Assembly (NCBI GenBank): GCA_001189165.1
Contig: LFCO01000003.1
Location: 126,984-190,983, forward strand
Reading direction: 5' to 3'
DNA length: 64,000 nt
From: Parcubacteria bacterium C7867-005
Lineage (GTDB): Bacteria; Patescibacteriota; Minisyncoccia; Phycocordibacterales; Zambryskibacteraceae
Part shown: one piece after another, positions 1 through 64,000 of the stretch
How positions within the stretch are numbered: the first letter of the stretch is position 1
Layout of the letters: every line of letters begins with the position of its first letter
Made by a program: the position numbers and the translations under genes
Notes under the pieces: model-generated
Told to the model about the DNA's origin: nothing
Seen by the model: only the letters and a program-made list of their open reading frames with translations
Databases searched by the model: none

Positions 1-445
1 GGTTGTACATGAGCCCAGGAGACTTCAATACTGCTTGGGCGGCTGCATGTGCGAGTTCGTTGAAAGGTCCGATCACAAATGTTTCAAACGTGTACCGAGG
101 GTTTAGGTTGTCGTCTTTGTTTATGAGGTTGTCTGGCAAAGGGAGCTCCTTCATGCCGAGCGCTCCCTGCATGTCTCTGTCGTCTCTTCTCTTGGATTCT
201 TCTTTATTCACCACATACTCTACGGCGTGAATTGAGCTGTCGAGGTTTCTGAGAGACTTTAGTATCGTGTGGTGGTATTTTTGTATAAGCCATTCTTTGA
301 CGAAAGCGTTGGGCACAGACAGGACCACCACCCCATCAACCTCCTTCACTATTCGTGTATCTTTAAACCATGTTGTGAAATTTGCTTTAGAAACAGCGAG
401 CTCTATCTCCACCAGGACGCTTTGCCATAATTGTTTGTAGTCCAT
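1..445 (-). CDS. dnaA: Chromosomal replication initiator DnaA, N-terminal part (partial, continues beyond window start)
   Basis: Minus-strand translation from ATG at 445: MDYKQLWQSVLVEIELAVSKANFTTWFKDT...PRYTFETFVIGPFNELAHAAAQAV matches DnaA N-terminal domain and start of the AAA+ region; classical divergent arrangement with rpmH. Not in ORF track because no stop lies within the window. Confidence 0.8.
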   Translation of the reverse strand, partial: MDYKQLWQSVLVEIELAVSKANFTTWFKDTRIVKEVDGVVVLSVPNAFVKEWLIQKYHHTILKSLRNLDSSIHAVEYVVNKEESKRRDDRDMQGALGMKELPLPDNLINKDDNLNPRYTFETFVIGPFNELAHAAAQAVLKSPGLMYN

Positions 446-494
446 AGTGCTTTTAGTTCTTAGTAGTATATCCTCCGAGGTTGATCATCAGAAC

Positions 495-523
495 TTGTGA
501 AAATGCTCGAAAATGTTTATAAT
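495..523 (+). promoter_or_regulatory. Sigma70-like promoter upstream of rpmH (TTGTGA-17 nt-TATAAT)
   Basis: ttgtga at 495-500, 17-nt spacer, perfect tataat at 518-523, about 25 nt before rpmH ATG. Confidence 0.5.
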
Positions 524-548
524 GTGTTCATAACTTGTTAAGAGTAAT

Positions 549-683
549 ATGTCTACAACATACCAACCTAAAAAACGCAAGCGAGCCAGAGCTCACGGTT
601 TTCGTAAAAGAGCAAAGACAACCGGAGGGAAAAGGGTTGTGAAGGCTCGACGCCGTAAGGGCAGAGCCAGACTGACCGTCTAG
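549..683 (+). CDS. rpmH: 50S ribosomal protein L34
   Basis: 44-aa product [44 protein letters not shown], canonical L34; not in ORF track because shorter than the track's size cutoff. Confidence 0.95.
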
Positions 684-700
684 TTTTTAGACCAAAACCA

Positions 701-1060
701 ATGCTTCCCAAGAAAACCAGGATTCCTAGGCGTATTTTTGCGGATTTATTGGAAAAGTCGCGCTATTCTAACTCCCCCAACTTCTCTATGAGGTTTAGGC
801 TGTCCGGGGAGGCGCCTCGTTTTGGGGTGTCTGTATCAAAAAAAGTGTCAAAAAGTGCGGTCAAGAGGAATGCTATAAGAAGACGGGTCTACTCCTCTAT
901 ATCCAAGTTTTTAGAAAAAGTGCCAAGCGGACTGTTCCTATTCGTGGCTAAACCAGGCTCGGTTTCCCTGAAAGGTGAAAAGTTGAACACGGAGATTCAG
1001 CTATTACTCAGAGATGCTTCTGCGATTGTTTCTGGGTCTGAAAAAAGCTACAATCCTTAA
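701..1060 (+). CDS. rnpA: Ribonuclease P protein component
   Basis: 119-aa basic protein directly after rpmH; RnpA-like motifs (RLSGEAPRFGVSVSKKV..AVKRNAIRRR). Confidence 0.9.
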   Translation: MLPKKTRIPRRIFADLLEKSRYSNSPNFSMRFRLSGEAPRFGVSVSKKVSKSAVKRNAIRRRVYSSISKFLEKVPSGLFLFVAKPGSVSLKGEKLNTEIQLLLRDASAIVSGSEKSYNP

Positions 1061-1795
1061 ATGTCCGCTCTCTACCACTCTTTAATATTCTACCCTCTAT
1101 ACAACACACTTGTTGGCCTCTTCACGCTTTTGCCTTGGGCTGATGCAGGAATTGTGGTAATACTACTAACTCTTATTGTACGCCTAGCCCTGTTTCCTCT
1201 TTCAAAGAAAGCAGTTCTCACCCAGGTAAGAATGCAACAGATAAATCCAGAATTAAAGGAAATAAAAGAGAGATATAAAGATAATCAAGAAGAGCAGGCC
1301 AGGAAAACACTTGCTCTGTATAAAGAAAAAGGAGTCAACCCATTTTCTGGGATATTTGTTTTGCTTATTCAGTTACCAATTATCTTTGCTCTTTATGGGA
1401 TCTTTTTACACGCCGGCTTTCCTGGTGTAGATAGCTCGATATTGTATTCATTTGTGCATGCGCCGGATGAAATAAATACGATGTTTCTAGGATTGATAAA
1501 CATAACAGAGAAAAGTGTTGTCCTGGCATTTTTTGCAGCAGTAACGACATTTTTTCAGTTAAAATTGGCCACAGGCGGACTCTCAAACAAATCAAATAAT
1601 CCAAATGAGAAGAAATCATTCGGCGAGGACCTCGCACAGAGCATGCAGACTCAGATGAAGTACATCTTTCCCGTGCTGGTGTTCTTTATTTCTTATAAAA
1701 TCTCAGGAGTGATCGCTCTATACTGGCTAACTTCAAACCTATTTACCATTGGCCAAGAGATTGTGGTTCGTAGAAATATCCCAAAGACAACTTAA
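1061..1795 (+). CDS. yidC: Membrane protein insertase YidC/Oxa1 (short form)
   Basis: Conserved rpmH-rnpA-yidC synteny; multi-TM protein with YidC-like LYKEKGVNPFSG and QLPIIFALY motifs. Confidence 0.9.
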   Translation: MSALYHSLIFYPLYNTLVGLFTLLPWADAGIVVILLTLIVRLALFPLSKKAVLTQVRMQQINPELKEIKERYKDNQEEQARKTLALYKEKGVNPFSGIFVLLIQLPIIFALYGIFLHAGFPGVDSSILYSFVHAPDEINTMFLGLINITEKSVVLAFFAAVTTFFQLKLATGGLSNKSNNPNEKKSFGEDLAQSMQTQMKYIFPVLVFFISYKISGVIALYWLTSNLFTIGQEIVVRRNIPKTT

Positions 1796-1797
1796 GG

Positions 1798-3024
1798 CTA
1801 TTTTAATTTTAACGCCCACAGAGACAAGTCTTTTTTGTTGATAAAGAAAAGATAGTCTTCGTCTGGAGACAAAAAAGGATTTATCACATCTACGTCTACT
1901 TCAAAACTTCTCCTTGGTTCAAGGAGTACATCTGATAATTGATTGGCGGGGTCAATTTTCCAAATACTATCATTGAAACTGACAGCGCCCTGATACCATG
2001 ACTCAGGTTGCTTTGGTCCGACTATTCCCTCAGGGTTTCCACAATAGATTAAATTTTCTTTTTTACTCCACACACATTTTTCTGGGATTGTTACTGGAAA
2101 GATTTTCGTGTTTTTGTTGGTATCAAAATTTTTGTGTTCCAAAACAAACTCATCACCAGAGTAATACGAATAAATTATAGATTTACCAGTTTTGTTCGGC
2201 AGGATGGTGAGCCCGTTTAGGGGCCCCAGTATCTTTGTGGCCTTACCGCTACTCTGGTTCACTGTATAAGCATAACCAGGCGTACTTGAGTCGGGCCGTG
2301 TTTGTATGAATAGGCTTGTTCCTTCTGAGGTGAATGGAGTCCATTCTGAAAATGGATAAGACCCAAGATTTTTTTGTTTGGTCCCGTCGAACTCAGAAGA
2401 GATCAGTGTTTTCGTATCCGCCAATACATAAAAGAGCTTTGTCCCACCAGAGATGTTTTTAATCTCTCCCCTCAAAGGAGTCATGGTGACAGAATGTAAG
2501 GCATCCGTAGTTGTAGATTTAGGTGCTGTTAAAGCAATGGATAGATTAGATATCTGGTCTCCTTCAAGAGATCGTAGAACAAGAGCATTTCCATCTGATC
2601 TGAAAATAGCCTCGTATATCTTGGGCAAGGTGTTGTTGGTAATCTTCATTCTCTCTTGGGTGTCGGGTTTGATGTCGTAGACATGACCAGTTGCTCGGTC
2701 TACATACCTTACAACTGTAGAGCCGTTTTTTATTATGGATATAGCCCCAGCCACTGGTTCAAGGGAGAGTTTAAAAAAATTAGGGAACGTCGCACCGGTC
2801 TGGTTATTCGAAGGATTTGTAGAAGTGGTTTTATCTCCTGGGTTACTTGGATTAAATGGTATGTCACTCCCCCCTTGACCAAACGGGAGTTCTGATTCTG
2901 TTTCTGTGTCAGATTGCTGGGGCAACTGTCGTCCAAAGATAAACCAACCTCCAACAATGAGTATTATGACGGCAAGCAGTGTAAGGAAAATTATTTTTTT
3001 ATTCATATAAGTATCTAAAAACAA
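1798..3024 (-). CDS. Hypothetical exported/membrane-anchored protein, last gene of T4SS-like cluster
   Basis: N-terminal TM/signal (KKIIFLTLLAVIILIVGGWFIF), Thr/Ser/Asn-rich linker; co-directional with the VirB4 cluster and overlaps the upstream gene by 10 nt. Confidence 0.5.
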   Translation of the reverse strand: MFLDTYMNKKIIFLTLLAVIILIVGGWFIFGRQLPQQSDTETESELPFGQGGSDIPFNPSNPGDKTTSTNPSNNQTGATFPNFFKLSLEPVAGAISIIKNGSTVVRYVDRATGHVYDIKPDTQERMKITNNTLPKIYEAIFRSDGNALVLRSLEGDQISNLSIALTAPKSTTTDALHSVTMTPLRGEIKNISGGTKLFYVLADTKTLISSEFDGTKQKNLGSYPFSEWTPFTSEGTSLFIQTRPDSSTPGYAYTVNQSSGKATKILGPLNGLTILPNKTGKSIIYSYYSGDEFVLEHKNFDTNKNTKIFPVTIPEKCVWSKKENLIYCGNPEGIVGPKQPESWYQGAVSFNDSIWKIDPANQLSDVLLEPRRSFEVDVDVINPFLSPDEDYLFFINKKDLSLWALKLK

Positions 3025-3860
3025 ACATGCCAGTGAGGAGAATTACCGGCTATTGTTTCGTTCACATAGGTTCCACCATCATATACGAATCTCTGGCTCC
3101 CAGTTGTACACCCTGTTCCTTCTGATTTGAACCCATTCTTTTCTAAGAAATTAAAAAGCTGAGAATCAAGTCTCAAATCCACGACTCTACCCCCAGGTCT
3201 GTGCTGGGTACCTTCAGAATGAAGCCAATACTCCGTTCCTCCAGTTATAGTCAGGAGGCAAGTTGGACAAGCTTCTTTCAGTCTTATTAAAGCGTTTATA
3301 ATCCTACTACTCATGCCATATACGGAAGTACAGTTTTTGTCCCCGATACTGACACAGTTGCTGTTATTAATACCAATGGTGTTAGCCCTCAGAATAGCCC
3401 TGTTTCCGTCATCCTCTGGCCATGGCTGTCCGATCTGTCCAGCTGTATTTTCTATGACCGGCGGCGCATATCTTGTGAGTCCCAGATCTATTTTCACAAA
3501 ATTTGGGTTTATGGTGTAGAGAATAGTATAAGATCCTATGGCCAAGACGAGCCCATAGATAGCGTTCTGTATCCTCTCCTTGGCATCACTTTTACCACTA
3601 ATGGCATCGGTAGACATATACTGTATACCCCCGAAAATAATCATAAGTACAGAAAGAGCACCCGCCACGCCTATCGTGAGCTTGATGATCCCAGGTATAT
3701 ACGTTGCTGCGTTTACAGCCCCGGTACCAGGCCTAGTCGTCCCAGGGAGCTCGGCCAGAGGAGTGTAGTCGTAGAAGGGTGTTGGTTCTGCAGATGCCAG
3801 ATCAGTAGAAAGACCAAACAGAACAAAGATAAACAGAGCAAGTGTTAAAAGATATCTCAT
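3015..3860 (-). CDS. TrbC/VirB2-like pilin domain fused to peptidase M15 (DD-carboxypeptidase/VanY-like) cell-wall hydrolase domain
   Basis: Signal peptide, two hydrophobic helices typical of TrbC/VirB2 pilins; C-terminal region has the M15 zinc motifs (HSEGTQHRPGGRVVDL resembles SxHxxGxAxD; terminal SPHWH). Confidence 0.55.
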   Translation of the reverse strand: MRYLLTLALFIFVLFGLSTDLASAEPTPFYDYTPLAELPGTTRPGTGAVNAATYIPGIIKLTIGVAGALSVLMIIFGGIQYMSTDAISGKSDAKERIQNAIYGLVLAIGSYTILYTINPNFVKIDLGLTRYAPPVIENTAGQIGQPWPEDDGNRAILRANTIGINNSNCVSIGDKNCTSVYGMSSRIINALIRLKEACPTCLLTITGGTEYWLHSEGTQHRPGGRVVDLRLDSQLFNFLEKNGFKSEGTGCTTGSQRFVYDGGTYVNETIAGNSPHWHVCF

Positions 3861-3894
3861 ACTTTTATTATACAGGAGACGTTTTAAAAAGCGT

Positions 3895-4284
3895 CTACGG
3901 GGTTTTTACCCCCGGAGTAATATTTGCTCCGGGCAGAGTTTTGGATTTTTCCGAAAGATATTTAGTTAGGACGAGAATGGTCCACCCAGGTAGGGCGTTC
4001 AACATGGGCACAGTTTCAATAAACGAGGTGATTGAAACGGAAATAACATTTTTCTTTTCCAACAGCTTAAGTCCTTCTAGCTTGAACCACAACAAAAGGG
4101 TTAGCAAGGCAAACACGCTGATAAAAAGGTTGACCAACCACCCAATGATTGAAAGCGGCACCAAAACAAAGGTTAAGGCGAAGAAATCATTCATGATCTC
4201 AATCCCGGCCTGGATAAGATCAAATGCCAAGGCCAGAGACCCCATCATGATCCAGGTTATGTTTGATATCTTTTCTTTCTCCAT
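3895..4284 (-). CDS. Small polytopic membrane protein (T4SS-associated, function unknown)
   Basis: 129 aa, three to four hydrophobic helices; lies between the VirB4 and TrbC-like genes on the same strand. Confidence 0.45.
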   Translation of the reverse strand: MEKEKISNITWIMMGSLALAFDLIQAGIEIMNDFFALTFVLVPLSIIGWLVNLFISVFALLTLLLWFKLEGLKLLEKKNVISVSITSFIETVPMLNALPGWTILVLTKYLSEKSKTLPGANITPGVKTP

Positions 4285-4285
4285 C

Positions 4286-6145
4286 TTATATAGACAGGTC
4301 TATTTTATTGTTCCCAGTAGGAAGACTGATTTCCTTGTCTGCCTCCAATTCTTGTTTGGCTTTCTTTTGTGCCAAGACTTGAGATGGGTCAGAGGTGATG
4401 ATCTGATCTTCTGTATACGAAGCGATGTTCTTAATAGCCACGTGCTTGAGTCCGGCAAAAAAGATTCCTTCCCCAACCCCAGATTCGAGCAACAAGAATT
4501 TTTCTTCGTCAGTCAGGTTAAATATTTTTTGGAGATTGTCTACGGTGGTTGGAGATTGTTTGAGGAGTATTTGGATAGAAGAGTTGGTGATGATTGGTAG
4601 ACCATAAGGACTCTTCAAGAAGTCCCCTACGTCCTGGGTGACCGTCGCTACACCGAGATAATACTTGCGTCCCCTCTTCACTAGACCCATAAGGAACGAT
4701 GCGGTGTCATCCGACTTCATCATCCACCAAGCTTCATCTATGACGAGTAATCTTTTTTTGAGTTCTTTTCTGATGGCATTCCAAATATAGTGCGTGACTA
4801 TATACATGGCTATAGGTTTGAGCTCGTCTTCCATATCTCGGAGTGAGAAGACTACAAACTTTTTATTTATATCTACATTTGTCGGTTTATTGATAAAGCC
4901 TGCCCACGTACCCTTGGTGTATTTGGTGAGCCTTTGAGCTAGTGATTCACCTCCTTCGAGTCCAGAAAGAACGAGTTCAAAGTCACTCATAAGAGGCGGC
5001 TCGATAGACCTGAAATCAGAGTCAGCCGTGATGTCTTTCAAGGCATACGTTTCGGTGATCGCTCGGTCGATGATGGCATCTTCTTCTGCGGTTAAACCAC
5101 CCATCATGAGTCTGAACAAGCCTACAAGGTTGATGATGTTTGATCTAAGTACATTTGCTGCAGATTCATCAGGTCCAGGTATAGGTAAATCAAAAGGATT
5201 TATATGATGTTCAGAATTTAAGGAAATCTTGAAATACCTACCTCCTGTGACTTCTGCCATGTATTCGTACTCCCTCTCTGGGTCAATGACTATCACTTCT
5301 GTCTCAAACATGAGCGTTCGTAGAATTTCTAGTTTAGTGGCATATGATTTACCCGCACCAGATTTGGCAAACATGATGGAGTTGTAGTTTTCCAAAGAGA
5401 ATCTATCGAATAAAACCAAAGAAGAGTTGTGTCTGTTTATCCCATAAAGGATGCCTTTGTCCGAAGTGAGGTCAAAAGAAGTGAATGGAAAGAGGGACGA
5501 CAGCGGCGAAGAGTTCATCTTGGAGTGGACCATTAATAGATCGTCACCAAGCGGAAGGGTGCTTTTGTACCCTTGTTCTTGTTGGAAGAGAGCTGGTTTG
5601 GCATAGACTAGCTTGGCTTCGAGTATAGATTTGATTTCTGATTCGACCTTGTCGAGTTCTAGGTCACTTTCGGCATATATGGTGATGTAAAGACCAACAT
5701 CAAATAGCTTTTCTTGCGCTTGCTGTAGCTGGTCTCGTAGATTCTCTAGATCTTGGTAGGCAACGTCGAGCATCGGATCACGAACCAACCCCTTTTCTTC
5801 CCTGCTGTGGATTTGGCTTTGCACTTCTGCTACTTTCTTTTGGAATTGCCTTAGAACTTTAGAAGTTTCGATCGGATGGACAAAGATAGAGACGTCAAAA
5901 ACTTTATCCATATTGATGATCGGAGAGAACCAGCTTTCAGAGAGGAAACGAGGGTAAGAGATAACGAAGAAGCTCCTCACAATTTTTTCTCCCAAATTTA
6001 GTTCTTTCGGAGTAACCTTGAGTGCGGAAGGAGCGATGATGTCTTTGAGTTCGAGCACGCCCGCTTGAAATATCTCTTGAGGAAGAACAGAGCTAATGTC
6101 CTTCGATCTTTCTTTGCCACCAAATAATTTATTGAATATTCCCAT
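4286..6145 (-). CDS. VirB4/TrbE-family type IV secretion ATPase (central and C-terminal ATPase part)
   Basis: Walker A (FAKSGAGKSY) and Walker B (LLVIDEAWWM); 619 aa; CagE/TrbE/VirB4-like motifs. Confidence 0.85.
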   Translation of the reverse strand: MGIFNKLFGGKERSKDISSVLPQEIFQAGVLELKDIIAPSALKVTPKELNLGEKIVRSFFVISYPRFLSESWFSPIINMDKVFDVSIFVHPIETSKVLRQFQKKVAEVQSQIHSREEKGLVRDPMLDVAYQDLENLRDQLQQAQEKLFDVGLYITIYAESDLELDKVESEIKSILEAKLVYAKPALFQQEQGYKSTLPLGDDLLMVHSKMNSSPLSSLFPFTSFDLTSDKGILYGINRHNSSLVLFDRFSLENYNSIMFAKSGAGKSYATKLEILRTLMFETEVIVIDPEREYEYMAEVTGGRYFKISLNSEHHINPFDLPIPGPDESAANVLRSNIINLVGLFRLMMGGLTAEEDAIIDRAITETYALKDITADSDFRSIEPPLMSDFELVLSGLEGGESLAQRLTKYTKGTWAGFINKPTNVDINKKFVVFSLRDMEDELKPIAMYIVTHYIWNAIRKELKKRLLVIDEAWWMMKSDDTASFLMGLVKRGRKYYLGVATVTQDVGDFLKSPYGLPIITNSSIQILLKQSPTTVDNLQKIFNLTDEEKFLLLESGVGEGIFFAGLKHVAIKNIASYTEDQIITSDPSQVLAQKKAKQELEADKEISLPTGNNKIDLSI

Positions 6146-6146
6146 A

Positions 6147-6788
6147 TTAGTTAGATTTTATTGGTTTTTCTGTATCTCCTGGATTAAAAGCTTTGTAGAA
6201 AAGTTCAATCAATTCCTCTGTGCCCAACCGCGCCACTCTTATCCCTGTACGAACGAGGCCTTGTTCGACTACCGAGAGTCTTTGTTCGAGTTGTGTCAGA
6301 TTTTCTGCAAAACTGCTTTCTTTGTGCGCGGTCTTTTCCTCAGCCGTCTTTTTGTTAAAGAAAGAACCCAGTCCAGAAGATTTACCAGAAGAAATGGCAG
6401 AAGGAGTGTATGGCACTACGATAAAAAAGTTTTTGGTCATGATATTTGTGCTCTCGGTGAAGCTTTTGATGAACTGGATGTATTCTTGTGTTTGAATTTT
6501 CATCAGATCATTAGTTTGTTTCTTTTCCTGTTCTTCTAGGAGTGCTATATAGGGTCTGATGTCGAGCTTTCTTGATTGGATCACTATCTGGACAGAGAAA
6601 TCTAAAGAGTTTAGAAAGTCTTGGAATTGTAGAAGTATGGCTTGCTTCTCATCTTCAGACTTTAAAGAAAAGTTAACCGAGGAAGCCAGCACAACTGCTC
6701 TTAAACCACCGTCTTTGAGAACAAGGACGGAATCACGAACTTCTTGTATAGGAACGAAGGCCTGGGTCGAGGTTGTACTCGGTGACAT
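6147..6788 (-). CDS. VirB4 N-terminal domain encoded as a separate ORF (split VirB4)
   Basis: 213-aa product (IQEVRDSVLVLKDGGLRAVVLASSVNFSLKSEDEKQAI...) resembles the N-terminal domain of VirB4/TrbE; stop TAA, then 1 nt, then the ATG of the downstream ATPase ORF. Confidence 0.6.
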   Translation of the reverse strand: MSPSTTSTQAFVPIQEVRDSVLVLKDGGLRAVVLASSVNFSLKSEDEKQAILLQFQDFLNSLDFSVQIVIQSRKLDIRPYIALLEEQEKKQTNDLMKIQTQEYIQFIKSFTESTNIMTKNFFIVVPYTPSAISSGKSSGLGSFFNKKTAEEKTAHKESSFAENLTQLEQRLSVVEQGLVRTGIRVARLGTEELIELFYKAFNPGDTEKPIKSN

Positions 6789-6795
6789 GTTTATA

Positions 6796-7218
6796 TTATA
6801 GCGTATCTTCCCTGTTTTGATTGTTGTTCTGCTTCACATCTAGAGCAAAACTTAGTTCTTTTAGTTTTGATCCAGATAATTTAGGCACATAAACTTGAGT
6901 CTGAGTCTGTCCGGGAACCTCCTTTCTGATAATTTGTTTGTCTTCTTTTTTCCAAACATAGAGCTTGCTTCCTAAGGTGTATTGAAAGAATGCCTCTACG
7001 ACTTCTACAAACGGTTTCGAGTTCACTTTGTAGAAGGCAAGGGCTACAGCAAATACCACCACAGGGACGGATATGAGTATGGCTATAAATTTGGGCAAAA
7101 GGGTAAATAAAACAACGGACACGCCTACTCCGCCAGCCAGGTAGATGAACTGTTTGAAAGTTAGGGGGCCAAAGATCTTATCCTCGATTTCTATGAATTG
7201 GGGTACTTGGAATCTCAT
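6796..7218 (-). CDS. PrgI-family (VirB3-like) membrane protein
   Basis: MRFQVPQFIEIEDKIFGPLTFKQFIYLAGG followed by two TM helices is the hallmark N-terminus of PrgI/VirB3-like proteins of Gram-positive-type T4SS; directly upstream of VirB4. Confidence 0.6.
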   Translation of the reverse strand: MRFQVPQFIEIEDKIFGPLTFKQFIYLAGGVGVSVVLFTLLPKFIAILISVPVVVFAVALAFYKVNSKPFVEVVEAFFQYTLGSKLYVWKKEDKQIIRKEVPGQTQTQVYVPKLSGSKLKELSFALDVKQNNNQNREDTL

Positions 7219-7235
7219 GCTTACTCTAGCTTACA

Positions 7236-7754
7236 CTAATTTAATGGTTCTCTGTACGGATCTATCCCCCCAGTGTATCTAGGCACGCCTATCGTGGAGG
7301 CCGGCCTCGGTGCCGGTTCTTGTGGTGTTTGCATTGTAGGTATTGTGGGCGGTATAGGTGTTGGTTCTCCCTCTTTTCCACTCGGCAAGAGTATCTCTTC
7401 AGGCTCTGTCCCCAGGAGTTTTGGTACGGGTTTATTTTTTTCTAAATCAATTGCTTTCTTGATTACCACAGCAAAAACTCTTTGATCAATCTCTTTTATT
7501 ACATTGATTATTGTCTGCTCATCCAAGTTTTCAAATCCCTCACTGAGATTTTCAGGATAGTCTTCCAAATTCTCAAATCCATACAGAGCAAGCATTGTCT
7601 CTGTTTCCAGTGTGCTAACTTGATCCAAGTTTAGATTGTTTTGTACACCAACATCTTCTACAAGTTTTTTCCAATCAATAGTATTAATTGCTTCCTGCAT
7701 AAATATAGGAAGATTTTCAAATTTTTCTTTTATTATTTTGTCAGTATCGTTCAT
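7236..7754 (-). CDS. Hypothetical acidic/Pro-rich protein of the T4SS-like cluster (start moved to internal Met to avoid overlap)
   Basis: ORF 7236-7856 overlaps the upstream gene; Met at 7754 (MNDTDKIIKEK...) gives a 5-nt intergenic gap; C-terminal Pro-rich tail. Confidence 0.45.
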   Translation of the reverse strand: MNDTDKIIKEKFENLPIFMQEAINTIDWKKLVEDVGVQNNLNLDQVSTLETETMLALYGFENLEDYPENLSEGFENLDEQTIINVIKEIDQRVFAVVIKKAIDLEKNKPVPKLLGTEPEEILLPSGKEGEPTPIPPTIPTMQTPQEPAPRPASTIGVPRYTGGIDPYREPLN

Positions 7755-7758
7755 ATAT

Positions 7759-9870
7759 TTATTCTGCGGAATATTTTTTTGGTCCAGGGTCCGTGGCTCC
7801 ACCAGTAGGTTCGTTGGTCTTTGGTTCCCCTGCTTTTGTTTCTGTTCCTGTATCATCTCCTGCTTCTTTTGCTTGTTTGGCGATTTCTTCCGCTATTTTC
7901 TCTGCAGGCTTTTTGTCTTTGATACTCTTTCGTATTGTCTCCGCAGCCAGTGTATATTCTTTCTTGGTTGGACCGAATAAGCCGATTCTCTTTATGTCTG
8001 GTATCAAATACCCCAATGGGCTGTCAGGGTCACCTATTCTGGTAGTGAGGAATTTTGCGTAAGCTTCTTTTCTAATTGCACCAACCCCCTTAATTTCCTT
8101 TGGCTTCCAGCCAAATGTCTCCTCTGCAATCTTTTCAGCCTCTTTCTGGCTTTTGCCAGCCCTGATCAAATCATCGATATTTGTCTTCCTTAGCTTTTCA
8201 AGTTCGGCCTCTGCTTCTTTCTGGTTCTTGCCTGAATCTTTTAGTTTCTTGATTTCTCTCAACTGAACTCCCTCTCTTCTAGAAATTTCTGCTTTCGCCT
8301 GTTTTTCAGTTAGTGTCCATCCAGATTCTTCTCTTATTTCACTAACCTTTCTTTTGCGTATCTCGTCTTCGTTTGCACCGCTTAGCTCATCTACCTTTCT
8401 TTGTGCGTCTGCGATTATCTCAGGATCATCAGTTTTCTTTGCCTCATCTAATTTTCTCTTGGCCTCAATAACTGAAAGCTCTGAAGGTTTGAGACTGTCG
8501 GCATATTTCTTTTCTGTCTCGATTCTATCCTTGAGATCTTTTGCATAACCACCACTTTGACCCTTTCCTGCCCCTAAGTCTTTCCCTATTCCTGTAGCTC
8601 TTATATCAAAGCTACTCTTAGATAGCTTGCTTGCGGCCGCAAGGTTGAGACGTGCCCTGATACTTCCTTCAGCCGCTCTATCTTGTAGCTCCTTGTTTCC
8701 TTCTAAGGAAGCACCGTATCTACCTATGATCCCCCGACCCGCTCTTCCTGCAAGGCCCACCGTCGCTCCGCCTGCAAGGCCCATGGCCCAACTGCCCATT
8801 TTACCAACTACACCACCTGCCTTAGATGAGATTGATTTGGCAGTAGTAAGGGCGGCAACGATGAGGGCGATGGCGATAAAGAAATTGATGATCAAACCCA
8901 TGCCGCCCGGGGAAGGCGCGCCGTTCACAGCTGCACTTTGAGTGAGTCCTTGCCTAAGAGTCTCTGATCCATTTACTCCGATGAAGCTCGGGTCATTGAT
9001 GATGACAATCACCACCCATGCGAGGAACATAAAAACTGGAGCGAAGGTTAACTGACTCATCAAAGCATCTTTCCATTGCTTCGCTTGGTCCTTTAATCCT
9101 GGTATCACTAGAGCGAGGAAAGCTATAGGTGAAAACGCCATCACCAAAATCAAAATGACGTATCGCATCAAAAAGAAGAAAGTAATAGCCAAGAACACCC
9201 AGGTGGTGATTAGTATGAATATAGAGCCCATTATTCCTACTAGAGTTATCTCTCCCGCGTTTATAGAATCAGTACCGTCTGTCTTGTATATAGTTTGTAT
9301 TTTAAGTGGAGCGACAAAGCTGTTGGAGAGCCCCATAGAAAAATTATCACCCTGTGCAGCATCCGGGGAGATGGCTCCGTAGAAAGTAAGGGTGACTATA
9401 TTCGAAGCATCTATCAGTACCTTTGTCCCAAACAAACTGAAATTGATAAACAAAGCGATGATGACCAAGTTTTTTATTGTTTCTTTGGCGAGTGACCTAT
9501 CTCCTAATATAAGTTTTATGGATGCATACAGGAGAATAAATATGAAAAACATATTGGCGATGTCCCTTACTGTCTCCCAGATCATCTTTATAGAAGTAAG
9601 ATCACCTATGTGTTGTTTCATGTCCACGACTGTATAGTCGATAACATAGTTCAGGAGAATACCTGCGAGCCCTAAGAGGAAAGACAATATCTTTAAAACA
9701 GCATTCGATGCATTTGCCATACAATCCTCGAGCTCAATACCTTCTGATATGGAAATGCACGCTGCATCTGTCGTGTTAGTGGGTACGAATAGTAGAATCA
9801 AAAACAAAGCGATTCCTAAAATAGCGAAAGTTTTTTTATCTATTTTCCTAAAGTGCTTAAGCCAAAGCAT
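7759..9870 (-). CDS. VirB6/TrbL-like polytopic membrane protein with long coiled-coil/charged C-terminal extension
   Basis: 703 aa, more than six TM helices in the N-terminal half, Gly/Ala-rich segment, then Lys/Glu-rich coiled coil; position and topology fit a T4SS VirB6-like channel component. Confidence 0.6.
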   Translation of the reverse strand: MLWLKHFRKIDKKTFAILGIALFLILLFVPTNTTDAACISISEGIELEDCMANASNAVLKILSFLLGLAGILLNYVIDYTVVDMKQHIGDLTSIKMIWETVRDIANMFFIFILLYASIKLILGDRSLAKETIKNLVIIALFINFSLFGTKVLIDASNIVTLTFYGAISPDAAQGDNFSMGLSNSFVAPLKIQTIYKTDGTDSINAGEITLVGIMGSIFILITTWVFLAITFFFLMRYVILILVMAFSPIAFLALVIPGLKDQAKQWKDALMSQLTFAPVFMFLAWVVIVIINDPSFIGVNGSETLRQGLTQSAAVNGAPSPGGMGLIINFFIAIALIVAALTTAKSISSKAGGVVGKMGSWAMGLAGGATVGLAGRAGRGIIGRYGASLEGNKELQDRAAEGSIRARLNLAAASKLSKSSFDIRATGIGKDLGAGKGQSGGYAKDLKDRIETEKKYADSLKPSELSVIEAKRKLDEAKKTDDPEIIADAQRKVDELSGANEDEIRKRKVSEIREESGWTLTEKQAKAEISRREGVQLREIKKLKDSGKNQKEAEAELEKLRKTNIDDLIRAGKSQKEAEKIAEETFGWKPKEIKGVGAIRKEAYAKFLTTRIGDPDSPLGYLIPDIKRIGLFGPTKKEYTLAAETIRKSIKDKKPAEKIAEEIAKQAKEAGDDTGTETKAGEPKTNEPTGGATDPGPKKYSAE

Positions 9871-9879
9871 TTGGTTTTA

Positions 9880-10908
9880 TTATATCCCAGCTTCATTCAA
9901 AATTTCTCCAAACTTGAGCCTGAATGATTTGCTCGCAGACTGTAAATACTTACTACTATGATCAATTTTTAAGGTAACTTGTGATACTCCAGAACCACTA
10001 CCCTCTTGTCTAAAAGTAGCACTCGGGCCGACAAAGTTGTTGCCCGAAGAAACGTTGTTTATGAGCCACTTATAGCCTAGGTCCGATGCCAAGGATCTGG
10101 TGCCAAAATAATAAGGGGAAGCAGTAAAGGTAACTTCTTTATCTTTGAGTTCGAACTCACCGCTAACTTCTTTGTTGTAGAGGATCCCATAGAGTGGATG
10201 GTTTTCATACACGAGGACCTTTGGGGCTGTTCCCTTAAGAGTGATCTCTTTCTCTCCAACAATAGAGTTGTCTTCCGTCCTCACATTAACAGAAATCACC
10301 TCATCTCTAAGGTAGATAGAGTTTTCAAGACCAAAAGAACTTTTCCCATATCCAGAAGCCGTGCTTACAACCTGGCCATTTCTACTCCATCTATAGACAA
10401 GTGAAGTTCCTGGTATCTCTCTACCACCTCTGTCTATAAATTTAGTTAGAGCAAAGACAGTAACCTTGTTTTGATAACTGTATAGAGGCTTGCCTCTATA
10501 GAATGGAGGTACGTATGAATCACTTTGCCAGACGAGGTCGATTTCTGTTGGGATAATGTTAATTGTCTTCTTAAATCTATTTTTATTCGACGGTGTGATA
10601 AATACATCAACCTTATCTACATTACCGACGCCCCTAGTAGTAAATTCAAAAAACTTTAGACCAACCCCTTTTGTCATGGCTCTATTATTTAACACCCACT
10701 CAATGAGCGACGAATCTATGTCGAAAGAAGCGTCAGTCATTTCTAGTCTTGTTTCGGTGTTCCCCCCTGGGTACAAGGGCGTCACCTCAACTGTTGTGGT
10801 GTCCGCTTGATCGATGTTTATCCCCGAGAATTGGGCGTGAGAAAGTAACGGGGCCATGAACAGCCCAAGTCCTAGCAACAATATTTTTTTCTGTTTAGTG
10901 TCCAACAT
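9880..10908 (-). CDS. Secreted hypothetical protein (signal peptide), T4SS-like cluster
   Basis: N-terminal signal LLLGLGLFMAPLLSHA; beta-rich composition; co-operonic. Confidence 0.5.
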   Translation of the reverse strand: MLDTKQKKILLLGLGLFMAPLLSHAQFSGINIDQADTTTVEVTPLYPGGNTETRLEMTDASFDIDSSLIEWVLNNRAMTKGVGLKFFEFTTRGVGNVDKVDVFITPSNKNRFKKTINIIPTEIDLVWQSDSYVPPFYRGKPLYSYQNKVTVFALTKFIDRGGREIPGTSLVYRWSRNGQVVSTASGYGKSSFGLENSIYLRDEVISVNVRTEDNSIVGEKEITLKGTAPKVLVYENHPLYGILYNKEVSGEFELKDKEVTFTASPYYFGTRSLASDLGYKWLINNVSSGNNFVGPSATFRQEGSGSGVSQVTLKIDHSSKYLQSASKSFRLKFGEILNEAGI

Positions 10909-12511
10909 ATATAGACTTACAGGCTTTTTTATCTACAGGGTCCACAAACCTATCAAGATCTACCACAGAGATATGAGCTTCTTTTGTGCCGGGGAAATAC
11001 CTCTCATCGTCTTCGACGTACTGCCTGGTTATTGTCACCTGAGTGATGCCAGTGACCGGGTCTCTCTCGAATGTTTGGTTGAACGCATTGTATCTTGGCC
11101 AAACACCTATACTTGTCCTTGGTAACTGGCTTTCCGTACCACCCCATAGTGCATTTACCATAATCTCTGCCCCATCTACTCTTACAGGGAATAATTCGAA
11201 TTCTCCTGAGCCGCCGCTGATATTTGCTATCCATTTAACGTCTTCATTGCGTTTGTATCTTGGGAATTCGGCGTAGCATTCTACGACAAGAGGTGGGAAT
11301 TTTGACACAGTCACCGAAGGGTCACATATAACAGTAGAGGTTTCGGGTACTCCGGGTATGATTGTTTCTAATCCACTCTCGTCTACGGAGATGATGTTTC
11401 TGGTTCTGGTTACTCTCACTCTCGCGTCTTTTACTCCTTCGGTTGTATATATAATCTCTGCAGTATTCTGTGTACCAGAAAGTCCTCCAGCACCAGACCA
11501 TTCGTAGCTTATAGAGTCCTCTGGGTTGAATCCGATCACCTGAGCAGACCACTTGACTGGATTAAGGACGAGAGTGTTACTTACATCAGCACTACAGGTT
11601 ATAGGACTTGCTGTTGCGCCTGCAGATTGATTACCAGACTGATTTCCCGCTGGAGACCTACCAGCCCCAGCAAGGTTTTTCAAAGTTTTTTGAGCAAGTA
11701 GACCGATGCCAGCACTTACTATCTCATCAAACTCATCCGCGAGTTCTAGTTGTCTAAAACCCGTACCGACGACATCAGTAAGCTGCTCATTGATAAACGA
11801 TCCAGGGGTCTTTATATTTCCCTTCGCATCTTTAATAGAAATAAACCCCCTACCCCAATCTGCGAGCATTTTTTCTATACCTAATTTTTTCTGGACTTCT
11901 TTGTCTATACTGTTTGTCAGCTGGATAAGATTACCATCAGGGTTGTTGGCATCATTTTGTGTCATGCTAAGCCATCCTTGCCACCCGCCTTGATTAAAAT
12001 CATCGAGGAATCCTTCAAGGTTGTTTGTTACCCCCATGAAAGTACACTGCGGGTTATAGTTCACACCATCCTTACCGTTATCTGTTAGATACTTTCTCGC
12101 CAAGTTAACTTTCACTTGAACACGAAACGGAGCACAGAGTCCATTGAGCTCAGTGTCGTTTATGATATTCCCAGCGATAACATCTCCAGCATCTTTAAAA
12201 TATTGTTCTAGGTTTGTGATGAATTTTGGCTGTCCGTCCGTGCCACCACTTATCCAAGCTACAATGTCATTTGTTGCCATTCTTAGTAAGATCTTCAAAG
12301 AGAGGGTGCCCAATGCATCCCAGCTTGTGCCGGGTATTGGTATTCCGAAAAATGGGATTTGCGAAACCTCTTTTTTTGTTTGAGGCACGTTGTTAACAGG
12401 TATTTGCAGTAGAGTACCCTGCGCCATGACTAACTTGGGAGTCATCAAAATAGGGCCGAGGAATGAGGCGATGAGTATAGCAGAGATTAATTTTTTGTTT
12501 GTAGATTTCAT
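10895..12511 (-). CDS. Secreted hypothetical protein (signal peptide), T4SS-like cluster
   Basis: Signal peptide ISAILIASFLGPILMTPKLVMAQG; 538 aa; overlaps neighbours by a few nt (operonic). Confidence 0.5.
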   Translation of the reverse strand: MKSTNKKLISAILIASFLGPILMTPKLVMAQGTLLQIPVNNVPQTKKEVSQIPFFGIPIPGTSWDALGTLSLKILLRMATNDIVAWISGGTDGQPKFITNLEQYFKDAGDVIAGNIINDTELNGLCAPFRVQVKVNLARKYLTDNGKDGVNYNPQCTFMGVTNNLEGFLDDFNQGGWQGWLSMTQNDANNPDGNLIQLTNSIDKEVQKKLGIEKMLADWGRGFISIKDAKGNIKTPGSFINEQLTDVVGTGFRQLELADEFDEIVSAGIGLLAQKTLKNLAGAGRSPAGNQSGNQSAGATASPITCSADVSNTLVLNPVKWSAQVIGFNPEDSISYEWSGAGGLSGTQNTAEIIYTTEGVKDARVRVTRTRNIISVDESGLETIIPGVPETSTVICDPSVTVSKFPPLVVECYAEFPRYKRNEDVKWIANISGGSGEFELFPVRVDGAEIMVNALWGGTESQLPRTSIGVWPRYNAFNQTFERDPVTGITQVTITRQYVEDDERYFPGTKEAHISVVDLDRFVDPVDKKACKSIYVGH

Positions 12512-13335
12512 GTACCTTGCCAGAATAATCTAGCCTCTGTGTTTGCGAAAATTATACCATTTGCATTGAAGTAAGTCAGAAAGTTAGAGAGGATTTCTGA
12601 CTCTCTACTACCGATTTCTGATTGGGCTTGAAAGGCGAGCATGGCTTTTAGAGGGTCAGTGCCTATGAAGGACATATCGTTTGTGTTGTTTGCTGAGTCA
12701 ACATAAACATTTATTAGATTAAGATGATTGACCACAGCACCTCTAGGTGCGCTTAGGTTTTTTAACTCCTTGGCGAAATTTAAATACAGACCTGAAATAT
12801 TTTTGAATTTGTTTTGAAGCTCTTCGCTTTCTATGTTGTCTGCATTTATGTACTCGATAGGGTTCTTAAGGTACTCATCGGTGTATCTTTTTTTGATAAG
12901 AGCTACATTGGTTGCATACGCGATAATCAGGTCAGTGTTTGAATCTTCGAAAGTGACTATATCCTTAGTTGAAAAATACGGTATTTTTTTCTGTGCCTCT
13001 ATGTTCTCTACCGTAGCCTCAGCAACAGCATCTATCCCCTCTTGGCTGATTGAACCATTTTCTTTGAGAGTCAGATAGCCCGAAAATAATCTCCTGCCGA
13101 ATTTTTGAGTCTCAGTTTCTCCTAGATTTATAACAGCATCTTCTGCGTTTGCCTCAGCTTCATTCAGAATCTCCTCTTCTGTGGGCATACGATCGATGTT
13201 GTTTAGGTAGTTTTGTCCGTCTACTATAGATAACTTCGCCTCATTTTTTTTGAAATAAGCAGATAAGGAAGACCCCCCAATGAACAAAAGGGCCAACATG
13301 ATCGAGATAATGATTGAAGGAGAAGGTTTTTTCAA
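12508..13335 (-). CDS. N-terminally membrane-anchored hypothetical protein, first gene of T4SS-like cluster
   Basis: TM helix IIISIMLALLFIGG then soluble domain; 4-nt overlap with the next gene. Confidence 0.5.
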   Translation of the reverse strand: MKKPSPSIIISIMLALLFIGGSSLSAYFKKNEAKLSIVDGQNYLNNIDRMPTEEEILNEAEANAEDAVINLGETETQKFGRRLFSGYLTLKENGSISQEGIDAVAEATVENIEAQKKIPYFSTKDIVTFEDSNTDLIIAYATNVALIKKRYTDEYLKNPIEYINADNIESEELQNKFKNISGLYLNFAKELKNLSAPRGAVVNHLNLINVYVDSANNTNDMSFIGTDPLKAMLAFQAQSEIGSRESEILSNFLTYFNANGIIFANTEARLFWQGT

Positions 13336-13408
13336 TGGATTACTCGCTTTATTGTACCAAATAGAGAGCGCCCGAGGAATCTGTTTAAACTAGAGATATA
13401 CTAAGAGC

Positions 13409-14362
13409 ATGAGATTCATCATTTTTCTATTTTTTCTGTCTATACCGATATCTTTTTCTAACGCACAGTCAGGAGACATCTTTATTCAGAGCGATCTTTC
13501 TCTGGGCTCTGTCGGTGAAGATGTTAGACTCTTGCAAATTGCTTTAAACAAAGACGACCGGACCAGGGTTTCATCGACTGGACCAGGTTCGAGGGGAGAA
13601 GAGACCAATTTTTTTGGCCCTAAAACTGAGAGAGCCGTCATCCTTTTTCAAGAACTTCACAAGGAGGCTATTCTCAGCCCACTCAAACTAAGCGCCGGAA
13701 CAGGTTTTGTCGGCGAAAATACCAGAAAAATCCTTAATACAACCACCCCAATACTGACCGAGTTAGAAAAAAGTGAGGAAATGCCAGTCCTATTCATTAA
13801 ACAGGCTCCTTTTCTCTACAACATTAACCCATATCAGCTTAAACCCGGTGATGTAGCCACTATTTCTGGTAGAGGCTTTTTGTCTTCAGGAAATGAGGTT
13901 TTTTTAGGTAGTAAATCTCTGGGTGAGTATTCTAGCAACGGAACGTCCATAAGCGTCCAGATACCAGAAAACACGCCCTATGGGTCTCATAAAATAAGAG
14001 TAAAAAACAGAAATGGTGAGACAGAAGACAGCCAAACAAGCATTGGTGCCTTGGTTGTAGAAAACCCTAGTGCCCCACCAAAAATAGTAAAAACGGAACC
14101 AGAATCTCTCTTGAACGAGCCTGAAATAGTATTATTTGGTGAAAATTTTGCTGAACTTAACGATGTTTATTCGAGTGTGGGTGAAATCCTGGGCCTGACC
14201 ATAAGCCAGGGCAGCACAGTCAGGATTCCCCTATCGATGCTTACTCGGCTCGATGACCTCAAAAAGGATATTAAGCTGGATGGTTTTGAGTTTCCAATTT
14301 ACTTCTTTGTTAAAAACGAAAACGGGATAAGTGAGCCATTCATGGTCTTAATAAAGTTATAA
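13409..14362 (+). CDS. Secreted protein with peptidoglycan-binding (PG_binding_1-like) and IPT/TIG-like domains
   Basis: Signal peptide; VRLLQIALN...FFGPKTERAVILFQ matches the PG-binding domain-1 pattern; later a beta-sandwich-like segment (KPGDVATISGRGF...). Confidence 0.6.
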   Translation: MRFIIFLFFLSIPISFSNAQSGDIFIQSDLSLGSVGEDVRLLQIALNKDDRTRVSSTGPGSRGEETNFFGPKTERAVILFQELHKEAILSPLKLSAGTGFVGENTRKILNTTTPILTELEKSEEMPVLFIKQAPFLYNINPYQLKPGDVATISGRGFLSSGNEVFLGSKSLGEYSSNGTSISVQIPENTPYGSHKIRVKNRNGETEDSQTSIGALVVENPSAPPKIVKTEPESLLNEPEIVLFGENFAELNDVYSSVGEILGLTISQGSTVRIPLSMLTRLDDLKKDIKLDGFEFPIYFFVKNENGISEPFMVLIKL

Positions 14363-14369
14363 TAGTCGT

Positions 14370-14726
14370 ATGAAATTCTTTTCTTTTATACTTATCACTT
14401 CTTTGTTTTTTATCCCTTCCATATCTTTCGCTCTGGGCTTACCGTTTGGGGGTCGAGTAGCGGTGACTGTACCGTGTACGTGTTCTTTGCCTGGGACTTT
14501 GCATATATCTTTTGCTCCTTTGTATTTGTCTGCTGTACCAATCGTTGGTTCCGTTGTTTATTCACCGACAACGATTCTGTATCAATACTTTGCTATAGGT
14601 GTACCTACTACATGGGAGCTTGGTGAATATTTACCTGGAGTTCAAGAATGTTTTATTTATGTTGGCGTGGCTTGTGTACCACTTCCCTCTGTCGGAGTTA
14701 TGACTAGAGTTGGTACTAGTCTTTAG
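14370..14726 (+). CDS. Small secreted Cys-containing hypothetical protein
   Basis: Signal peptide, 118 aa, several Cys; co-directional with the upstream gene. Confidence 0.4.
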   Translation: MKFFSFILITSLFFIPSISFALGLPFGGRVAVTVPCTCSLPGTLHISFAPLYLSAVPIVGSVVYSPTTILYQYFAIGVPTTWELGEYLPGVQECFIYVGVACVPLPSVGVMTRVGTSL

Positions 14727-15508
14727 ATTCCCGCTACAATTTTTTTCCACATACCCATAGGAACATCTTCCGCTCGGGTGTTATCATCTATCTCCAGTTT
14801 TTCAAAGACAGATTTAATTTTTTCTTTATTTACTAAAGTACTCAGGTTCGAAGAGAGTTTTTTACGTTTTGATTTAAAACCAGCGTGAAGGATGTCAAAA
14901 AATTTTTCTTCATTAAATTCGGCAAAGAAATTTTTAGAAATATTTTGAACGGACAACACTGCGGAATCAACACTTGGCACAGGGAAAAATGATCCGGCTT
15001 TGACAGTTTTAATATAAACTGGTTCGCCATAGGCTTTGACTGAAAGAGACAGGACGCTTTCTTTTTGGTTTTTGGCTACGATACGTTCGGCGACTTCTTT
15101 TTGAACCATAAGAACCATCTGTTTTGGTTGGAAAGATGAACTTAAAAATTGGCGGATGATTTGTCCAGTGATGTTATAAGGTATATTCGCTATCAGTTTG
15201 TAATCCAGGACTTCAAATCTGCTGGCATCAAATTCTAAGATGTCACCGTGGATAAGGTCGAGTTTGTTCATCTTAATTTCTTTCTTGAAACTTTCCTTTA
15301 AGAGTTCGAACAGGTCATCGTCTTTCTCCACAGCCACCACTTTTTCTGCGATCCTTAAAAGTTTTTTAGTAAGCATTCCTTTACCTGGTCCGATTTCTAA
15401 TACGGTATCATCGCTAATGACATCTCCTGCATCTATGATTAAATCCACGACGCTCTCCGCTGTTAAGAAATTTTGACCCAGTGATTTTTTTGGATACATG
15501 TTAGTCAA
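14723..15508 (-). CDS. rsmA: 16S rRNA (adenine1518/1519-N6)-dimethyltransferase RsmA/KsgA
   Basis: KKSLGQNFL motif, SAM-binding LEIGPGKGMLT, NIPYNI motif. Confidence 0.9.
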   Translation of the reverse strand: MTNMYPKKSLGQNFLTAESVVDLIIDAGDVISDDTVLEIGPGKGMLTKKLLRIAEKVVAVEKDDDLFELLKESFKKEIKMNKLDLIHGDILEFDASRFEVLDYKLIANIPYNITGQIIRQFLSSSFQPKQMVLMVQKEVAERIVAKNQKESVLSLSVKAYGEPVYIKTVKAGSFFPVPSVDSAVLSVQNISKNFFAEFNEEKFFDILHAGFKSKRKKLSSNLSTLVNKEKIKSVFEKLEIDDNTRAEDVPMGMWKKIVAGI

Positions 15509-17465
15509 ATGGTATTTCTAATAATGGCTTTTTCTTCCAGGCGTTGTCAGTGTCAAATGTAACCTCCTCAGTTAGTTCTTCGGGTATATCAAAAATGAAT
15601 TCAGACGGGATGTTCACCTCTCTTTGCCCAAAGATCATGCGAACCTGAGCATATGAGAGGAAAATCTTATTTCTAGCTCTAGTTATGGCCACGTAGAACA
15701 ATCTGCGTTCCTCCTCGGCTTCTCCTTTGGAGATATTTTCTTTGGTTATCTTTTGGTGTGGGAACAAACCGTCTTCCAGTCCAGAGACAAATACCACATC
15801 GAACTCCAAACCCTTGGAGGCGTGAACTGTCATAAGCTTAACTCCGATTTTTTTGTCACTCAATTCGTCTTGATCACTTTGTAGAGCTGAATCAGATAAA
15901 AGTTGCTCTACTCCATCGAGTGGAGAAAGTTCGTCATATCTTTCTGATACAGCTGCCAGCTCGTATGCATTTTCCAGCCTCTCAAGGTCCTCTCCCTTGT
16001 TTTCTTTCCACAAGGTTTCAAGTCCAGATTCTCTTATGATGAATTGGATAGTTTTAGACGGTGGGTTTTTTTCTGCAAATTTTTTAATTTCCCCAAGTAG
16101 TTCATAAAATTGATCTATTTTTTTCTTTGTCGCGGTTGGTAAATTTTCTTGCAATCCAGTAAAAAGTTTTACAACGGTCGTTTTCCCTATACCTCTCGCG
16201 GGGATGTTTATAACTCTCTTTATATCCGACAGGCATTCTGGATTAAGTGATGCTCGCAAATAAGAAAGTATGTCTTTTATTTCTTTTCTCTCAAAAAATC
16301 GAGTACCTATCATCTGGTAAGGTAATCTGTGCTGCATAAATGCTTCTTCGAGTATTCGAGATTGAAAATTTGCTCTGTATAGGACGGCAATATTCTCCGG
16401 TTTTAGTCCTGACTTGATCAGGGCTTCGGTCTTTGTGGCTATGAACTCTGCCTCACTAGATTCATCGAAACCTTGAAAGATGCCAATCTTATCCCCCAAT
16501 GAGTTTGAGGTGAACAATGTTTTTTTGCGGCGAACTGTATTTTTTTCTATCACTGCATTTGCGGCATCGAGTATAGTTTTTGTCGAGCGATAGTTTTCTT
16601 CGAGCAAAATGATTTTTGCTCCAGGGTAATCATTTTCAAAATCTAAGATATTTTTTATGTCCGCCCCTCTCCAAGAATAAATATTTTGATCTATGTCACC
16701 GACCACGCAGATATTTTTCTCTGACCCTATTAATAATTTGGATATTTCATACTGAACGCCGTTGGTGTCTTGGTATTCATCTATGTGTACGTATTTCCAA
16801 ATATTCTGGTAGTGTTTTCTGACTTCAGTATTTGTTTTAAGTAACTTTGCTGTTTTTAGCAATAAGTCGTCAAAGTCCAACGCACTGTCTCTCCTTAGGA
16901 TTTTCTCGTATTCAGCCCAAACTGACTCGACAATATCAGAAAAGAATCCTTTATCGGATCTATCTTTGTAGTCTAATTCTGTTACCCCCCTACCCTTTTC
17001 TTTGGAGATAATACTCACGATTCTCGCGGGGTCATGAGTCTTGGGGTCCAGATTGTTTTTTTCAAGAGCTTCTTTCACTGCTCTTTTAGAATCATCTTTA
17101 TCAAAAATGGTGAAATGTCTATTTAGCCCCAATCTGGATGCATTTTCTTTTATGATATGAACCCCAAGAGCATGAAAGGTAGAGACAAATGGTCTCTCTG
17201 ACATCGATACTGGTCTATTCAGGCTCATATCTTCGCCCAGCATTCTATCCACCCTTTCCCTCATCTCTTTGGCAGCCTTGTTGGTGAAGGTGATGGCCAA
17301 TATAGAGGAAGGGGTAACACCTTGTCTTACTAGATGCCTAATCCTCTCTGCGATGGTTTTTGTTTTGCCCGCTCCAGCCCCAGCAAGGACCAATAGAGGT
17401 CCTTCTGTGGTGATCACAGCCTCTTTTTGTTTCTCGTTTAGGCCTTCTAATGAGCTTTTCTGCAT
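15501..17465 (-). CDS. UvrD/PcrA-family ATP-dependent DNA helicase
   Basis: LNEKQKEAV...LVLAGAGAGKTKT (Walker A) and UvrD motifs; start set at internal Met (MQKSSLEG) rather than the ORF-track start at 17528. Confidence 0.9.
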   Translation of the reverse strand: MQKSSLEGLNEKQKEAVITTEGPLLVLAGAGAGKTKTIAERIRHLVRQGVTPSSILAITFTNKAAKEMRERVDRMLGEDMSLNRPVSMSERPFVSTFHALGVHIIKENASRLGLNRHFTIFDKDDSKRAVKEALEKNNLDPKTHDPARIVSIISKEKGRGVTELDYKDRSDKGFFSDIVESVWAEYEKILRRDSALDFDDLLLKTAKLLKTNTEVRKHYQNIWKYVHIDEYQDTNGVQYEISKLLIGSEKNICVVGDIDQNIYSWRGADIKNILDFENDYPGAKIILLEENYRSTKTILDAANAVIEKNTVRRKKTLFTSNSLGDKIGIFQGFDESSEAEFIATKTEALIKSGLKPENIAVLYRANFQSRILEEAFMQHRLPYQMIGTRFFERKEIKDILSYLRASLNPECLSDIKRVINIPARGIGKTTVVKLFTGLQENLPTATKKKIDQFYELLGEIKKFAEKNPPSKTIQFIIRESGLETLWKENKGEDLERLENAYELAAVSERYDELSPLDGVEQLLSDSALQSDQDELSDKKIGVKLMTVHASKGLEFDVVFVSGLEDGLFPHQKITKENISKGEAEEERRLFYVAITRARNKIFLSYAQVRMIFGQREVNIPSEFIFDIPEELTEEVTFDTDNAWKKKPLLEIPFD

Positions 17466-17723
17466 AGATCTCGACACTATAACATAGTGGGCTTGTCCAT
17501 TGACCCACCGGTCCCCTTGGGGGTACAATTAAGGCTTCCCAGTACAGATTTGACCTTGGGCGATGCCCCTATACAGAGCGAAAGCAAGACAGATTGAACA
17601 GTTTAACCCAATTGTATTTCTATAAAAAAAGGTCGAAAAAGCTTTGCTAGATATAGCTTTTTTACCAAAAGAGTTTCAAATAGTGTTCAGATTCCCCAAA
17701 AGATTGTCATCCTAGGGGTATTC

Positions 17724-18668
17724 TTGTTTGTATTTTTGCCTGGTTTGGCTTTCGCTAGAACCCAAGGAATAAAGTTTGTCAGAACCCCGATTGTTATCGA
17801 TGAGAAGAATTCTCAAAACATGGCTTTACTTGAAGGGCATTTTAACCCCAGCTCTTTCAATATCGAATCCCCTCACCTCGCTATCGTGGATGGAAGTGCC
17901 CTTTCTTACGAAGGTGATCAAGGTGAAGCTTTTGCTGATGCTGGTAAATCAGGGGGTGGTCAAATTTCTGTGTATATAGTGAGGAAAGGAGACAGTCTGC
18001 CCATTATCGCCAAGATGTTTGGCGTATCTACTAACACCATTGTCTGGGCAAATGATCTAAGAGGTACAAAGATTGTGGAGGGTCAGGAGCTTGTTATTTT
18101 GCCTATTTCTGGGGTAAGGCATACCGTTAAAAAAGGTGATACTCTGAAATCCATCGCCTCCAAGTACAAGGCTGACATGGAAGACATTCTTGCCTTTAAC
18201 GACGTTACTTTAGACAGTAAACTCTCGATTGGTGACATTATCATCGTCCCTGACGGAGAGATAACGTATTCTTCGGGTTCATCTACTTCAGTAAGACCAT
18301 CTTCATCAAGCCTCCCTGCTTACTCTGGGTATTATATGAGACCTATCAGTGGTGGACGAAAATCTCAAGGTATTCACGGGCATAACGGAGTTGATCTTGT
18401 TGCCCCTCTTGGTTCACCAGTCTACGCGGCTGCCGATGGTAAGGTTATAGTCGCTCGAATAGGGGGATATAACGGAGGCTATGGTAGTTATGTGGTCGTC
18501 TCACACGGTAACGGTACACAGACTCTGTATGCTCACTTGAGCTCCGTGTCGGTCGCTGTTGGACAAAGTGTAGATCAAGGTCAGGTTATCGGAGGACTCG
18601 GAAACAGTGGTAAATCTACCGGCGCCCACCTCCACTTCGAAGTTCGCGGCGCGAAGAATCCGTTTTAA
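17724..18668 (+). CDS. LysM-domain peptidoglycan-binding M23-family metallopeptidase
   Basis: Two LysM repeats (YIVRKGDSLPIIAKMFGV; HTVKKGDTLKSIASKY) and the M23 catalytic region (HNGVDL...YAHLSS...GNSGKSTGAHLHFEV). Confidence 0.85.
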   Translation: MFVFLPGLAFARTQGIKFVRTPIVIDEKNSQNMALLEGHFNPSSFNIESPHLAIVDGSALSYEGDQGEAFADAGKSGGGQISVYIVRKGDSLPIIAKMFGVSTNTIVWANDLRGTKIVEGQELVILPISGVRHTVKKGDTLKSIASKYKADMEDILAFNDVTLDSKLSIGDIIIVPDGEITYSSGSSTSVRPSSSSLPAYSGYYMRPISGGRKSQGIHGHNGVDLVAPLGSPVYAAADGKVIVARIGGYNGGYGSYVVVSHGNGTQTLYAHLSSVSVAVGQSVDQGQVIGGLGNSGKSTGAHLHFEVRGAKNPF

Positions 18669-20203
18669 ACGTCGAATTTTTTGGGGCGGTACTCTACTGC
18701 TTCCAGAATATGATCTCGAGTAATTTCTTTGGAATTATCTAGGTCTGCTATGGTTCGAGCGACTTTTAACATACGGTGATAAACACGCGGAGAAAAACCG
18801 AGACGTTCGGCAGCGAGGTTTAATGCGGATCTGGGTTCATCCTCGAGTACAACAAAATTTACCAGATCCCTGGCACTCATTTCAGAATTTCTTGTAAGTC
18901 TTGTTTTACTTTCGATATTTTTTTGGTTAAAACGTGCCCGTTGAATATTGCGCGCATCTTCTACCTTATTTCTAAAAAACATACTCTTTGCTCCCTCTTC
19001 TATCCCGGAGAGTTGTCCAGGAGAAACGCGATCAACTTCAAGCCAAATATCTATACGATCGATTATTGGTCCACTCATCTTTCTTCTGTATCTAGATAAA
19101 GAAGTCGGAGTGCAAATACACGGCTTGCCTTTAAATCCATAATTACCGCATGGGCATGGATTCATCGCAGCGACGAGCATCACATCTGCGGGGAAATGTG
19201 CAGTGCCTTTGGCACGTGCGACAGAAATAACCTTGTCTTCAAGTGGTTGGCGCAAGCTTTCTATAACCCTTCTCTCAAACTCCGGGAACTCATCCATAAA
19301 AAGGACTCCTCGATGTGCGAGAGTTATCTCTCCTGGTTTGGGGGTAGTACCGCCACCGACAAGTGATACATAAGAAGATGTATGGTGGGGAGAACGAAAT
19401 GGTGGTTCGGTTATAAATCCAGAGAGTACTCCAGCCACAGAGTGAATACTCGTAGCCTCTAGCGCTTCCTCAAAAGATAATGGAGGCAGAATGCCGGTGA
19501 AAGCTTTGGCGAGCATGGTTTTCCCTGTGCCCGGTGGTCCATACATGGCTACGTTGTGCCCACCAGCTGCGGCTATAAGTAAACCGCGCTTGGCTCTTTC
19601 CTGTCCTCGGATATCAGAGAAATCAGTTTTGTTTTCTTTGGACTCCCGGGTAAGTTTTGTTTTCTCTGCTTTCGGAATTCTGTCTTCACCAGAAAGATGT
19701 TTTAAAATTTGTTTCAATGAATCGGCCCCGAAGACTTCTATCTCATCAATAATTGCTGCTTCCTCCACATTTTCTTTCGGTACATAAAATTCTTTATACC
19801 CGCGCTCTTTGGCAAATCGGGCGATTGGTAGAATACCCTTGATGGGTCTAATCTGTCCATCAAGTGATAGTTCTCCTAAGAATATTTTTCCCTCCGGATC
19901 AAAATCAATTTCTTCTGATGCAAGAAGATATGAGAGAGCTATAGCCACATCAAAAGAGGGACCTTCCTTTTTCTCTGATGCAGGCGCAAGAGAAATGACA
20001 ACTTTTTGGTTCTTTGTTTTTGGAGAACCCAGTCCTGAATTTTTTATTGCAGCGCTGACCCTGTCTCGAGCTTCTTCTACCGCCTTATCAGGAAGACCGA
20101 CAATAGCAAAAGCATATAAACCACGAGAGATGTCTGTCTCGACTGAAATTGTGCTAACAGTAAGAGCTTGAGTCTGGGCACTATAGACTTTGGAGAAGCT
20201 CAT
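18665..20203 (-). CDS. comM: YifB/ComM-family Mg-chelatase-like AAA+ ATPase
   Basis: N-terminal Lon-like domain, AAA+ Walker A (GPPGTGKTMLA), C-terminal Mg-chelatase domain; 512 aa. Confidence 0.9.
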   Translation of the reverse strand: MSFSKVYSAQTQALTVSTISVETDISRGLYAFAIVGLPDKAVEEARDRVSAAIKNSGLGSPKTKNQKVVISLAPASEKKEGPSFDVAIALSYLLASEEIDFDPEGKIFLGELSLDGQIRPIKGILPIARFAKERGYKEFYVPKENVEEAAIIDEIEVFGADSLKQILKHLSGEDRIPKAEKTKLTRESKENKTDFSDIRGQERAKRGLLIAAAGGHNVAMYGPPGTGKTMLAKAFTGILPPLSFEEALEATSIHSVAGVLSGFITEPPFRSPHHTSSYVSLVGGGTTPKPGEITLAHRGVLFMDEFPEFERRVIESLRQPLEDKVISVARAKGTAHFPADVMLVAAMNPCPCGNYGFKGKPCICTPTSLSRYRRKMSGPIIDRIDIWLEVDRVSPGQLSGIEEGAKSMFFRNKVEDARNIQRARFNQKNIESKTRLTRNSEMSARDLVNFVVLEDEPRSALNLAAERLGFSPRVYHRMLKVARTIADLDNSKEITRDHILEAVEYRPKKFDV

Positions 20204-20211
20204 AGCAACCC

Positions 20212-20571
20212 TTAATTCATGTGGTCTCTACACATCCTGGCCGCAGGATTCGCAGTTAGTCTTTCTTCATCTATTTCCACTCCACATTGCTCACATTTAC
20301 CAAATGTTCCGGCATCTATTTTTTCTAAAGCAGATTTTATATCTTTATATCTTGGTTCGAGTTTGTTCACTATGGCATTGTTGTCTACATAGTCTGAGAT
20401 GCTATCTGCGACTATGTTGTCGTCCGCTTGAGATACATCTCTTTCAGCGGGTGTCGCTTCCCAGTCAGAAAGATTATCTGGGTTGATTCTTGCTACCTGA
20501 GAGAGTTCAGACTCCAGACTCGCCATTTCTGCCTCAAGCTTCTTTTTTAAATCATCAATATTATTTGTCAT
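20212..20571 (-). CDS. DksA/TraR-family C4 zinc-finger protein
   Basis: C-terminal CxxC-(17)-CxxH-like motif (CEQCGVEIDEERLTANPAARMCRDH) preceded by coiled coil. Confidence 0.7.
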   Translation of the reverse strand: MTNNIDDLKKKLEAEMASLESELSQVARINPDNLSDWEATPAERDVSQADDNIVADSISDYVDNNAIVNKLEPRYKDIKSALEKIDAGTFGKCEQCGVEIDEERLTANPAARMCRDHMN

Positions 20572-20603
20572 TGGCTCTAGTGTATCAAGTTATGGTTTTT
20601 ATG

Positions 20604-21632
20604 CTAGCGAGAGAGCTTTTCGGCATTGAGGCGGTTTATAAGAGTCCTCAGTGATGCCTCATCGTCAGTAATGATGAGCAGATTATTATCAAAAAAAGCA
20701 TACAGAAGTACCGTTCTGCCCAAGAGATTCCTCAAAACCCGGGCATCCTTGTTTTGTATTGTTATGTCTTGAAACTTTGACTCAGATGGAAGGCTCGAGA
20801 CCGTTTCTATGGAAGCAAATAGAGGCAGAACATCGTCTAGGAGATTTTCTTCCCAAGAAAGCATACCTGGAAAGGCGTTTTCGAATGAATCCAGCTTGAC
20901 GAGCATGAATGTGCTAGGTCTCTCCCCTCCTAGTACGCCGAACATAAATGAATGGTTAAAGGCCCTGACCAAATTTTTTGGTGCCCTGCTGCGGAGCAAT
21001 ATCAGAAATCCTTCCGTTTCAAGTAATGGTGAATTTATCTCTCCCCCTTTGCGTAATTCGATTTGTTTTATGCCGGAGCTCCCCGTGTAACTTTTTTCCT
21101 CGACGATTCGATCTATGAATGATTCCCTGTTAAATTTTAGAACATCAATATCAATCAAACTGTTTGTTGCTAAAAATTTATTAGGCACGACTACTACTGC
21201 CGGTGTGGCCAGCTTGTCTTTATATTCTCTATATGCGAACCAAGAACCAGCTCCACCGAGCAGAAGCAAAAGTACTGTTCCTATGAACAACATTATTCCT
21301 GAATGATCTTTTTTCTCTCTGTCTATTCTTGGTGCAGAAGAATATTTGGCCAAGGGCACAGACGGTGCTGCGTACGTGTTCTCCAATGGGACGGGGGTAG
21401 TGAAAATTTCCTTAGGTGCTGGAGGCACGCTGACCATCTCCGCTTCTTTTTGTTTTTGTTCTAAGTTGCTTCTTTCTTCTCTTAAAACCTCTTTCCTCTG
21501 AATCGAAGATACGGATTCATTTTGTTTGCCAAGTGCCTCTGCTACGTCACCTTGATAAGTGCGTATTTGTTTTAGCGGAGAGCCTGGGCTCGTCTCCTCT
21601 GGGGACAGAGAGTATTCTTTCAAAGGATCCAT
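20604..21632 (-). CDS. Hypothetical single-pass membrane protein
   Basis: Pro-rich N-terminus and one TM helix (IMLFIGTVLLLLLGGAGSWFAY); no recognisable catalytic motif. Confidence 0.45.
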   Translation of the reverse strand: MDPLKEYSLSPEETSPGSPLKQIRTYQGDVAEALGKQNESVSSIQRKEVLREERSNLEQKQKEAEMVSVPPAPKEIFTTPVPLENTYAAPSVPLAKYSSAPRIDREKKDHSGIMLFIGTVLLLLLGGAGSWFAYREYKDKLATPAVVVVPNKFLATNSLIDIDVLKFNRESFIDRIVEEKSYTGSSGIKQIELRKGGEINSPLLETEGFLILLRSRAPKNLVRAFNHSFMFGVLGGERPSTFMLVKLDSFENAFPGMLSWEENLLDDVLPLFASIETVSSLPSESKFQDITIQNKDARVLRNLLGRTVLLYAFFDNNLLIITDDEASLRTLINRLNAEKLSR

Positions 21633-21646
21633 CTCTTTATTCTAAC

Positions 21647-22189
21647 TTATCTTTGACTTCTTTCGCGCGGTTTCATCTCATTTGAACCGAGAAGGTATTT
21701 TTTTGGATTATGGTCTAAGTCTATGAAGTCATCTGCTGCTTCAATCAGTCGTGCAGATGATGATTTGCCGAAAGATACAACCTCTACCTGGCATCCATGA
21801 GTGTTTTGTAAATACTCTATGAGTGAGACAAAGTCACCATCACCTGAACAGATTATTATTGTGTCGAGTTTTGGAGCCATTTTCACAGCATCCATCGCCA
21901 AATCAACATCCGCATCCGCTTTCTTGGCGCCGCCGACGAATATTTGTAATGGTTTTGTTCTGGTCTCTATGCCCGCCTTCGATAGAGCTTCAAAAAAGGC
22001 CTTCTCTTCTCCACCTTCTGTGGTGGCTACATAAGCCATGGCTCGGATTAAGATTCGACCACCGACTACTTCTTTTAGAATATTACCGAAGTTTGCCTTC
22101 GCGTGGTAAAGATTCTTCGCACTATGATAAAGATTTTGCGTGTCTATGAATACGCCGACACGTTGGGCTTTGTGTTTTATTACTGACAT
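21647..22189 (-). CDS. NYN-domain (LabA-like, PIN-fold) protein
   Basis: VGVFIDTQNLYHSAK...IIICSGDGDFVSLIEYLQ pattern typical of NYN/LabA nucleases. Confidence 0.7.
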   Translation of the reverse strand: MSVIKHKAQRVGVFIDTQNLYHSAKNLYHAKANFGNILKEVVGGRILIRAMAYVATTEGGEEKAFFEALSKAGIETRTKPLQIFVGGAKKADADVDLAMDAVKMAPKLDTIIICSGDGDFVSLIEYLQNTHGCQVEVVSFGKSSSARLIEAADDFIDLDHNPKKYLLGSNEMKPRERSQR

Positions 22190-22255
22190 GAAAAAATGAC
22201 TAACAATTATTAAAAACCTTAAACTAAAGGAACGACCCTCTCCTTATATACTATC

Positions 22256-22522
22256 TTACTTTTTCAAACCGAGTTTTTTCTGGAGAGCCAAAGCCTGCTT
22301 TGGAGATTTCTTTTCTAGGTACTTCATATGAGCTTGGCGGTCTGCAACCATGGCCAATAGTCCTCTGCGTGAGTGGTTGTCCTTGGCATGTTTCTTGAGA
22401 TGGAGTGCAAGTTCCTCTATACGCTTAGTCAAAACAGAGATTTGTACTGGCGCAGAACCAGTATCCTCGGCATGGATCTGGGCTTCTTTGATAGTCTTCT
22501 GTTTTTTGGTCTTTGAAATCAT
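22256..22522 (-). CDS. rpsO: 30S ribosomal protein S15
   Basis: 88 aa; GSAPVQISVLTKRIEELALHLKKHAKDNHSRRGLL is canonical S15. Confidence 0.95.
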   Translation of the reverse strand: MISKTKKQKTIKEAQIHAEDTGSAPVQISVLTKRIEELALHLKKHAKDNHSRRGLLAMVADRQAHMKYLEKKSPKQALALQKKLGLKK

Positions 22523-22599
22523 CCTTGTATAATAGCATATAACGCTCTTTTAAGCAAGCTCCCTCTCTAACACTCCCCGCCTCATGAAATGGTACAATA

Positions 22600-23541
22600 T
22601 TGTGCGACATGACAAGTGCAAACGAGCTACAAAGGCTAAAAAGAGAGTTTCTGGAACATACAGAGATAGCCAAAGGTAGAGCAGTGAAAACCATAGAGAA
22701 TTATGATCATTACCTCACTCGCTTTTTGGATTTTGCCAAGGTAAGCAAGGCATCCGAGATTAATGATAGTAAAGTAAGAGATTTTAGGCTTTGGCTAAAC
22801 CGTCAATCAACCGGGAATAATCGGGCCACAGGCAGCACTCTTTCGAAAAAAACTCAGAACTACTACATGATTGCCCTGAGGGCCTTCCTCAAGTTTCTAG
22901 CCAAAAAAGAGATAAAATCGATGGCTCCAGAGCAAATAGAGCTTGCTAAGGTGCCAGAACACTCATTAGATCTCATTTCTACCCAGGAACTCTCCCGCCT
23001 TCTAAAGACCCCAGATGGAGAGGACTTGAAGGATTTGAGGGACAAAGCCATATTGGAACTCTTATTTTCAACCGGACTACGTGTCTCAGAGCTCTGTTCT
23101 TTGACCACAGATATCGATTTTGCCTCTGGCGAGTTTTCTATAAGGGGCAAGGGGGGTAAGGTGAGGGTTGTTTTCGTATCTGATGAGGCCAAAATAGCTA
23201 TCAAAAAGTATCTTTCTAAGCGTAAAGACATGACTGATGCCCTATTCATCCAGATCGGTAAAAAGGGCGATAAGGGCAATAAAGATGTAAGGGCCCTCAC
23301 CCGTCGCTCTATAGAGAGGATAGTCAAAGAACTCGCGGTCAAGGCGGGTATTTCCAAGAAAGTGACCCCACACGTCATACGTCACTCGTTTGCCACAGAC
23401 TTACTCTCAAACGGTGCTGACCTACGCTCGGTTCAGATGCTCCTTGGTCATGCGAACATCTCTACCACCCAGATCTATACTCATGTGACGGACAAGGCTC
23501 TACGAGACACACACCTAAAGTTCCATTCAAAAAGGCAATAG
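22600..23541 (+). CDS. Tyrosine site-specific recombinase XerC/XerD family
   Basis: C-terminal catalytic region with HVIRHSFATDLLSNGADLRSVQMLLGHANISTTQIYTHV (R-H-R-Y box). Confidence 0.85.
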   Translation: MCDMTSANELQRLKREFLEHTEIAKGRAVKTIENYDHYLTRFLDFAKVSKASEINDSKVRDFRLWLNRQSTGNNRATGSTLSKKTQNYYMIALRAFLKFLAKKEIKSMAPEQIELAKVPEHSLDLISTQELSRLLKTPDGEDLKDLRDKAILELLFSTGLRVSELCSLTTDIDFASGEFSIRGKGGKVRVVFVSDEAKIAIKKYLSKRKDMTDALFIQIGKKGDKGNKDVRALTRRSIERIVKELAVKAGISKKVTPHVIRHSFATDLLSNGADLRSVQMLLGHANISTTQIYTHVTDKALRDTHLKFHSKRQ

Positions 23542-23664
23542 ACCAGAGATAAGGGTATTTGACAAATTGAGCTAGATATGTATATAATAGACAGGTAATA
23601 GTTTCAGTTTATGGAAGTTCGCCTCACGGCGGACTTCTTTCGTAAAAATTTAATCAATATCAAT

Positions 23665-24837
23665 ATGTTTGATCTAAAAGTTATAAATTCAGTACTCAGT
23701 GAACTCGAAGAAGTTCGTGGTATTCCAAAAGAAAAAATAGTGGAAGCAATAGAAGCTGCCTTGGCTACTGCATACAAGAAAGAGTACGGGAAGAAAGGCC
23801 AGATCATCCGAACTACCTTCGATCTAAAATCAGGAGAGACTAGTTTCTTCCAGGTGAAGATTGTTGTCGATGGTTCGAGAGTTATTTTCCCTGAAGAAGC
23901 AGAACGACTCGAAGATCTCGCTAACGAAAATCCAGAACAAGCCGAAGGTGTCGCAGATGAGAGAGTTATCTATAACCCAGAACATCATATCCTCCTCGAC
24001 GATGCGAAGAAAATAAAAAGAGACGCAGTACTCGACGAAGAGATTGTCTTCCCTATCGAATCCAAAGGTGATTACGGACGCATCGCTGCACAAACAGCCA
24101 AGCAGGTTATCATGCAGAAAATTCGTGAAGCAGAAAAAATTTCTGTAGTTTCTGAATTCGGCAAACGTGAAGGAGATATCGTGAGTGGTACAGTACAACG
24201 TATTGAACGCGGAAATATTTTCGTAGACATGGGCCGTGCCACAGGATTACTACCATACGAAGAACAAATTCCTGGTGAGAGATTCAACCAAGGCGAAAGA
24301 GTTCGTGCATATCTATACAGAGTAGAAGAAAGCCCTCGGGGCGTGTTCTTGAGGCTTTCACGATCTCACCCAAAATTCCTAGAAAAACTTTTTGAGGCAG
24401 AAGCACCAGAGTTGCAGAATGGTACAGTGGTGATCAAAGCTATTGCTCGCGAAGCAGGATATAGATCAAAGATAGCTGGTCAAGCGATTGATTCACACAT
24501 AGATCCAGTTGGTGCGCTCGTTGGTCAACGTGGTGTCCGTGTGTCTACTGTTATGTCTGAACTCCGCGGTGAAAAAATAGATGTGATTGAATGGCACGAA
24601 GATCCAAAGAAGTTTATTGAAGAAGCTTTGTCACCTGCAAAAATCTTGAAGATCGAAATAAACGAAACAGATAAAACTGCAGCCGTCCATGTTTCTGAAG
24701 ACCAGCAGTCGTTGGCTATTGGTAAGGGTGGACAAAATGTACGTCTCGCAGCAAAACTTACTGGTTGGAAAATAGACATCCAGTCAGCAAAGGGTGAAGA
24801 ACTTGCTTCAGCAGAAGCACCAAAAGAAATAGCTTAA
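23665..24837 (+). CDS. nusA: Transcription termination/antitermination factor NusA
   Basis: NusA N-domain, S1 and KH-like regions (VSGTVQRIERGNIFVDMG; GQRGVRV...); start chosen at internal Met MFDLKVINSVL. Confidence 0.9.
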   Translation: MFDLKVINSVLSELEEVRGIPKEKIVEAIEAALATAYKKEYGKKGQIIRTTFDLKSGETSFFQVKIVVDGSRVIFPEEAERLEDLANENPEQAEGVADERVIYNPEHHILLDDAKKIKRDAVLDEEIVFPIESKGDYGRIAAQTAKQVIMQKIREAEKISVVSEFGKREGDIVSGTVQRIERGNIFVDMGRATGLLPYEEQIPGERFNQGERVRAYLYRVEESPRGVFLRLSRSHPKFLEKLFEAEAPELQNGTVVIKAIAREAGYRSKIAGQAIDSHIDPVGALVGQRGVRVSTVMSELRGEKIDVIEWHEDPKKFIEEALSPAKILKIEINETDKTAAVHVSEDQQSLAIGKGGQNVRLAAKLTGWKIDIQSAKGEELASAEAPKEIA

Positions 24838-24859
24838 TAAAATAAGTTAAAATAAAATC

Positions 24860-25393
24860 ATGAATCTTTGGCACGATATTGACCCAGGAAATAAGGATGC
24901 GATGAACGTTATCATAGAGATAAATAAAGGTTCGAAGAATAAATATGAGATAGATAAAAAAACCGGATTAATCGCACTTGACCGAGTGATGCATACCGGC
25001 CAGGATTATCCGTTTGATTATGGTTTCGTTCCCCAATCTCTATGGCACGATGGAGACCCTTTGGATGTTGTGGTGCTCACCACTTACCCACTCGTTCCCG
25101 GGGTGTTGGTTTCTGTTCGCCCTGTGGCAGTGATCCACATGGTAGACAACGGAGAAGCGGATGAAAAAATAATAGCTGCACCGATAGAAGACCCAAGATT
25201 TGATCACGTCAAAGATTTAGAAGATGTAAACAAGCATACGATCAAAGAGATAGAACATTTTTTTCTGACCTATAAGAACTTACAGAAAAAGGAAGTAAAG
25301 ATAAACGGCATAGAGGGTCAGGGTGTTGCTTCAGATGCCTTTGAAGAATCTCTCAAGATCTATAAGGACAAATATAAAGTGAAACGGGCCTAA
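24860..25393 (+). CDS. ppa: Inorganic pyrophosphatase
   Basis: Family I PPase motifs (KYEIDKKTG, DYPFDYGFVPQS, DGDPLDVVVL). Confidence 0.95.
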   Translation: MNLWHDIDPGNKDAMNVIIEINKGSKNKYEIDKKTGLIALDRVMHTGQDYPFDYGFVPQSLWHDGDPLDVVVLTTYPLVPGVLVSVRPVAVIHMVDNGEADEKIIAAPIEDPRFDHVKDLEDVNKHTIKEIEHFFLTYKNLQKKEVKINGIEGQGVASDAFEESLKIYKDKYKVKRA

Positions 25394-25404
25394 AATAAGA
25401 CAAA

Positions 25405-25434
25405 AACCAGAGGGGGTAACCCCTCTGGTTTTTT
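25405..25434 (+). terminator. Rho-independent terminator after ppa
   Basis: ccagaggggg-taa-cccctctgg stem-loop followed by a T-run. Confidence 0.6.
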
Positions 25435-25510
25435 GATATAATGATTACCTGGTCAATGCACAGACCAGAATGAAATTCAGATTAATCGATAAAATATTAA
25501 GTAAATTCTT

Positions 25511-26230
25511 ATGAAACGAAAACTTACAATCCTCACCCTTCTTCTGGCCGTAGCTCTATCCCCCGTCTTTGTTTATGGAGTGAAAGCAGAATCAGGTAGT
25601 AATGGATATGTTTCTAGCTCAACAAAATACAAAGTTGAGATGAAACAAAAACTAGATGACAAGAAAAATGAGCTCAAGGATGCCAGAGAGACATACAAGG
25701 ATGACATGAAACAAAAGAAAGAAGAATTTAAATCCGAGGTAAAAGAAAAGAAAGAAGAGTTTCGCTCAGAGAAACAAGAGAAACGAGGTGAGATCAAATC
25801 AGAGATAGCCAAGAAGAGAATAGATATCTTGACTAGGGTTCTCACCGCCACAGTTGAAAGACTTGAAAAGATTGTTCTAAGAATAGAATCAAGAATAGAA
25901 AAAATAAAATCAGCCGGCGATTCTACAACAGAAGCAGAGGCTTCGATAAAATTGGCTAAAGGAAACTTGGCGGATGCCAAGGTACACATAAGCACTCTTA
26001 GCTCCATCGATTCTTCTTGGTCAAGCACCACAGCAAGTACAACAGCCCGCACTACGATCGAGAAGATAAAGACAGAAGCCAAGGCAGCCAAGGATGATCT
26101 ACACAGTGCCCGTACTAACCTTTCAAAAGCTATAGGCTTTATCAAAGGATTAGGAGAAGGTCGTAAGGGAGACGATGATAGAGGAGGAAGACCAGGTACT
26201 ACTACCGCGACGACAACCTCTTCAAACTAA
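25511..26230 (+). CDS. Secreted coiled-coil repeat protein (Lys/Glu-rich), function unknown
   Basis: Signal peptide; imperfect repeats KQKKEEFKSEVKEKKEEFRSEKQEKRGEIKSE; Thr-rich C-terminus. Confidence 0.5.
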   Translation: MKRKLTILTLLLAVALSPVFVYGVKAESGSNGYVSSSTKYKVEMKQKLDDKKNELKDARETYKDDMKQKKEEFKSEVKEKKEEFRSEKQEKRGEIKSEIAKKRIDILTRVLTATVERLEKIVLRIESRIEKIKSAGDSTTEAEASIKLAKGNLADAKVHISTLSSIDSSWSSTTASTTARTTIEKIKTEAKAAKDDLHSARTNLSKAIGFIKGLGEGRKGDDDRGGRPGTTTATTTSSN

Positions 26231-26266
26231 GTTAGAATTAATTAATAATCATTAATCAAACATTGT

Positions 26267-26545
26267 ATGGAAGGAGACCAAAACACAAATACGGGTTCAA
26301 GGGAGGAGGGTTCTGTCGGTGGTGTCATTGCAACCATCATAATCCTCGCGATCATAGTCTTGGGAGGATTATACTTCTGGAGCAAAAGAGCCGTCGATAA
26401 TGATGGTGCACAAAACGTTCCAGCATTAAATGAAAACTCTATTGAATCAATAGAGACACAATCAACCTCTGACGATACTTCTTCTATAGAGGCAGATCTA
26501 AATCAAACAGATACAAACATAGACACAGAGATCAACGCATCATAA
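26267..26545 (+). CDS. Small single-TM protein with acidic Ser/Thr/Asp-rich tail
   Basis: 92 aa; TM VIATIIILAIIVLGGLYFW; followed by a strong terminator. Confidence 0.4.
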   Translation: MEGDQNTNTGSREEGSVGGVIATIIILAIIVLGGLYFWSKRAVDNDGAQNVPALNENSIESIETQSTSDDTSSIEADLNQTDTNIDTEINAS

Positions 26546-26569
26546 ATAGGATAAAATTGTTTGTTTCAA

Positions 26570-26607
26570 ATCCCCGACACCAAAAGTGTCGGGGATTTGC
26601 TTTTATG
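26570..26607 (+). terminator. Rho-independent terminator
   Basis: ccccgacac-caaaa-gtgtcgggg hairpin followed by atttgcttttatg. Confidence 0.6.
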
Positions 26608-26631
26608 TTCTCTTTTCTTTAAACTCTCCCC

Positions 26632-27591
26632 ATGTCTAAACATTTTGATGATATAAAATCCAAATCGCTACCAAACTCGATGGTAGAGATTAATGGCAGA
26701 ATCTCCAAAGAATTTATAGCCGAATGTCGTAAAGAGGCCATAAAAGAGCTTAACAGTAGAGTTGATTTTCCTGGTTTTAGAAAGGGTCATATACCAGAAG
26801 ATATCTTGGTTAAGAGATTGGGTGAGATGGCGATCCTCGAAGAGGCAGCAGAGATCGCTTTGGGTAGAGAGTATAGATCGATCATCACTGAGGCCAAAAT
26901 TGTCTCTATAGGTGAGCCAGTTATCGCTGTCACCAAACTTGCTCTGGGGATAGGTCTTGAGTTCAAAATTACTACTGCGGTTGAACCAGAATTCAAACTT
27001 CCTAATTATAAAAAGATAGCCAAAGAGTTTTTGGGTAAAGAAGAAAAGATCTCTATTACTGACAAAGAAGTTGAAGAGGTGTTGGCAGAGATAACCAAAA
27101 GAGAGATAAAACCAGATTTGAAAGAAGGGGAAAATATAAACGATAAGATAAAAACAAATTTAATAAAAGAAAAAGAACTTAGGGCTAAAGAAAAAACTAG
27201 ACTCTCAATCATCGACTCCTTGATCAAAGAGACAGAGATCGCTGTGCCAGAGATATTTATCCGAAATGAACTAGAGAAGATGATCGGTCAATTCAAGGAC
27301 GACGTATCTAGGGCTGGTCTCAAGTGGGAGGACTATCTTATTTCTATCAAAAAATTGGAAGACGAGGTGCGCAAGGAATGGCAACCAAAGGCGATTGATC
27401 GAGCCAAAGCAGAATTGATTGTGGCTAAAATAGCCGTGGAAGAAAAGATTGAACCAACAAATGAAGAGTTAGAGCATGAAACTACTCACCTACTCGCCCA
27501 CTACCCTGAGGCGGATCCACTACGAGCTCGTATGTATATCTATTCACAGATGAGAAATGAAAAAGTTTTCGAGTTTCTTGAAACTATTTAG
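26632..27591 (+). CDS. tig: Trigger factor (short form, apparently lacking a typical PPIase domain)
   Basis: N-terminal ribosome-binding signature FPGFRKGHIP; tig-clpP synteny; only 319 aa. Confidence 0.8.
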   Translation: MSKHFDDIKSKSLPNSMVEINGRISKEFIAECRKEAIKELNSRVDFPGFRKGHIPEDILVKRLGEMAILEEAAEIALGREYRSIITEAKIVSIGEPVIAVTKLALGIGLEFKITTAVEPEFKLPNYKKIAKEFLGKEEKISITDKEVEEVLAEITKREIKPDLKEGENINDKIKTNLIKEKELRAKEKTRLSIIDSLIKETEIAVPEIFIRNELEKMIGQFKDDVSRAGLKWEDYLISIKKLEDEVRKEWQPKAIDRAKAELIVAKIAVEEKIEPTNEELEHETTHLLAHYPEADPLRARMYIYSQMRNEKVFEFLETI

Positions 27592-27614
27592 GTTCTAGTA
27601 TAGTGTAGGAGTCT

Positions 27615-28190
27615 ATGAGTTATCTTATACCAACAGTTATAGAGAAGAGCCAGTTTGGTGAGAGGGCGTATGACATCTACTCTCGCCTATTAAAGGAACG
27701 AATTATTTTCCTTAGCGGTCCTATTCATGATGACGTGGCCAATATTGTCATTGCTCAGCTCCTATTCCTTGCTTCAGAAGACCCAAAGAAAGATATTTCC
27801 CTCTATATCAATTCTCCGGGTGGATCTGTCACAGATGGCTTGGCGATTGTGGATGCGATGAACCATATAAGCCCCTCTGTCTCAACAGTTTGTATAGGGA
27901 TGGCTGCTTCGATGGGCGCTGTCATACTTTCTGCTGGTGAAAAAGGAAAGCGATTTGCCCTTCCAAATGCAGAGGTGATGATCCATCAGCCTCACGGGGG
28001 CGCAGAAGGTCAAGCTTCTGATATAGAGATTAGCGCAAAAAGAATTATCAAAAATAGAGAAGTTTTGAATAAAATGCTTGCCAAGAACACTGGCCAGCCA
28101 CTTTCCAGGATTGAAAAGGATGCGGACAGGGATTTTTTCATGGATTCTGAAGAGGCTAAAAAATACGGAATAATAGACAAAATTATCTAA
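27615..28190 (+). CDS. clpP: ATP-dependent Clp protease proteolytic subunit
   Basis: Catalytic triad context ([11 protein letters not shown]; MIHQPHGG) and the RDFFM motif. Confidence 0.95.
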
Positions 28191-28367
28191 AGGTAGTATC
28201 TTTTGGTTGTTCCACTTTAAAGATTAATTTGAAACGTTCGCTTTCGGTAACGACGCCTTACAGAAATACGGTCCACTCCACCCTCAGATAATAGGATTCG
28301 CCTCAAATACGGCTTAAATAAACGTTTTATTGCATTGAGGACCTCGAAAGCGGCTTAAAAACCGCAT

Positions 28368-29897
28368 ATGTCAATTAAATTAGCCCTACTGCTCTCACTC
28401 CTCTCTGCTTCGGCAGGTATAGGTTTTGGTTATTTACTGCGCCTCATTATATCTCTCGGCAAGAAGGGCTCCATGGAGCTTGATATCAAGCAAATGGAAC
28501 TCAAGGCTAGAGAGGACGCCCAACTCATAATTTCTGAAGCGGAATCCAAGGCTTCAGAACTGTTAGAAAAGGCTGAAGGTAACCTGAATGAACGAGAGGA
28601 TCGTGCCAAGAAAACTGAAGACAGGTTAGTCAAAAAAGAAGAATTTTTAGATAAGAGACAGGTAGATATAGATAAGGAAGCCGAATATATCAAAGAAAAA
28701 GCGACAGAAATAAGAAACATCAAAGAAAAAGCAGATGAGCTTATTGGAGCCAGGAATCAGGAGTTGGCGAAGGTTGCCGGTCTTTCTACGGCGGAGGCCA
28801 AAGAGGAACTTTTGAGGGTTGTTGAAAAACAGTCAGAAGAAGATCTCCTTATCAGGATGCAAAAGATGGATAATCAGGTTGATGAGAAGCTTGCAGACAA
28901 AGCTCGTGAGATTTTGGCTACGGTCATACAGCGACTGGCTTCTTCGGTTTCTGGTGAGGTTATGGCCACCTCCGTTCCCCTCCCCTCTGATGATTTGAAG
29001 GGCAAGATTATAGGCAAGGAAGGTAGAAACATCAAAGCTTTTGAACGAGCCACTGGAGTTGAGGTGATTGTTGATGATACCCCAGGCTCCATTACCCTTT
29101 CTTCTTTTGATCCGATTAGGAGGGCTGTGGCGAGACTCGCCTTAGAGAACCTAATCACTGATGGGAGGATACAGCCAGCTAAAATCGAAGAATTTGTAGA
29201 GAAGGCTAGGCTAGAAACCAACAAAATAATTAAAGAAAAGGGCGAAGCCGCGGCATTTGAGTGCGGTGTCTACAATCTTGACCCCAAACTACTATCTATT
29301 CTAGGCAGACTTCATTTCAGGACTTCTTACGGACAAAACGTGCTTGCCCACTCTATCGAGATGACCCACCTCGCAGGGATGATTGCAGAAGAACTCGGAG
29401 CAAATGTCCCCATAGCAAAGGCTGGTGCTCTTCTGCACGACATAGGTAAAGCACTCGACCATGAAGTATCTGGTACGCACGTAGAGATCGGTAGGAGAAT
29501 TCTTCAAAAGTTTAATGTTTCAGAAGAGATTATTAAAGCAATGCAGGCCCACCATGGTGAATATCCTTATGAAACCATCGAATCTATTATCGTTCAGACT
29601 GCAGACGCCATATCTGGAGGAAGGCCCGGTGCAAGGAGAGACACGGTTGAGAACTACTTAAAGCGCTTAGAGGATCTAGAGAAAATTGCCCTCTCGTTTG
29701 ACGGTGTAGAAAAGGCTTACGCTCTTCAAGCAGGAAGAGAAATACGTATTTTTGTTACCCCAGACAAGGTTAGTGACCTTGAAGCCCAAAAAATGGCTAG
29801 AGATATAGCTATTCGGATAGAAAGTGAGCTAAAGTACCCTGGGGAAATAAAAGTAAATGTTATACGAGAAGCAAGGACAGTAGAGTTTGCTAGGTAA
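28368..29897 (+). CDS. rny: Ribonuclease Y
   Basis: N-terminal TM, coiled coil, KH domain (KGKIIGKEGRNIKAFE), HD domain (LLHDIGKA...HH). Confidence 0.9.
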   Translation: MSIKLALLLSLLSASAGIGFGYLLRLIISLGKKGSMELDIKQMELKAREDAQLIISEAESKASELLEKAEGNLNEREDRAKKTEDRLVKKEEFLDKRQVDIDKEAEYIKEKATEIRNIKEKADELIGARNQELAKVAGLSTAEAKEELLRVVEKQSEEDLLIRMQKMDNQVDEKLADKAREILATVIQRLASSVSGEVMATSVPLPSDDLKGKIIGKEGRNIKAFERATGVEVIVDDTPGSITLSSFDPIRRAVARLALENLITDGRIQPAKIEEFVEKARLETNKIIKEKGEAAAFECGVYNLDPKLLSILGRLHFRTSYGQNVLAHSIEMTHLAGMIAEELGANVPIAKAGALLHDIGKALDHEVSGTHVEIGRRILQKFNVSEEIIKAMQAHHGEYPYETIESIIVQTADAISGGRPGARRDTVENYLKRLEDLEKIALSFDGVEKAYALQAGREIRIFVTPDKVSDLEAQKMARDIAIRIESELKYPGEIKVNVIREARTVEFAR

Positions 29898-30015
29898 GCC
29901 TTTTTTGAGGGTCCAAATATCTAGGTTGCTTAAAAAATGGCTTCGTATATAATTTTTATGGGCTAAGAACCTAAAAGAATTTGTTTATTAGATGAGTTTA
30001 AATGCAAGTAATTAC

Positions 30016-30288
30016 ATGAATAAAGTAGCAATAGTAGAAGCAGTACATGCAAAACTTGGTGGAACCAAAGTACAGGCAGAAGAAGTTGTAGATACAGTGA
30101 TTGATTCAATCGTCAATTCTCTAAAGAAAGGAGGCGAAGTTTCTATCGCAGGACTAGGAATCTTCTCAACCAAAGTACGCGCCGCTCGCCAAGCCAGAAA
30201 TCCTCGCACTGGTGAATCTATCTCCGTACCTTCTATGCGTGTTCCAAAGTTTAGACCTGCCAAGGCTCTAAAGGATGCAGTAAAATAA
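30016..30288 (+). CDS. hup: DNA-binding protein HU
   Basis: MNKVAIVEAV...GLGIFSTKVRAARQARNPRTGESISVPSMRVPKFRPAKALKDAV is canonical HU; start moved to internal Met. Confidence 0.9.
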   Translation: MNKVAIVEAVHAKLGGTKVQAEEVVDTVIDSIVNSLKKGGEVSIAGLGIFSTKVRAARQARNPRTGESISVPSMRVPKFRPAKALKDAVK

Positions 30289-30310
30289 TATTTATTTTAT
30301 CTACTCACAA

Positions 30311-30346
30311 AAATCCCGTTCCGAGCTTCGGAACGGGATTTTTGTT
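30311..30346. terminator. Bidirectional Rho-independent terminator between hup(+) and cca(-)
   Basis: atcccgttccg-agctt-cggaacgggat hairpin flanked by A-run and T-run. Confidence 0.6.
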
Positions 30347-31821
30347 TATCTAACAGCATGCTTACTTTTTATTTTCTCTATCTCTCTTTCATCTTCGGAT
30401 TCATTCTTTGTTCTAGCTTCTTTGCCCAACCGCTTTAGTTCATCTGTTTTCATTTTATATAGTTCCAAAACTTTTTTCCCCAATATTTCTTTGTTGTTCA
30501 ATGATGGATTTTCTAAAACTTCAGACAAGAGTATTTCTAAAATATCACCAACATGAGAGCCGCCTTTAGAATTTGTTAAATTCATGATGTCATTTCCGTT
30601 AACTGCCAATTGCTTCACAGAGATCGGATCCCTCATAACCTCCTCTATCATCGATTTATATTTTCGAAGTCGGTATGGGGCTTCTTTTGGCCTTCCTGTG
30701 CCAATTCTATCTGCTGTTCTGACATCGATTAGGTCCCATATGAGTTCCGGACTGACATTCCTAACCATCCTTCTAACGGCAGATAAAGATATCTCTTCTG
30801 TGTCAGAAAAGAACATATGCCACCTAACTAATTTTGTAACTTTCTCTATTGTCTCTTTAGGAAACTTTAAATCCGTGAGTGCAGACTTGGTTATTCTGGC
30901 CCCCACGACTTCATGCCCGTAGAATGTCCATTGGTTATTCTGCCATTTTTTTGTGTGGGGTTTGGCGATATCATGAAAAAGTGCAGACAGTCTGACATAC
31001 AGAGGAAAATTTTTCTTACTCGCATGTTCCAGAGATCTCAATAGGTGTTCCCAGACGGTATATGCATGAGCCTGGTTTTGTTCCACCCCCACCCCCTTTT
31101 CTAGATCAAGAGAGATATATTTGATTATCCCCAAACGCATCGCCAGATCGAGAGTCGCCGCTGGTGAGTCAGACATTATTATTTTGATGAACTCGTCTCT
31201 GATGCGTTCCTTAGAAATATGTTTGAGGAGATTCACATTATCGCTTATAGCCACAAGCGTTTCGTGTTCTATGACGAATCCCAATGTGCACGACAGCCGT
31301 ACCGCGCGGAGCATCCTCAGCGCGTCTTCATTGAACCTATCGCTCGCCTTCCCCACTGTCTTGATGACTTCTTTGTCTAGATCCGCCTGTCCATCAAAGG
31401 GATCAACTATCTTTTTGTTTTGAATGTCGTATGCAATCGAGTTTATAGTGAAATCTCTACGAGCCAAGTCCTCTTCTATTGTCTTGCCCCACAAGACCCT
31501 GTCTGGTCTACGGTAGTCAGAATAATCAGACTCAATTCTATAAGGAGTAACCTCAACTATCTCCAGGGTTTTATCTTCTTCTCCTTCACTTACTACTCCA
31601 ACTGTCCCGTATTCATTCTCATAAAATGTTTTGGGAAACAAACCGATGATTTGTTCCGGACTAGCTATTGAGGCAATGTCCCAGTCCTTGGGCTTATTCC
31701 CCATCAAGACATCTCGGACACATCCACCGACAAGATAATTTTCGAATCCTGCATCAGAAAGAACCTGAGATATTTCTCTGATTTTTTTGGGGATTCCTAA
31801 TTCTATCTTTGCATTTTTCAT
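30346..31821 (-). CDS. cca: CCA-adding tRNA nucleotidyltransferase (polyA-polymerase head domain plus HD domain)
   Basis: LVGGCVRDVLMG...DWDI nucleotidyltransferase motif; C-terminal HD motif (LFHDIAKP). Confidence 0.85.
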   Translation of the reverse strand: MKNAKIELGIPKKIREISQVLSDAGFENYLVGGCVRDVLMGNKPKDWDIASIASPEQIIGLFPKTFYENEYGTVGVVSEGEEDKTLEIVEVTPYRIESDYSDYRRPDRVLWGKTIEEDLARRDFTINSIAYDIQNKKIVDPFDGQADLDKEVIKTVGKASDRFNEDALRMLRAVRLSCTLGFVIEHETLVAISDNVNLLKHISKERIRDEFIKIIMSDSPAATLDLAMRLGIIKYISLDLEKGVGVEQNQAHAYTVWEHLLRSLEHASKKNFPLYVRLSALFHDIAKPHTKKWQNNQWTFYGHEVVGARITKSALTDLKFPKETIEKVTKLVRWHMFFSDTEEISLSAVRRMVRNVSPELIWDLIDVRTADRIGTGRPKEAPYRLRKYKSMIEEVMRDPISVKQLAVNGNDIMNLTNSKGGSHVGDILEILLSEVLENPSLNNKEILGKKVLELYKMKTDELKRLGKEARTKNESEDEREIEKIKSKHAVR

Positions 31822-31863
31822 AAGTTCTAAGCTTGAAGCTAAAACCTGTAACCCCTATTCTAG

Positions 31864-31935
31864 TGCCCCCAGCAGGAATCGAACCCACATCCCTTGTTCC
31901 GAAGACAAGTACTCTATCCGTTGAGCTATGGGGGC
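31864..31935 (-). tRNA. tRNA, anticodon loop reads cuUCGga (probable tRNA-Arg TCG)
   Basis: Hand-folded cloverleaf: acceptor gccccca/tgggggc, D-arm, anticodon stem cttgt/acaag, T-loop ttcgatt. Isotype assignment tentative. Confidence 0.7.
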
Positions 31936-31977
31936 AGTATTCACATCCTACAGCATAAACAAGCCACAAAAAAGATG

Positions 31978-32048
31978 TGCGGGATGGGGGAATCGAACTC
32001 CCGACCACAGTTTGGAAAACTGTCGTTTTACCACTAAACTAATCCCGC
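31978..32048 (-). tRNA. tRNA-Trp (CCA)
   Basis: Cloverleaf gcgggat...cagtt-ttCCAaa-aactg...ggttcgattcc...atcccgc; anticodon CCA. Confidence 0.85.
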
Positions 32049-32115
32049 AATATCTATAATCTGAGAAACAGACTCAAATCTAGCAAATATAAGCAATTCT
32101 ATCAATTCTACTTTG

Positions 32116-32187
32116 TCGGGGCGCCGAGAATCGAACTCGGACCACATGCTCCCAAAGCAAGTATACTACCACTATACTACGCCCCGT
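32116..32187 (-). tRNA. tRNA-Pro (TGG) (one T-T mismatch in anticodon stem)
   Basis: Acceptor cggggcg/cgccccg, T-arm ccgag-ttcgatt-ctcgg, anticodon loop ttTGGga. Confidence 0.7.
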
Positions 32188-32311
32188 AAGAACGTATCCT
32201 AGCATGGTGAGCCCCTATTTCAAACCCAGGCTCGATTTTTTCATTCGAATACGCTATGATTTTCTTCACGCTTTGAGTTATTCGCGGGCTTGCCTGCCGA
32301 GCGTAACATAT

Positions 32312-32382
32312 GCGGGTATGGTTTAGTGGTAGAATGCGTCCTTGCCAAGGACGAGACGGGAGTTCGATTCTCCCTACCCGCA
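32312..32382 (+). tRNA. tRNA-Gly (GCC)
   Basis: gcgggta...cgtcc-ttGCCaa-ggacg...gggagttcgattctccc...tacccgc; anticodon GCC. Confidence 0.85.
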
Positions 32383-32404
32383 CATTTCGATATCTAGCTT
32401 TCTT

Positions 32405-32809
32405 TTAGATGATTATGTTTTCTAGTATTTCTACTCTGGCTACCCTGCTCTCCATCTGTATTTTGACTGTGACTATGTCCAATTGCCAATCAGAGTCGAC
32501 TCCCTTTTCCAGTAGATAGGTTTGAATCACTCTAGATAGACGTTTAAGTTTCTGTGGATGTACATTCTCCTCTGGCCTGTAAGCACCCATTGTTTCAGGT
32601 GTAACGTTTTGAAGTGTTGCACATGAAACACTTTTAACCTCAATAAATCTAAATACCCTACCTTTTTGAGCAATAATGTCTATTTCTCCCCATTTTCTAA
32701 GGTAATTTCTCTCAATAATCTTAAACCCCTTCTTTTCCAGGAAACTACAGGCAATATTTTCCCCCAGATCTCCAGTTTTTCTTTTTTCAGTTCGATTGTC
32801 CAGTTTCAT
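32405..32809 (-). CDS. YraN-family (UPF0102) endonuclease-like protein
   Basis: GEDIACSFLEKKGFKII..NYLRKWGEIDIIA...RFIEVK pattern of the YraN/UPF0102 family. Confidence 0.7.
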   Translation of the reverse strand: MKLDNRTEKRKTGDLGENIACSFLEKKGFKIIERNYLRKWGEIDIIAQKGRVFRFIEVKSVSCATLQNVTPETMGAYRPEENVHPQKLKRLSRVIQTYLLEKGVDSDWQLDIVTVKIQMESRVARVEILENIII

Positions 32810-33034
32810 GAATAACATTCTATAATAGTTTCACGTGAAATCAAACTATCAAAATATGGCTTAAAATAATGGACAAACAGTATTTGACTTATAAAACTGT
32901 CTTTTTAGTACCCAGTTTCCCCATAGTTATCCACAGATTGAGTCGTTTATGTTGTAATTCTCTTGATATGAAAGGATATTTCCATATTTCGTATGTTAGA
33001 GTCAGATTTCTAATGGACTTGTGAGGGACAAATT

Positions 33035-33320
33035 GAAAACCGCCTCGGGGGCGATCCCGGGCGGTGTGTCCAACTGGTGGACGGTCCAACGAATGGACAG
33101 AAAGATAGTTTCAGAGGAACGAGGTGGGGTAGGCGTACACTGTCGCAAAAAATAAATGAAGATTGGGGACAAGTAGCTTTCACCGGGTCTCGAACTGACC
33201 GAACACGTCTTTCGTGGAAGCAAGCTTGCTTCCGGTACTGATGCTTGAATTGTGCTTTGTTCAAACTCTCTTCAAGCGTCTGCAAACAGTATACTCCCAT
33301 AAGAGACAAAATTTATATTT
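33035..33320 (-). ncRNA. Candidate structured non-coding RNA of unassigned class, ending in an intrinsic terminator
   Basis: About 280-nt intergenic stretch, GC-richer than surrounding DNA, with multiple perfect hairpins (ggaagcaag/cttgcttcc; gtcca-ccagt-tggac; gcttgaa...ttcaagc). On the minus strand it ends in hairpin ccgcccgggatcgcccccgaggcgg followed by ttttcaattt. Overlapping six-frame ORFs lack protein-like composition. Confidence 0.35.
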
Positions 33321-33376
33321 AAAACTGTGGATAACTCTGGCCAATCAAATTATATTTGTCCTTTTGTTATATGGCT

Positions 33377-34147
33377 CTAATTAAAGGTTATTTGGATAGG
33401 GCAGTGATCTGATCCTAGTATTGTGTCGAGAATATGAACAGACTTTATATTTTTTAATATATTTTCACTGCAGAAAAAGTAATCAATTCTCCAACCAACA
33501 TTTCTTTCTCTGGCATAAGTCTTCATGTCCCAATAGGTATACATATCTTTTTTATCTGGATTGAAGTGTCTATAGACATCGGTCCAACCGTGCTCTATGA
33601 GTTTGTCTACCCACGCCCTTTCTATGGGCAGGAATCCTACATGGTTGATATTTTCTTTGGGTCTGGCGATATCTATTTCTCTGTGAGCCACGTTTACATC
33701 ACCACAAAAGATGATATTTGGCTCCGTTTCCCTTAATTTGTCCACAAATTCTAAGAAATGCTCATAAAACTTTAGTTTATACTCTAGGCGCTCAGGGGCA
33801 CCCCCGCCGTTAGGGAAGTAGATGTTCAAAAGCGTGAAATCTTTATATTTAGCCATTATTAGTCGACCTTCTTGGTCCATATCTTCTATGCCCAGATCAT
33901 TTTTCACTTCTAATGGTTTTATCTTGGAGTAGATAGCCACACCACTGTAGCCCTTTTTAATGGTAGGGAAATGAAAATACGAGCAGTAGTCGTCTGGCCT
34001 CCTTAGTTCATCCGAAAGTTGTTCGGGGAGAGACTTTGTTTCCTGTAAGCACAGAATATCTGGCTTTTCTTCCAAAATTCTTTTGAATTGTCCCTTGCGG
34101 TCAACCGCTCTTAATCCATTCACATTCCAAGAGATGATAGTTGTCAT
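33377..34147 (-). CDS. xth: Exodeoxyribonuclease III (AP endonuclease)
   Basis: ISWNVNGLRA...ILCLQETK...SDHCP motifs of the Xth/APE1 family. Confidence 0.9.
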   Translation of the reverse strand: MTTIISWNVNGLRAVDRKGQFKRILEEKPDILCLQETKSLPEQLSDELRRPDDYCSYFHFPTIKKGYSGVAIYSKIKPLEVKNDLGIEDMDQEGRLIMAKYKDFTLLNIYFPNGGGAPERLEYKLKFYEHFLEFVDKLRETEPNIIFCGDVNVAHREIDIARPKENINHVGFLPIERAWVDKLIEHGWTDVYRHFNPDKKDMYTYWDMKTYARERNVGWRIDYFFCSENILKNIKSVHILDTILGSDHCPIQITFN

Positions 34148-34202
34148 AAATAAATTATCTCATGATATAATTTTTAAAGCTCATAAAAATTTATAGATCA
34201 TT

Positions 34203-34712
34203 ATGGAACCAAACATTGAACAAACAAGTCATCCAGTGAGAACGGTACTTCTTATTTTGGGTCTGGTAGTTCTGGCATTGATCGTCGTCTTTTGTTTTAG
34301 ATATGGGTTTCGATATCCAAAACAAGATTTCTCCAGTGAAAAGGTTCTCGTACAAAACACAGATCTTGCTACAGCAGAAGGGGAGAATAAACTTCCAGCA
34401 GGTTTCCCTAAAGAGATTCCTGTAGAGATAAATAACATAACAGAGAGTGTCACTTTGTCATACCCTGAGAGGGGGGCCACTCTATACTCTGTGGCCTACC
34501 AGTCAGCAAGGGGAACGTCTGATCTTTCGAATTTATACTCCAAATTTATCAAAGATAACAACTTTATCCTCTCAAACGCGAACGACAAGTTAGAGAAGGG
34601 TGAGACAAAGATGACTTTCCTCTCTACTAAGAACAATGATGATCTGTCTATTACCATCACCAAACTAGCTACCGGTAATACAATTCAGATTAGTTTTTTA
34701 GATAGACAATAA
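34203..34712 (+). CDS. Hypothetical N-terminally anchored protein
   Basis: TM helix VLLILGLVVLALIVVF; 169 aa; precedes the pilus operon. Confidence 0.45.
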   Translation: MEPNIEQTSHPVRTVLLILGLVVLALIVVFCFRYGFRYPKQDFSSEKVLVQNTDLATAEGENKLPAGFPKEIPVEINNITESVTLSYPERGATLYSVAYQSARGTSDLSNLYSKFIKDNNFILSNANDKLEKGETKMTFLSTKNNDDLSITITKLATGNTIQISFLDRQ

Positions 34713-34716
34713 AATC

Positions 34717-36582
34717 ATGAAAAAACAACTAACACTCATACTTTCAGTTTTTATTCTCAGCTTATTTGTATTACCCAGCAGTGCGAGTGCTCAAACTTAT
34801 CCATATAACCCTAGTCCAAACTGCTCGATCACATCATTTGGGGTTAGTCCCACATCGATGACCGCAGAAAACACAGCTACTGTTTCTTGGACAGGAGCAT
34901 ATTGCGGTGAGATATATGTGAGTTCGGATGCCGGAGAACAATATGGACCTTACACTGATGTGAATCGCTCTATCTCTGTTTCCGGATATCCAAATACTGT
35001 TACTTATGAAATATCAGGAGTAATAGAAGAATGTAGCTATGAAGAGTTCGGTACTTGTATGAGTTACTCGACAAATACATACAACTTGGGGAGTAGATCA
35101 ATAAATATAAACGGCGAAGCTCCAACTGCGGATGTAGCAGATGTAACGGGATGCCTCGTCTCTTTCTCGGCTAGCCCTTCTGTGACATCTTCAAACAGCA
35201 CTACTCTAAACTGGACCAGTAGTTGTGGAACTCTGTACCTTAATGACGGTGTCTCCAGTGTTGCTGTTCCGTCAAGCGGTTCCGCTTCTAGAACTTTACA
35301 TAAAGGTGTCAACGCTTTCTCTCTTTCTGCTACAACCTGGTTTGGGGCAATTTGCGGAGGTTGGCCTGGCGATACAGGAGGATGTCAGTCTATCGGTATG
35401 AGCAACGCAGTGGGGACACTCAGTGTCTTCAATGTTAATCCAGTACCAGCGACTGTAACTGTTAACTCTTGTGCAGCCGGTGGATCGTTCTCTATAACTG
35501 GTCCGGGTGGTTATGTAAACTATGGACCATATTATTTTTATGGCACAGACACTAACACCGCATCACCGGCATCAGTTTATCCATCTGCTGGGGGAAGTAC
35601 TTACACCATCTCTTATACACCACCATCAGGTTACACCGCCTCTATTTCTCCTGCGTCAGGTCAAGTCATGTATCCGAACGGTACCTATAGCTTCACAGCA
35701 ACTTGTACACCAACCGGCCCCGTCCCAGAAGTTACTATCTCCGCGAGTCCAACCAGTGGGTCAGTTAATTCTGTTAACCCACAGATATCTTGGAGCGTGA
35801 CGAATACTCCGACATCCTGTACCGCTTCTGGTGACTGGTCTGGGACCAAGGCTGCTTCTGGTACAAATGAGTCACAGGGAGTTCTTACTAGTGTCAGACA
35901 ATATACCTATACCCTCACCTGTATCAATGCCAATGGTCAAGATTCTGAAAGTGCCTATGTTGATGTCACGGTCACGCCACCAGCATTTAACTATTCTTTA
36001 GGGAATTCCGGAACAAGTTCGGTTACCAAAGGTGGTGTTGATGTTTATACGCAGAACACTATCACCAAGACATTAACCGCAGGAGCCTCACAGTCAGTGG
36101 ATTTGAGTCTCTCAAACGTACCTTCTGGTGTCTCGTACTCATTCGCTAATCAGACCTGTTCACCAACCTGCTCTACGGCTATAAACTTTACAATTTCTCC
36201 GAGTGCCACCGCCGGTGATCATACGATTAATGTCACAGGCTCTCCTTTGAGTAAAACAACATCCTTCACCCTGAGAATAATCGCATCCCCAGCAATTATA
36301 GTTTCCTGCACGGCCACTCCAAGTGGTGCGAGAATCGGAGACACCGTGACATGGAACGCCACTGTGTCTGGTGGAGTGCCACCATATACCTATAGATGGA
36401 CCGGTACAAATGTTCCAACAACTCCTGCTCCACTTACTCAATCATTTAACATCGTCTACTCTACTGTTGGACAAAAGAACGCGATGCTCACTGTCACTGA
36501 CTCATTATCAAATTCTGGTTCGTGTTCTTCTCCGCAAGGACAAATACAAATAAACTTCAATCCAATATTTGAAGAGTTTTAG
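34717..36582 (+). CDS. Large secreted Ser/Thr/Gly-rich, Cys-containing repetitive protein (candidate pilus-associated adhesin)
   Basis: Signal peptide then 600 aa of beta-rich S/T/G-rich sequence with paired Cys; first gene of the pilB-pilC-pilin operon. Confidence 0.5.
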   Translation: MKKQLTLILSVFILSLFVLPSSASAQTYPYNPSPNCSITSFGVSPTSMTAENTATVSWTGAYCGEIYVSSDAGEQYGPYTDVNRSISVSGYPNTVTYEISGVIEECSYEEFGTCMSYSTNTYNLGSRSININGEAPTADVADVTGCLVSFSASPSVTSSNSTTLNWTSSCGTLYLNDGVSSVAVPSSGSASRTLHKGVNAFSLSATTWFGAICGGWPGDTGGCQSIGMSNAVGTLSVFNVNPVPATVTVNSCAAGGSFSITGPGGYVNYGPYYFYGTDTNTASPASVYPSAGGSTYTISYTPPSGYTASISPASGQVMYPNGTYSFTATCTPTGPVPEVTISASPTSGSVNSVNPQISWSVTNTPTSCTASGDWSGTKAASGTNESQGVLTSVRQYTYTLTCINANGQDSESAYVDVTVTPPAFNYSLGNSGTSSVTKGGVDVYTQNTITKTLTAGASQSVDLSLSNVPSGVSYSFANQTCSPTCSTAINFTISPSATAGDHTINVTGSPLSKTTSFTLRIIASPAIIVSCTATPSGARIGDTVTWNATVSGGVPPYTYRWTGTNVPTTPAPLTQSFNIVYSTVGQKNAMLTVTDSLSNSGSCSSPQGQIQINFNPIFEEF

Positions 36583-36609
36583 AAATTGAAAGCATGATAA
36601 GATAAATTC

Positions 36610-38364
36610 ATGCACATTGACGAAACTCAGCTAAAGAGTTTTATGCTTGACTCGGGTCTTGTCTCGAAAAAGGAAGTAGAAGACGCGAGTAAAGAAGCCA
36701 AGGAAAAAAATACAACGATCAGTAAGATCCTGGTCACTAAGGGCGCGCTGACTACAGACGATATCCGTCGAATGCAAGCTTATATACTCGGCATTCCCTT
36801 TGTCGACCTAAAGAATCAAAGATTGGACTTCACCGTCCTGTCTCTTATCCCAGAACCGATTGCCAGAAACCACAATATCGTTGCCTTTAGAAAAAGCGAC
36901 GAGTCTTTGGAAGTTGCCATGCTCGATACAGAAGACTTGACCGCTATCGACTTCGTCAAGAAAAAAGTCAGATTGAAAATATTGCCTCGCCTCACAGATG
37001 ATGAGTCGATGAAATGGGCACTTCTTTCTTATCAAAAGAGTTTGAAGGCAGAGTTTGGCGACATAATCCAAAAGGAAGCGGGTGCAATGAGGGCGATAAG
37101 TGATAAACCAGATGGAGAGGATGTAGCACCAGGAGACCTAAAGAAGCTGGCTGAAGATATACCAGTGGTCAGAATTGTGGATACGCTCCTCAAGCACGCG
37201 ATCATACAAGATGCTTCAGATATACATATAGAACCAGAAGAAGCACAGGTTTTGGTCAGATATAGAATAGACGGCATCCTCCACGATGCGATGGTTTTAC
37301 CCAAAAACACTGCTTCAGGCATAACTGCTCGTATAAAAGTGCTTTCTAATCTAAAACTGGATGAAAAAAGGGTACCGCAGGACGGTAGATTCAAGATAGA
37401 TATGAACGGAGAGAAGGTTTCTTTCCGTGTCTCCACTCTCCCTATTTATTATGGTGAAAAGACCGTGATGCGTCTTTTGAGGGAAAATGCTTCAGGCTTC
37501 ACCCTAGAAGGTCTTGGTTTTCATGGATCCGGGCTCGCAGATATCCATAAGGCTTTGAAATATACAACAGGAATGATCCTCACCACCGGTCCAACCGGTT
37601 CTGGTAAGACTACTACCCTCTACACCATGATAGATATTCTTAATACTCCAGATGTGAACATCTCCACTATAGAGGATCCTATCGAATATCAAATGAAGAG
37701 GATAAATCAGACACAGGTTCGCCCTGAAATCGGCTTCACTTTTGCCAACGGCCTCAGGACACTTGTGCGTCAAGATCCGGACATCATCATGGTTGGGGAA
37801 ATTAGAGATAACGAGACCGCCGCTCTATCTATAAACGCGTCTCTTACTGGGCACCTTGTCTTGTCTACCCTTCACACAAATTCTGCCGCAGGGGCCATCC
37901 CTAGATTGCTTGATATGAAAGTTGAACCGTTTCTGTTGGTGTCGACACTCGATATAGTGATTGCTCAAAGATTGATCAGAAAGCTTGGTGAAAAAAAGGA
38001 AAAATACTTCTTAAATAAAGAAGAGATAGACTCTCTGGGTAGTGTCGTTTCTCTTGATCGCATGCTTGATCTATTGAAAAAAGAAGGTTTGATTGAAAAA
38101 AATGCAAAATGGGACAAGATTCCTTTCTATAAACCAAAACCAGGACCAGACGGGGGAGACGGGTATCAGAGCCGTATAGGTATACACGAAGTATTAAAGG
38201 TTACAGAACCTATTCGTGAACTTATCATGAAGGGCGCTACAGCCAAGGCCATAGAAGAACAGGCCAAGTCTGAGGGGATGATGACTATGATAGAAGATGG
38301 TATTTTCAAATCAGTGCAGGGAGTTACTACTATAGAAGAAGTTTTGCGTGTGATATCTGAATAA
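36610..38364 (+). CDS. pilB: Type IV pilus assembly ATPase PilB (GspE family)
   Basis: N-terminal GSPII_E_N-like domain; Walker A (GPTGSGKTTTLY); Asp and His boxes. Confidence 0.9.
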   Translation: MHIDETQLKSFMLDSGLVSKKEVEDASKEAKEKNTTISKILVTKGALTTDDIRRMQAYILGIPFVDLKNQRLDFTVLSLIPEPIARNHNIVAFRKSDESLEVAMLDTEDLTAIDFVKKKVRLKILPRLTDDESMKWALLSYQKSLKAEFGDIIQKEAGAMRAISDKPDGEDVAPGDLKKLAEDIPVVRIVDTLLKHAIIQDASDIHIEPEEAQVLVRYRIDGILHDAMVLPKNTASGITARIKVLSNLKLDEKRVPQDGRFKIDMNGEKVSFRVSTLPIYYGEKTVMRLLRENASGFTLEGLGFHGSGLADIHKALKYTTGMILTTGPTGSGKTTTLYTMIDILNTPDVNISTIEDPIEYQMKRINQTQVRPEIGFTFANGLRTLVRQDPDIIMVGEIRDNETAALSINASLTGHLVLSTLHTNSAAGAIPRLLDMKVEPFLLVSTLDIVIAQRLIRKLGEKKEKYFLNKEEIDSLGSVVSLDRMLDLLKKEGLIEKNAKWDKIPFYKPKPGPDGGDGYQSRIGIHEVLKVTEPIRELIMKGATAKAIEEQAKSEGMMTMIEDGIFKSVQGVTTIEEVLRVISE

Positions 38365-38365
38365 A

Positions 38366-39580
38366 ATGACAAAGTATCTTTATAGCGCAAAAGATAAAGA
38401 AGGGAATATCTATGAAAGTACACATGAGGCACCAACTCGTGTTGAGTTATATACATTTATCAGAGATGAAGGAGGAACTGTCATTTCAGTAAAAGAATCC
38501 AAATCTGGTATATCAGTTGATTCATTTTTTGCTGGAATCTTTGGAAATATAAAAACTCACGACAAAATCCTACTTGCCAGAAACCTGGCTTCGATGGTTA
38601 AGGCTGGACTCTCTGTCACCAGAGCGCTGGGTGTCATGGAGAAGCAGACCAAAAAGAAAAAATTAAAAATCCTTTTGAGAGATCTGACTGCCGATGTTAG
38701 CCATGGTGAACCACTCTCTGAAGCAATGAAAAAACGCCCACAGGTTTTTTCTCAACTTTTTATTTCTATGGTCAGAGCAGGGGAGGAGTCTGGTAATATC
38801 GCTAACTCGCTCGAGATAGTCGCTGGTCAGATGGACAAGTCATTTGCTTTAGTCAAAAAGGTGAGAGGTGCCCTTATTTACCCCGCAGTCGTTATTTCTG
38901 CGATGGTCCTCATAGCGATTCTGATGCTTATTTATATGGTACCGACGCTGACAGCAACATTTGAGGGATTAGGAGTGAAGCTACCCGTCTCTACTAGGGT
39001 TATCATCGCATCGAGTGATTTTTTGGTTAACCATACACTCATTGTTTTTCTTGGAATTATCGCCCTCGTTATTTCTGCGATCACTTTGTTTAAAAGTGCT
39101 TTTGGTCAGAAAGTCATGGACCATGTAACTATCAGGATTCCGGTCATAGGAGCGATTGCCAAGGAGGTCCAGAGTGCGCGAACTGCTCGAACTTTATCAT
39201 CTCTGCTTTCCTCGGGAGTTGATATAGTCGTTGCCCTTGGGGTAACCATAGATGTTGTCCAAAATAGTTTATATAAAAAAATACTAAAGAAAGCTCGGAC
39301 AGCCATAGAAAAAGGGGAACCCATGTCTCTAGTTTTTATTCAAAGTGAAAATCTTTACCCAACATTTGTCGGTGAAATGATCGCGGTGGGCGAGGAAACT
39401 GGCAAGATTTCAGAAATGTTGCTTGGTGTGGCTACTTACTATGAAAATGAGGTTGAAGAAAAGACCAAAGATCTCTCAACCATCATCGAACCTGTTCTCA
39501 TGATCGTGATTGGTATCGGGGTGGGTATTTTTGCCATATCCATGCTTGCACCAACATATTCATTGGTCGACAACATCTAA
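38366..39580 (+). CDS. pilC: Type IV pilus platform protein PilC (GspF family)
   Basis: Two GspF repeats with polytopic membrane segments. Confidence 0.9.
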   Translation: MTKYLYSAKDKEGNIYESTHEAPTRVELYTFIRDEGGTVISVKESKSGISVDSFFAGIFGNIKTHDKILLARNLASMVKAGLSVTRALGVMEKQTKKKKLKILLRDLTADVSHGEPLSEAMKKRPQVFSQLFISMVRAGEESGNIANSLEIVAGQMDKSFALVKKVRGALIYPAVVISAMVLIAILMLIYMVPTLTATFEGLGVKLPVSTRVIIASSDFLVNHTLIVFLGIIALVISAITLFKSAFGQKVMDHVTIRIPVIGAIAKEVQSARTARTLSSLLSSGVDIVVALGVTIDVVQNSLYKKILKKARTAIEKGEPMSLVFIQSENLYPTFVGEMIAVGEETGKISEMLLGVATYYENEVEEKTKDLSTIIEPVLMIVIGIGVGIFAISMLAPTYSLVDNI

Positions 39581-39585
39581 ACACG

Positions 39586-40026
39586 ATGAAAAAACAAAAA
39601 GGTTTTACATTTATAGAGATTGTAGTCGGGGTCGCGGTGTTTTTGGTTTTTGCGGTGGGTGTGTATCAGGGTTATACAGCGGCATATAAAAGTATTGGCT
39701 CCTCACATACCAAGTCTTTGGCTGCTGATTTGGCCAATGAGCATTTTGAGATGATTAAAAATATGCCCTACAGTACTGTCGGTTTGATCGGAGGTAATCC
39801 GTCGGGCTTGGTTACTGCAGTACAAACAGCCGTCAGGGACGGCGCAACCTTTACCCTAACGACTGATATCCGAAATGTGGATGATCCGTTTGATTCTGTT
39901 TCACCCACCGATCCATTCCCAGCTGATTATAAGTTGGTGGAGGTTGTTATCACTTGCACAGGATGCAAAAATTTCACACCGGTTTCTGTTAACACACTAG
40001 TAGCTCCGAAGAATTTGGAAAGCTAA
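39586..40026 (+). CDS. Prepilin-type N-terminal cleavage/methylation domain pilin
   Basis: N-terminus KGFTFIEIVVGVAVF (G-F-T-x-x-E class III signal). Confidence 0.75.
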   Translation: MKKQKGFTFIEIVVGVAVFLVFAVGVYQGYTAAYKSIGSSHTKSLAADLANEHFEMIKNMPYSTVGLIGGNPSGLVTAVQTAVRDGATFTLTTDIRNVDDPFDSVSPTDPFPADYKLVEVVITCTGCKNFTPVSVNTLVAPKNLES

Positions 40027-40031
40027 TTATT

Positions 40032-40637
40032 ATGAAAAAAGGATTTAGTATAATTGAATTTTTAATCGCTGTAGCCATGTCTATTGTGGTTGTCTTCGGC
40101 ATCTCTATCGTGGCCAAGGATATAATCAGCTTAAATTCATCTGGACAAGCGAATCTCACTGCACAAATTGAAGGTAAAAAAGTTGTTAAAGTCATGGTTT
40201 CAGAATTGAGGAGAACATCCCCATCAGCTCAAGGTGGTTATCCTATTGAAACCGCGGCCACAAATACACTAACTTTCTTCGCAGATATAAATGATGACGA
40301 AAATGCCGATCGTATTAGATACTTTATAGATATTCCGACACGCACAATAAAGAGAGGGGTGGTTTTGGCGGCCGGACTGCCACCGTCTTATAACCTGGGT
40401 AATGAAAGTATCACTACCTTGATATCTAGTATTTCAAATGGTACTTCGACAGCTTTGTTCAGCTACTACAATGGTAACTATGCGGGGACTTCGAGTCCGC
40501 TTTCTGTGCCAGTCGACATACCGTCTGTTCGTTTGATAAAAATTACGGCCAAAATCGAACAAGATCCAAACCGTAGTCCAGCCATGATGACCGTCACTTC
40601 CCAAGCCTCACTAAGGAATTTGAAAGATAATTTATGA
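40032..40637 (+). CDS. Prepilin-type pilin/pseudopilin
   Basis: N-terminus KKGFSIIEFLIAVAMSIVVVF. Confidence 0.7.
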   Translation: MKKGFSIIEFLIAVAMSIVVVFGISIVAKDIISLNSSGQANLTAQIEGKKVVKVMVSELRRTSPSAQGGYPIETAATNTLTFFADINDDENADRIRYFIDIPTRTIKRGVVLAAGLPPSYNLGNESITTLISSISNGTSTALFSYYNGNYAGTSSPLSVPVDIPSVRLIKITAKIEQDPNRSPAMMTVTSQASLRNLKDNL

Positions 40638-42085
40638 TTTATAAAAAACAAAAACAATCAGGATATTTCTTGATTCAAACACTTGTGTTTGGTGCGATCG
40701 CCGTAGTTATAATCGGGGGTCTCATATCTTTTGCTATTGCTAATTCTAGACTAGCGAGGAGAAGTATTTTATCTGAACAAGCGTTTCAAACAGCAGAGGC
40801 GGGGATCGAATATTATCGTTGGCATTTAGCCCATGCGCCCACGGATTACACAAATGGTACGGGAGGCGCTGGTCCCTATGTAAAAAACTTTTACGACAAA
40901 AATAATGTACTCATCGGAACCTTTAGTTTAGCCATAACCCCTCCTGACCTAGGATCTACTTTGGTCAACATAGTATCAACTGGAGTATCCGCTGTTGATT
41001 CAAATATTTCTAGGAAGATCACAGTGCGTTTGGCTATCCCATCATTTGCGAATTTTGCCACAGTTTCTACTTCAGCCCTAAGATTCGGTGAAGGTACAGA
41101 AGTTTATGGACCAATACACTCGAACGCAGGTATTCGTTTTGATGGACTAGCTCATAATTTGGTGACTAGTTCTGTAGCAAATTATAATGATGCAGACCAC
41201 ACCGGTAACAATGAATTTGGTGTCCATACACACGTTAATCCACCACCAGGAAGTGGTATTAATGACACATTTAGAGCCCTGGAAGCTCCTCCTAGTGCTG
41301 TTCCTGTTCGAACCGATGTCTTTATAGCTGGAAGATCCTTTCCAGCTCCAGTCGTAGATTTTAGTGTGATAAACAGCGATCTAACCCAAATGAAAGTAGA
41401 TGCACAGGCAAGTGGCTTGTACTTTGCCACCTCTACAGTCTCTGGCTACAGAGTTGTTCTTAAAACAGACAATACTTTCGATGTCTATAGAGTAAACAGC
41501 CTCGTAGCTCCAGGAGCTTGTACTGGGTCAGGTACGGGTTGGGGTACTTGGAGCGTGAATGTCTCTACTCTTATGGGGAATTATGCGATACCAGCAAATG
41601 GCCTCGTTTATTTTGAAGATCATGTTTGGGTTGAAGGGATCGTCGACGGCTCCAGAATAACAATAATCGCTGCAAATCTGCCAGACACGAACAGTGCTTT
41701 GAGGAGGTCTATTACCATAAACAACGATTTACTGTATACAAACTATGATGGCCAGGATGTCGTAGCTCTTATTGCTCAAAATAACGTCAATGTTGGTCTA
41801 ATCAGTGAAGATGATATACGCATAGATGCTGCTTTGGTGGCCCAGGTAGGTAGAGTTGGTAGATTTTCCTATAATTCGAACTGTAGTCCTTACCACATAA
41901 GGTCTACACTCACTCTATATGGCACCATAGTTACTGCCCAAAGGTACGGGTTTGCTTATGTTGGTGGTCTGGGATACCAAATACGAAATCTTATATACGA
42001 CGCCTATCTTCTATACACCCCCCCTCCATCTTTCCCCGAAACATCTGATTTTTATGAGGTTATTTATTGGAAGGAATCTGAATAA
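40634..42085 (+). CDS. Large prepilin-like protein (PilX/minor pilin or tip-associated)
   Basis: N-terminus GYFLIQTLVFGAIAVVIIGG with conserved Glu+5-like Q; 483 aa. Confidence 0.6.
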   Translation: MIYKKQKQSGYFLIQTLVFGAIAVVIIGGLISFAIANSRLARRSILSEQAFQTAEAGIEYYRWHLAHAPTDYTNGTGGAGPYVKNFYDKNNVLIGTFSLAITPPDLGSTLVNIVSTGVSAVDSNISRKITVRLAIPSFANFATVSTSALRFGEGTEVYGPIHSNAGIRFDGLAHNLVTSSVANYNDADHTGNNEFGVHTHVNPPPGSGINDTFRALEAPPSAVPVRTDVFIAGRSFPAPVVDFSVINSDLTQMKVDAQASGLYFATSTVSGYRVVLKTDNTFDVYRVNSLVAPGACTGSGTGWGTWSVNVSTLMGNYAIPANGLVYFEDHVWVEGIVDGSRITIIAANLPDTNSALRRSITINNDLLYTNYDGQDVVALIAQNNVNVGLISEDDIRIDAALVAQVGRVGRFSYNSNCSPYHIRSTLTLYGTIVTAQRYGFAYVGGLGYQIRNLIYDAYLLYTPPPSFPETSDFYEVIYWKESE

Positions 42086-42111
42086 TCTCTCTCTAGTGTT
42101 ATAATATTCGG

Positions 42112-42870
42112 ATGAGTAAGAAGATACTTGTGGCAAACTGGAAAAACCACCCAGAGTCACTCGATGAAGTCAAGGTAATTCTAAAAGGACTATCCAGAAA
42201 GTCTGCAGTCTATAAAAAACTAAATTTCTTTATCGCACCTCCGCTTTCTTACCTTGAATCAGTATCGAAGGGTATAAAGAGTTTTGGCTCACTTGCATCT
42301 CAAGACATCCCTACCGTTATAGAAGGAACGCATACTGGTATTGTCTCGGTAAATATACTTAAAAATTTTGGCACCAGGCTATCTATCATTGGCCACAGCG
42401 AGAGGCGAGCAATGGGCGAGACGAACAAAGAAATTTCTTTGAAGATCAAAATAGCCCTCAAGTCAGGTATCATTCCACTCCTCTGCGTTGGTGAGTTGGT
42501 GCGAGGCAAAGAGGGGGAGCATTTTGAATTTATCAGAGAACAAATCAGGCTTTCCCTGGAGGGAATAAAGAAGGCGGATTTATATAAAAAGGTCGTTATT
42601 GCCTATGAACCAATATGGGCTATAGGTAAGAGTGCCAAAGAGGCTATCGAGCCAAAGGATTTAGAGCAGATGATAATTTTTATAAAAAAAGTTTTAACCG
42701 ATTTATTTGGAAGAGATTTGGCAGAAAATACAATGATTCTTTATGGTGGGTCAGTAGAAGCAACAAACATAGGATCAATCATGGATGTTGGAGTAGATGG
42801 ATTTTTGGTTGGACATGCGTCGCTTGAGGCGGGATCATTAAATAGTATCGCTTCGAGTTTAATTTCTTAA
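42112..42870 (+). CDS. tpiA: Triosephosphate isomerase
   Basis: ANWKNH, IGHSERR, YEPIWAIG, ILYGGSV motifs. Confidence 0.9.
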   Translation: MSKKILVANWKNHPESLDEVKVILKGLSRKSAVYKKLNFFIAPPLSYLESVSKGIKSFGSLASQDIPTVIEGTHTGIVSVNILKNFGTRLSIIGHSERRAMGETNKEISLKIKIALKSGIIPLLCVGELVRGKEGEHFEFIREQIRLSLEGIKKADLYKKVVIAYEPIWAIGKSAKEAIEPKDLEQMIIFIKKVLTDLFGRDLAENTMILYGGSVEATNIGSIMDVGVDGFLVGHASLEAGSLNSIASSLIS

Positions 42871-42871
42871 A

Positions 42872-43954
42872 ATGGATTTCAAAACGATTCTTGAAGCGGG
42901 TGATTTGAGAGGGAAGAGAGTGCTCGTCCGCGTGGATTGGAATGTTCCTATAGAAGATGGTGTGGTTACAGATGATTTTCGCATAACTCAATCTTTACCA
43001 ACAATCGAGTATTTGATAAGAGCCGGAGCAAAAATAGTTTTGATAAGTCATCTGGGTAATAAGGGAGCAAGCCTAAAACCAGTTTTTGAATGTGCTAAAA
43101 CCATGATCCCAAATCTAACATTTGGTGGAGATGGAGATATAACTCTGCTTGAAAACTTGAGGGACAACGAAGGAGAGGAAAAAAACACCAGAGATTTCGC
43201 GCTAGAGCTCTCAAAATATGGTGACTTGTTTGTAAACGAAGCGTTCTCTGTGTCTCATAGAGAGCATGCTTCTATTGTGGGTGTGCCAAAGCTTTTGCCC
43301 AGCTTCGCAGGGCTCTTATTTGGTAAGGAAGTAAAAAGTCTGTCCAGAGCCTTTTACCCCAAACACCCCTTCCTGTTTATTTTAGGCGGAGCCAAATTTG
43401 ATACCAAACTTCCATTGATCGATAAGTTTATGGGGGTGGCTGATTCGTTGTTTGTAGGAGGAGCACTCGCCCATAATTTTTTTAGAGAATTGGGTAAAAA
43501 CTTGGGCAAGTCGCTTGTTTCTCCTGGAGATTTTGATCTGGAATCAAAGTATCAGTCTGGCAAGATTATGCTACCCGATGATGTTGTGGTGGAAAATGAG
43601 GCAGGATCAAGCGTTGAGGATGTCGATTCTATGAAAGACAATGACATGATTATGGACGCCGGGCCAAAATCTATAAACCAACTAAAATCCAAGATAGCCG
43701 AAGCTCAGTTTATTTTATGGAACGGTCCTTTGGGGAATTATGAGCTGGGGTATAAAGAAGCCACTCATTCTTTGGCTAAAATACTTTCACAGAGTAACAA
43801 AGAAGTGATTGTCGGTGGTGCAGATACGATCGCATGCATAAAAGAACTTGGTCTATATGAGAAATTCTCCTTCGTGTCTACCGGAGGAGGGGCTATGCTC
43901 GATTTCTTGGCCAATGGCAGCTTGCCCGGGATAGAGTCTCTTAAGAGACCATAA
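42872..43954 (+). CDS. pgk: Phosphoglycerate kinase (short form)
   Basis: RVDWNVP, ISHLG, hinge and C-terminal GGGA motifs. Confidence 0.9.
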   Translation: MDFKTILEAGDLRGKRVLVRVDWNVPIEDGVVTDDFRITQSLPTIEYLIRAGAKIVLISHLGNKGASLKPVFECAKTMIPNLTFGGDGDITLLENLRDNEGEEKNTRDFALELSKYGDLFVNEAFSVSHREHASIVGVPKLLPSFAGLLFGKEVKSLSRAFYPKHPFLFILGGAKFDTKLPLIDKFMGVADSLFVGGALAHNFFRELGKNLGKSLVSPGDFDLESKYQSGKIMLPDDVVVENEAGSSVEDVDSMKDNDMIMDAGPKSINQLKSKIAEAQFILWNGPLGNYELGYKEATHSLAKILSQSNKEVIVGGADTIACIKELGLYEKFSFVSTGGGAMLDFLANGSLPGIESLKRP

Positions 43955-44354
43955 GGTTTTTTATCTTTTCTGCTGCATCGACGATTTCTTCTTTGGTGTG
44001 TTTGTCGCCGTGCCAGTGAGTAAATCCATCTCCTTCAAATCTGGGGATGATATGTATGTGTGAGTGGAAGATTATTTGCCCAGCTTCTTTACCATTATTC
44101 ATATGGATATTAACCCCATCTGCACTCAAGGCAGATTTTAGGGCTACGGATATTTTTTGAGCGACCAGTATCATCTTCGACATATTGTCACTTTCCGTAT
44201 CGAAGATATTTGTAGAGTGTTTTTTGGGCACAACTAAGGTATGACCAAGATTAACTGGTGTGGTATCTGCGAAAGCCAGAGTTTCGCAGTCCTCATATAC
44301 AACACTTGCTAAGATTTCCCTATTTATGATTTTGCAGAATATACAGTCAGACAT
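43941..44354 (-). CDS. HIT-family (histidine triad) protein
   Basis: CIFCKII...HSHIHIIPR; start at internal Met, 1 nt after the upstream stop. Confidence 0.85.
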   Translation of the reverse strand: MSDCIFCKIINREILASVVYEDCETLAFADTTPVNLGHTLVVPKKHSTNIFDTESDNMSKMILVAQKISVALKSALSADGVNIHMNNGKEAGQIIFHSHIHIIPRFEGDGFTHWHGDKHTKEEIVDAAEKIKNLMVS

Positions 44355-44355
44355 T

Positions 44356-45321
44356 TTAGTAAGAGTTCGTGTTGACCAAGCGTCCATCGGCGTCATATAG
44401 AAAGATGGTCTCATCTTCTTCGTCCCACATTTCCCAGTCTCTGTCGAGGAAGATTCGCCAGCCCCTTAGATTAAAATCTTTGTCATTCTGGTGATTATTG
44501 ACACAGCCTAAGTAGCTATAGTGAGACTTAATGAAGGCTACGCACGCATTAGACAAACCGTCCTCTCCATCGACGCAACCACGACATTTTTCACCATCTA
44601 TATCTAACCCATCGTATTCGGGTGTATGACACGAAGAAAAATTCTCTATAAAATCTTTGCACTTACCGTCCAGACTATCAAATCCAGGCTCCCTAGTTGG
44701 AACCGGGCAGTTACTTTGGATTGGAGGATTAAACTCATATTCTGGCAAGTTTTCTAAGTAGCCGGAGCATTTGTTTTCTTTGAAGCTCGTGATCTTATAA
44801 GGTATATTCTGCCCAATTGAACCAGAAGACACTATGGCCTCGTCGCCACTTTTTAGAACAATATCTGAAAATAAGTTGTATCCGGTTCCTGTGAATAAGG
44901 ATACTGCTTTGGGGATATAAGCTATGTCTGCATTAAAGTTTTTTAGGTTGCCGCTAACTTCGTAAGTTTTTGAATCTTTGGAGTTTTTTAGTTTCCATCC
45001 ATTGATGTTTATGTTCTCCTCTCCTCTGTTTTCAATCATGATGTACTCATCTTTTGGTTGGTATTCGTATGAAGCATTACCAGTACTGATACTTATATTT
45101 TTGGAATACGGAGAATTGTACCCATACTCTAACCCATAGTTGTTCCTCTCTGTCCTCCAAGAGAGGTTGTTATCACCAAAAGACAAGAAACTTCTTGATG
45201 GTCCTGGGCTGTTTTTAGGTAGTATGAAGACAAATATGATCAGACAGAGAGCAAGGAGGATCATGATACCTTCATTGAACTCACCTCGTTGATGGTTTTT
45301 CATAGATTCATCATAATACAA
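44356..45321 (-). CDS. Membrane-anchored protein with two lamin-tail-domain-like (LTD) segments and a Cys-rich region
   Basis: TM helix; INGWKLKNSKD...GDEAIVSSG and FNLRGWRIFLDRD...IFLYDADGRLV resemble LTD motifs; 11 Cys in the C-terminal half. Confidence 0.55.
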   Translation of the reverse strand: MYYDESMKNHQRGEFNEGIMILLALCLIIFVFILPKNSPGPSRSFLSFGDNNLSWRTERNNYGLEYGYNSPYSKNISISTGNASYEYQPKDEYIMIENRGEENININGWKLKNSKDSKTYEVSGNLKNFNADIAYIPKAVSLFTGTGYNLFSDIVLKSGDEAIVSSGSIGQNIPYKITSFKENKCSGYLENLPEYEFNPPIQSNCPVPTREPGFDSLDGKCKDFIENFSSCHTPEYDGLDIDGEKCRGCVDGEDGLSNACVAFIKSHYSYLGCVNNHQNDKDFNLRGWRIFLDRDWEMWDEEDETIFLYDADGRLVNTNSY

Positions 45322-45352
45322 GAGAAGAATAACCGCATGCTAGAATGGCCAG

Positions 45353-47023
45353 ATGTCTAAAGCTTACTTTCCAGAGATTTTTGAAGCTTTGAGAAAACAA
45401 AGAGGTCTTTCGCTTGAATCTATGGAAGAGTTTCTGAGCCCAAGCTATGACAAATTGCATGACCCAATGTTATTGCCTGACATGGAGAAGGCACGAGATC
45501 GGGTTATCAAAGCCATAAATGAGAATGAACACATCGTAGTGTTCTCAGACTATGACGCAGATGGTATCCCTGGCGCGGTGGTTATGTCTGATTTTTTCTC
45601 TAGAGCCAAGTATGAGAATGTGTCTTTCTATATACCCCATAGGCATGATGAGGGATTCGGTTTGAATAAAGATGCAGTAGAAGAGATAGTCCTACGCGGA
45701 GCAAAGCTTCTAATCACCGTCGATTGCGGTGTGGCTGATTTGGATGAAGTGGCTCAAGCACAAAAAGCCGGGGTGGACGTCATCATCACTGACCATCACG
45801 AACAAAAAGAAAAACTCCCCAAAGCATTCGCAGTAGTTAATCCAAAAAGAAAAGATTCAAAGTATCCATTCAAGGAAATTTGCGGTTCCGCGGTGGCTTA
45901 TAAACTGGTCCAGGCAGTTTTGGCTAAGGAAGAATCCGCCAGCTGGCGGATCGGGATCAAACCAGGGATGGAGAAGTGGTCCTTAGATATGGTTGGTATA
46001 GCCACTCTCTCAGACATGGTTCCCCTTGTAGATGAGAATAGAATATTCGCCAAATATGGTTTGGATGTGTTGAGGAAGGCTACGAGACCTGGCCTAGTCG
46101 CTTTGTTTAGAAAACTGAATATGAATCAGAAATACCTGACAGAGGATGATGTGGCTTTTATGATCACCCCACGAATCAATGCTGCTTCGAGGATGGGTAA
46201 ACCAGAAGATGCTTTTAATTTATTAAAAACCAATAATATATTAGAAGCAGATAAACTCGCAGATCATCTTGAAAAAATAAATAATGAACGCAAGGGCATC
46301 GTCGCCTCACTTGTCAAAGAGGCCAAATCAGAAATGGCACTAAGAGAATCAGTGTCAGAAGTTATTTTTATCGGTAACCCTGATTGGAGGCCGTCCCTCT
46401 TGGGTTTGGTGGCTAATTCGTTGGTCGAAGAATATTCGCGTCCAGTTTTTGTTTGGGGGAGGGATGGGGACGGGGTGCTCAAGGGGTCCTGCAGGTCGTA
46501 CGATGGAATTAATCTCTACTTGCTGATGGATGGGGTCAAAGAATATTTTGTGGAGTACGGTGGCCATGGTGGAGCGGGAGGATTCTCTATTACTCTTGAA
46601 AATATTTCTAATATAGAACCAGCTCTTTCTAAGTTTGTAAAAACTTTGGACACCAAACGAACCATAGAAGACGATAATACTGCCATATCCATCACTCTCG
46701 ATGAAGTGGGGGAGAGTTTGTGGTCGACGATATCCTCCTTTGCTCCGTTTGGGATGTCGAATCCAAAGCCGCTCTTCAAGATGTCTAATGTAGAAATACA
46801 CTCTGCTAAGAATTTTGGTAAAACCGGTAACCACCTCGAGGTGGTAGTGAGGTCAGAAAAGAATAAGACTATCAAAGCTATCTCATTCTTTAATACTATA
46901 GAGAGTGTTGGTACGCCCCTTGCTCCTGGTTCTAGGGCAAACCTCGGTGCTTACCTCGAAAAATCCTATTTCAGAAACCGTCCAGAGCTAAGACTCCGAA
47001 TTGTTGATATTATGAGTTTATGA
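45353..47023 (+). CDS. recJ: Single-stranded-DNA-specific exonuclease RecJ
   Basis: DHH motifs (VFSDYDADGIPG; ITDHH) and DHHA1-like C-terminus. Confidence 0.9.
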   Translation: MSKAYFPEIFEALRKQRGLSLESMEEFLSPSYDKLHDPMLLPDMEKARDRVIKAINENEHIVVFSDYDADGIPGAVVMSDFFSRAKYENVSFYIPHRHDEGFGLNKDAVEEIVLRGAKLLITVDCGVADLDEVAQAQKAGVDVIITDHHEQKEKLPKAFAVVNPKRKDSKYPFKEICGSAVAYKLVQAVLAKEESASWRIGIKPGMEKWSLDMVGIATLSDMVPLVDENRIFAKYGLDVLRKATRPGLVALFRKLNMNQKYLTEDDVAFMITPRINAASRMGKPEDAFNLLKTNNILEADKLADHLEKINNERKGIVASLVKEAKSEMALRESVSEVIFIGNPDWRPSLLGLVANSLVEEYSRPVFVWGRDGDGVLKGSCRSYDGINLYLLMDGVKEYFVEYGGHGGAGGFSITLENISNIEPALSKFVKTLDTKRTIEDDNTAISITLDEVGESLWSTISSFAPFGMSNPKPLFKMSNVEIHSAKNFGKTGNHLEVVVRSEKNKTIKAISFFNTIESVGTPLAPGSRANLGAYLEKSYFRNRPELRLRIVDIMSL

Positions 47024-47508
47024 GCATAACTATTTTTACTGACGGGTCATCGAAGGGGAATCCTGGACCTGGGGGGTGGGGGGCTATTGTGGCTTACACG
47101 GATAAGGTGGTTGAACTTGGGGGTAGAGAGGAACACACGACGAACAACCGTATGGAACTTTCCGCAGCGATCTATGCAATAGAGTCTTTAAAACAAAGCG
47201 AAGTAGCCACCATCTATTCTGATTCAACCTATGTGGTCAAAGGTATCACCGAGTGGATCCACGGTTGGCACAGAAACAATTGGAAAACAGCAGGCAAGAA
47301 ACCCGTAGAGAACAAAGATTTATGGTTGAGATTATTCGATGCTATCCAGAACAAAGACCTAAAATGGAAAGTGATACCTGGACATGCAGGTATCCATGCG
47401 AACGAACGCTGCGATGAGATCGCCACTTCTTTCGCTGATAATCTCCTTCCAGTTTTATATGATGGATCGAGAGCAGGCTATACCACCAAACTTGAAGTGA
47501 ATGGATAA
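47020..47508 (+). CDS. rnhA: Ribonuclease HI
   Basis: IFTDGSSKGNPGPGGWGA...NNRMEL...IYSDSTYVVKGI; overlaps recJ stop by 4 nt. Confidence 0.9.
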   Translation: MSITIFTDGSSKGNPGPGGWGAIVAYTDKVVELGGREEHTTNNRMELSAAIYAIESLKQSEVATIYSDSTYVVKGITEWIHGWHRNNWKTAGKKPVENKDLWLRLFDAIQNKDLKWKVIPGHAGIHANERCDEIATSFADNLLPVLYDGSRAGYTTKLEVNG

Positions 47509-48982
47509 AATAATAAGTAAGATAGAAAATACCCGGCACTCGGGTATTTTTGTTTTCTTGTGGAGTTTCATTATTGCCGTACTCTGTTCTTCTTTTATAA
47601 ATATCCTACCGATAATAAGTCTATGTCTGATGACCGTCGGGTTTTTAGGTTTTTTGTTTTTTAAATTTATAAAGATAGAAGCAAATATTTTAATCAGCTT
47701 GTTATTCCTAGTTATCTTCTCATTCGGTTTCGGAGCTCTGCGTTTTGAGATAAAAGATTATCATTTGTTGGATAAGAAATTCGAAGCATCATTAGAATCA
47801 AAAATAGAATTAGATGGCTTGGTTATAAGCGAGGTTGAAACCAGAGAGAGTGGCTCGAGATTTGTCTTAGATGTAGATGGACAGAAGATTTTGGTCAGCG
47901 CCAGAGATTTCTCTAATACAGAATACGGAGATCGGGTAGCGGTTACTGGCAAGCTCCAAAAGCCGGGGATTATAGAGAGTGATACGGGTAGAGACTTCGA
48001 CTACGGTGCCTATTTATCCAAGGATGATATTTATTACACCATGAGTTTCGCAGAGGTAGAGACCCTCTCCTCTGGTCACGGTAATTTTTTAAAATCTTTC
48101 CTCATCAAGATAAAAACAAAGTTCACAGACAGGATGAATACAATCTTGCCAGAACCAGAATCATCTTTACTTGCAGGTCTACTTGTCTCTGGTAAGCAGG
48201 CTCTACCCAAAAGCACACTCGAAGAATTTAAGAGAGCGGGGATAGTGCACATAGTCGTGCTCTCTGGTTATAACGTCACCATTATCGCAGAGTTTTTCCG
48301 CAAAATGTTTGGTTTGTTGTCTGTCCGATTTGCTTTGCCAGCATCAGTTGTTGGTATTGTCCTATTCACACTACTTACTGGTGCATCTGCTACCGTAGTC
48401 AGGGCGTCCATTATGGTGCTGATTGTATTGTTCAGTAAATCTCTTGGACGGACTTATTCTGTTGGACGGGCATTGCTTTTGGCCGGAGTGCTCATGGTTT
48501 TCCATAACCCAAAAATTTTGGTTTTTGATCCATCTTTCGAACTTTCTTTTATTGCTGTCCTCGCACTTGCATACATGAGCTCCTTAGCCGAAAAGTATCT
48601 CGGCAGTATTCCTCTGCAGTGGGGCATGAGGAGTATGTTGGCAACTATTATCAGCACTCAGGTTGCAGTTTTGCCATACCTGCTTTACTCGATGGGGAGT
48701 TTTTCTATGGTGTCTGTGTTCTCAAATACCCTGATCCTATTGTTCATACCTGTTACAATGCTCATTGGCTTTGCGGCTGTATCTCTGTCGTTTGTGGGTT
48801 TTTATCTGGCAATGCCATTTTCGTATTGCGCGCATCTCCTCCTAGAGTACATACTCTCGGTTGCTCACTATCTAGGTAATTTATCTTTTGCCAGTATCTC
48901 TGTGCCGATTTTCCCTTGGTGGTTAGCTGTTTTTATTTATTTAGTATTGATAGGTTTTGTTTATAATAGATCCAAGACTTAA
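47501..48982 (+). CDS. comEC: ComEC/Rec2-family DNA internalisation channel (DUF4131 plus Competence domain), lacking the C-terminal MBL domain
   Basis: Polytopic membrane protein with OB-like DUF4131 region and the Competence-domain motif (LLAGLLVSGKQALPKSTLEEFKRAGIVHIVVLSGYNV). Confidence 0.8.
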   Translation: MDKIISKIENTRHSGIFVFLWSFIIAVLCSSFINILPIISLCLMTVGFLGFLFFKFIKIEANILISLLFLVIFSFGFGALRFEIKDYHLLDKKFEASLESKIELDGLVISEVETRESGSRFVLDVDGQKILVSARDFSNTEYGDRVAVTGKLQKPGIIESDTGRDFDYGAYLSKDDIYYTMSFAEVETLSSGHGNFLKSFLIKIKTKFTDRMNTILPEPESSLLAGLLVSGKQALPKSTLEEFKRAGIVHIVVLSGYNVTIIAEFFRKMFGLLSVRFALPASVVGIVLFTLLTGASATVVRASIMVLIVLFSKSLGRTYSVGRALLLAGVLMVFHNPKILVFDPSFELSFIAVLALAYMSSLAEKYLGSIPLQWGMRSMLATIISTQVAVLPYLLYSMGSFSMVSVFSNTLILLFIPVTMLIGFAAVSLSFVGFYLAMPFSYCAHLLLEYILSVAHYLGNLSFASISVPIFPWWLAVFIYLVLIGFVYNRSKT

Positions 48983-49317
48983 GCAGCTAAACTATGTTTT
49001 TTATTTAGATGATCGCTCGCCCTATCTCTGATATCCAAGATAATCCTTTCAAAATCTTCTGGCTTTGTGTCTCCGGGTAATTCTCTAACCTCCCATTCAT
49101 GATGCAGACCAACGCTCCTCTCGTCTATCCGACGATGAAAAGAAAGTTCCATTCTAAAAGTATTATCTATGGCTGTATCGTATGCTTCGGCTTGTTCTGG
49201 CGACCCTGCGTCAAAGGACAAAATCCAGCCAGTCCTATCGAATGGTGGCTTGACCTCTATCTTTAGTTCATCCAACTTCTCAACTTCAGGTACTGGTTCG
49301 TGGAAATCTATAGCCAT
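48979..49317 (-). CDS. Small acidic hypothetical protein
   Basis: 112 aa, acidic, no recognisable motif. Confidence 0.4.
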   Translation of the reverse strand: MAIDFHEPVPEVEKLDELKIEVKPPFDRTGWILSFDAGSPEQAEAYDTAIDNTFRMELSFHRRIDERSVGLHHEWEVRELPGDTKPEDFERIILDIRDRASDHLNKKHSLAA

Positions 49318-49318
49318 T

Positions 49319-49843
49319 TTATTTTGCCTTAGCCAAATTATCTTCTACCGTTTCCCAGTTTAAATTTTTGAAAAATGTTTCGACATACTGTTTCTTGTCT
49401 GCGGGGGTGTAGTCGAGGTAGTAAGAGTGCTCCCACATATCTAGAGCTAATATTGGGGTGAGGCCAGAGAGTTGTCCAAGATGTTGTTCGTCCACCCAAG
49501 ATTGGATTAACCGGTTTGTCGCCTTGTCGTAGTAGACCATCGCCCAGCCAACTCCACGAGTGAGTGCGAGTTCCTTAAATTTTTCTAAGTCGAATCCCAT
49601 TTTTGCGAATTCACCACCCTCATTCATAGGCTTGGGTCCGCCCACGAAATGAGCAAAATAAACTTCATGATTTCTCATACCATTGAATTCAAAAGGGAAC
49701 CTGCGGTCATAACCAGTGCCCTGAAGTAATGTGTTTGTGTTTTTCACATATCCTGCATAGAGCTTCAGGTGCTCTTCAATTGTTTTTTCAGAGATGCCGA
49801 TCAATTTTGGTATCTCGAACTTTTTTTCTTCGAATGTTGTCAT
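49319..49843 (-). CDS. Fe/Mn superoxide dismutase family protein (short form)
   Basis: C-terminal DMWEHSYYLDY and GWAMVYYD signatures; N-terminal His-pair region degenerate. Confidence 0.75.
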   Translation of the reverse strand: MTTFEEKKFEIPKLIGISEKTIEEHLKLYAGYVKNTNTLLQGTGYDRRFPFEFNGMRNHEVYFAHFVGGPKPMNEGGEFAKMGFDLEKFKELALTRGVGWAMVYYDKATNRLIQSWVDEQHLGQLSGLTPILALDMWEHSYYLDYTPADKKQYVETFFKNLNWETVEDNLAKAK

Positions 49844-49894
49844 AGAGTTTTTATATTTCTAATCTTTTTAATTATAACACCCTATACTGTGGGT

Positions 49895-50752
49895 ATGGAG
49901 TCGATCAAAAAGAATTGGAAAACTTGGCTGGTGGTAGCTCTAATTCTGGGGAATATCTGTGTTTGGGCGGAGATCTATGTTCGTAGACCCTCCAATCTCC
50001 TAAATGTTTATTTTTTTGATGTTGGCCAGGGCGACTCTATCTTCGTGGATACCCCAACACACAAACATATTCTCATCGATGGAGGATCAAATAATAGAGT
50101 GCTATCTATGCTCGGAGAGGTTTTACCTTTTGGTGATAGAAAAATAGATGTGCTTTTGGCCACCCATCCGGACCGTGACCACATAGGCGGTTTGTCTGAG
50201 GTGGTCAGTAGGTTTGATGTCAAAATATTTATCTCGCCAGGCATTGAATCACCAACTACAGTAGACGATGAACTTGATTTGAGTATACAAAGAGAGGGTT
50301 CACAGAGAATATTAGCTAAACGTGGTACAACCATAGATTTTGGGGACGGGGTGAAGCTCGTCCTCTTGTTCCCAGACAGAGATGTTTCAGATTGGGAAAC
50401 AAATGATGCTTCTATAGTAGCCAAGCTTGTTTATGGGGAACACTCCTTTCTTTTGACTGGTGATTCGTCCAAGAAAACAGAGTATTTATTGCTTGGCCTG
50501 AATGAAGAAGTGCTAGACAGTACTGTCTTGAAGGCGGGACATCATGGATCACGCACATCTACATCTTTGTCTTATGCCCAGGCGGTTAGTCCGGAATATA
50601 CGATAATCTCTGCTGGCAAGGGCAATTCTTATGGGCACCCACACAAGGAGGTGATAGATGTGTTAAATAAAATAGGTACAAAAATACTCTCTACTTTTGA
50701 ATTGGGAACTATTAGATTCAAGACAAACGGAGAATCTCTAGAGGTTATATAA
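49895..50752 (+). CDS. Membrane-anchored metallo-beta-lactamase-fold protein of the ComEC C-terminal type
   Basis: YFFDVGQGDSIFVDTP...LLATHPDRDHIGG...GDS...AGHHGS motifs of the ComEC/ComA MBL domain; start moved to internal Met to avoid overlap with the sod gene. Confidence 0.8.
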   Translation: MESIKKNWKTWLVVALILGNICVWAEIYVRRPSNLLNVYFFDVGQGDSIFVDTPTHKHILIDGGSNNRVLSMLGEVLPFGDRKIDVLLATHPDRDHIGGLSEVVSRFDVKIFISPGIESPTTVDDELDLSIQREGSQRILAKRGTTIDFGDGVKLVLLFPDRDVSDWETNDASIVAKLVYGEHSFLLTGDSSKKTEYLLLGLNEEVLDSTVLKAGHHGSRTSTSLSYAQAVSPEYTIISAGKGNSYGHPHKEVIDVLNKIGTKILSTFELGTIRFKTNGESLEVI

Positions 50753-50987
50753 GGCCAGCTTTTTTGAGGACAGAATGAGCACCACGTTTGTTTATGGTTT
50801 TGATCGCATCTGTAGAAAGTGTGAGGGTGAGCGTTTTCTTGAGTTCGGGTACATAAATACGCTTTTTCTGGAGATTTGGATACTTCCTGACGTTCCCGGT
50901 TGGATTAAACTGGGTAGCACGAGTCCTGTTGGAGTAGCCTCCACCTATCCTTGAACCCTTTTTAGTGACTGGACAAACCTTAGCCAT
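50745..50987 (-). CDS. rpmB: 50S ribosomal protein L28
   Basis: MAKVCPVTKKGSRIGGGYSNRTRATQFNPTGNVRKYPNLQKKRIYVPEL is canonical L28. Confidence 0.9.
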   Translation of the reverse strand: MAKVCPVTKKGSRIGGGYSNRTRATQFNPTGNVRKYPNLQKKRIYVPELKKTLTLTLSTDAIKTINKRGAHSVLKKAGLI

Positions 50988-51019
50988 AGTGGGAGTTATG
51001 CTAACATAAAACCACGAAC

Positions 51020-51637
51020 ATGCAACTCGAATTCATATTCCAGATAGCCATACTCATCATGTCTGTTGTTATCCATGAAGTTTCTCATGGGTATGCAGCC
51101 AGTCTCTTGGGGGACCAGACTGCCAGGTATCAAGGCAGGTTAACTCTCAATCCATTCAAACACTTGGAGATGGTGGGGTCGTTCTTTGTCCCACTTGTTT
51201 CTTATTTCTTTGGAGGTTTTATCTTTGGCTGGGCTAAGCCAGTACCCTATAACCCACACAATCTACGACCAGGTAGATGGTCTGAGGCAATAGTAGCCGG
51301 GGCTGGTCCAGCATCTAACCTTGTGCTGGCTATCATATTTGGCTTGGTTATTCGGTTTTCTGTGGCCTTGGGTATAGAAAATATGGCCTTTTTGCATGTC
51401 ACTGCCTTGGTGGTGTTTGTGAACCTGCTTCTCATGGTCTTTAACCTGGTCCCCATACCTCCACTAGACGGTTCAAAGCTACTTTTCGCCTGTTTTCCAC
51501 AGAAAATGTATCAAATTCGGGGTTTTTATGAGAGATACAGCCTGATACTGATACTTATCTTTATCTTCGTATTATGGGAATACATCGCCCCACTCGCCAC
51601 TTTAGCTTTCAGGATAATCACCGGCCTGTCCCTTTGA
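51020..51637 (+). CDS. Site-2 protease family (M50-like) intramembrane metalloprotease
   Basis: HExxH within the first TM (VIHEVSHGYAA); polytopic; LDG motif (PIPPLDGSKL). Confidence 0.75.
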   Translation: MQLEFIFQIAILIMSVVIHEVSHGYAASLLGDQTARYQGRLTLNPFKHLEMVGSFFVPLVSYFFGGFIFGWAKPVPYNPHNLRPGRWSEAIVAGAGPASNLVLAIIFGLVIRFSVALGIENMAFLHVTALVVFVNLLLMVFNLVPIPPLDGSKLLFACFPQKMYQIRGFYERYSLILILIFIFVLWEYIAPLATLAFRIITGLSL

Positions 51638-51704
51638 GGAACGTGTTGCTTGCGTTTTTGGGGGCTATTTAGTAGAGTAGTAGTCTCCTTTTGGAGGTTT
51701 TTTC

Positions 51705-52118
51705 ATGTCTACCATAAACCAGTTGGTCAAACGAAAAAGAAGCAAGGTCGCCAGGAAATCTAAGGCGATCGCTTTGACTCGTGGGTTTAATACAATTAAA
51801 AACCGACCAATCTACTTTAACTCTCCTTTCAAACGCGGTGTTTGTACCAAGGTGACTACAAAAACTCCAAAGAAACCTAACTCAGCTATTCGTAAAATCG
51901 CCCGTGTCCGCCTATCGAATGGCCATGAAGTAACCGCCTATATCCCTGGTGAGGGCCATAACCTACAGGAACACTCAGTCGTAGTTATCCGTGGTGGTCG
52001 TGTAAAGGACCTTGGAGTCAGATACACTATCGTTCGTGGACTTCTTGATGCACAGGGTGTAGAAAAGAGACGTCAGTCCAGAAGCCAATACGGTACCAAG
52101 AAACCAAAGGGTAAATAA
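51705..52118 (+). CDS. rpsL: 30S ribosomal protein S12
   Basis: Canonical S12 sequence ([10 protein letters not shown]...). Confidence 0.97.
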
Positions 52119-52126
52119 AATAAACC

Positions 52127-52597
52127 ATGCGACGCAAACTCAAAGCCAAAAAGCCTTTAACTCCTGATTCAGTTTATGAATCTGAAAAGATTACCAAGTT
52201 TGTTAACTATGTGATGCTCGAAGGCAAGAAGACTACTGCACGTGCAGTCGTCTATCGTGCTTTGGATGAGATTAAATCAAAAGCCAAAACAGAGAATCCG
52301 CTTGAGATTTTTGAGATGGCTTTGAAAAACACAGGTCCAACTATGGAAGTCAGATCAAGGAGAGTTGGAGGTGCAAACTACCAGATTCCTCGCGAAGTTA
52401 GACCAGAAAGGAGGCAGTTCCTCTCTATGAAATGGATCATAGAAGCTGCTCGTTTGAAGAAAGGTAAACCAATGCATGAGAAACTCGCAGAAGAAATCGT
52501 AGCCGCTTCAAACAACGAGGGTGATGCGGTGAAGAAGAGAGAGAATACTCACAAGATGGCAGATGCCAACAAGGCCTTCGCCCACTTCGCTTGGTAA
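52127..52597 (+). CDS. rpsG: 30S ribosomal protein S7
   Basis: Canonical S7; str operon order. Confidence 0.97.
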
Positions 52598-52664
52598 TTT
52601 TTTGTTAGAATTGTTTTATCCCCACGAGGGTTTTATTTTTTAGAGAATTATAAATTAATTATTT

Positions 52665-54830
52665 ATGGAACGAGATTATCCCCTAGAACGAGTTAGAAAC
52701 TTCGGTATTATCGCCCACATCGACGCGGGCAAGACCACAACCTCAGAGCGCGTGCTTTTTTATACTGGTGCTCAACACAGCATTGGTGAGGTGCACGAAG
52801 GGGAGACAACTACAGACTGGATGGAACAAGAAAGAGAGAGAGGTATCACCATCACCGCAGCAGCGATCACTTGTTTCTGGGCGCCTACGTATCTTTCAGC
52901 AACAGAGAGGTCCGATGCCAAAAAGAAATTCCGTTTTAACGTGATCGACACCCCAGGACACATCGACTTTACTGTAGAAGTGAAGAGATCCTTGCGCGTA
53001 CTCGACGGTGCAGTGGTGGTATTCGACGGCGTGGCCGGTGTTGAACCACAATCTGAAACTAACTGGCGTTATGCAGAGGACGCGAACGTTCCTCGTGTTT
53101 GTTTTATCAACAAGCTTGATCGAACTGGTGCATCGTTTGAACGTTCATACAAATCAATCCTCGACAGGCTTTCCAAGAAAGCAGTCCGTATGCAGATCCC
53201 TATTGGTGAAGAGGATAAGCACGAAGGTGTAGTGGATCTATTGAAAATGAAAGCGTACTACTTCGAGGGCAATATGGGTAATCAAGTTCTTGAGAAAGAC
53301 ATACCCGCAGACCTCCTTGAACAAGCAACTAAATACAGAGCAGAACTCGTAGAGAGAATAGTAGAGAATGACGAGGGACTCATGAATGCATACCTTGAGG
53401 GCAAGGAAATCTCTCTTGAAGCACTCAAAGAAACTCTCCGCAAAGCAGTGATAGGGAATAAAATTTTCCCTGTGTTCACTGGCTCTGCTTTGAAAAACAA
53501 AGGTGTACAGCTCGTACTCGATGCGGTTGTAGACTTCCTCCCATCTCCACTCGATATTCCTCCTGTAAAAGGTATCAATCCTGAAAATGGTGAAGAGGTC
53601 ATGAGGCATGCGAGTGATGCAGAACCTTTTGCTGCTCTCGCCTTCAAACTCCAAGCAGATCCATTCGTCGGACAACTTACTTTCTTCCGCGTGTATTCAG
53701 GAACAATAGAATCAGGAAGCTATATCTATAACTCCACCACTGGAGAGAAGGAGAGATTGGGTAGAATCGTGCGCCTCCAGGCGAATCAGCGCGAAGAAGT
53801 GAAAAAAGTTTTTGCCGGAGAGATCGCCGCAGCGGTGGGTCTAAAGAATGCTAAAACATCTCACACATTCTCTGATGAGACGAACGCAATCATCCTCGAC
53901 CAGATCACATTCCCTGAACCAGTTATCTCTTTGCGTATCGAACCAAAAACAAAAGCAGACCAAGAGAAAATGGGCTTTGCACTCAAGAGACTTTCGGACG
54001 AAGATCCAACTTTCAAAATCAAATCTGATTCAGAGACAGGAGAAACAGTGATCATGGGTATGGGTGAACTCCACCTTGAGATTATTGTTGATCGTATGAA
54101 GAGAGAGTTCAGCGTCGAAGCAAATGTCGGTAAACCACAAGTAGCTTATAAAGAAACGATCACCGGCGAAGCAGAAGTCGACAACAAATACGTCAAGCAA
54201 ACTGGAGGAAAGGGTCAGTACGGACACGTCAGGATCAAGATCAAACCACTTCCAAAATATGATCCAGAAGAAAAGGTTCCTAAAAATGCTCACCGAGAGG
54301 AAGGATTCGAGTTCATCGATTCTATCAAAGGAGGTGTTATTCCTCAAGAATTTATCCCTGCAGTAGAGAAGGGAGTGAAGGAAGCCATGGAACGCGGAAT
54401 ACTCGCAGGATACAAGATGGTGGACATATCTTGTGAATTGAATTTTGGATCGTACCATGATGTGGACTCTTCTGAAATCGCTTACAAGATCGCAGCTTCC
54501 CAGGCCTTTCAAGAGGCGGCCAAGAAGTCTAAACCAGTTATCCTCGAGCCAATTATGAGAGTCGAAGTAGTGGTCCCAGAAAAGTTCATGGGTGACATCA
54601 CTGGTAACCTTTCTGGTAAGCGTGGACAGATCGAAGCGATGGAAGATAGGGGAGACCTCAAGGTTATCCGTGCACAAGTGCCTCTATCAGAAATGTTCGG
54701 TTATGTGACAAACCTCCGTTCTATGACCGAAGGCCGTGGCTCTTCTACTATGGAATTCGATCACTATGCGATCGTGCCTCCAAACGTGGCTACAACTATC
54801 ATCGAACAGAGAACGGGAGGGAAGGCATAA
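52665..54830 (+). CDS. fusA: Elongation factor G
   Basis: G-domain motifs ([21 protein letters not shown]) and full EF-G length. Confidence 0.97.
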
Positions 54831-54900
54831 TTGATAAACTCAGGTAATTCTAGTAAACGGCCCAGCAGGGCTGTTTTTGCGATATTTAAGCTGAATATCC

Positions 54901-54929
54901 TTGACTTTGGGTATTTAGTATGCTATGAT
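54901..54929 (+). promoter_or_regulatory. Sigma70-like promoter P1 (TTGACT-17-TATGAT) driving the foreign GC-rich ORF
   Basis: ttgact 54901-54906, 17-nt spacer, tatgat 54924-54929; shares tccttgac and agtatgcta-Y-gat with the promoter at 63310. Confidence 0.5.
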
Positions 54930-54986
54930 TAGTGAGGATAGAGAAGTTCCGTTACATACCCCTTCCGGCCTAGAGCCAGAGAGCCC

Positions 54987-55634
54987 ATGAACCCGTTCCA
55001 GGCACTCCTCGAGAAGATCGACAGCAAGGTCGCCGAGGTCAAGCAGCTCTTCGCTGCGATCCTCCTGAACGCCGACATCGTCGTGGCCCGAGCCGAACTC
55101 GGGCGTGTCATCGAAGCCCTCAAGGGCTCGAACACGGCCGCAGACGAACGCAACGCGCGTTTCGTGGCTGCGGAAGCCGAGTGCGCGCTCGAGGAGCTCA
55201 ACCAGATGGAGCAGAAGTTCCTCATCTCCGCCTTCGCCGTCGACATGATGCGCAAGCGGATGGGCGGGCTCGATCCGGTCACTCTCGAACGCTACAAGAC
55301 GTCTCTGAGTGACCGGATCACCCGGTACGATGCCACCCGTTCGGGCAGGATGCCCGACACGTCCGAGCTCCGTCGCCAATTTCGTGCCTTCAAGGCAGAC
55401 ATGCGTCGGGCCGAGGCTGCGTCCATCCACTCGGTCGGGAAGAGAGCCCACAAGGCTCTTCTGACTCCCGAGATCGTGGGTGGTTCGACCGGCTCGAAGC
55501 CGGCCTCGCGCGAGAACAAGCAGCGGGCTCGAGACAAGAGCATCGCCCATCGCGCGATGATGGTCCGGACGAATCGCATCCGCTCCGGTGAGCAGGGCAA
55601 CAAGAAGGGAGTGAAGCAGAAGGCTTCGCGCTAG
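54987..55634 (+). CDS. Compositionally foreign (very high GC3) hypothetical protein, 215 aa, predicted helical with basic C-terminus
   Basis: ATG after a weak agagag SD; nearly every codon ends in G/C, unlike neighbouring host genes; own promoter and own strong terminator. The long antisense ORFs are the usual high-GC artefact. Confidence 0.6.
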   Translation: MNPFQALLEKIDSKVAEVKQLFAAILLNADIVVARAELGRVIEALKGSNTAADERNARFVAAEAECALEELNQMEQKFLISAFAVDMMRKRMGGLDPVTLERYKTSLSDRITRYDATRSGRMPDTSELRRQFRAFKADMRRAEAASIHSVGKRAHKALLTPEIVGGSTGSKPASRENKQRARDKSIAHRAMMVRTNRIRSGEQGNKKGVKQKASR

Positions 55635-55647
55635 ATTGGGGTAACAA

Positions 55648-55688
55648 GCCCCGCGGACGGTCCCACGGACCATTCGTGGGGCTTTTCG
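55648..55688 (+). terminator. Strong Rho-independent terminator ending the GC-rich cassette
   Basis: gccccgcg-gac-ggtcc-cac-ggacc-att-cgtggggc compound hairpin followed by ttttcg. Confidence 0.6.
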
Positions 55689-55710
55689 TATATAAAAGCC
55701 TTAAAAATCC

Positions 55711-55738
55711 TTGACTATTGCTCGCCCTTTGCTAAGAT
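55711..55738 (+). promoter_or_regulatory. tuf promoter (TTGACT-16-TAAGAT) with about 180-nt leader
   Basis: atccttgact...taagat; the same tccttgac -35 context as the two cassette promoters. Confidence 0.5.
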
Positions 55739-55920
55739 AGCCCTTACGCGTTATGTGCTGTTTTTCTTTGGCTCTTTGAGACTCAATCTTAATAGACCGA
55801 ATGAAATATGGCTTTATTGCGTACTTATCCGTTTGTTGATCAGAGAGAGCAAATGTTCTCGCGCGCTCTCTCGGTTCAAAAAACAATTTACTTAAATTAC
55901 TAATAAATCTTACTAATTTT

Positions 55921-57114
55921 ATGGCAGCAGAATTCAACCGTTCCAAGCCTCACCTCAACGTCGGTACCATCGGACACGTTGACCACGGCAAGACGACCCT
56001 CACAGCAGCTATCTTGAACGTGCTTCACCGCGCGGGCAAAGTAGCCACAGTGAAGTCAGTTGGAGATATCGACAAGAGTCCTGAAGAAAAGGCTCGTGGT
56101 ATCACCATCTCCCTTTCCCACAGTGAATATGAGACAGACGCTCGTCACTACGCACACGTCGACGCTCCTGGACACGCAGACTATATCAAGAACATGATCA
56201 CCGGTGCCGCTCAGATGGACGGTGCGATCCTCGTGGTTGCAGCGACTGACGGTGTGATGCCACAGACACGTGAACACATCCTCCTTGCAAAGCAAGTTGG
56301 AGTTCCAAAGATCATCGTTTTCTTGAACAAGTGCGACATGGTTCCTGATAAAGAACTTATCGACCTAGTCGAAGAAGAAGTACGTGATCTCTTGAAGAAA
56401 TATGAATTTGACGGAGAAAACGCTCCTATCATCCGTGGTTCAGGCCTCAAAGCCCTCGAAGCTACAGGTATAGATGACGAATGGTCAAAGAAAGTTCTTG
56501 AATTGACTGATGCTTTGGACACTTACTTCCCAATCCCTGTTCGTGAAGTAGACAAGCCATTCCTCATGCCTATTGAAGACATCTTCTCTATCGAAGGTCG
56601 AGGTACAGTGGTTACTGGTCGTATCGAAAGAGGTACTGTCAAAGTTGGTGAAGAAGTAGAAATCGTCGGTATCGAAGCTACACAGAAAACTACAGTTACC
56701 GGTATCGAGATGTTCAACAAACAACTCCAGGACGGTAGAGCAGGAGACAACGCAGGTATCCTCCTCCGCGGTGTTAAGAAAGAAGATCTACACCGAGGAC
56801 AGGTTATCGCCAAGGTTGGTTCAGTAACTCCTCATACAGAATTCACAGCAGAAGTTTACATCCTCAAAAAGGAAGAAGGTGGTAGACACACTCCATTCTT
56901 CACCGGATACAAACCACAGTTCTACATCCGTACAACTGATGTGACCGGAGAAGTGACTCTAGCCGAAGGTGTAGAGATGGTTATGCCAGGAGACACAGTG
57001 ACATTCAAGGTTAAACTTGTTGCCCCTGTCGCTCTCGAGGATCAGACCAGATTTGCTATCCGTGAAGGAGGCAAGACTGTGGGTGCTGGAGTGGTAACAA
57101 AGGTTATCGCCTAA
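55921..57114 (+). CDS. tuf: Elongation factor Tu
   Basis: [25 protein letters not shown] motifs; 397 aa. Confidence 0.97.
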
Positions 57115-57135
57115 ACAAAAGACTACGTACCTTAC

Positions 57136-57522
57136 ATGACCAAGGAAACACACAAAGAGGTAAAAGAGAAAAAGCCAAAGGCCAAAGCTACTAAAGTAGC
57201 CAAGACCGAGGACGGCGTAGGGATGCTCCGCATCCGAGTCCGGGCTTATGAATCTAAGATCTTGGATGTTTCTGTGAAGCAGATTATCGACACAGCACTC
57301 CGCTACGATGCAGAAGTGCAGGGACCGATACCTCTACCAACAGAGATCAAGAAATATACAGTGAACCGTGCTGCATTCGTATACAAAAACGCGCGAGAAC
57401 AGTTTGAGATGCGAATACACAAACGACTCATTGATATCAAGAATCCAACTCCAAAGATCATAGAATCTCTCACTAATCTCAGTCTTCCTTCGGGAGTGAA
57501 CATAGACGTGAAGCTGGTTTAA
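57136..57522 (+). CDS. rpsJ: 30S ribosomal protein S10 (with possible Lys-rich N-terminal extension; alternative start near 57223)
   Basis: [15 protein letters not shown]...GPIPLPT is the S10 core; the preceding 29 residues are Lys-rich. Confidence 0.9.
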
Positions 57523-57559
57523 TCCGGTTGATACAGCAAGACTGCATTCAGAAAATAAA

Positions 57560-58177
57560 ATGAAATTCCTTCTAGCCAAAAAAGTAAATATGACCCAGGT
57601 GTTCGATGAAAAGGGGATGACCTATCCAGTCACCGTCCTTTTGGCTACCCCGAACACGGTCATCGCACTCAAAGATGTGACCAGAGATGGATACAAAGCA
57701 GTTCAAGTAGGTTTTGGTGAAAAGCGCGAGAAGAATATCACTAAGCCAAGACTTGGACAGATGGGCGGTGCAAAACATTCTCATCTCAGAGAATACAGAA
57801 CGGATGATGCTGACTTGGCTCTAAAGGTCGGAGATGCACTCGACCTCACTCAATTCAAGGAAGGGGACACTGTATCTGTCATGGCAATCTCCAAAGGTAA
57901 GGGTTTCCAGGGCGTTGTTAAGAGACACAAGTTCAAAGGTGGACGCCGTTCACACGGTCAGAAGCACTCTGAGCGTGAGCCGGGTTCTATCGGTGGAGGA
58001 GGTCGTGCAGGAGGTCGTGTAGCCAAAGGTATGCGCATGGCTGGTAGAATGGGAGGCGATCGTGTTACAGTATCAAACCTAAAAGTGATCAAAGTTTTGC
58101 CTGAGACAGGCGAGATCATGATCCATGGCGCAGTCCCCGGACGAAGAGGAACAGTGGTAGAGATCAAATCAAAATAA
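57560..58177 (+). CDS. rplC: 50S ribosomal protein L3
   Basis: Canonical L3 (KGKGFQGVVKRHKFKGG). Confidence 0.95.
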   Translation: MKFLLAKKVNMTQVFDEKGMTYPVTVLLATPNTVIALKDVTRDGYKAVQVGFGEKREKNITKPRLGQMGGAKHSHLREYRTDDADLALKVGDALDLTQFKEGDTVSVMAISKGKGFQGVVKRHKFKGGRRSHGQKHSEREPGSIGGGGRAGGRVAKGMRMAGRMGGDRVTVSNLKVIKVLPETGEIMIHGAVPGRRGTVVEIKSK

Positions 58178-58182
58178 ATTTT

Positions 58183-58914
58183 ATGGAAGCCAAGGTCTAT
58201 ACAATCAAAGCCAAAGAGGCAAATACCATCTCACTCCCAGAGGGCCTCTTCGGTTTGAATTGGAATTCAGACTTGGTTCACCAGGTGGCTACTTCACTTG
58301 AATCTGCAAAGCGTAAGCCAATAGCTCATACTAAAAACCGAAGCGAAGTTCGCGGAGGAGGCAAGAAACCTTGGCAGCAGAAGGGTACTGGACGTGCTAG
58401 ACACGGTTCTATCCGCTCACCACTTTGGGTTGGTGGAGGTATAACTCACGGTCCAAGAAACGAAAAAAACTTTGACCGCAAGGTTTCAAAGAAAATGAAA
58501 GCCAAGGCTTTCTACACCATCCTCTCGAGGAAGTTCAAAGATGGCGAGATACTCTTTGTAGACTCTATCGCTCTATCTATGCCCAAAACCAAAGAAGCTA
58601 TCGGCGCACTCAAAGGACTCTCCGGTGTTAAGGGATTTGAAAATCTTTTCACCAAGAAAAACAATTCTGCTATCATCGCCCTCGCAGACAAAAACCAAAA
58701 TGTAGAACGCTCTATGTCTAACCTCGGTAACATGGAAGTGCTCGAAGCTCGTAACCTCCATCCACTTGCTTTGCTCAAATATAAATATCTCATCATCGAA
58801 AACCCAAGCAAATCACTCGAACTTCTCCCAGGAAATAATATTTTTGCCAAAGAGAAAGTAGCTAAGGTAGCAAAGAAGACAACTACTAAGGCCAAGAAAG
58901 TAGTCAAAGCATAA
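58183..58914 (+). CDS. rplD: 50S ribosomal protein L4
   Basis: KPWQQKGTGRARHGSIRSPLWVGGG motif. Confidence 0.95.
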   Translation: MEAKVYTIKAKEANTISLPEGLFGLNWNSDLVHQVATSLESAKRKPIAHTKNRSEVRGGGKKPWQQKGTGRARHGSIRSPLWVGGGITHGPRNEKNFDRKVSKKMKAKAFYTILSRKFKDGEILFVDSIALSMPKTKEAIGALKGLSGVKGFENLFTKKNNSAIIALADKNQNVERSMSNLGNMEVLEARNLHPLALLKYKYLIIENPSKSLELLPGNNIFAKEKVAKVAKKTTTKAKKVVKA

Positions 58915-58915
58915 T

Positions 58916-59209
58916 ATGAAAACTGCACCGATAAACAACACCACAGTGCTCAAAAGACCTCGTATCACCGAGAAGGCGGCTTTGAAGGCGGACAGTATGA
59001 ACGTTTACACTTTTGAAGTGAACAAAGATGCGACCAAGAAGCAGGTTATAGCCAGTATCAAAGATGCATACAAAGTCACTCCAAAGAGTGTCAGACTACT
59101 CGCGATCCCTCGCAAAGAAGTTTTCCGCAGGGGCAAGAGTGGTGTGACCGGTGGAGGCAAAAAAGCCTATGTGTACCTAAAGAAGGGCGATAAGATCGAA
59201 GTAATGTAA
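58916..59209 (+). CDS. rplW: 50S ribosomal protein L23
   Basis: Canonical L23; S10-operon order. Confidence 0.95.
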   Translation: MKTAPINNTTVLKRPRITEKAALKADSMNVYTFEVNKDATKKQVIASIKDAYKVTPKSVRLLAIPRKEVFRRGKSGVTGGGKKAYVYLKKGDKIEVM

Positions 59210-59213
59210 TTTT

Positions 59214-60053
59214 ATGAAACGATACAGACCAACATCTCCATCCAAAAGACAGGAATCAAAAGTTGAATTCAAAAAATTCATCACTAAATCCGAACCTTTA
59301 AAATCCTTGACCAAAGGTTTTCGTCGAGCGAACGGACGCAACAACACTGGGCGTATTACCACTCGCCACAAAGGAGGCGGACACAAGAGACTCTTTAGAG
59401 ATATAGATTTTACATACAACAAGATAGACGTGCCTTTCACTGTTAAGACAGTCGAATATGATCCAAACAGATCTGGATTCATCGGTCTCGTCGCTTATAA
59501 AGACGGAGAGAGACGATATGCACTTCTACACAAGAGTGCTCGAGTAGGAGATGTATACATCGCCTCAGAAACTGCACCGATCACTCCGGGGAACAGACTC
59601 CCATTGTCCAAGATCACTGTCGGTACTTTTGTTTACAACGTAGAGCTCAAGCCAAGAGGTGGAGCCAAGATCGCTCGTTCGGGTGGTAACTATGTAGAAG
59701 TTGTTGCCAAGGATGGTGGCTATGTAGACCTGAAGATGCCTTCAAGCGAAGTTCGCAAAGTTCTAGAGACTGCTTGGGCCACTGTCGGTGAAGTATCAAA
59801 TGATGAGAACAGACTGACTAACCTCGGCAAGGCGGGGAGGTCTCGTTGGCTCGGTATCCGTCCAACGGTCCGTGGTACAGCGATGAACCCAGTAGACCAC
59901 CCACACGGCGGAGGAGAGGGCAGACAGGGTCGAGGACGCAGAAGGGCTATCTCTATCTACGGCAAGCCAACAGGCAAAGGACAGAAGTCTCGCCGTTCAA
60001 AGAAATATTCAAACAAACATATTGTCCGCAGACGAAAAGTCGGCAAGAAATAA
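59214..60053 (+). CDS. rplB: 50S ribosomal protein L2
   Basis: GRNNTGRITTRHKGGGHKR and PHGGGEGR motifs. Confidence 0.95.
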   Translation: MKRYRPTSPSKRQESKVEFKKFITKSEPLKSLTKGFRRANGRNNTGRITTRHKGGGHKRLFRDIDFTYNKIDVPFTVKTVEYDPNRSGFIGLVAYKDGERRYALLHKSARVGDVYIASETAPITPGNRLPLSKITVGTFVYNVELKPRGGAKIARSGGNYVEVVAKDGGYVDLKMPSSEVRKVLETAWATVGEVSNDENRLTNLGKAGRSRWLGIRPTVRGTAMNPVDHPHGGGEGRQGRGRRRAISIYGKPTGKGQKSRRSKKYSNKHIVRRRKVGKK

Positions 60054-60059
60054 AAAACA

Positions 60060-60085
60060 AAACTCGCCCTCAGGCGGGTTTTTTG
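60060..60085 (+). terminator. Rho-independent terminator immediately after rplB
   Basis: ctcgcc-ctca-ggcggg hairpin followed by tttttt. Confidence 0.55.
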
Positions 60086-60098
60086 GTATATTCAAGGC

Positions 60099-60620
60099 AT
60101 GCAACAACTTGATAAAAAAGCAGTCTGGTTATTTTTTATAGGCTCTATGTTTGGATGGGTCTTCTTTGGAGTTTTTCTCTCTATCTGGGGGGCCAGTATC
60201 TCTGGTGAGATGTTTAGCGGTTCGATGACTTTTAACGGACAGCCAGTGAACCCGTTAGCGTTTATGTGGTTTGCAGTAAAAACTGTTGTCGCTCTGCTCT
60301 TAATCCTCTCTTATATTTGGGCACGTCTCTCGTATCGTTTTTATAGATACGAACTCAGAGATAATGGATTCAGGAAGGAGTCAGGCGTGATCTATAAAAG
60401 TTATGTCACCATACCTTATGACCGTATCCAGAATGTAGATGTGTATCGAGGAATCCTCGCACGCATGCTTGGGCTTTCTGATTTACATATCCAAACAGCG
60501 GGAGCAGGTACAATGCTCGGCGAAGGTAGACTACCAGGCCTTTCACATGAGGTCGCAGAACAACTCCGAGATGAACTCATCAACCGTTCACGTGCCTCTA
60601 GAACGGGCCAGGGTTTATAG
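60099..60620 (+). CDS. Bacterial PH-domain (bPH_2 / YdbS-like) membrane protein
   Basis: Two N-terminal TM helices then PH-like region (YRYELRDNGFRKESGVIYKSYVTIPYDRIQNVDVYRGILARMLGLSDLHIQTAG). Confidence 0.75.
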   Translation: MQQLDKKAVWLFFIGSMFGWVFFGVFLSIWGASISGEMFSGSMTFNGQPVNPLAFMWFAVKTVVALLLILSYIWARLSYRFYRYELRDNGFRKESGVIYKSYVTIPYDRIQNVDVYRGILARMLGLSDLHIQTAGAGTMLGEGRLPGLSHEVAEQLRDELINRSRASRTGQGL

Positions 60621-60624
60621 TTGA

Positions 60625-60778
60625 CTTTCCTCAAATTTGGTATAAAGTAGGGCACGTAAGGTCAAAGACAGAAGGTGGCGCAAGCCTTAATCATGCCTTC
60701 CGAGATCACTCTCAAACGCACTTCGGTGTAGTCGAGACCTTATAGAGGTCGTTTTTTTTGTTCGTTAATTTATAAATT
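60625..60778 (+). promoter_or_regulatory. Ribosomal protein L10 leader region with promoter-like TTGACT...TATAAA and an attenuator hairpin
   Basis: Structured 150-nt leader before rplJ ending in gacct-tatag-aggtc followed by eight T, consistent with the L10(L12)4 autoregulatory leader of Gram-positive-type genomes. Confidence 0.5.
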
Positions 60779-61267
60779 ATGGCAATATCAAGAGCCAAAA
60801 AAGGAGAGATAGTAGACAAGCTTCAAGGAGCCCTCAAGGGTGCCAAGTCGCTCGTCTTCGTCAACTTTCATGGCCTCAAGGTTTCTGATGCCACAGCCAT
60901 GCGCCGTTCCCTCAAAGCAGAGGGCGTCTCATACGCAGTGACAAAGAAATCTTTGACCAAACGAGTATTAGCTGATGAGAAATTCGAAGGCACTTTGCCT
61001 GAACTCACCGGCGAACTCGCGATGGCTTGGTCAGACGACCTGATCGCACCAGCGAGAGGCGTCTATGGTTACCAAAAGAAATTCCCAGAGGGCCTCAAGA
61101 TCCTCGGCGGAGTTTTCGAAGGCCGCTACATGACTAAGGCAGAGATGGAAGGAATCGCCACGATCCCTACCACCAATGTTCTACGAGGAATGTTTGTTAA
61201 CATCATAAATTCTCCAATACAGCGTTTCGCGATCGCGCTCGGTCAGATTGCAGAGAAGAAAGCTTAG
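60779..61267 (+). CDS. rplJ: 50S ribosomal protein L10
   Basis: Canonical L10 N-terminus (KKGEIVDKLQGALKGAKSLVFVNFHGLKV). Confidence 0.95.
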   Translation: MAISRAKKGEIVDKLQGALKGAKSLVFVNFHGLKVSDATAMRRSLKAEGVSYAVTKKSLTKRVLADEKFEGTLPELTGELAMAWSDDLIAPARGVYGYQKKFPEGLKILGGVFEGRYMTKAEMEGIATIPTTNVLRGMFVNIINSPIQRFAIALGQIAEKKA

Positions 61268-61293
61268 TCAGTTATCAGTAACAAATTAATACA

Positions 61294-61698
61294 ATGGATG
61301 AAACAAAAGTTGCTACAGAAGAAGTAGCAGTCCCTGCCAAGTTCGCGAAGATCGTGAAGGAGATCGAAGAGATGTCCGTCCTCGATTTGAACGAATTGGT
61401 CAAAATATTCGAAGCTAAGTTCGGAGTTTCTGCAGCCGCAGTCGCAGCAGGCCCTGCTGCAGGTGCCGCTCCAGCCGAAGAGGCCAAGAGCACAGTAGGC
61501 GTAGAGCTCACTGATGGTGGTGCGAATAAAATCGCGATCATCAAGATAGTCAAAGAAGTCCTCGCCCTTGGATTGAAAGAGGCCAAGGACCTCGTAGATG
61601 CAGCCCCTTCTATGCTCAAAGCAGATATGAAGATGGAAGAAGCTACAGAGCTTAAGAAGAAAATCGAAGAAGCCGGAGGCAAGGTTACTTTCAAGTAA
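61294..61698 (+). CDS. rplL: 50S ribosomal protein L7/L12
   Basis: Ala-rich hinge and C-terminal domain ([27 protein letters not shown]...[13 protein letters not shown]). Confidence 0.95.
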
Positions 61699-61720
61699 TA
61701 AACCCCCTAATTCTAGAATC

Positions 61721-61747
61721 AAAAACCCTGCTATTGCGGGGTTTTTG
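61721..61747 (+). terminator. Rho-independent terminator after rplL
   Basis: ccctgc-tatt-gcgggg hairpin followed by ttttt. Confidence 0.55.
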
Positions 61748-61809
61748 ATTGGACTACGCACCTTTTGGGCGAGGTAGTCAATTAGTGCAGGAGGGGCTTT
61801 CTATGTAGA

Positions 61810-62379
61810 ATGGGCAAAAAGATGAAATCGGTATCCCACATATTTGGAGGAGAGGCCAAGGTCAAGATAATGCGTCTTTTCATATTTAACCCAGAGACTA
61901 TTTATGACACGAATACTGTCTCTGAACGCTCCCAAGAAAATCGAACATTGGTTGCGCGCGAACTCCGCAAACTCGGACAGTCTGGACTCATTAGAAAAAA
62001 GAGTAAAGGTTGGGCTCTAAACCCTTCGTATCCGTACATCAAAGCACTAGAACATTTCTTTATTGATGCTAGTCCGATAACTGAAAAAGAAATCGTAAAG
62101 AAATTATCCAGAGCGGGGACAATCAAACTGGTTTTAATTTCTGGAGTTTTCCTACACGACACCGAGGCGAGGGTAGATTTATTGGTAGTAGGGGATCATC
62201 TAAAGAGGGGTTTGCTCGTCCATGCCATAGGCAGCATAGAGGCAGTTTTAGGAAGGGAGATACGCTACGCTTCCTTTGAGACAGCAGATTTTCAATACAG
62301 ATTAGGGCTATACGACAAGCTAGTTAGGGATATCCTCGACTTTAACCACAAAAAGATCGTCAACAAGCTCGCAGTGTAG
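61810..62379 (+). CDS. Hypothetical protein with possible N-terminal winged-helix region
   Basis: 189 aa; RLFIFNPETIYDTNTVSERSQENRTLVARELRKLGQSGLIRKK looks like a wHTH; no catalytic motif recognised. Confidence 0.45.
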   Translation: MGKKMKSVSHIFGGEAKVKIMRLFIFNPETIYDTNTVSERSQENRTLVARELRKLGQSGLIRKKSKGWALNPSYPYIKALEHFFIDASPITEKEIVKKLSRAGTIKLVLISGVFLHDTEARVDLLVVGDHLKRGLLVHAIGSIEAVLGREIRYASFETADFQYRLGLYDKLVRDILDFNHKKIVNKLAV

Positions 62380-62509
62380 CTTTCCTATCCACAGGCCATC
62401 TCAAAAAACCTTTAAATACTAGTGCGAGGTGTATAATAAGTTATACCCCTATTTGAGTGGTAACAATTATAAGTAAAGTGCATTTGCACGAGCTTTCAGT
62501 CAAGAATAT

Positions 62510-63205
62510 ATGATTATGAATACTTGGGGACAGATTTTGACAGCTTCGTTCCAAGATCTTTGGTACGGAGTTATTAACTTTGTTCCAAACTTGGTAGTCG
62601 CTATTATCATCGTTGTTTTAGGATGGCTCATCGGCGCACTCTTTGGTCGAGCTATCTGGCAGGTGTTCCGTTCACTTCGCGTGGACGAAGCTCTTCGCCG
62701 AGCAGGATTTGAGACATTCCTCCGCAGAGGAGGCTTGAACCTCGATTCTGGTGCTTTCATCGGTGGTTTGGTCAAGTGGTTTGTGATCTTGGTTTTCCTC
62801 ATGGCTTCATTCGAAGTTTTGGGTCTAGATCAAGTTAACCTCTTCCTCAAAGATGTGGTTATCGCTTACCTTCCTCGTGTGATCGTAGCTGCCCTCATAC
62901 TCCTAGTTGGAGGTGTGATCGGTGACATAACAGATCGTGTTGTTGTCACTGCAGCTAAGACAGCCGAAGTTAGATCAGCTCATTTCTCTGGCACAGTAGC
63001 CAAGTGGGCAATCTGGATTGTCGCTCTCCTCGCCGCTCTTTCACAGCTCGGCATTGCAGCAGCATTCAGCCAGACACTCTTTACTGGAGTAGTTATCGCC
63101 ATCTCTCTTGCCCTCGGCCTTTCATTCGGCCTCGGTGGTCAAGAAGCAGCAGGAAAGTTCCTAGAACGTCTTCGTGGAGACATGAGTGACAAGAACCACG
63201 GCTAA
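62510..63205 (+). CDS. Conserved TM-helix-repeat membrane protein (two internal repeats)
   Basis: Two similar TM pairs each followed by an amphipathic basic segment (GALFGRAIWQVFRSLRVDEALRRAG... and GDITDRVVVTAAKTAEVRSAHF...); host-like composition. Confidence 0.55.
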   Translation: MIMNTWGQILTASFQDLWYGVINFVPNLVVAIIIVVLGWLIGALFGRAIWQVFRSLRVDEALRRAGFETFLRRGGLNLDSGAFIGGLVKWFVILVFLMASFEVLGLDQVNLFLKDVVIAYLPRVIVAALILLVGGVIGDITDRVVVTAAKTAEVRSAHFSGTVAKWAIWIVALLAALSQLGIAAAFSQTLFTGVVIAISLALGLSFGLGGQEAAGKFLERLRGDMSDKNHG

Positions 63206-63240
63206 CCAGAGGTATCAGCTAGATAATACCGAGGATAGCT

Positions 63241-63270
63241 CAAAACCCCCGCTCTGGCGGGGGTTTTGTT
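63241..63270 (+). terminator. Rho-independent terminator
   Basis: cccccgc-tctg-gcggggg hairpin followed by tttt. Confidence 0.6.
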
Positions 63271-63309
63271 ATATGGCTCTATGTATGGATATTTGGTTCA
63301 TAAATCTCC

Positions 63310-63338
63310 TTGACAAAGGGGTTAGAGTATGCTACGAT
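63310..63338 (+). promoter_or_regulatory. Sigma70-like promoter P3 (TTGACA-17-TACGAT) driving the second foreign GC-rich ORF
   Basis: ttgaca 63310-63315, 17-nt spacer, tacgat 63333-63338; spacer/-10 nearly identical to P1 at 54901 (gg.t..ag-agtatgcta-Y-gat). Confidence 0.5.
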
Positions 63339-63402
63339 CAATACAGATAGGCGAATGCCTACTGCAGTACCTCTCATCTCTACTCCTTCAAGGAGCTCTT
63401 AC

Positions 63403-63982
63403 CGTGACGAGCATCGCACCGCAGGTTCGCATCGGCATCAATCTCGCCGATGAGGAGCACATCCTGTTCAAGATCACCCTCTCCAACAAGAGCCTGGTTC
63501 CCGCGGGCATCCGCGAGATCGAGCGCGAGTCGGACAAGGTCATCGACCGGCGTAACGCCGACAAGGCGATCGCCGCAGGCAACGCTCGTGTGGCGACGGT
63601 CGGACGAGTTCGTCCGGGACGTGTCGATACCGGCAAGCCGATCTTCCAGAACGTGGAGCGCGTGCGCGTTTCGCTCGTCCGGGGAATCCTGGCTCGCAAG
63701 GGCTTCCGCCTCGCCGACGCGCACTTCTTCGTTCGGAACGACGGCAAGGCCGTGCTCGTCCTCTCCCTCATGAAGGGACGGGACACGCTGGAGCTCCCGC
63801 GTGCGACGGTCGAGGCGATCCGGGCCATGGCCCGTGACAACGTCTGGACCGCGGACATGTGGGAGAACGTCGACAACGCGACCCTGAACTTCCGTGCGCG
63901 TCAGCAGGGTTCGGCGAAACAGTCGATCACGGTCGACGATGACATGCTCATGATGGTCGACGGCGACCTCGCGGTCGAGTAG
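63403..63982 (+). CDS. Compositionally foreign (very high GC3) hypothetical protein, about 193 aa, GTG start
   Basis: aaggag SD 8 nt upstream of GTG at 63403; codons almost uniformly G/C-ending; stop TAG at 63980-63982. Sequence after the stop continues to the window end, so a downstream partner gene cannot be excluded. Confidence 0.55.
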
Positions 63983-64000
63983 AGGAAGACGCCCGTACAT

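Follow-up and report, generated by a model that had tools for sequence, protein, structure and literature searches.

Two GC-rich genes headed by similar predicted near-consensus promoters within a Parcubacteria ribosomal gene region

In the genome of Parcubacteria bacterium C7867-005, two GC-rich open reading frames, ORF-A and ORF-B, are each headed by a predicted promoter (P1 and P3, respectively), and the two promoters resemble each other. The question raised by the locus is what this likeness means: the copying, mobility or construction of a promoter-bearing unit, the common descent of two native promoters, or the ordinary consensus of a housekeeping promoter.

Setting and layout of the two GC-rich units

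The window (the whole stretch of DNA analysed, 64,000 nucleotides) belongs to a natural MAG from Hanford groundwater, which was published as 563,550 bp with 42% GC in 3 scaffolds. An identical sequence (100% over the overlap) was found in JGI 3300001199, in GCA_002396705.1 and in a Logan assembly. Since the loci L001-L003 represent the same genome as the window at 100% identity, they were not taken as independent evidence.

The initial annotation had described two GC-rich cassettes, and both are real. The islands from 54901 to 55775 (GC 0.65) and from 63301 to 63975 (GC 0.67) are the only ones of this kind in the window, the GC content of which is 0.43. Both units sit inside the str/S10 ribosomal gene region, the ORF-A unit between fusA and tuf and the ORF-B unit 8 kb away. 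They have the same layout, consisting of an upstream terminator, a promoter, a leader of 50-60 nt, one GC-rich ORF, and a strong terminator (Table 1).

Table 1. Positions of the features of units A and B and of their neighbours, numbered from the first nucleotide of the window.
Feature	Position	Strand	Details
fusA	52665-54830		
Terminator-like hairpin and T-run after fusA	54858..54882	+	cggcccagcagggctgttttt, read directly; insulates unit A from the str operon
Predicted promoter P1	54898..54929	+	-35 TTGACT 54901-54906; 17-bp spacer; -16 TATG 54919-54922; -10 TATGAT 54924-54929
ORF-A 5' leader	54937..54986	+	~50 nt; only marginal likeness to the ORF-B leader (z 1.8)
ORF-A	54987..55634	+	215 aa; GC1/2/3 = 0.63/0.45/0.82
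Intrinsic terminator of unit A	55645..55690	+	strong; long GC-rich hairpin and T-run
Native tuf promoter	55704..55738	+	AAAATCCTTGACT; 16-bp spacer; TGc-TAAGAT
Terminator after the MS-channel-like gene	63244..63270	+	aaaacccccgctctggcgggggttttgtt, read directly; Rfam sub-threshold terminator-like matches there; insulates unit B
Predicted promoter P3	63307..63338	+	-35 TTGACA 63310-63315; 17-bp spacer; -16 TATG 63328-63331; -10 TACGAT 63333-63338
ORF-B 5' leader	63345..63403	+	~59 nt; 5'-terminal hairpin 63345-63363; Shine-Dalgarno AAGGAG 63390-63395
ORF-B	63404..63982	+	192 aa from GTG; GC1/2/3 = 0.67/0.41/0.86
Terminator of unit B	63990 to ~64046 on L001		just past the window end

Both ORFs were assigned to the + strand on the basis of the GC3>GC1>GC2 pattern found there and of conservation at the protein level, and the AlphaFold2 model of ORF-B (pLDDT 95.2, pTM 0.88; 79-sequence alignment) was counted as support for this assignment. 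The antisense ORFs of 252 aa and 206 aa were rejected as genes, such frames being the usual by-product of high GC3; they are annotated as genes in GCA_002396705.1, which places both genes on the wrong strand. An RNA-gene reading of the islands was also rejected, since Rfam gave no match inside either of them and the codon-position GC and protein conservation are those of coding sequence. The JGI start of ORF-B at 63329 was not adopted, as it overlaps the -10 element and the family alignment gives it no support.

Predicted promoters P1 and P3 and the likeness between them

The P1 and P3 sequences quoted in the initial annotation were located where it had placed them. The -35 element matches TTGACA at 5 of 6 positions in P1 and at all 6 in P3, and the spacer in both has the optimum length of 17 bp (accepted range, 16-18 bp). 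The -10 hexamer matches TATAAT at 5 of 6 positions in P1 and at 4 of 6 in P3, with A at position 2 and T at position 6 kept in both. Directly 5' of the -10 hexamer, both promoters carry TATGc (54919-54923 in P1 and 63328-63332 in P3), which conforms to the TRTG/TGn element. P1 and P3 are the two best sigma-70-like matches between 50 and 64 kb, and they rank second and third when the best intergenic sites of all 64 kb are compared. Both are AT-rich and of native type. As judged from these elements, P1 and P3 are predicted to act as native near-consensus housekeeping promoters of the sigma-70/sigma-A type, with the form TTGACW-17-TRTGn-TAYGAT.

Transcription would start at approximately 54936-54937 from P1 and at approximately 63345 from P3. 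These predicted starts accord with the upstream terminators, with leaders of 50-59 nt, with the Shine-Dalgarno sequence of ORF-B, and with the same layout at 19 of 21 ORF-B homologues.

It had been proposed that both promoters mimic the native tuf promoter, sharing tccttgac with it but not the spacer or the -10 element. The latter observation was borne out: the only element common to the tuf promoter (55711-55738) and P1/P3 is the -35 context AAWATCCTTGACT (12/13), and the tuf -10 region reads TTTGc-TAAGAT. Mimicry itself is not supported, since the tuf promoter and its leader of ~180 nt are conserved in the related locus L007, where the -35 context has CCA instead of TCC and ORF-A does not lie upstream. 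The arrangement recalls the secondary tuf promoter of the str operon, in that tuf is preceded, downstream of fusA, by a promoter of its own that has its -35 context in common with P1; however, P1 is no demonstrable copy of the tuf promoter.

The likeness between P1 and P3 was then measured directly. The search pattern of the initial annotation, with a gap of N17, gave no match, as the spacing had been miscounted and the true gap is 13. The corrected pattern, TCCTTGAC-N13-TATGCTAYGAT, has exactly two matches in the 64 kb, even with 3 mismatches allowed (0.03 expected), and AGTATGCTAYGAT occurs in the window only at the P1 and P3 sites (0.09 expected). No third copy of the extended motif was found in the window and 10 kb on either side, i.e. 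in 84 kb of the ~564-kb genome. From -45 to about +25, the ungapped identity is 39/64 (61%), and a MAFFT alignment of the two regions has 61 identical columns out of 113. The likeness is confined to the promoter: it is marginal in the leader (z 1.8), absent upstream of -45 (z -0.7), and fades by +25. The description of the promoters as near-identical is thus overstated, although the likeness is real, as the positions outside the core elements show below.

A large part of the likeness is of a known kind. The run agtatgctaYgat, from which a common origin had been deduced, consists mostly of the -16 TRTG motif and the -10 hexamer, and to that extent the deduction is weakened. TRTG is a documented -16 consensus motif (PMC6570832), and the -16 TRTG extended -10 element belongs to sigma-A promoters of Bacillus subtilis and other Gram-positives according to Voskuil and Chambliss, as cited in PMC6570832. 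P1 and P3 are like such sigma-A/sigma-70 promoters in having -35 TTGACW, a 17-bp spacer, TATG at -17 to -14, one base, and a TATAAT-like hexamer. They differ in that their -10 hexamers have G at position 4 (TATGAT and TACGAT) and in that the two copies additionally share non-core bases. A metagenome scan with TTGAC-N12-GTATGCTAYGAT returned at least 98 distinct sites in gut, marine, soil, and other samples. Among the matches listed, the sixth -35 base, which the pattern left unconstrained, is A in 60 of 98 sites, which indicates genuine TTGACA promoters in unrelated organisms. In the window, TATGCTA also occurs at the predicted native promoters at 22533 (- strand) and 50997 (+ strand).

The remaining part of the likeness lies outside the -35, TGn, and -10 elements, where 26 of 49 positions are identical between P1 and P3. 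Shuffling gave a mean of 12.8 (sd 3.0, p ~5e-5), and the value is the highest of the 210 pairs among 21 promoters (mean 14.8, sd 3.6); a true orthologue promoter pair, L013/L010, reaches 25/49, level with P1/P3, other pairs reach 23-25/49, and the P1/P3 likeness is that of one pair, examined after the fact. The non-core match suggests shared ancestry or shared constraint, and as the likeness is real, shared ancestry of the promoters is plausible, so that this part of the earlier deduction stands.

With modest confidence, we regard P1 and P3 as probable native strong housekeeping promoters, each at the head of an insulated monocistronic unit. In this reading, the genes of the two units are linked and lineage-specific, and the likeness of the promoters reflects the consensus together with probable common descent, or homogenisation, from a time when the units were adjacent. 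The closeness of both promoters to the general consensus would account for the -35 element and for most of the agtatgctaYgat run. Beyond this, P1 and P3 probably descended from, or were homogenised between, the neighbouring promoters of a once-adjacent ORF-A/ORF-B pair, which would account for the extra matches, namely tcc before the -35 element, GGG in the spacer, and GATAG at about +8. In the spacer, P3 matches the ORF-B promoter of L004, the closest relative by ORF-B, at only 2 of 14 positions, whereas it matches P1 at 8 of 14. That P3 is closer to P1 than to the L004 promoter fits homogenisation within the genome, and it fits chance as well. P3 is also resembled by the ORF-B promoters of L170, L004, and L005.

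Alternatively, P1 and P3 may be unrelated and may each have evolved to the strong consensus, with the rest due to chance or general preference, in which case the pair would imply no common origin and would say nothing on co-regulation. Such convergence is a possible but rather doubtful account. It is favoured by the agreement at 13 of 15 core positions, which follows from the closeness of both promoters to the consensus, and by the frequency of the same -16/-10 string at promoters of unrelated organisms. Near-consensus promoters are present at 19 of 21 ORF-B homologues, with spacers that are otherwise widely different; TCCTTGAC by itself is not over-represented in the window (4 found vs. 2.7 expected); and the likeness of the leaders and upstream regions is marginal or absent, all of which would be expected from convergence. 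The non-core agreement described above, the top value of all pairs, argues against it, as do the match of P1 to the ORF-B promoter of L005 at 12 of 14 spacer positions and the recurrence of the tcc context at P3 and at the related L170 promoter.

The non-core matches could also mark a shared operator, the GGG in the spacer and the GATAG at about +8 being candidate sites for one regulator, so that the two genes would make up a small regulon irrespective of where their promoters came from. This is unlikely. The matches do concentrate in the spacer and in the first 12 bases of the transcript, GA(T/A)(A/G)GG is present at a similar position in the ORF-B promoters of L170 and L004, and L005 and L007 both retain a nearby gene for a helix-turn-helix-like protein (61810-62379). 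However, the matches show no evident dyad symmetry or repeated half-site, those in the spacer are missing from L004, L007, and more distant relatives, and there is no third copy within the 84 kb. An operator reading is not exclusive of the native-promoter explanation.

Relatives, synteny, and base composition of the two genes

An exhaustive profile search placed ORF-B in a conserved, uncharacterised Parcubacteria family of ~200 aa, with 177 clusters at E <= 1e-3 and 126 at E <= 1e-10. The first homologue, P0003, was obtained by a word-based search and shows 46% BLASTP identity; its GC content is 0.59 vs. 0.39, and it is convergent with TruD and lies behind a terminator and a TTGACT-17-TGcTATTAT promoter. 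With TruD as the anchor, 24 Parcubacteria-type loci were collected from GTDB genomes. A family member adjoins TruD in 21 of the 24, in convergent orientation in all but one. Identity to L004 is 47% for ORF-B and 50% for TruD, and in 14 of 18 loci TruD and ORF-B have the same nearest neighbour. The metagenome motif scan also yielded L170, in which an MS-channel gene is followed by a terminator, the promoter ctccTTGACT...gtatgcTATGAT, a GC-rich ORF-B homologue, a terminator, and S19. As judged from these loci, ORF-B is a native, lineage-specific, vertically inherited gene.

No significant profile or fold match to ORF-A or ORF-B was found in Pfam, NCBIfam, PHROGs, PADLOC, or PDB, and the ORF-B model had no PDB or viral fold match. 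A defence system was rejected as an identity for the pair on the PADLOC result, and a phage origin was rejected given no viral contig or viral fold match. ORF-A encodes a basic protein (pI 10.4) with a Lys/Arg-rich C-terminal tail. A profile search for ORF-A in 5.8 billion proteins recovered only itself and P0004, a protein of 198 aa (L007:2248-2844) with 24% identity to ORF-A and a pairwise E of 5e-9. ORF-A and ORF-B were rejected as paralogues of each other, as they show no similarity (BLASTP E = 34).

P0004 bears on the proposal that the two ORFs act as one system. In L007, the TruD of which is 61% identical, the MS-channel gene is followed by the ORF-A homologue and the ORF-B homologue, and TruD comes next in the reverse orientation. 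The two homologues are GC-enriched and are separately equipped with a TTGAC promoter and a terminator. Units that lie 8 kb apart in the window thus stand side by side in a relative. In both genomes, the other top-GC ORF besides ORF-B is the ORF-A homologue, and the same rare GC3 excess marks both genes. These observations uphold the proposal that the two ORFs belong together, and the position of the ORF-A homologue directly 5' of the ORF-B homologue supports a functional link; as ORF-A has a single homologue at 24% identity, the adjacency is seen in one relative only. In L005 and L170, the ORF-B unit directly follows the MS-channel gene and the locus contains no ORF-A homologue. GC-rich ORFs that adjoin ORF-B homologues in L012, L022, and other loci were considered as ORF-A kin and proved unrelated.

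The base composition of the two genes is distinct from that of the genome, with a GC content of 0.63-0.65 and a GC3 of 0.82-0.86 against 0.43 and ~0.45, respectively. This contrast extends to the ORF-B family. In 20 of 21 loci, the ORF-B homologue has a higher GC3 than the TruD gene beside it, by 0.10-0.48 (mean 0.65 vs. 0.43). Ranked by GC among the ORFs of its locus, the homologue comes first in 13 of 20 loci and first or second in 17 of 20. The higher the GC of the genome, the smaller the GC3 excess, and the sole high-GC locus has none; in higher-GC genomes, the homologue ranks 7th of 20 by GC (L009), 11th of 16 (L011), and 10th of 11 (L026). The GC excess is retained in lineages with a local GC from 0.36 to 0.53, which is the opposite of the amelioration expected for a recent import. 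Moreover, in conserved stretches of the protein, the third codon positions vary but remain G or C, which implies that something holds the composition. These comparisons indicate that the GC excess of ORF-B is old and family-wide and that it is not imported.

Codon usage was compared with that of the ribosomal and elongation-factor genes, which favour NNC in two-fold families as well as CTC, CAG, AAG, and CGT. ORF-A and ORF-B exaggerate these preferences; in addition, they use CCG, TCG, ACG, GCG, GAG, and GGC, which the ribosomal and elongation-factor genes avoid. The four-fold families are thus reversed, with CCG, TCG, ACG, and GCG instead of CCA, TCT, ACT, and GCA. The correlation in this comparison is r = 0.50, and the ORFs rank 51-52 of 70 by CAI. 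Extreme codon optimisation as the source of the high GC3 is half right, as the two-fold codons agree with it whereas the four-fold codons and the CAI rank do not. The amino acid composition is GC-shifted as well (GARP/FYMINK 1.36 vs. a median of 0.79).

The coding regions are also predicted to fold strongly, with an MFE of -0.46 kcal/mol per nt compared with -0.20 to -0.33 for 25 native genes. Relative to synonymous-codon shuffles, the folding z was -4.2 for ORF-A and -3.2 for ORF-B, while a control set of 22 genes had a mean of -0.24 (sd 1.44, minimum -3.5); one of the 22 controls and the MS-channel gene also lie at approximately -3.1 to -3.5. The modelled folding is suggestive of selection for structure, not decisive, and it lends weak backing to the idea of a stable mRNA.

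Composition and layout together could nevertheless be taken as signs of a recent horizontal import, in which both ORFs came from a high-GC donor on a modular, mobile unit with its own promoter and terminator, as the initial annotation had allowed. Besides the GC and GC3 values, the codon usage resembles that of high-GC bacteria, terminators insulate each unit, a 13-nt direct repeat (12/13) brackets unit A, and ORF-A is nearly an orphan. The sharp contrast in GC and codon usage with the host and the lack of functional annotation are those of recent-transfer islets. However, such an import is very improbable, and for ORF-B it is largely refuted. ORF-B is syntenic and co-diverges with TruD across the clade, in place of the patchy distribution or discordant phylogeny of an islet; its GC excess is family-wide; and no homologue from a high-GC organism or phage was identified. 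No integrase or transposase was found among the genes called in two stretches, one running from 10 kb before the window to window position 11.8 kb and the other from position 45 kb to 10 kb beyond the window, nor were attC sites or terminal repeats seen there.

The bracketing repeat has a simpler identity, as its two copies are the -35 regions of P1 and tuf, and no repeats bracket the units beyond the -35 regions themselves. An insertion scar was rejected: the tuf-proximal copy lies in the conserved upstream context of tuf, which is unfit for simple integration at the tuf -35 element. Repeats of this size are common in the 1.2-kb stretch around unit A (7 families).

The promoters, being AT-rich and of native type, likewise do not fit a high-GC donor. 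Putative mobile promoters are defined by an alignment of >= 50 nt at >= 80% identity (PMC3488235, 'Promoter propagation in prokaryotes'). P1 and P3 are like them in being similar promoters before two non-homologous genes in one genome. In contrast, their identity, at 61%, falls below that threshold, the likeness stops at about -45 and +25, and no IS or repeat element is attached. ORF-A and ORF-B thus appear not to be imported cassettes, evidence of mobility or recent transfer having been found in none of these comparisons.

Finally, the orderly terminator-promoter-leader-ORF-terminator layout and the abrupt changes in GC might bring to mind a chimeric assembly or an engineered construct, the latter having been raised as deliberate construction. 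Such an artefact is extremely improbable: the JGI, GenBank, and Logan assemblies agree in this sequence, the MAG has been published and is of natural groundwater origin, and diverged relatives (L004, L007, L170, and others) have the same layout and GC jump in independent metagenomes.

Proposed origin of the pair and its meaning

We return to the explanation favoured here, that of native strong promoters at the head of two insulated, linked units. Both genes would be lineage-specific and inherited vertically, and the ORF-A unit may have moved away from ORF-B to its present place between fusA and tuf. The consensus promoters would provide strong constitutive initiation, and the 5' hairpin (clear for ORF-B), the strongly folded GC-rich coding region, and the strong terminator would lead to abundant, long-lived monocistronic mRNAs. 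The output would be two basic proteins at presumably high expression.

More tentatively, ORF-B, with ORF-A, may form a Parcubacteria-specific module the composition of which is under long-term gene-specific selection. Such a module might represent a new abundant basic protein pair, made in ultra-small symbionts from messages that are stabilised or resistant to RNases or toxins. This possibility draws on the GC3 excess, the non-ribosomal codon choice, the strong folding, the consensus promoters, and a confidently predicted ORF-B fold without a solved or viral counterpart.

The promoter pair alone amounts to ordinary strong consensus promoters of a well-known kind, and it cautions against deducing copying or engineering from consensus elements. 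Very little is known of the promoters, expression signals, and abundant proteins of Parcubacteria, which are uncultured. The locus offers a clean, conserved model of a Parcubacteria promoter, TTGACA-17-TRTGn-TATAAT, and it brings to light ORF-B as a widespread family of ~200 aa within the ribosomal gene region, with a confident yet unmatched predicted fold. That one gene has long been GC-rich in AT-richer genomes is not predicted by the standard models of amelioration or translational selection, and the lasting GC-richness of ORF-A and ORF-B is the real puzzle of this locus.

Coding strand of ORF-A and ORF-B and permuted ORF-B homologues

The GenBank annotation of GCA_002396705.1 places antisense ORFs of 252 and 206 aa at the positions of the two GC-rich genes ORF-A (between fusA and tuf) and ORF-B (adjoining the TruD gene). 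The JGI annotation starts ORF-B at an ATG at 63329, which overlaps the -10 hexamer. Plus-strand coding of both genes and a GTG start of ORF-B at 63404 are supported by the GC content at the three codon positions, by homologues and by the structure model.

ORF-B was compared with its homologues in the two closest sequenced relatives (loci L005 and L007). These homologues are circular permutants of the window protein: the N-terminal segment of ORF-B (approximately 55 aa; LVKFxFxN..IPxGI..R..D) is found at the C-terminus in both.

Positions of the features in the window and in related sequences
Feature	Position	Strand	Remark
Antisense ORF at ORF-A	window 54915-55673	-	GCA_002396705.1 (GenBank)
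Antisense ORF at ORF-B	window 63380-64000	-	GCA_002396705.1 (GenBank)
ORF-B homologue	L005 11463-12029	-	circular permutant of window 63404-63982
ORF-B homologue	L007 1521-2090	-	circular permutant of window 63404-63982
189-aa protein gene	window 61810-62379		between L7/L12 and MS-channel-like gene; PADLOC and helix-turn-helix matches
L10-leader match	window 60644-60767		sub-threshold
GCTAGATAATACC	window 63218-63230		13-15 nt past stop of MS-channel-like gene; identical in 4 genomes
Third unit	L206:15780-17470		between L5 and S8 genes
tuf leader	window 55739-55920		approximately 180 nt
tuf-leader hairpin	window 55831-55884
Complement to hairpin loop	window 55507-55518		interior of ORF-A
Conjugation-like gene set	window 4286-7218	-	continues upstream of window start (L207)
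Mild GC rise	window 8626-8925		within 703-aa ORF 7759-9870 (-)

The interrupted S10 operon and a third unit

The S10 ribosomal operon is broken between the L2 and S19 genes (window 60053-64000 and, past the window end, L206:10715-12559). The block inside it comprises genes for a bPH_2 protein, L10, L7/L12 and a 189-aa protein, the MS-channel-like gene, ORF-B and, on the opposite strand, TruD. The gene order of the block in L005 and L007 is that of the window, except for the bPH_2 gene, for which no tblastn match was detected in either locus. The L10-leader match scored 34.6 bits against a threshold of 44. The 189-aa protein, which is kept in both relatives, has a match to PDC-M05A, a candidate defence family in PADLOC (E 6.8e-15), and a weak one to an Lrs14-type helix-turn-helix regulator.

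Downstream of the MS-channel-like gene, GCTAGATAATACC is unchanged in the window, L005, L007 and the locus of a further relative, L170, despite diverged intergenic DNA around it. As the 3' arm of a small hairpin, it pairs with a 5' arm that co-varies (GGTAT/ATACC; GGTATT/AATACC); the next strong promoter follows 50-80 nt further downstream.

A third unit with the layout of the ORF-A and ORF-B units was observed approximately 5-7 kb beyond the window end, in the order terminator, TTGACA with a TATG -16 motif, leader and two overlapping ORFs (183 and 330 aa) without assigned function. Their GC content is moderately raised (0.53-0.56), with GC3 values of 0.65 and 0.56 versus 0.40-0.52 in the flanking genes; homologues of the two were not found in related loci.

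The tuf leader and the window start

The tuf leader, which has no match in Rfam, contains a hairpin whose loop, UGUUCUCGCGCG, is kept in L007 and L005 with compensatory changes in the stem. The interior of ORF-A holds a perfect 12-nt complement to this loop; the chance probability of such a match is roughly estimated at 0.05-0.1.

At the other end of the window, GC content rises to 0.56 over 300 nt within a 703-aa ORF. A set of genes resembling those of type IV secretion/conjugation systems, with TraG/VirB4-like P-loop, TraC-like and PrgI members, continues beyond the window start on the upstream side. A few kb separate this set from the rnpA-yidC and dnaA-dnaN region, which places the window start near the replication origin.

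Follow-up and report, generated by a model that had tools for sequence, protein, structure and literature searches.

A truD-linked gene family of Patescibacteria with GC-rich, strongly folded coding sequences

Horizontally acquired genes of atypical composition are the subject of an amelioration model that is said to come from Lawrence and Ochman. Foreign DNA is usually AT-rich, and a GC-rich island in an AT-richer host is the reverse of this usual case. Another process, the in situ xenologous displacement of genes within conserved gene arrays, was reportedly described by Omelchenko et al. in 2003. At the level of the transcript, the E. coli ompA leader and the Bacillus 5' stabilisers exemplify mRNAs stabilised by 5'-terminal stem-loops and 3' hairpins. 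Finally, among the pseudouridine synthases, the TruA and RsuA families carry the catalytic motif G-R-x-D. The gene considered here, designated X, was compared with these systems.

X lies at the end of a window of 64 kb (the whole stretch of DNA that was analysed) from Parcubacteria bacterium C7867-005, whose genome of 564 kb and 42% GC was obtained from Hanford sediment (PMC4508563). X and orfA, the other GC-rich ORF of the window, go unmentioned in the genome paper (PMC4508563). X is encoded on the + strand, starts with a GTG at 63404, ends at 63982 and specifies a protein of 192 aa. The features discussed below are the following:

54901 to 55695, + strand: orfA unit, between fusA and tuf, with a promoter (54901-54929), a GGATAG leader, the coding sequence (54987-55634) and a terminator (55648-55690).
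63241 to 63275, + strand: terminator of the gene upstream of X, made up of a perfect inverted repeat of 12 bp, CAAAACCCCCGC/GCGGGGGTTTTG (63241-63268), and a T-run after it.
63310 to 63338, + strand: X promoter, with a -35 TTGACA, a 17-nt spacer, TACGAT and an extended -10 (TG), TGCTACGAT.
63345 to 63403, + strand: X 5' leader of ~59-65 nt and ~46% GC, with a 5'-proximal hairpin and the Shine-Dalgarno sequence.
63404 to 63982, + strand: X coding sequence, with a GC3 of 0.855, a match to the family profile and a model at pLDDT 95.
63983 to 64000, + strand: start of the X 3' UTR, with hairpin 1, GCCCG-TACAT-CGGGC, running from 63991 to ~64005.
63380 to 64000, - strand: antisense open frame, a by-product of the GC3-rich codons and not a gene.

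An earlier sequence-only reading of the window had proposed a GTG-initiated ORF at 63403-63982 with a mixed alpha/beta product of about 193 aa. The ORF stands, with its start moved to 63404 because the frame from 63403 contains 4 stops; the product has 192 aa, and its mixed alpha/beta character agrees with the AlphaFold2 model described below. The terminator, the TTGACA-17-TACGAT promoter, the 65-nt leader and the aaggag Shine-Dalgarno listed in the same reading were all confirmed in the sequence. Gene callers began X at an ATG inside the promoter, resulting in a 217-aa call, so that a search for the exact 192-aa product gave no match; entries for X were found under JGI and Logan sources only, with none in NCBI.

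The gene 5' of X is mechanosensitive-channel-like (62510-63205), and the predicted intrinsic terminator at 63241 to 63275 insulates the X unit from it. With a sigma-70 score of 10/12, the X promoter ranks joint top in the interval 50000-64000; it resembles the promoter of the native tuf gene, and the extended form is also present 5' of X homologues in other genomes. The pattern TTGAC-N15-TGnTAnnAT occurs at 3 sites in the window (orfA, tuf and X), against 0.26 expected. In the leader, the weakly supported hairpin TAGGC-GAAT-GCCTA (63348-63361) begins 2-3 nt after the predicted transcript start and appears in the predicted minimum-energy fold. The Shine-Dalgarno AAGGAG (63390-63395), located 8 nt ahead of the GTG, is able to pair with CTCCTT (63384-63389). 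Three other leaders, those of the X genes of RYN_400 and L018 and of the ORF found 5' of X in L017, have the motif GATAGG-N-CCTA at the equivalent position, with one compensatory variant (TAGGA/TCCTA) among the four leaders. Single-leader folds had energies not below those of shuffles (z from -1.3 to +0.45) and RNAalifold, run on a poor alignment of 7 leaders, returned no consensus structure; for these reasons a riboswitch or attenuator is not claimed.

The final 18 nt of the window, in which a hint of a partner gene had been seen, turned out to be the start of a GC-rich 3' UTR hairpin. Beyond the window, on the source contig (L001 18994-19060), a second hairpin, CCGGTCAC-TTCACA-GTGATCGG, is followed by a T-run ending at ~64044, which is also the end of the convergent truD gene; L002 possesses a two-hairpin 3' UTR of equivalent kind. 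The GC enrichment of the unit is limited to the coding sequence and the 3' hairpins, the leader not being enriched. Scanning the 20.6-kb locus against Rfam with cmscan (E <= 1) gave no match inside the X unit, the nearby matches falling on the upstream terminator only. The antisense frame of X is codon-aligned and closes only at sense TTA, CTA and TCA codons. Its GC content by codon position is inverted, with 0.83 at position 2. It carries stops in 7 of 9 X orthologues, which rules out an antisense gene.

X has a GC content of 0.644, with values of 0.668, 0.409 and 0.855 at codon positions 1, 2 and 3, respectively. The near-saturation of third positions by G and C reported earlier thus corresponds to a GC3 of 0.855, against ~0.45-0.54 for host genes. 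A background was formed from 1231 windows of 579 nt taken from elsewhere in the 64-kb window, yielding 0.425 +/- 0.029 GC with a maximum of 0.511; X stands at z = 7.4 and orfA at z = 7.0. These two are the only ORFs of the 64 kb with a GC3 above 0.7.

The orfA gene (NCBI AB200_02595) encodes 215 aa with a basic C-terminal tail and has a GC3 of 0.82. Between orfA and X, the correlation in relative synonymous codon usage is r = 0.87, and X reaches at most 0.23 with host genes. The tetranucleotide comparison of the two ORFs that the sequence-only reading had called for gave r = 0.77; with host genes, the values of the two measures run from -0.35 to 0.24. The codon CGG is absent among 154 host Arg codons and makes up 24% of the Arg codons in both X and orfA, while CCG, TCG and ACG rise from 6-8% in the host to 44-80% in the two ORFs. 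The amino-acid composition is GC-shifted too, R/(R+K) being 0.70. The notion that CGG is undecodable was dropped, a tRNA-Arg(UCG) gene being located within the window. The shared promoter architecture noticed previously extends to the leader: the two promoters and the first 15-20 leader nt are alike, and they resemble those of the RYN_400 X gene (TATGCTAYGATYARTRMGGATAG). Judged by its predicted elements, orfA is a second unit of X's design. In KW790, the ORF directly 5' of X is homologous to orfA (BLASTP E = 5e-9), and no other homologue of orfA was detected. The orfA locus of C7867-005 differs from that of this homologue. The slot 5' of X in other genomes holds unrelated ORFs, GC-rich as well; those of L006, L017 and L018 were considered as orfA relatives and rejected in view of the lack of detectable similarity. 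Scans of orfA against Pfam, PHROG, NCBIfam and PADLOC gave nothing significant. Its AlphaFold2 single-sequence model is all-helical, with a low confidence (pLDDT 55). The Logan assembly gene call for orfA took the antisense ORF (L003 1587-2345).

Relatives of X were identified in two steps of different sensitivity. A word-indexed search among 5.8 billion proteins returned X itself and one protein, and no close X allele was found in this set, the best having 46% identity. A two-sequence profile searched against 1.84 billion representatives recovered 177 cluster representatives at E <= 1e-3, of which 126 passed E <= 1e-10; their lengths were 160-320 aa, and the best matches had E = 1e-46. X itself is a full-length profile match and carries the motifs conserved in the family, GRVRxGRVDTG and W-x-N...T-x-N-F. 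In 60 aligned sequences, K23, R70, D75, N155 and N162 are invariant, the Arg/Asp loop taking the form R-x-x-[VA]-D-[TS]-G. All named members are annotated as "hypothetical protein" and belong to Patescibacteria, Parcubacteria or Minisyncoccia. Neither other phyla nor viral contigs yielded a homologue, and the viral structure predictions of BFVD gave no match. Judged from sequence, X belongs to an undescribed, fast-evolving family of ~190-240 aa proteins of mixed alpha/beta type that is restricted to Patescibacteria, a restriction established on the named subset and the genomic contexts since most of the 177 representatives are metagenome proteins without a name.

The earlier statement that the product contains no recognised motif proved correct at the level of Pfam, NCBIfam, PHROG, PADLOC and PDB sequences, where X has no match, and the 60 aligned members likewise have none in Pfam. 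Neither X nor orfA nor any of the slot ORFs matched a PADLOC model of an anti-phage defence or toxin-antitoxin system. The AlphaFold2 model of X, computed from the 60 sequences, reached a pLDDT of 95, and fold searches with it yielded no match. The fold of the model thus matches no solved structure and is predicted to be new. The X homologues of KW790 and L019 are circular permutants, which agrees with the packing of the N-terminal strand and helix on the C-terminal sheet in the model. In the subfamily of AT-rich hosts (L020-L024), an N-terminal extension C-x9-C-x9-12-C-x2-H is present, which matches Pfam DUF5763 at 15.2 bits (below the cut-off of 26.3) and the primase zinc finger zf-primase at 14.5 bits (cut-off 28.8). 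This DUF5763/zf-primase-like extension is missing from the X of C7867-005.

In the source contig, a JGI contig of 199 kb, X is followed by truD on the - strand, which encodes the tRNA pseudouridine-13 synthase, and then by rpsS-rplV-rpsC. X is convergent (tail-to-tail) with truD in all 15 distinct genomes for which DNA was available, and likewise at one further locus, on a JGI contig for which gene calls were the sole source. These genomes comprise C7867-005, SRR22388172, RYN_400, AAB365, ABSE76, KW790, three further lineages and L018, to which were added, as a guard against ascertainment bias, metagenome contigs searched with TruD alone. The TruD-only search found an X homologue directly downstream and convergent in 6/6 loci (five distinct genomes). 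The X-truD linkage is therefore strong and conserved. The spacer between the two genes measures 60 nt in C7867-005 and 54-130 nt across genomes, and holds a hairpin. The other side of X varies, with four flanking contexts across genomes: the channel gene in a split S10 operon, a tRNA synthetase or kinase, polA, and ORFs without known family. Since convergent genes are not co-transcribed, it is the neighbourhood alone that points to a functional tie between X and TruD. The literature on these bacteria was searched for truD neighbourhoods, codon usage and abundant hypothetical proteins, and no relevant paper came up. The Arg/Asp loop, the truD neighbourhood and the CCCH extension of one subfamily suggest, with low confidence, that X may be a small RNA- or nucleotide-binding factor linked to TruD.

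The GC3 of X exceeds that of truD in 15/15 genomes, by 0.10 to 0.46 (mean +0.27), and the +0.40 of C7867-005 is among the larger values of the family. Regression of X GC3 on host GC3 gave a slope of 0.41 and an intercept of 0.53. At every locus, X has the highest GC3 among its neighbours or comes close to it; the extreme outliers are the X of C7867-005 (0.85 vs 0.48) and those of the AT-rich hosts L019-L024, and in two genomes X falls inside the normal spread of its neighbours (z of 0.5 and 0.7). At conserved four-fold codons, ~45-80% of third positions differ between X orthologues (~65-80% in 7 of 9 pairs), and the synonymous sites of truD are near saturation too. Sites that are close to saturation and still G or C in all lineages must have undergone repeated substitution, and one recent import cannot account for a pattern that is family-wide. 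Either a persistent force acts on X, or X has repeatedly been replaced from an unsampled GC-rich pool. The relationships of X and truD also disagree. Their identity matrices are uncorrelated (Spearman 0.07); by truD, C7867-005 is nearest to RYN_400, L017 and L019 (67% each, against 50% for SRR22388172), and by X it is nearest to SRR22388172 (47%, against 34% for RYN_400). This mismatch would fit gene exchange as well as the saturation of a fast-evolving protein.

The folding of the mRNA was evaluated with synonymous-codon shuffles in which the protein, the codon usage and the GC3 were held fixed, MFE z-scores being calculated from 30-40 shuffles. The X mRNAs of 10 genomes gave z-scores of -2.1, -0.25, -1.5, -3.4, -1.2, -2.7, -3.6, -5.8, -4.5 and -6.3, that is, negative values in 10/10 genomes with a mean of -3.14. 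For 28 host-gene segments the mean was -0.31 (sd 1.2; Mann-Whitney p = 1e-4 against X). In C7867-005, X has z = -2.1 and orfA z = -4.8. Folding excess is absent from the X of L002 (-0.25), and the channel gene, a host control, reached z = -3.3. Dinucleotide shuffles pointed in the same direction as the codon shuffles. The simplest reading, we infer, is that the synonymous sites of X are selected for a GC-rich, strongly folded mRNA. A raised GC would follow from such selection, since in an AT-rich genome strong folding is attainable only in that way.

We consider it highly probable that X is a native member of the truD-linked family with the extent and end point given above. Our main reading goes further and holds that X is a native single-gene unit made GC-rich by selection for structured mRNA; with the mechanism included, we assign it a probability of roughly 0.45. 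The high GC would be a property of the gene family, upheld in each lineage, rather than the trace of one recent import. Selection on synonymous sites would yield a GC-rich, strongly folded mRNA which, combined with the near-consensus promoter and the 5'-proximal and 3' hairpins, would make the transcript long-lived or translationally throttled. The X protein would act with TruD, tRNA or other RNA.

A second account, in which X was repeatedly displaced within the phylum, the copy of C7867-005 being a rather recent arrival from a relative or element of higher GC and not yet ameliorated, appears doubtful to us though it draws on several observations. X and truD identities are uncorrelated and point to different nearest relatives, the codon usage common to X and orfA looks foreign, and the amino-acid composition is shifted in the same way (R/(R+K) = 0.70); in addition, orfA occupies another locus than its KW790 homologue, and the contents of the slot vary by genome. 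On the other hand, random donors should raise GC3 in some genomes and lower it in others, and in 15/15 genomes it is raised. None of the Parcubacterial backgrounds sampled equals X of C7867-005 or the slot ORF of L018 in GC3, the top background gene having 0.78 compared with 0.855 for X and 0.93 for the slot ORF of L018. Among 5.8 billion proteins the best allele has only 46% identity. Neither an integrase nor a transposase is found among the channel gene, truD and rpsS, there is no tRNA gene nearby, and no flanking repeats were seen at X beyond promoter-consensus matches. Homologous replacement between the lineages with the most similar X genes would need flanks less diverged than theirs. Displacement also leaves the folding excess at fixed codon usage unexplained.

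Selection for structured mRNA could also be taken as a general principle, with X, orfA and similar ORFs forming a 'composition-buffered' class kept at ~55-65% GC whatever the genome GC (32-55%) and X being a new-fold partner of TruD on RNA. The mRNAs of such a class would have to fold strongly, in the manner in which rRNA and tRNA genes are buffered, and the purpose could be an extreme mRNA longevity in slow-growing, host-dependent cells. We regard this wider proposal as unlikely.

Rather improbable is a mutational or repair bias specific to the gene and independent of RNA selection, either GC-biased conversion at a recombination hot spot or a transcription-associated bias in a very highly transcribed unit. 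Such a bias would suit a family-wide GC3 excess restricted to the transcribed coding region, the signs of exchange or rapid evolution and the strong promoter. Against it, tuf keeps a normal GC3 of 0.455 despite the same promoter type, and composition-matched codon shuffles still fold less strongly than X. Moreover, the effects reported for biased conversion in bacteria amount to a few percent, and those needed here are of +0.3 to +0.45 GC3.

The sequence-only reading had taken X for foreign, acquired from a GC-rich donor beyond the lineage as part of a block continuing past the window edge. What it saw of the compositional outlier and of the likeness to orfA holds, and the extreme GC and GC3 and a codon usage typical of a ~65% GC genome do look foreign. 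Nevertheless, ~60 nt past the X stop the GC returns to 0.35-0.45 and truD and rpsS come next, with no more GC-rich genes downstream. The homologues of X were found in Patescibacteria only, the named members without exception, at the same truD-convergent place; viral contigs and viral structure predictions contained nothing, and the promoter and leader are of host type. With host composition downstream and homology to a native family, the two outcomes that the sequence-only reading had itself named as refuting it, the foreign-island reading mostly fails, and we judge an outside donor very improbable. Lastly, an assembly chimera, or an antisense ORF downstream of truD as the real gene (the frame 63380-64000 is open, and a gene caller chose the antisense for orfA), is hardly worth entertaining given a gene at the same position in 15 other assemblies, an antisense frame broken in 7/9 orthologues, and a sense translation with a pLDDT-95 model and profile matches to E = 1e-46.

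The C7867-005 X and orfA are therefore best described as extreme examples of GC-rich, over-folded genes, and what is new is a Parcubacteria-restricted, truD-linked family whose genes, in the sampled hosts, combine high GC with excess mRNA folding. Compositional islands are as a rule interpreted as horizontal transfer; in this case an outlier of more than 7 sd is a gene conserved in synteny, which annotation pipelines and HGT screens of reduced Patescibacterial genomes would misclassify. A confidently modelled structure, the lack of a known fold relative and the strict truD linkage recommend the family for studies of tRNA modification in organisms from which other modification enzymes have been lost. 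One such loss in these genomes, that of truA, is discussed in PMC4508563. If the main reading is true, selection on synonymous sites would be strong enough to override the genome-wide AT pressure.

The known systems each capture part of this picture. Like acquired islands, X presents a sharp jump in GC, GC3 and codon usage, and two loci share one atypical signature (for X, a GC z of 7.4 and a GC3 of 0.855 vs ~0.45). It differs from them as a single gene with a host-type promoter, found at the same locus in all relatives examined, the anomaly having the same sign in 15 genomes despite saturated synonymous sites. The distribution is not patchy, X being at truD in 15/15 genomes including those closest by truD, and no outside donor lineage emerged among named members, viral contigs or BFVD. 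An integron cassette does not fit either: the unit has its own near-consensus promoter, the ORF is followed by predicted terminator hairpins only, and there is no array. As in pseudouridine synthases, an invariant Arg...Asp loop (GRVDTG) is present, and the gene is linked to a pseudouridine synthase gene; X nonetheless has neither the catalytic-domain fold nor a Pfam domain of that superfamily. As in xenologous displacement, X keeps its position while its relationships disagree with those of its neighbours, but no donor clade was identified, and displacement predicts neither the one-sided GC offset nor the mRNA structure. Finally, X resembles the stabilised mRNAs of the ompA type in its hairpin near the predicted 5' end, its 3' hairpins and its strong promoter; it differs from them in that the whole coding region is GC-enriched and predicted to be over-folded.

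In C7867-005, X, the GC-rich ORF adjacent to truD, lies inside an interruption of the S10 ribosomal operon, where rplB and rpsS are parted by about 5.5 kb (window 59214-64000, continuing to about 65500 on the contig; 5886-12559 on L004, a contig of the same organism). Apart from X, this insert comprises genes for a bPH_2 membrane protein and for a product resembling a mechanosensitive channel, rplJ-rplL, an ORF of 189 aa that Pfam does not match, and truD, which lies on the opposite strand. The split arrangement is common to the related genomes RYN_400, KW790, L017 and L018. Also within the insert, the region 5' of rplJ matches the Rfam model of the ribosomal protein L10 leader below threshold, scoring 34.6 bits against a gathering score of 44 over the full model length.

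Features of the insert:
window 60644-60767 (L004 7316-7439), candidate L10 leader upstream of rplJ, sub-threshold Rfam match
window 63219-63230, 12-mer CTAGATAATACC, 10-20 nt past the channel gene stop

The 12-mer occurs unchanged throughout the five-genome clade (C7867-005, RYN_400, KW790, L017 and L018), whose TruD proteins have only 61-68% identity. Its position is the loop of a hairpin with the stem GCTA...TAGC. It may constitute a conserved RNA or protein-binding element. The mRNA of the channel-like gene itself (window 62510-63205) is over-folded relative to codon shuffles (z = -3.3, 0/40), and it was the only one of the host control genes to display such a folding excess.

Further along L004, outside the window, two ORFs of 183 and 330 aa were observed between rplE and rpsH (15925-17465), occupying the usual rpsN site. 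Their GC3 values, 0.65 and 0.56 respectively, are elevated compared with about 0.48. Neither has a Pfam match, and no S14 gene was called within this interval.

The sister GC-rich unit between fusA and tuf, orfA, is flanked in its entirety by a 13-nt direct repeat, which covers the -35 region in the promoter of orfA and in that of tuf. The repeat may reflect the promoter consensus, or it may be a relic of the insertion of the orfA unit between fusA and tuf. Gene calling on this organism's Logan assembly produced a 252-aa protein from the orfA antisense frame.

Features of the orfA unit:
window 54894-54906 and 55704-55716, 13-nt direct repeat AAtATCCTTGACT / AAAATCCTTGACT
window 54915-55673 (L003 1587-2345), minus strand, antisense call over orfA by the gene caller, Logan assembly

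Database entries for X come from JGI and Logan sources only, with none from NCBI. The GC3-rich genes of the C7867-005 genome are prone to misannotation.

The X proteins of KW790 (L010 8001-8570) and L019 (3202-3777) are circular permutants: their N-terminus is situated at the GR(V/I)RxGRVDTG loop and their C-terminal segment, ILVKFFFTN...IPAGI...D..HA, is N-terminal in the other members. A subfamily from very AT-rich hosts (truD GC3 of 0.27-0.38) carries a C-x9-C-x9-12-C-x2-H extension at the N-terminus, has ADSG in place of VDTG, and matches DUF5763 and zf-primase at sub-threshold scores.

Members of this subfamily:
L020 5529-6200
L022 5465-6121
L023 5500-6207
L024 527-1210

Within the neighbourhoods of X, the lowest GC3 tends to be that of truD (L011, L017, L010 and L008). 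For instance, truD of L017 has 0.30 against 0.52 for its neighbours, and the corresponding values for L011 are 0.49 and 0.65. The conserved X-truD pair therefore associates a GC-rich gene with an AT-rich one. Other GC-rich ORFs without known family adjoin X in three relatives, the host genes having GC3 values of 0.27-0.50 for comparison.

GC-rich ORFs beside X:
L018 746-1354, GC3 0.93
L020 6448-7647, GC3 0.70
L023 7284-8798, GC3 0.56

A small group of lineage-specific genes may share the GC-rich phenomenon.
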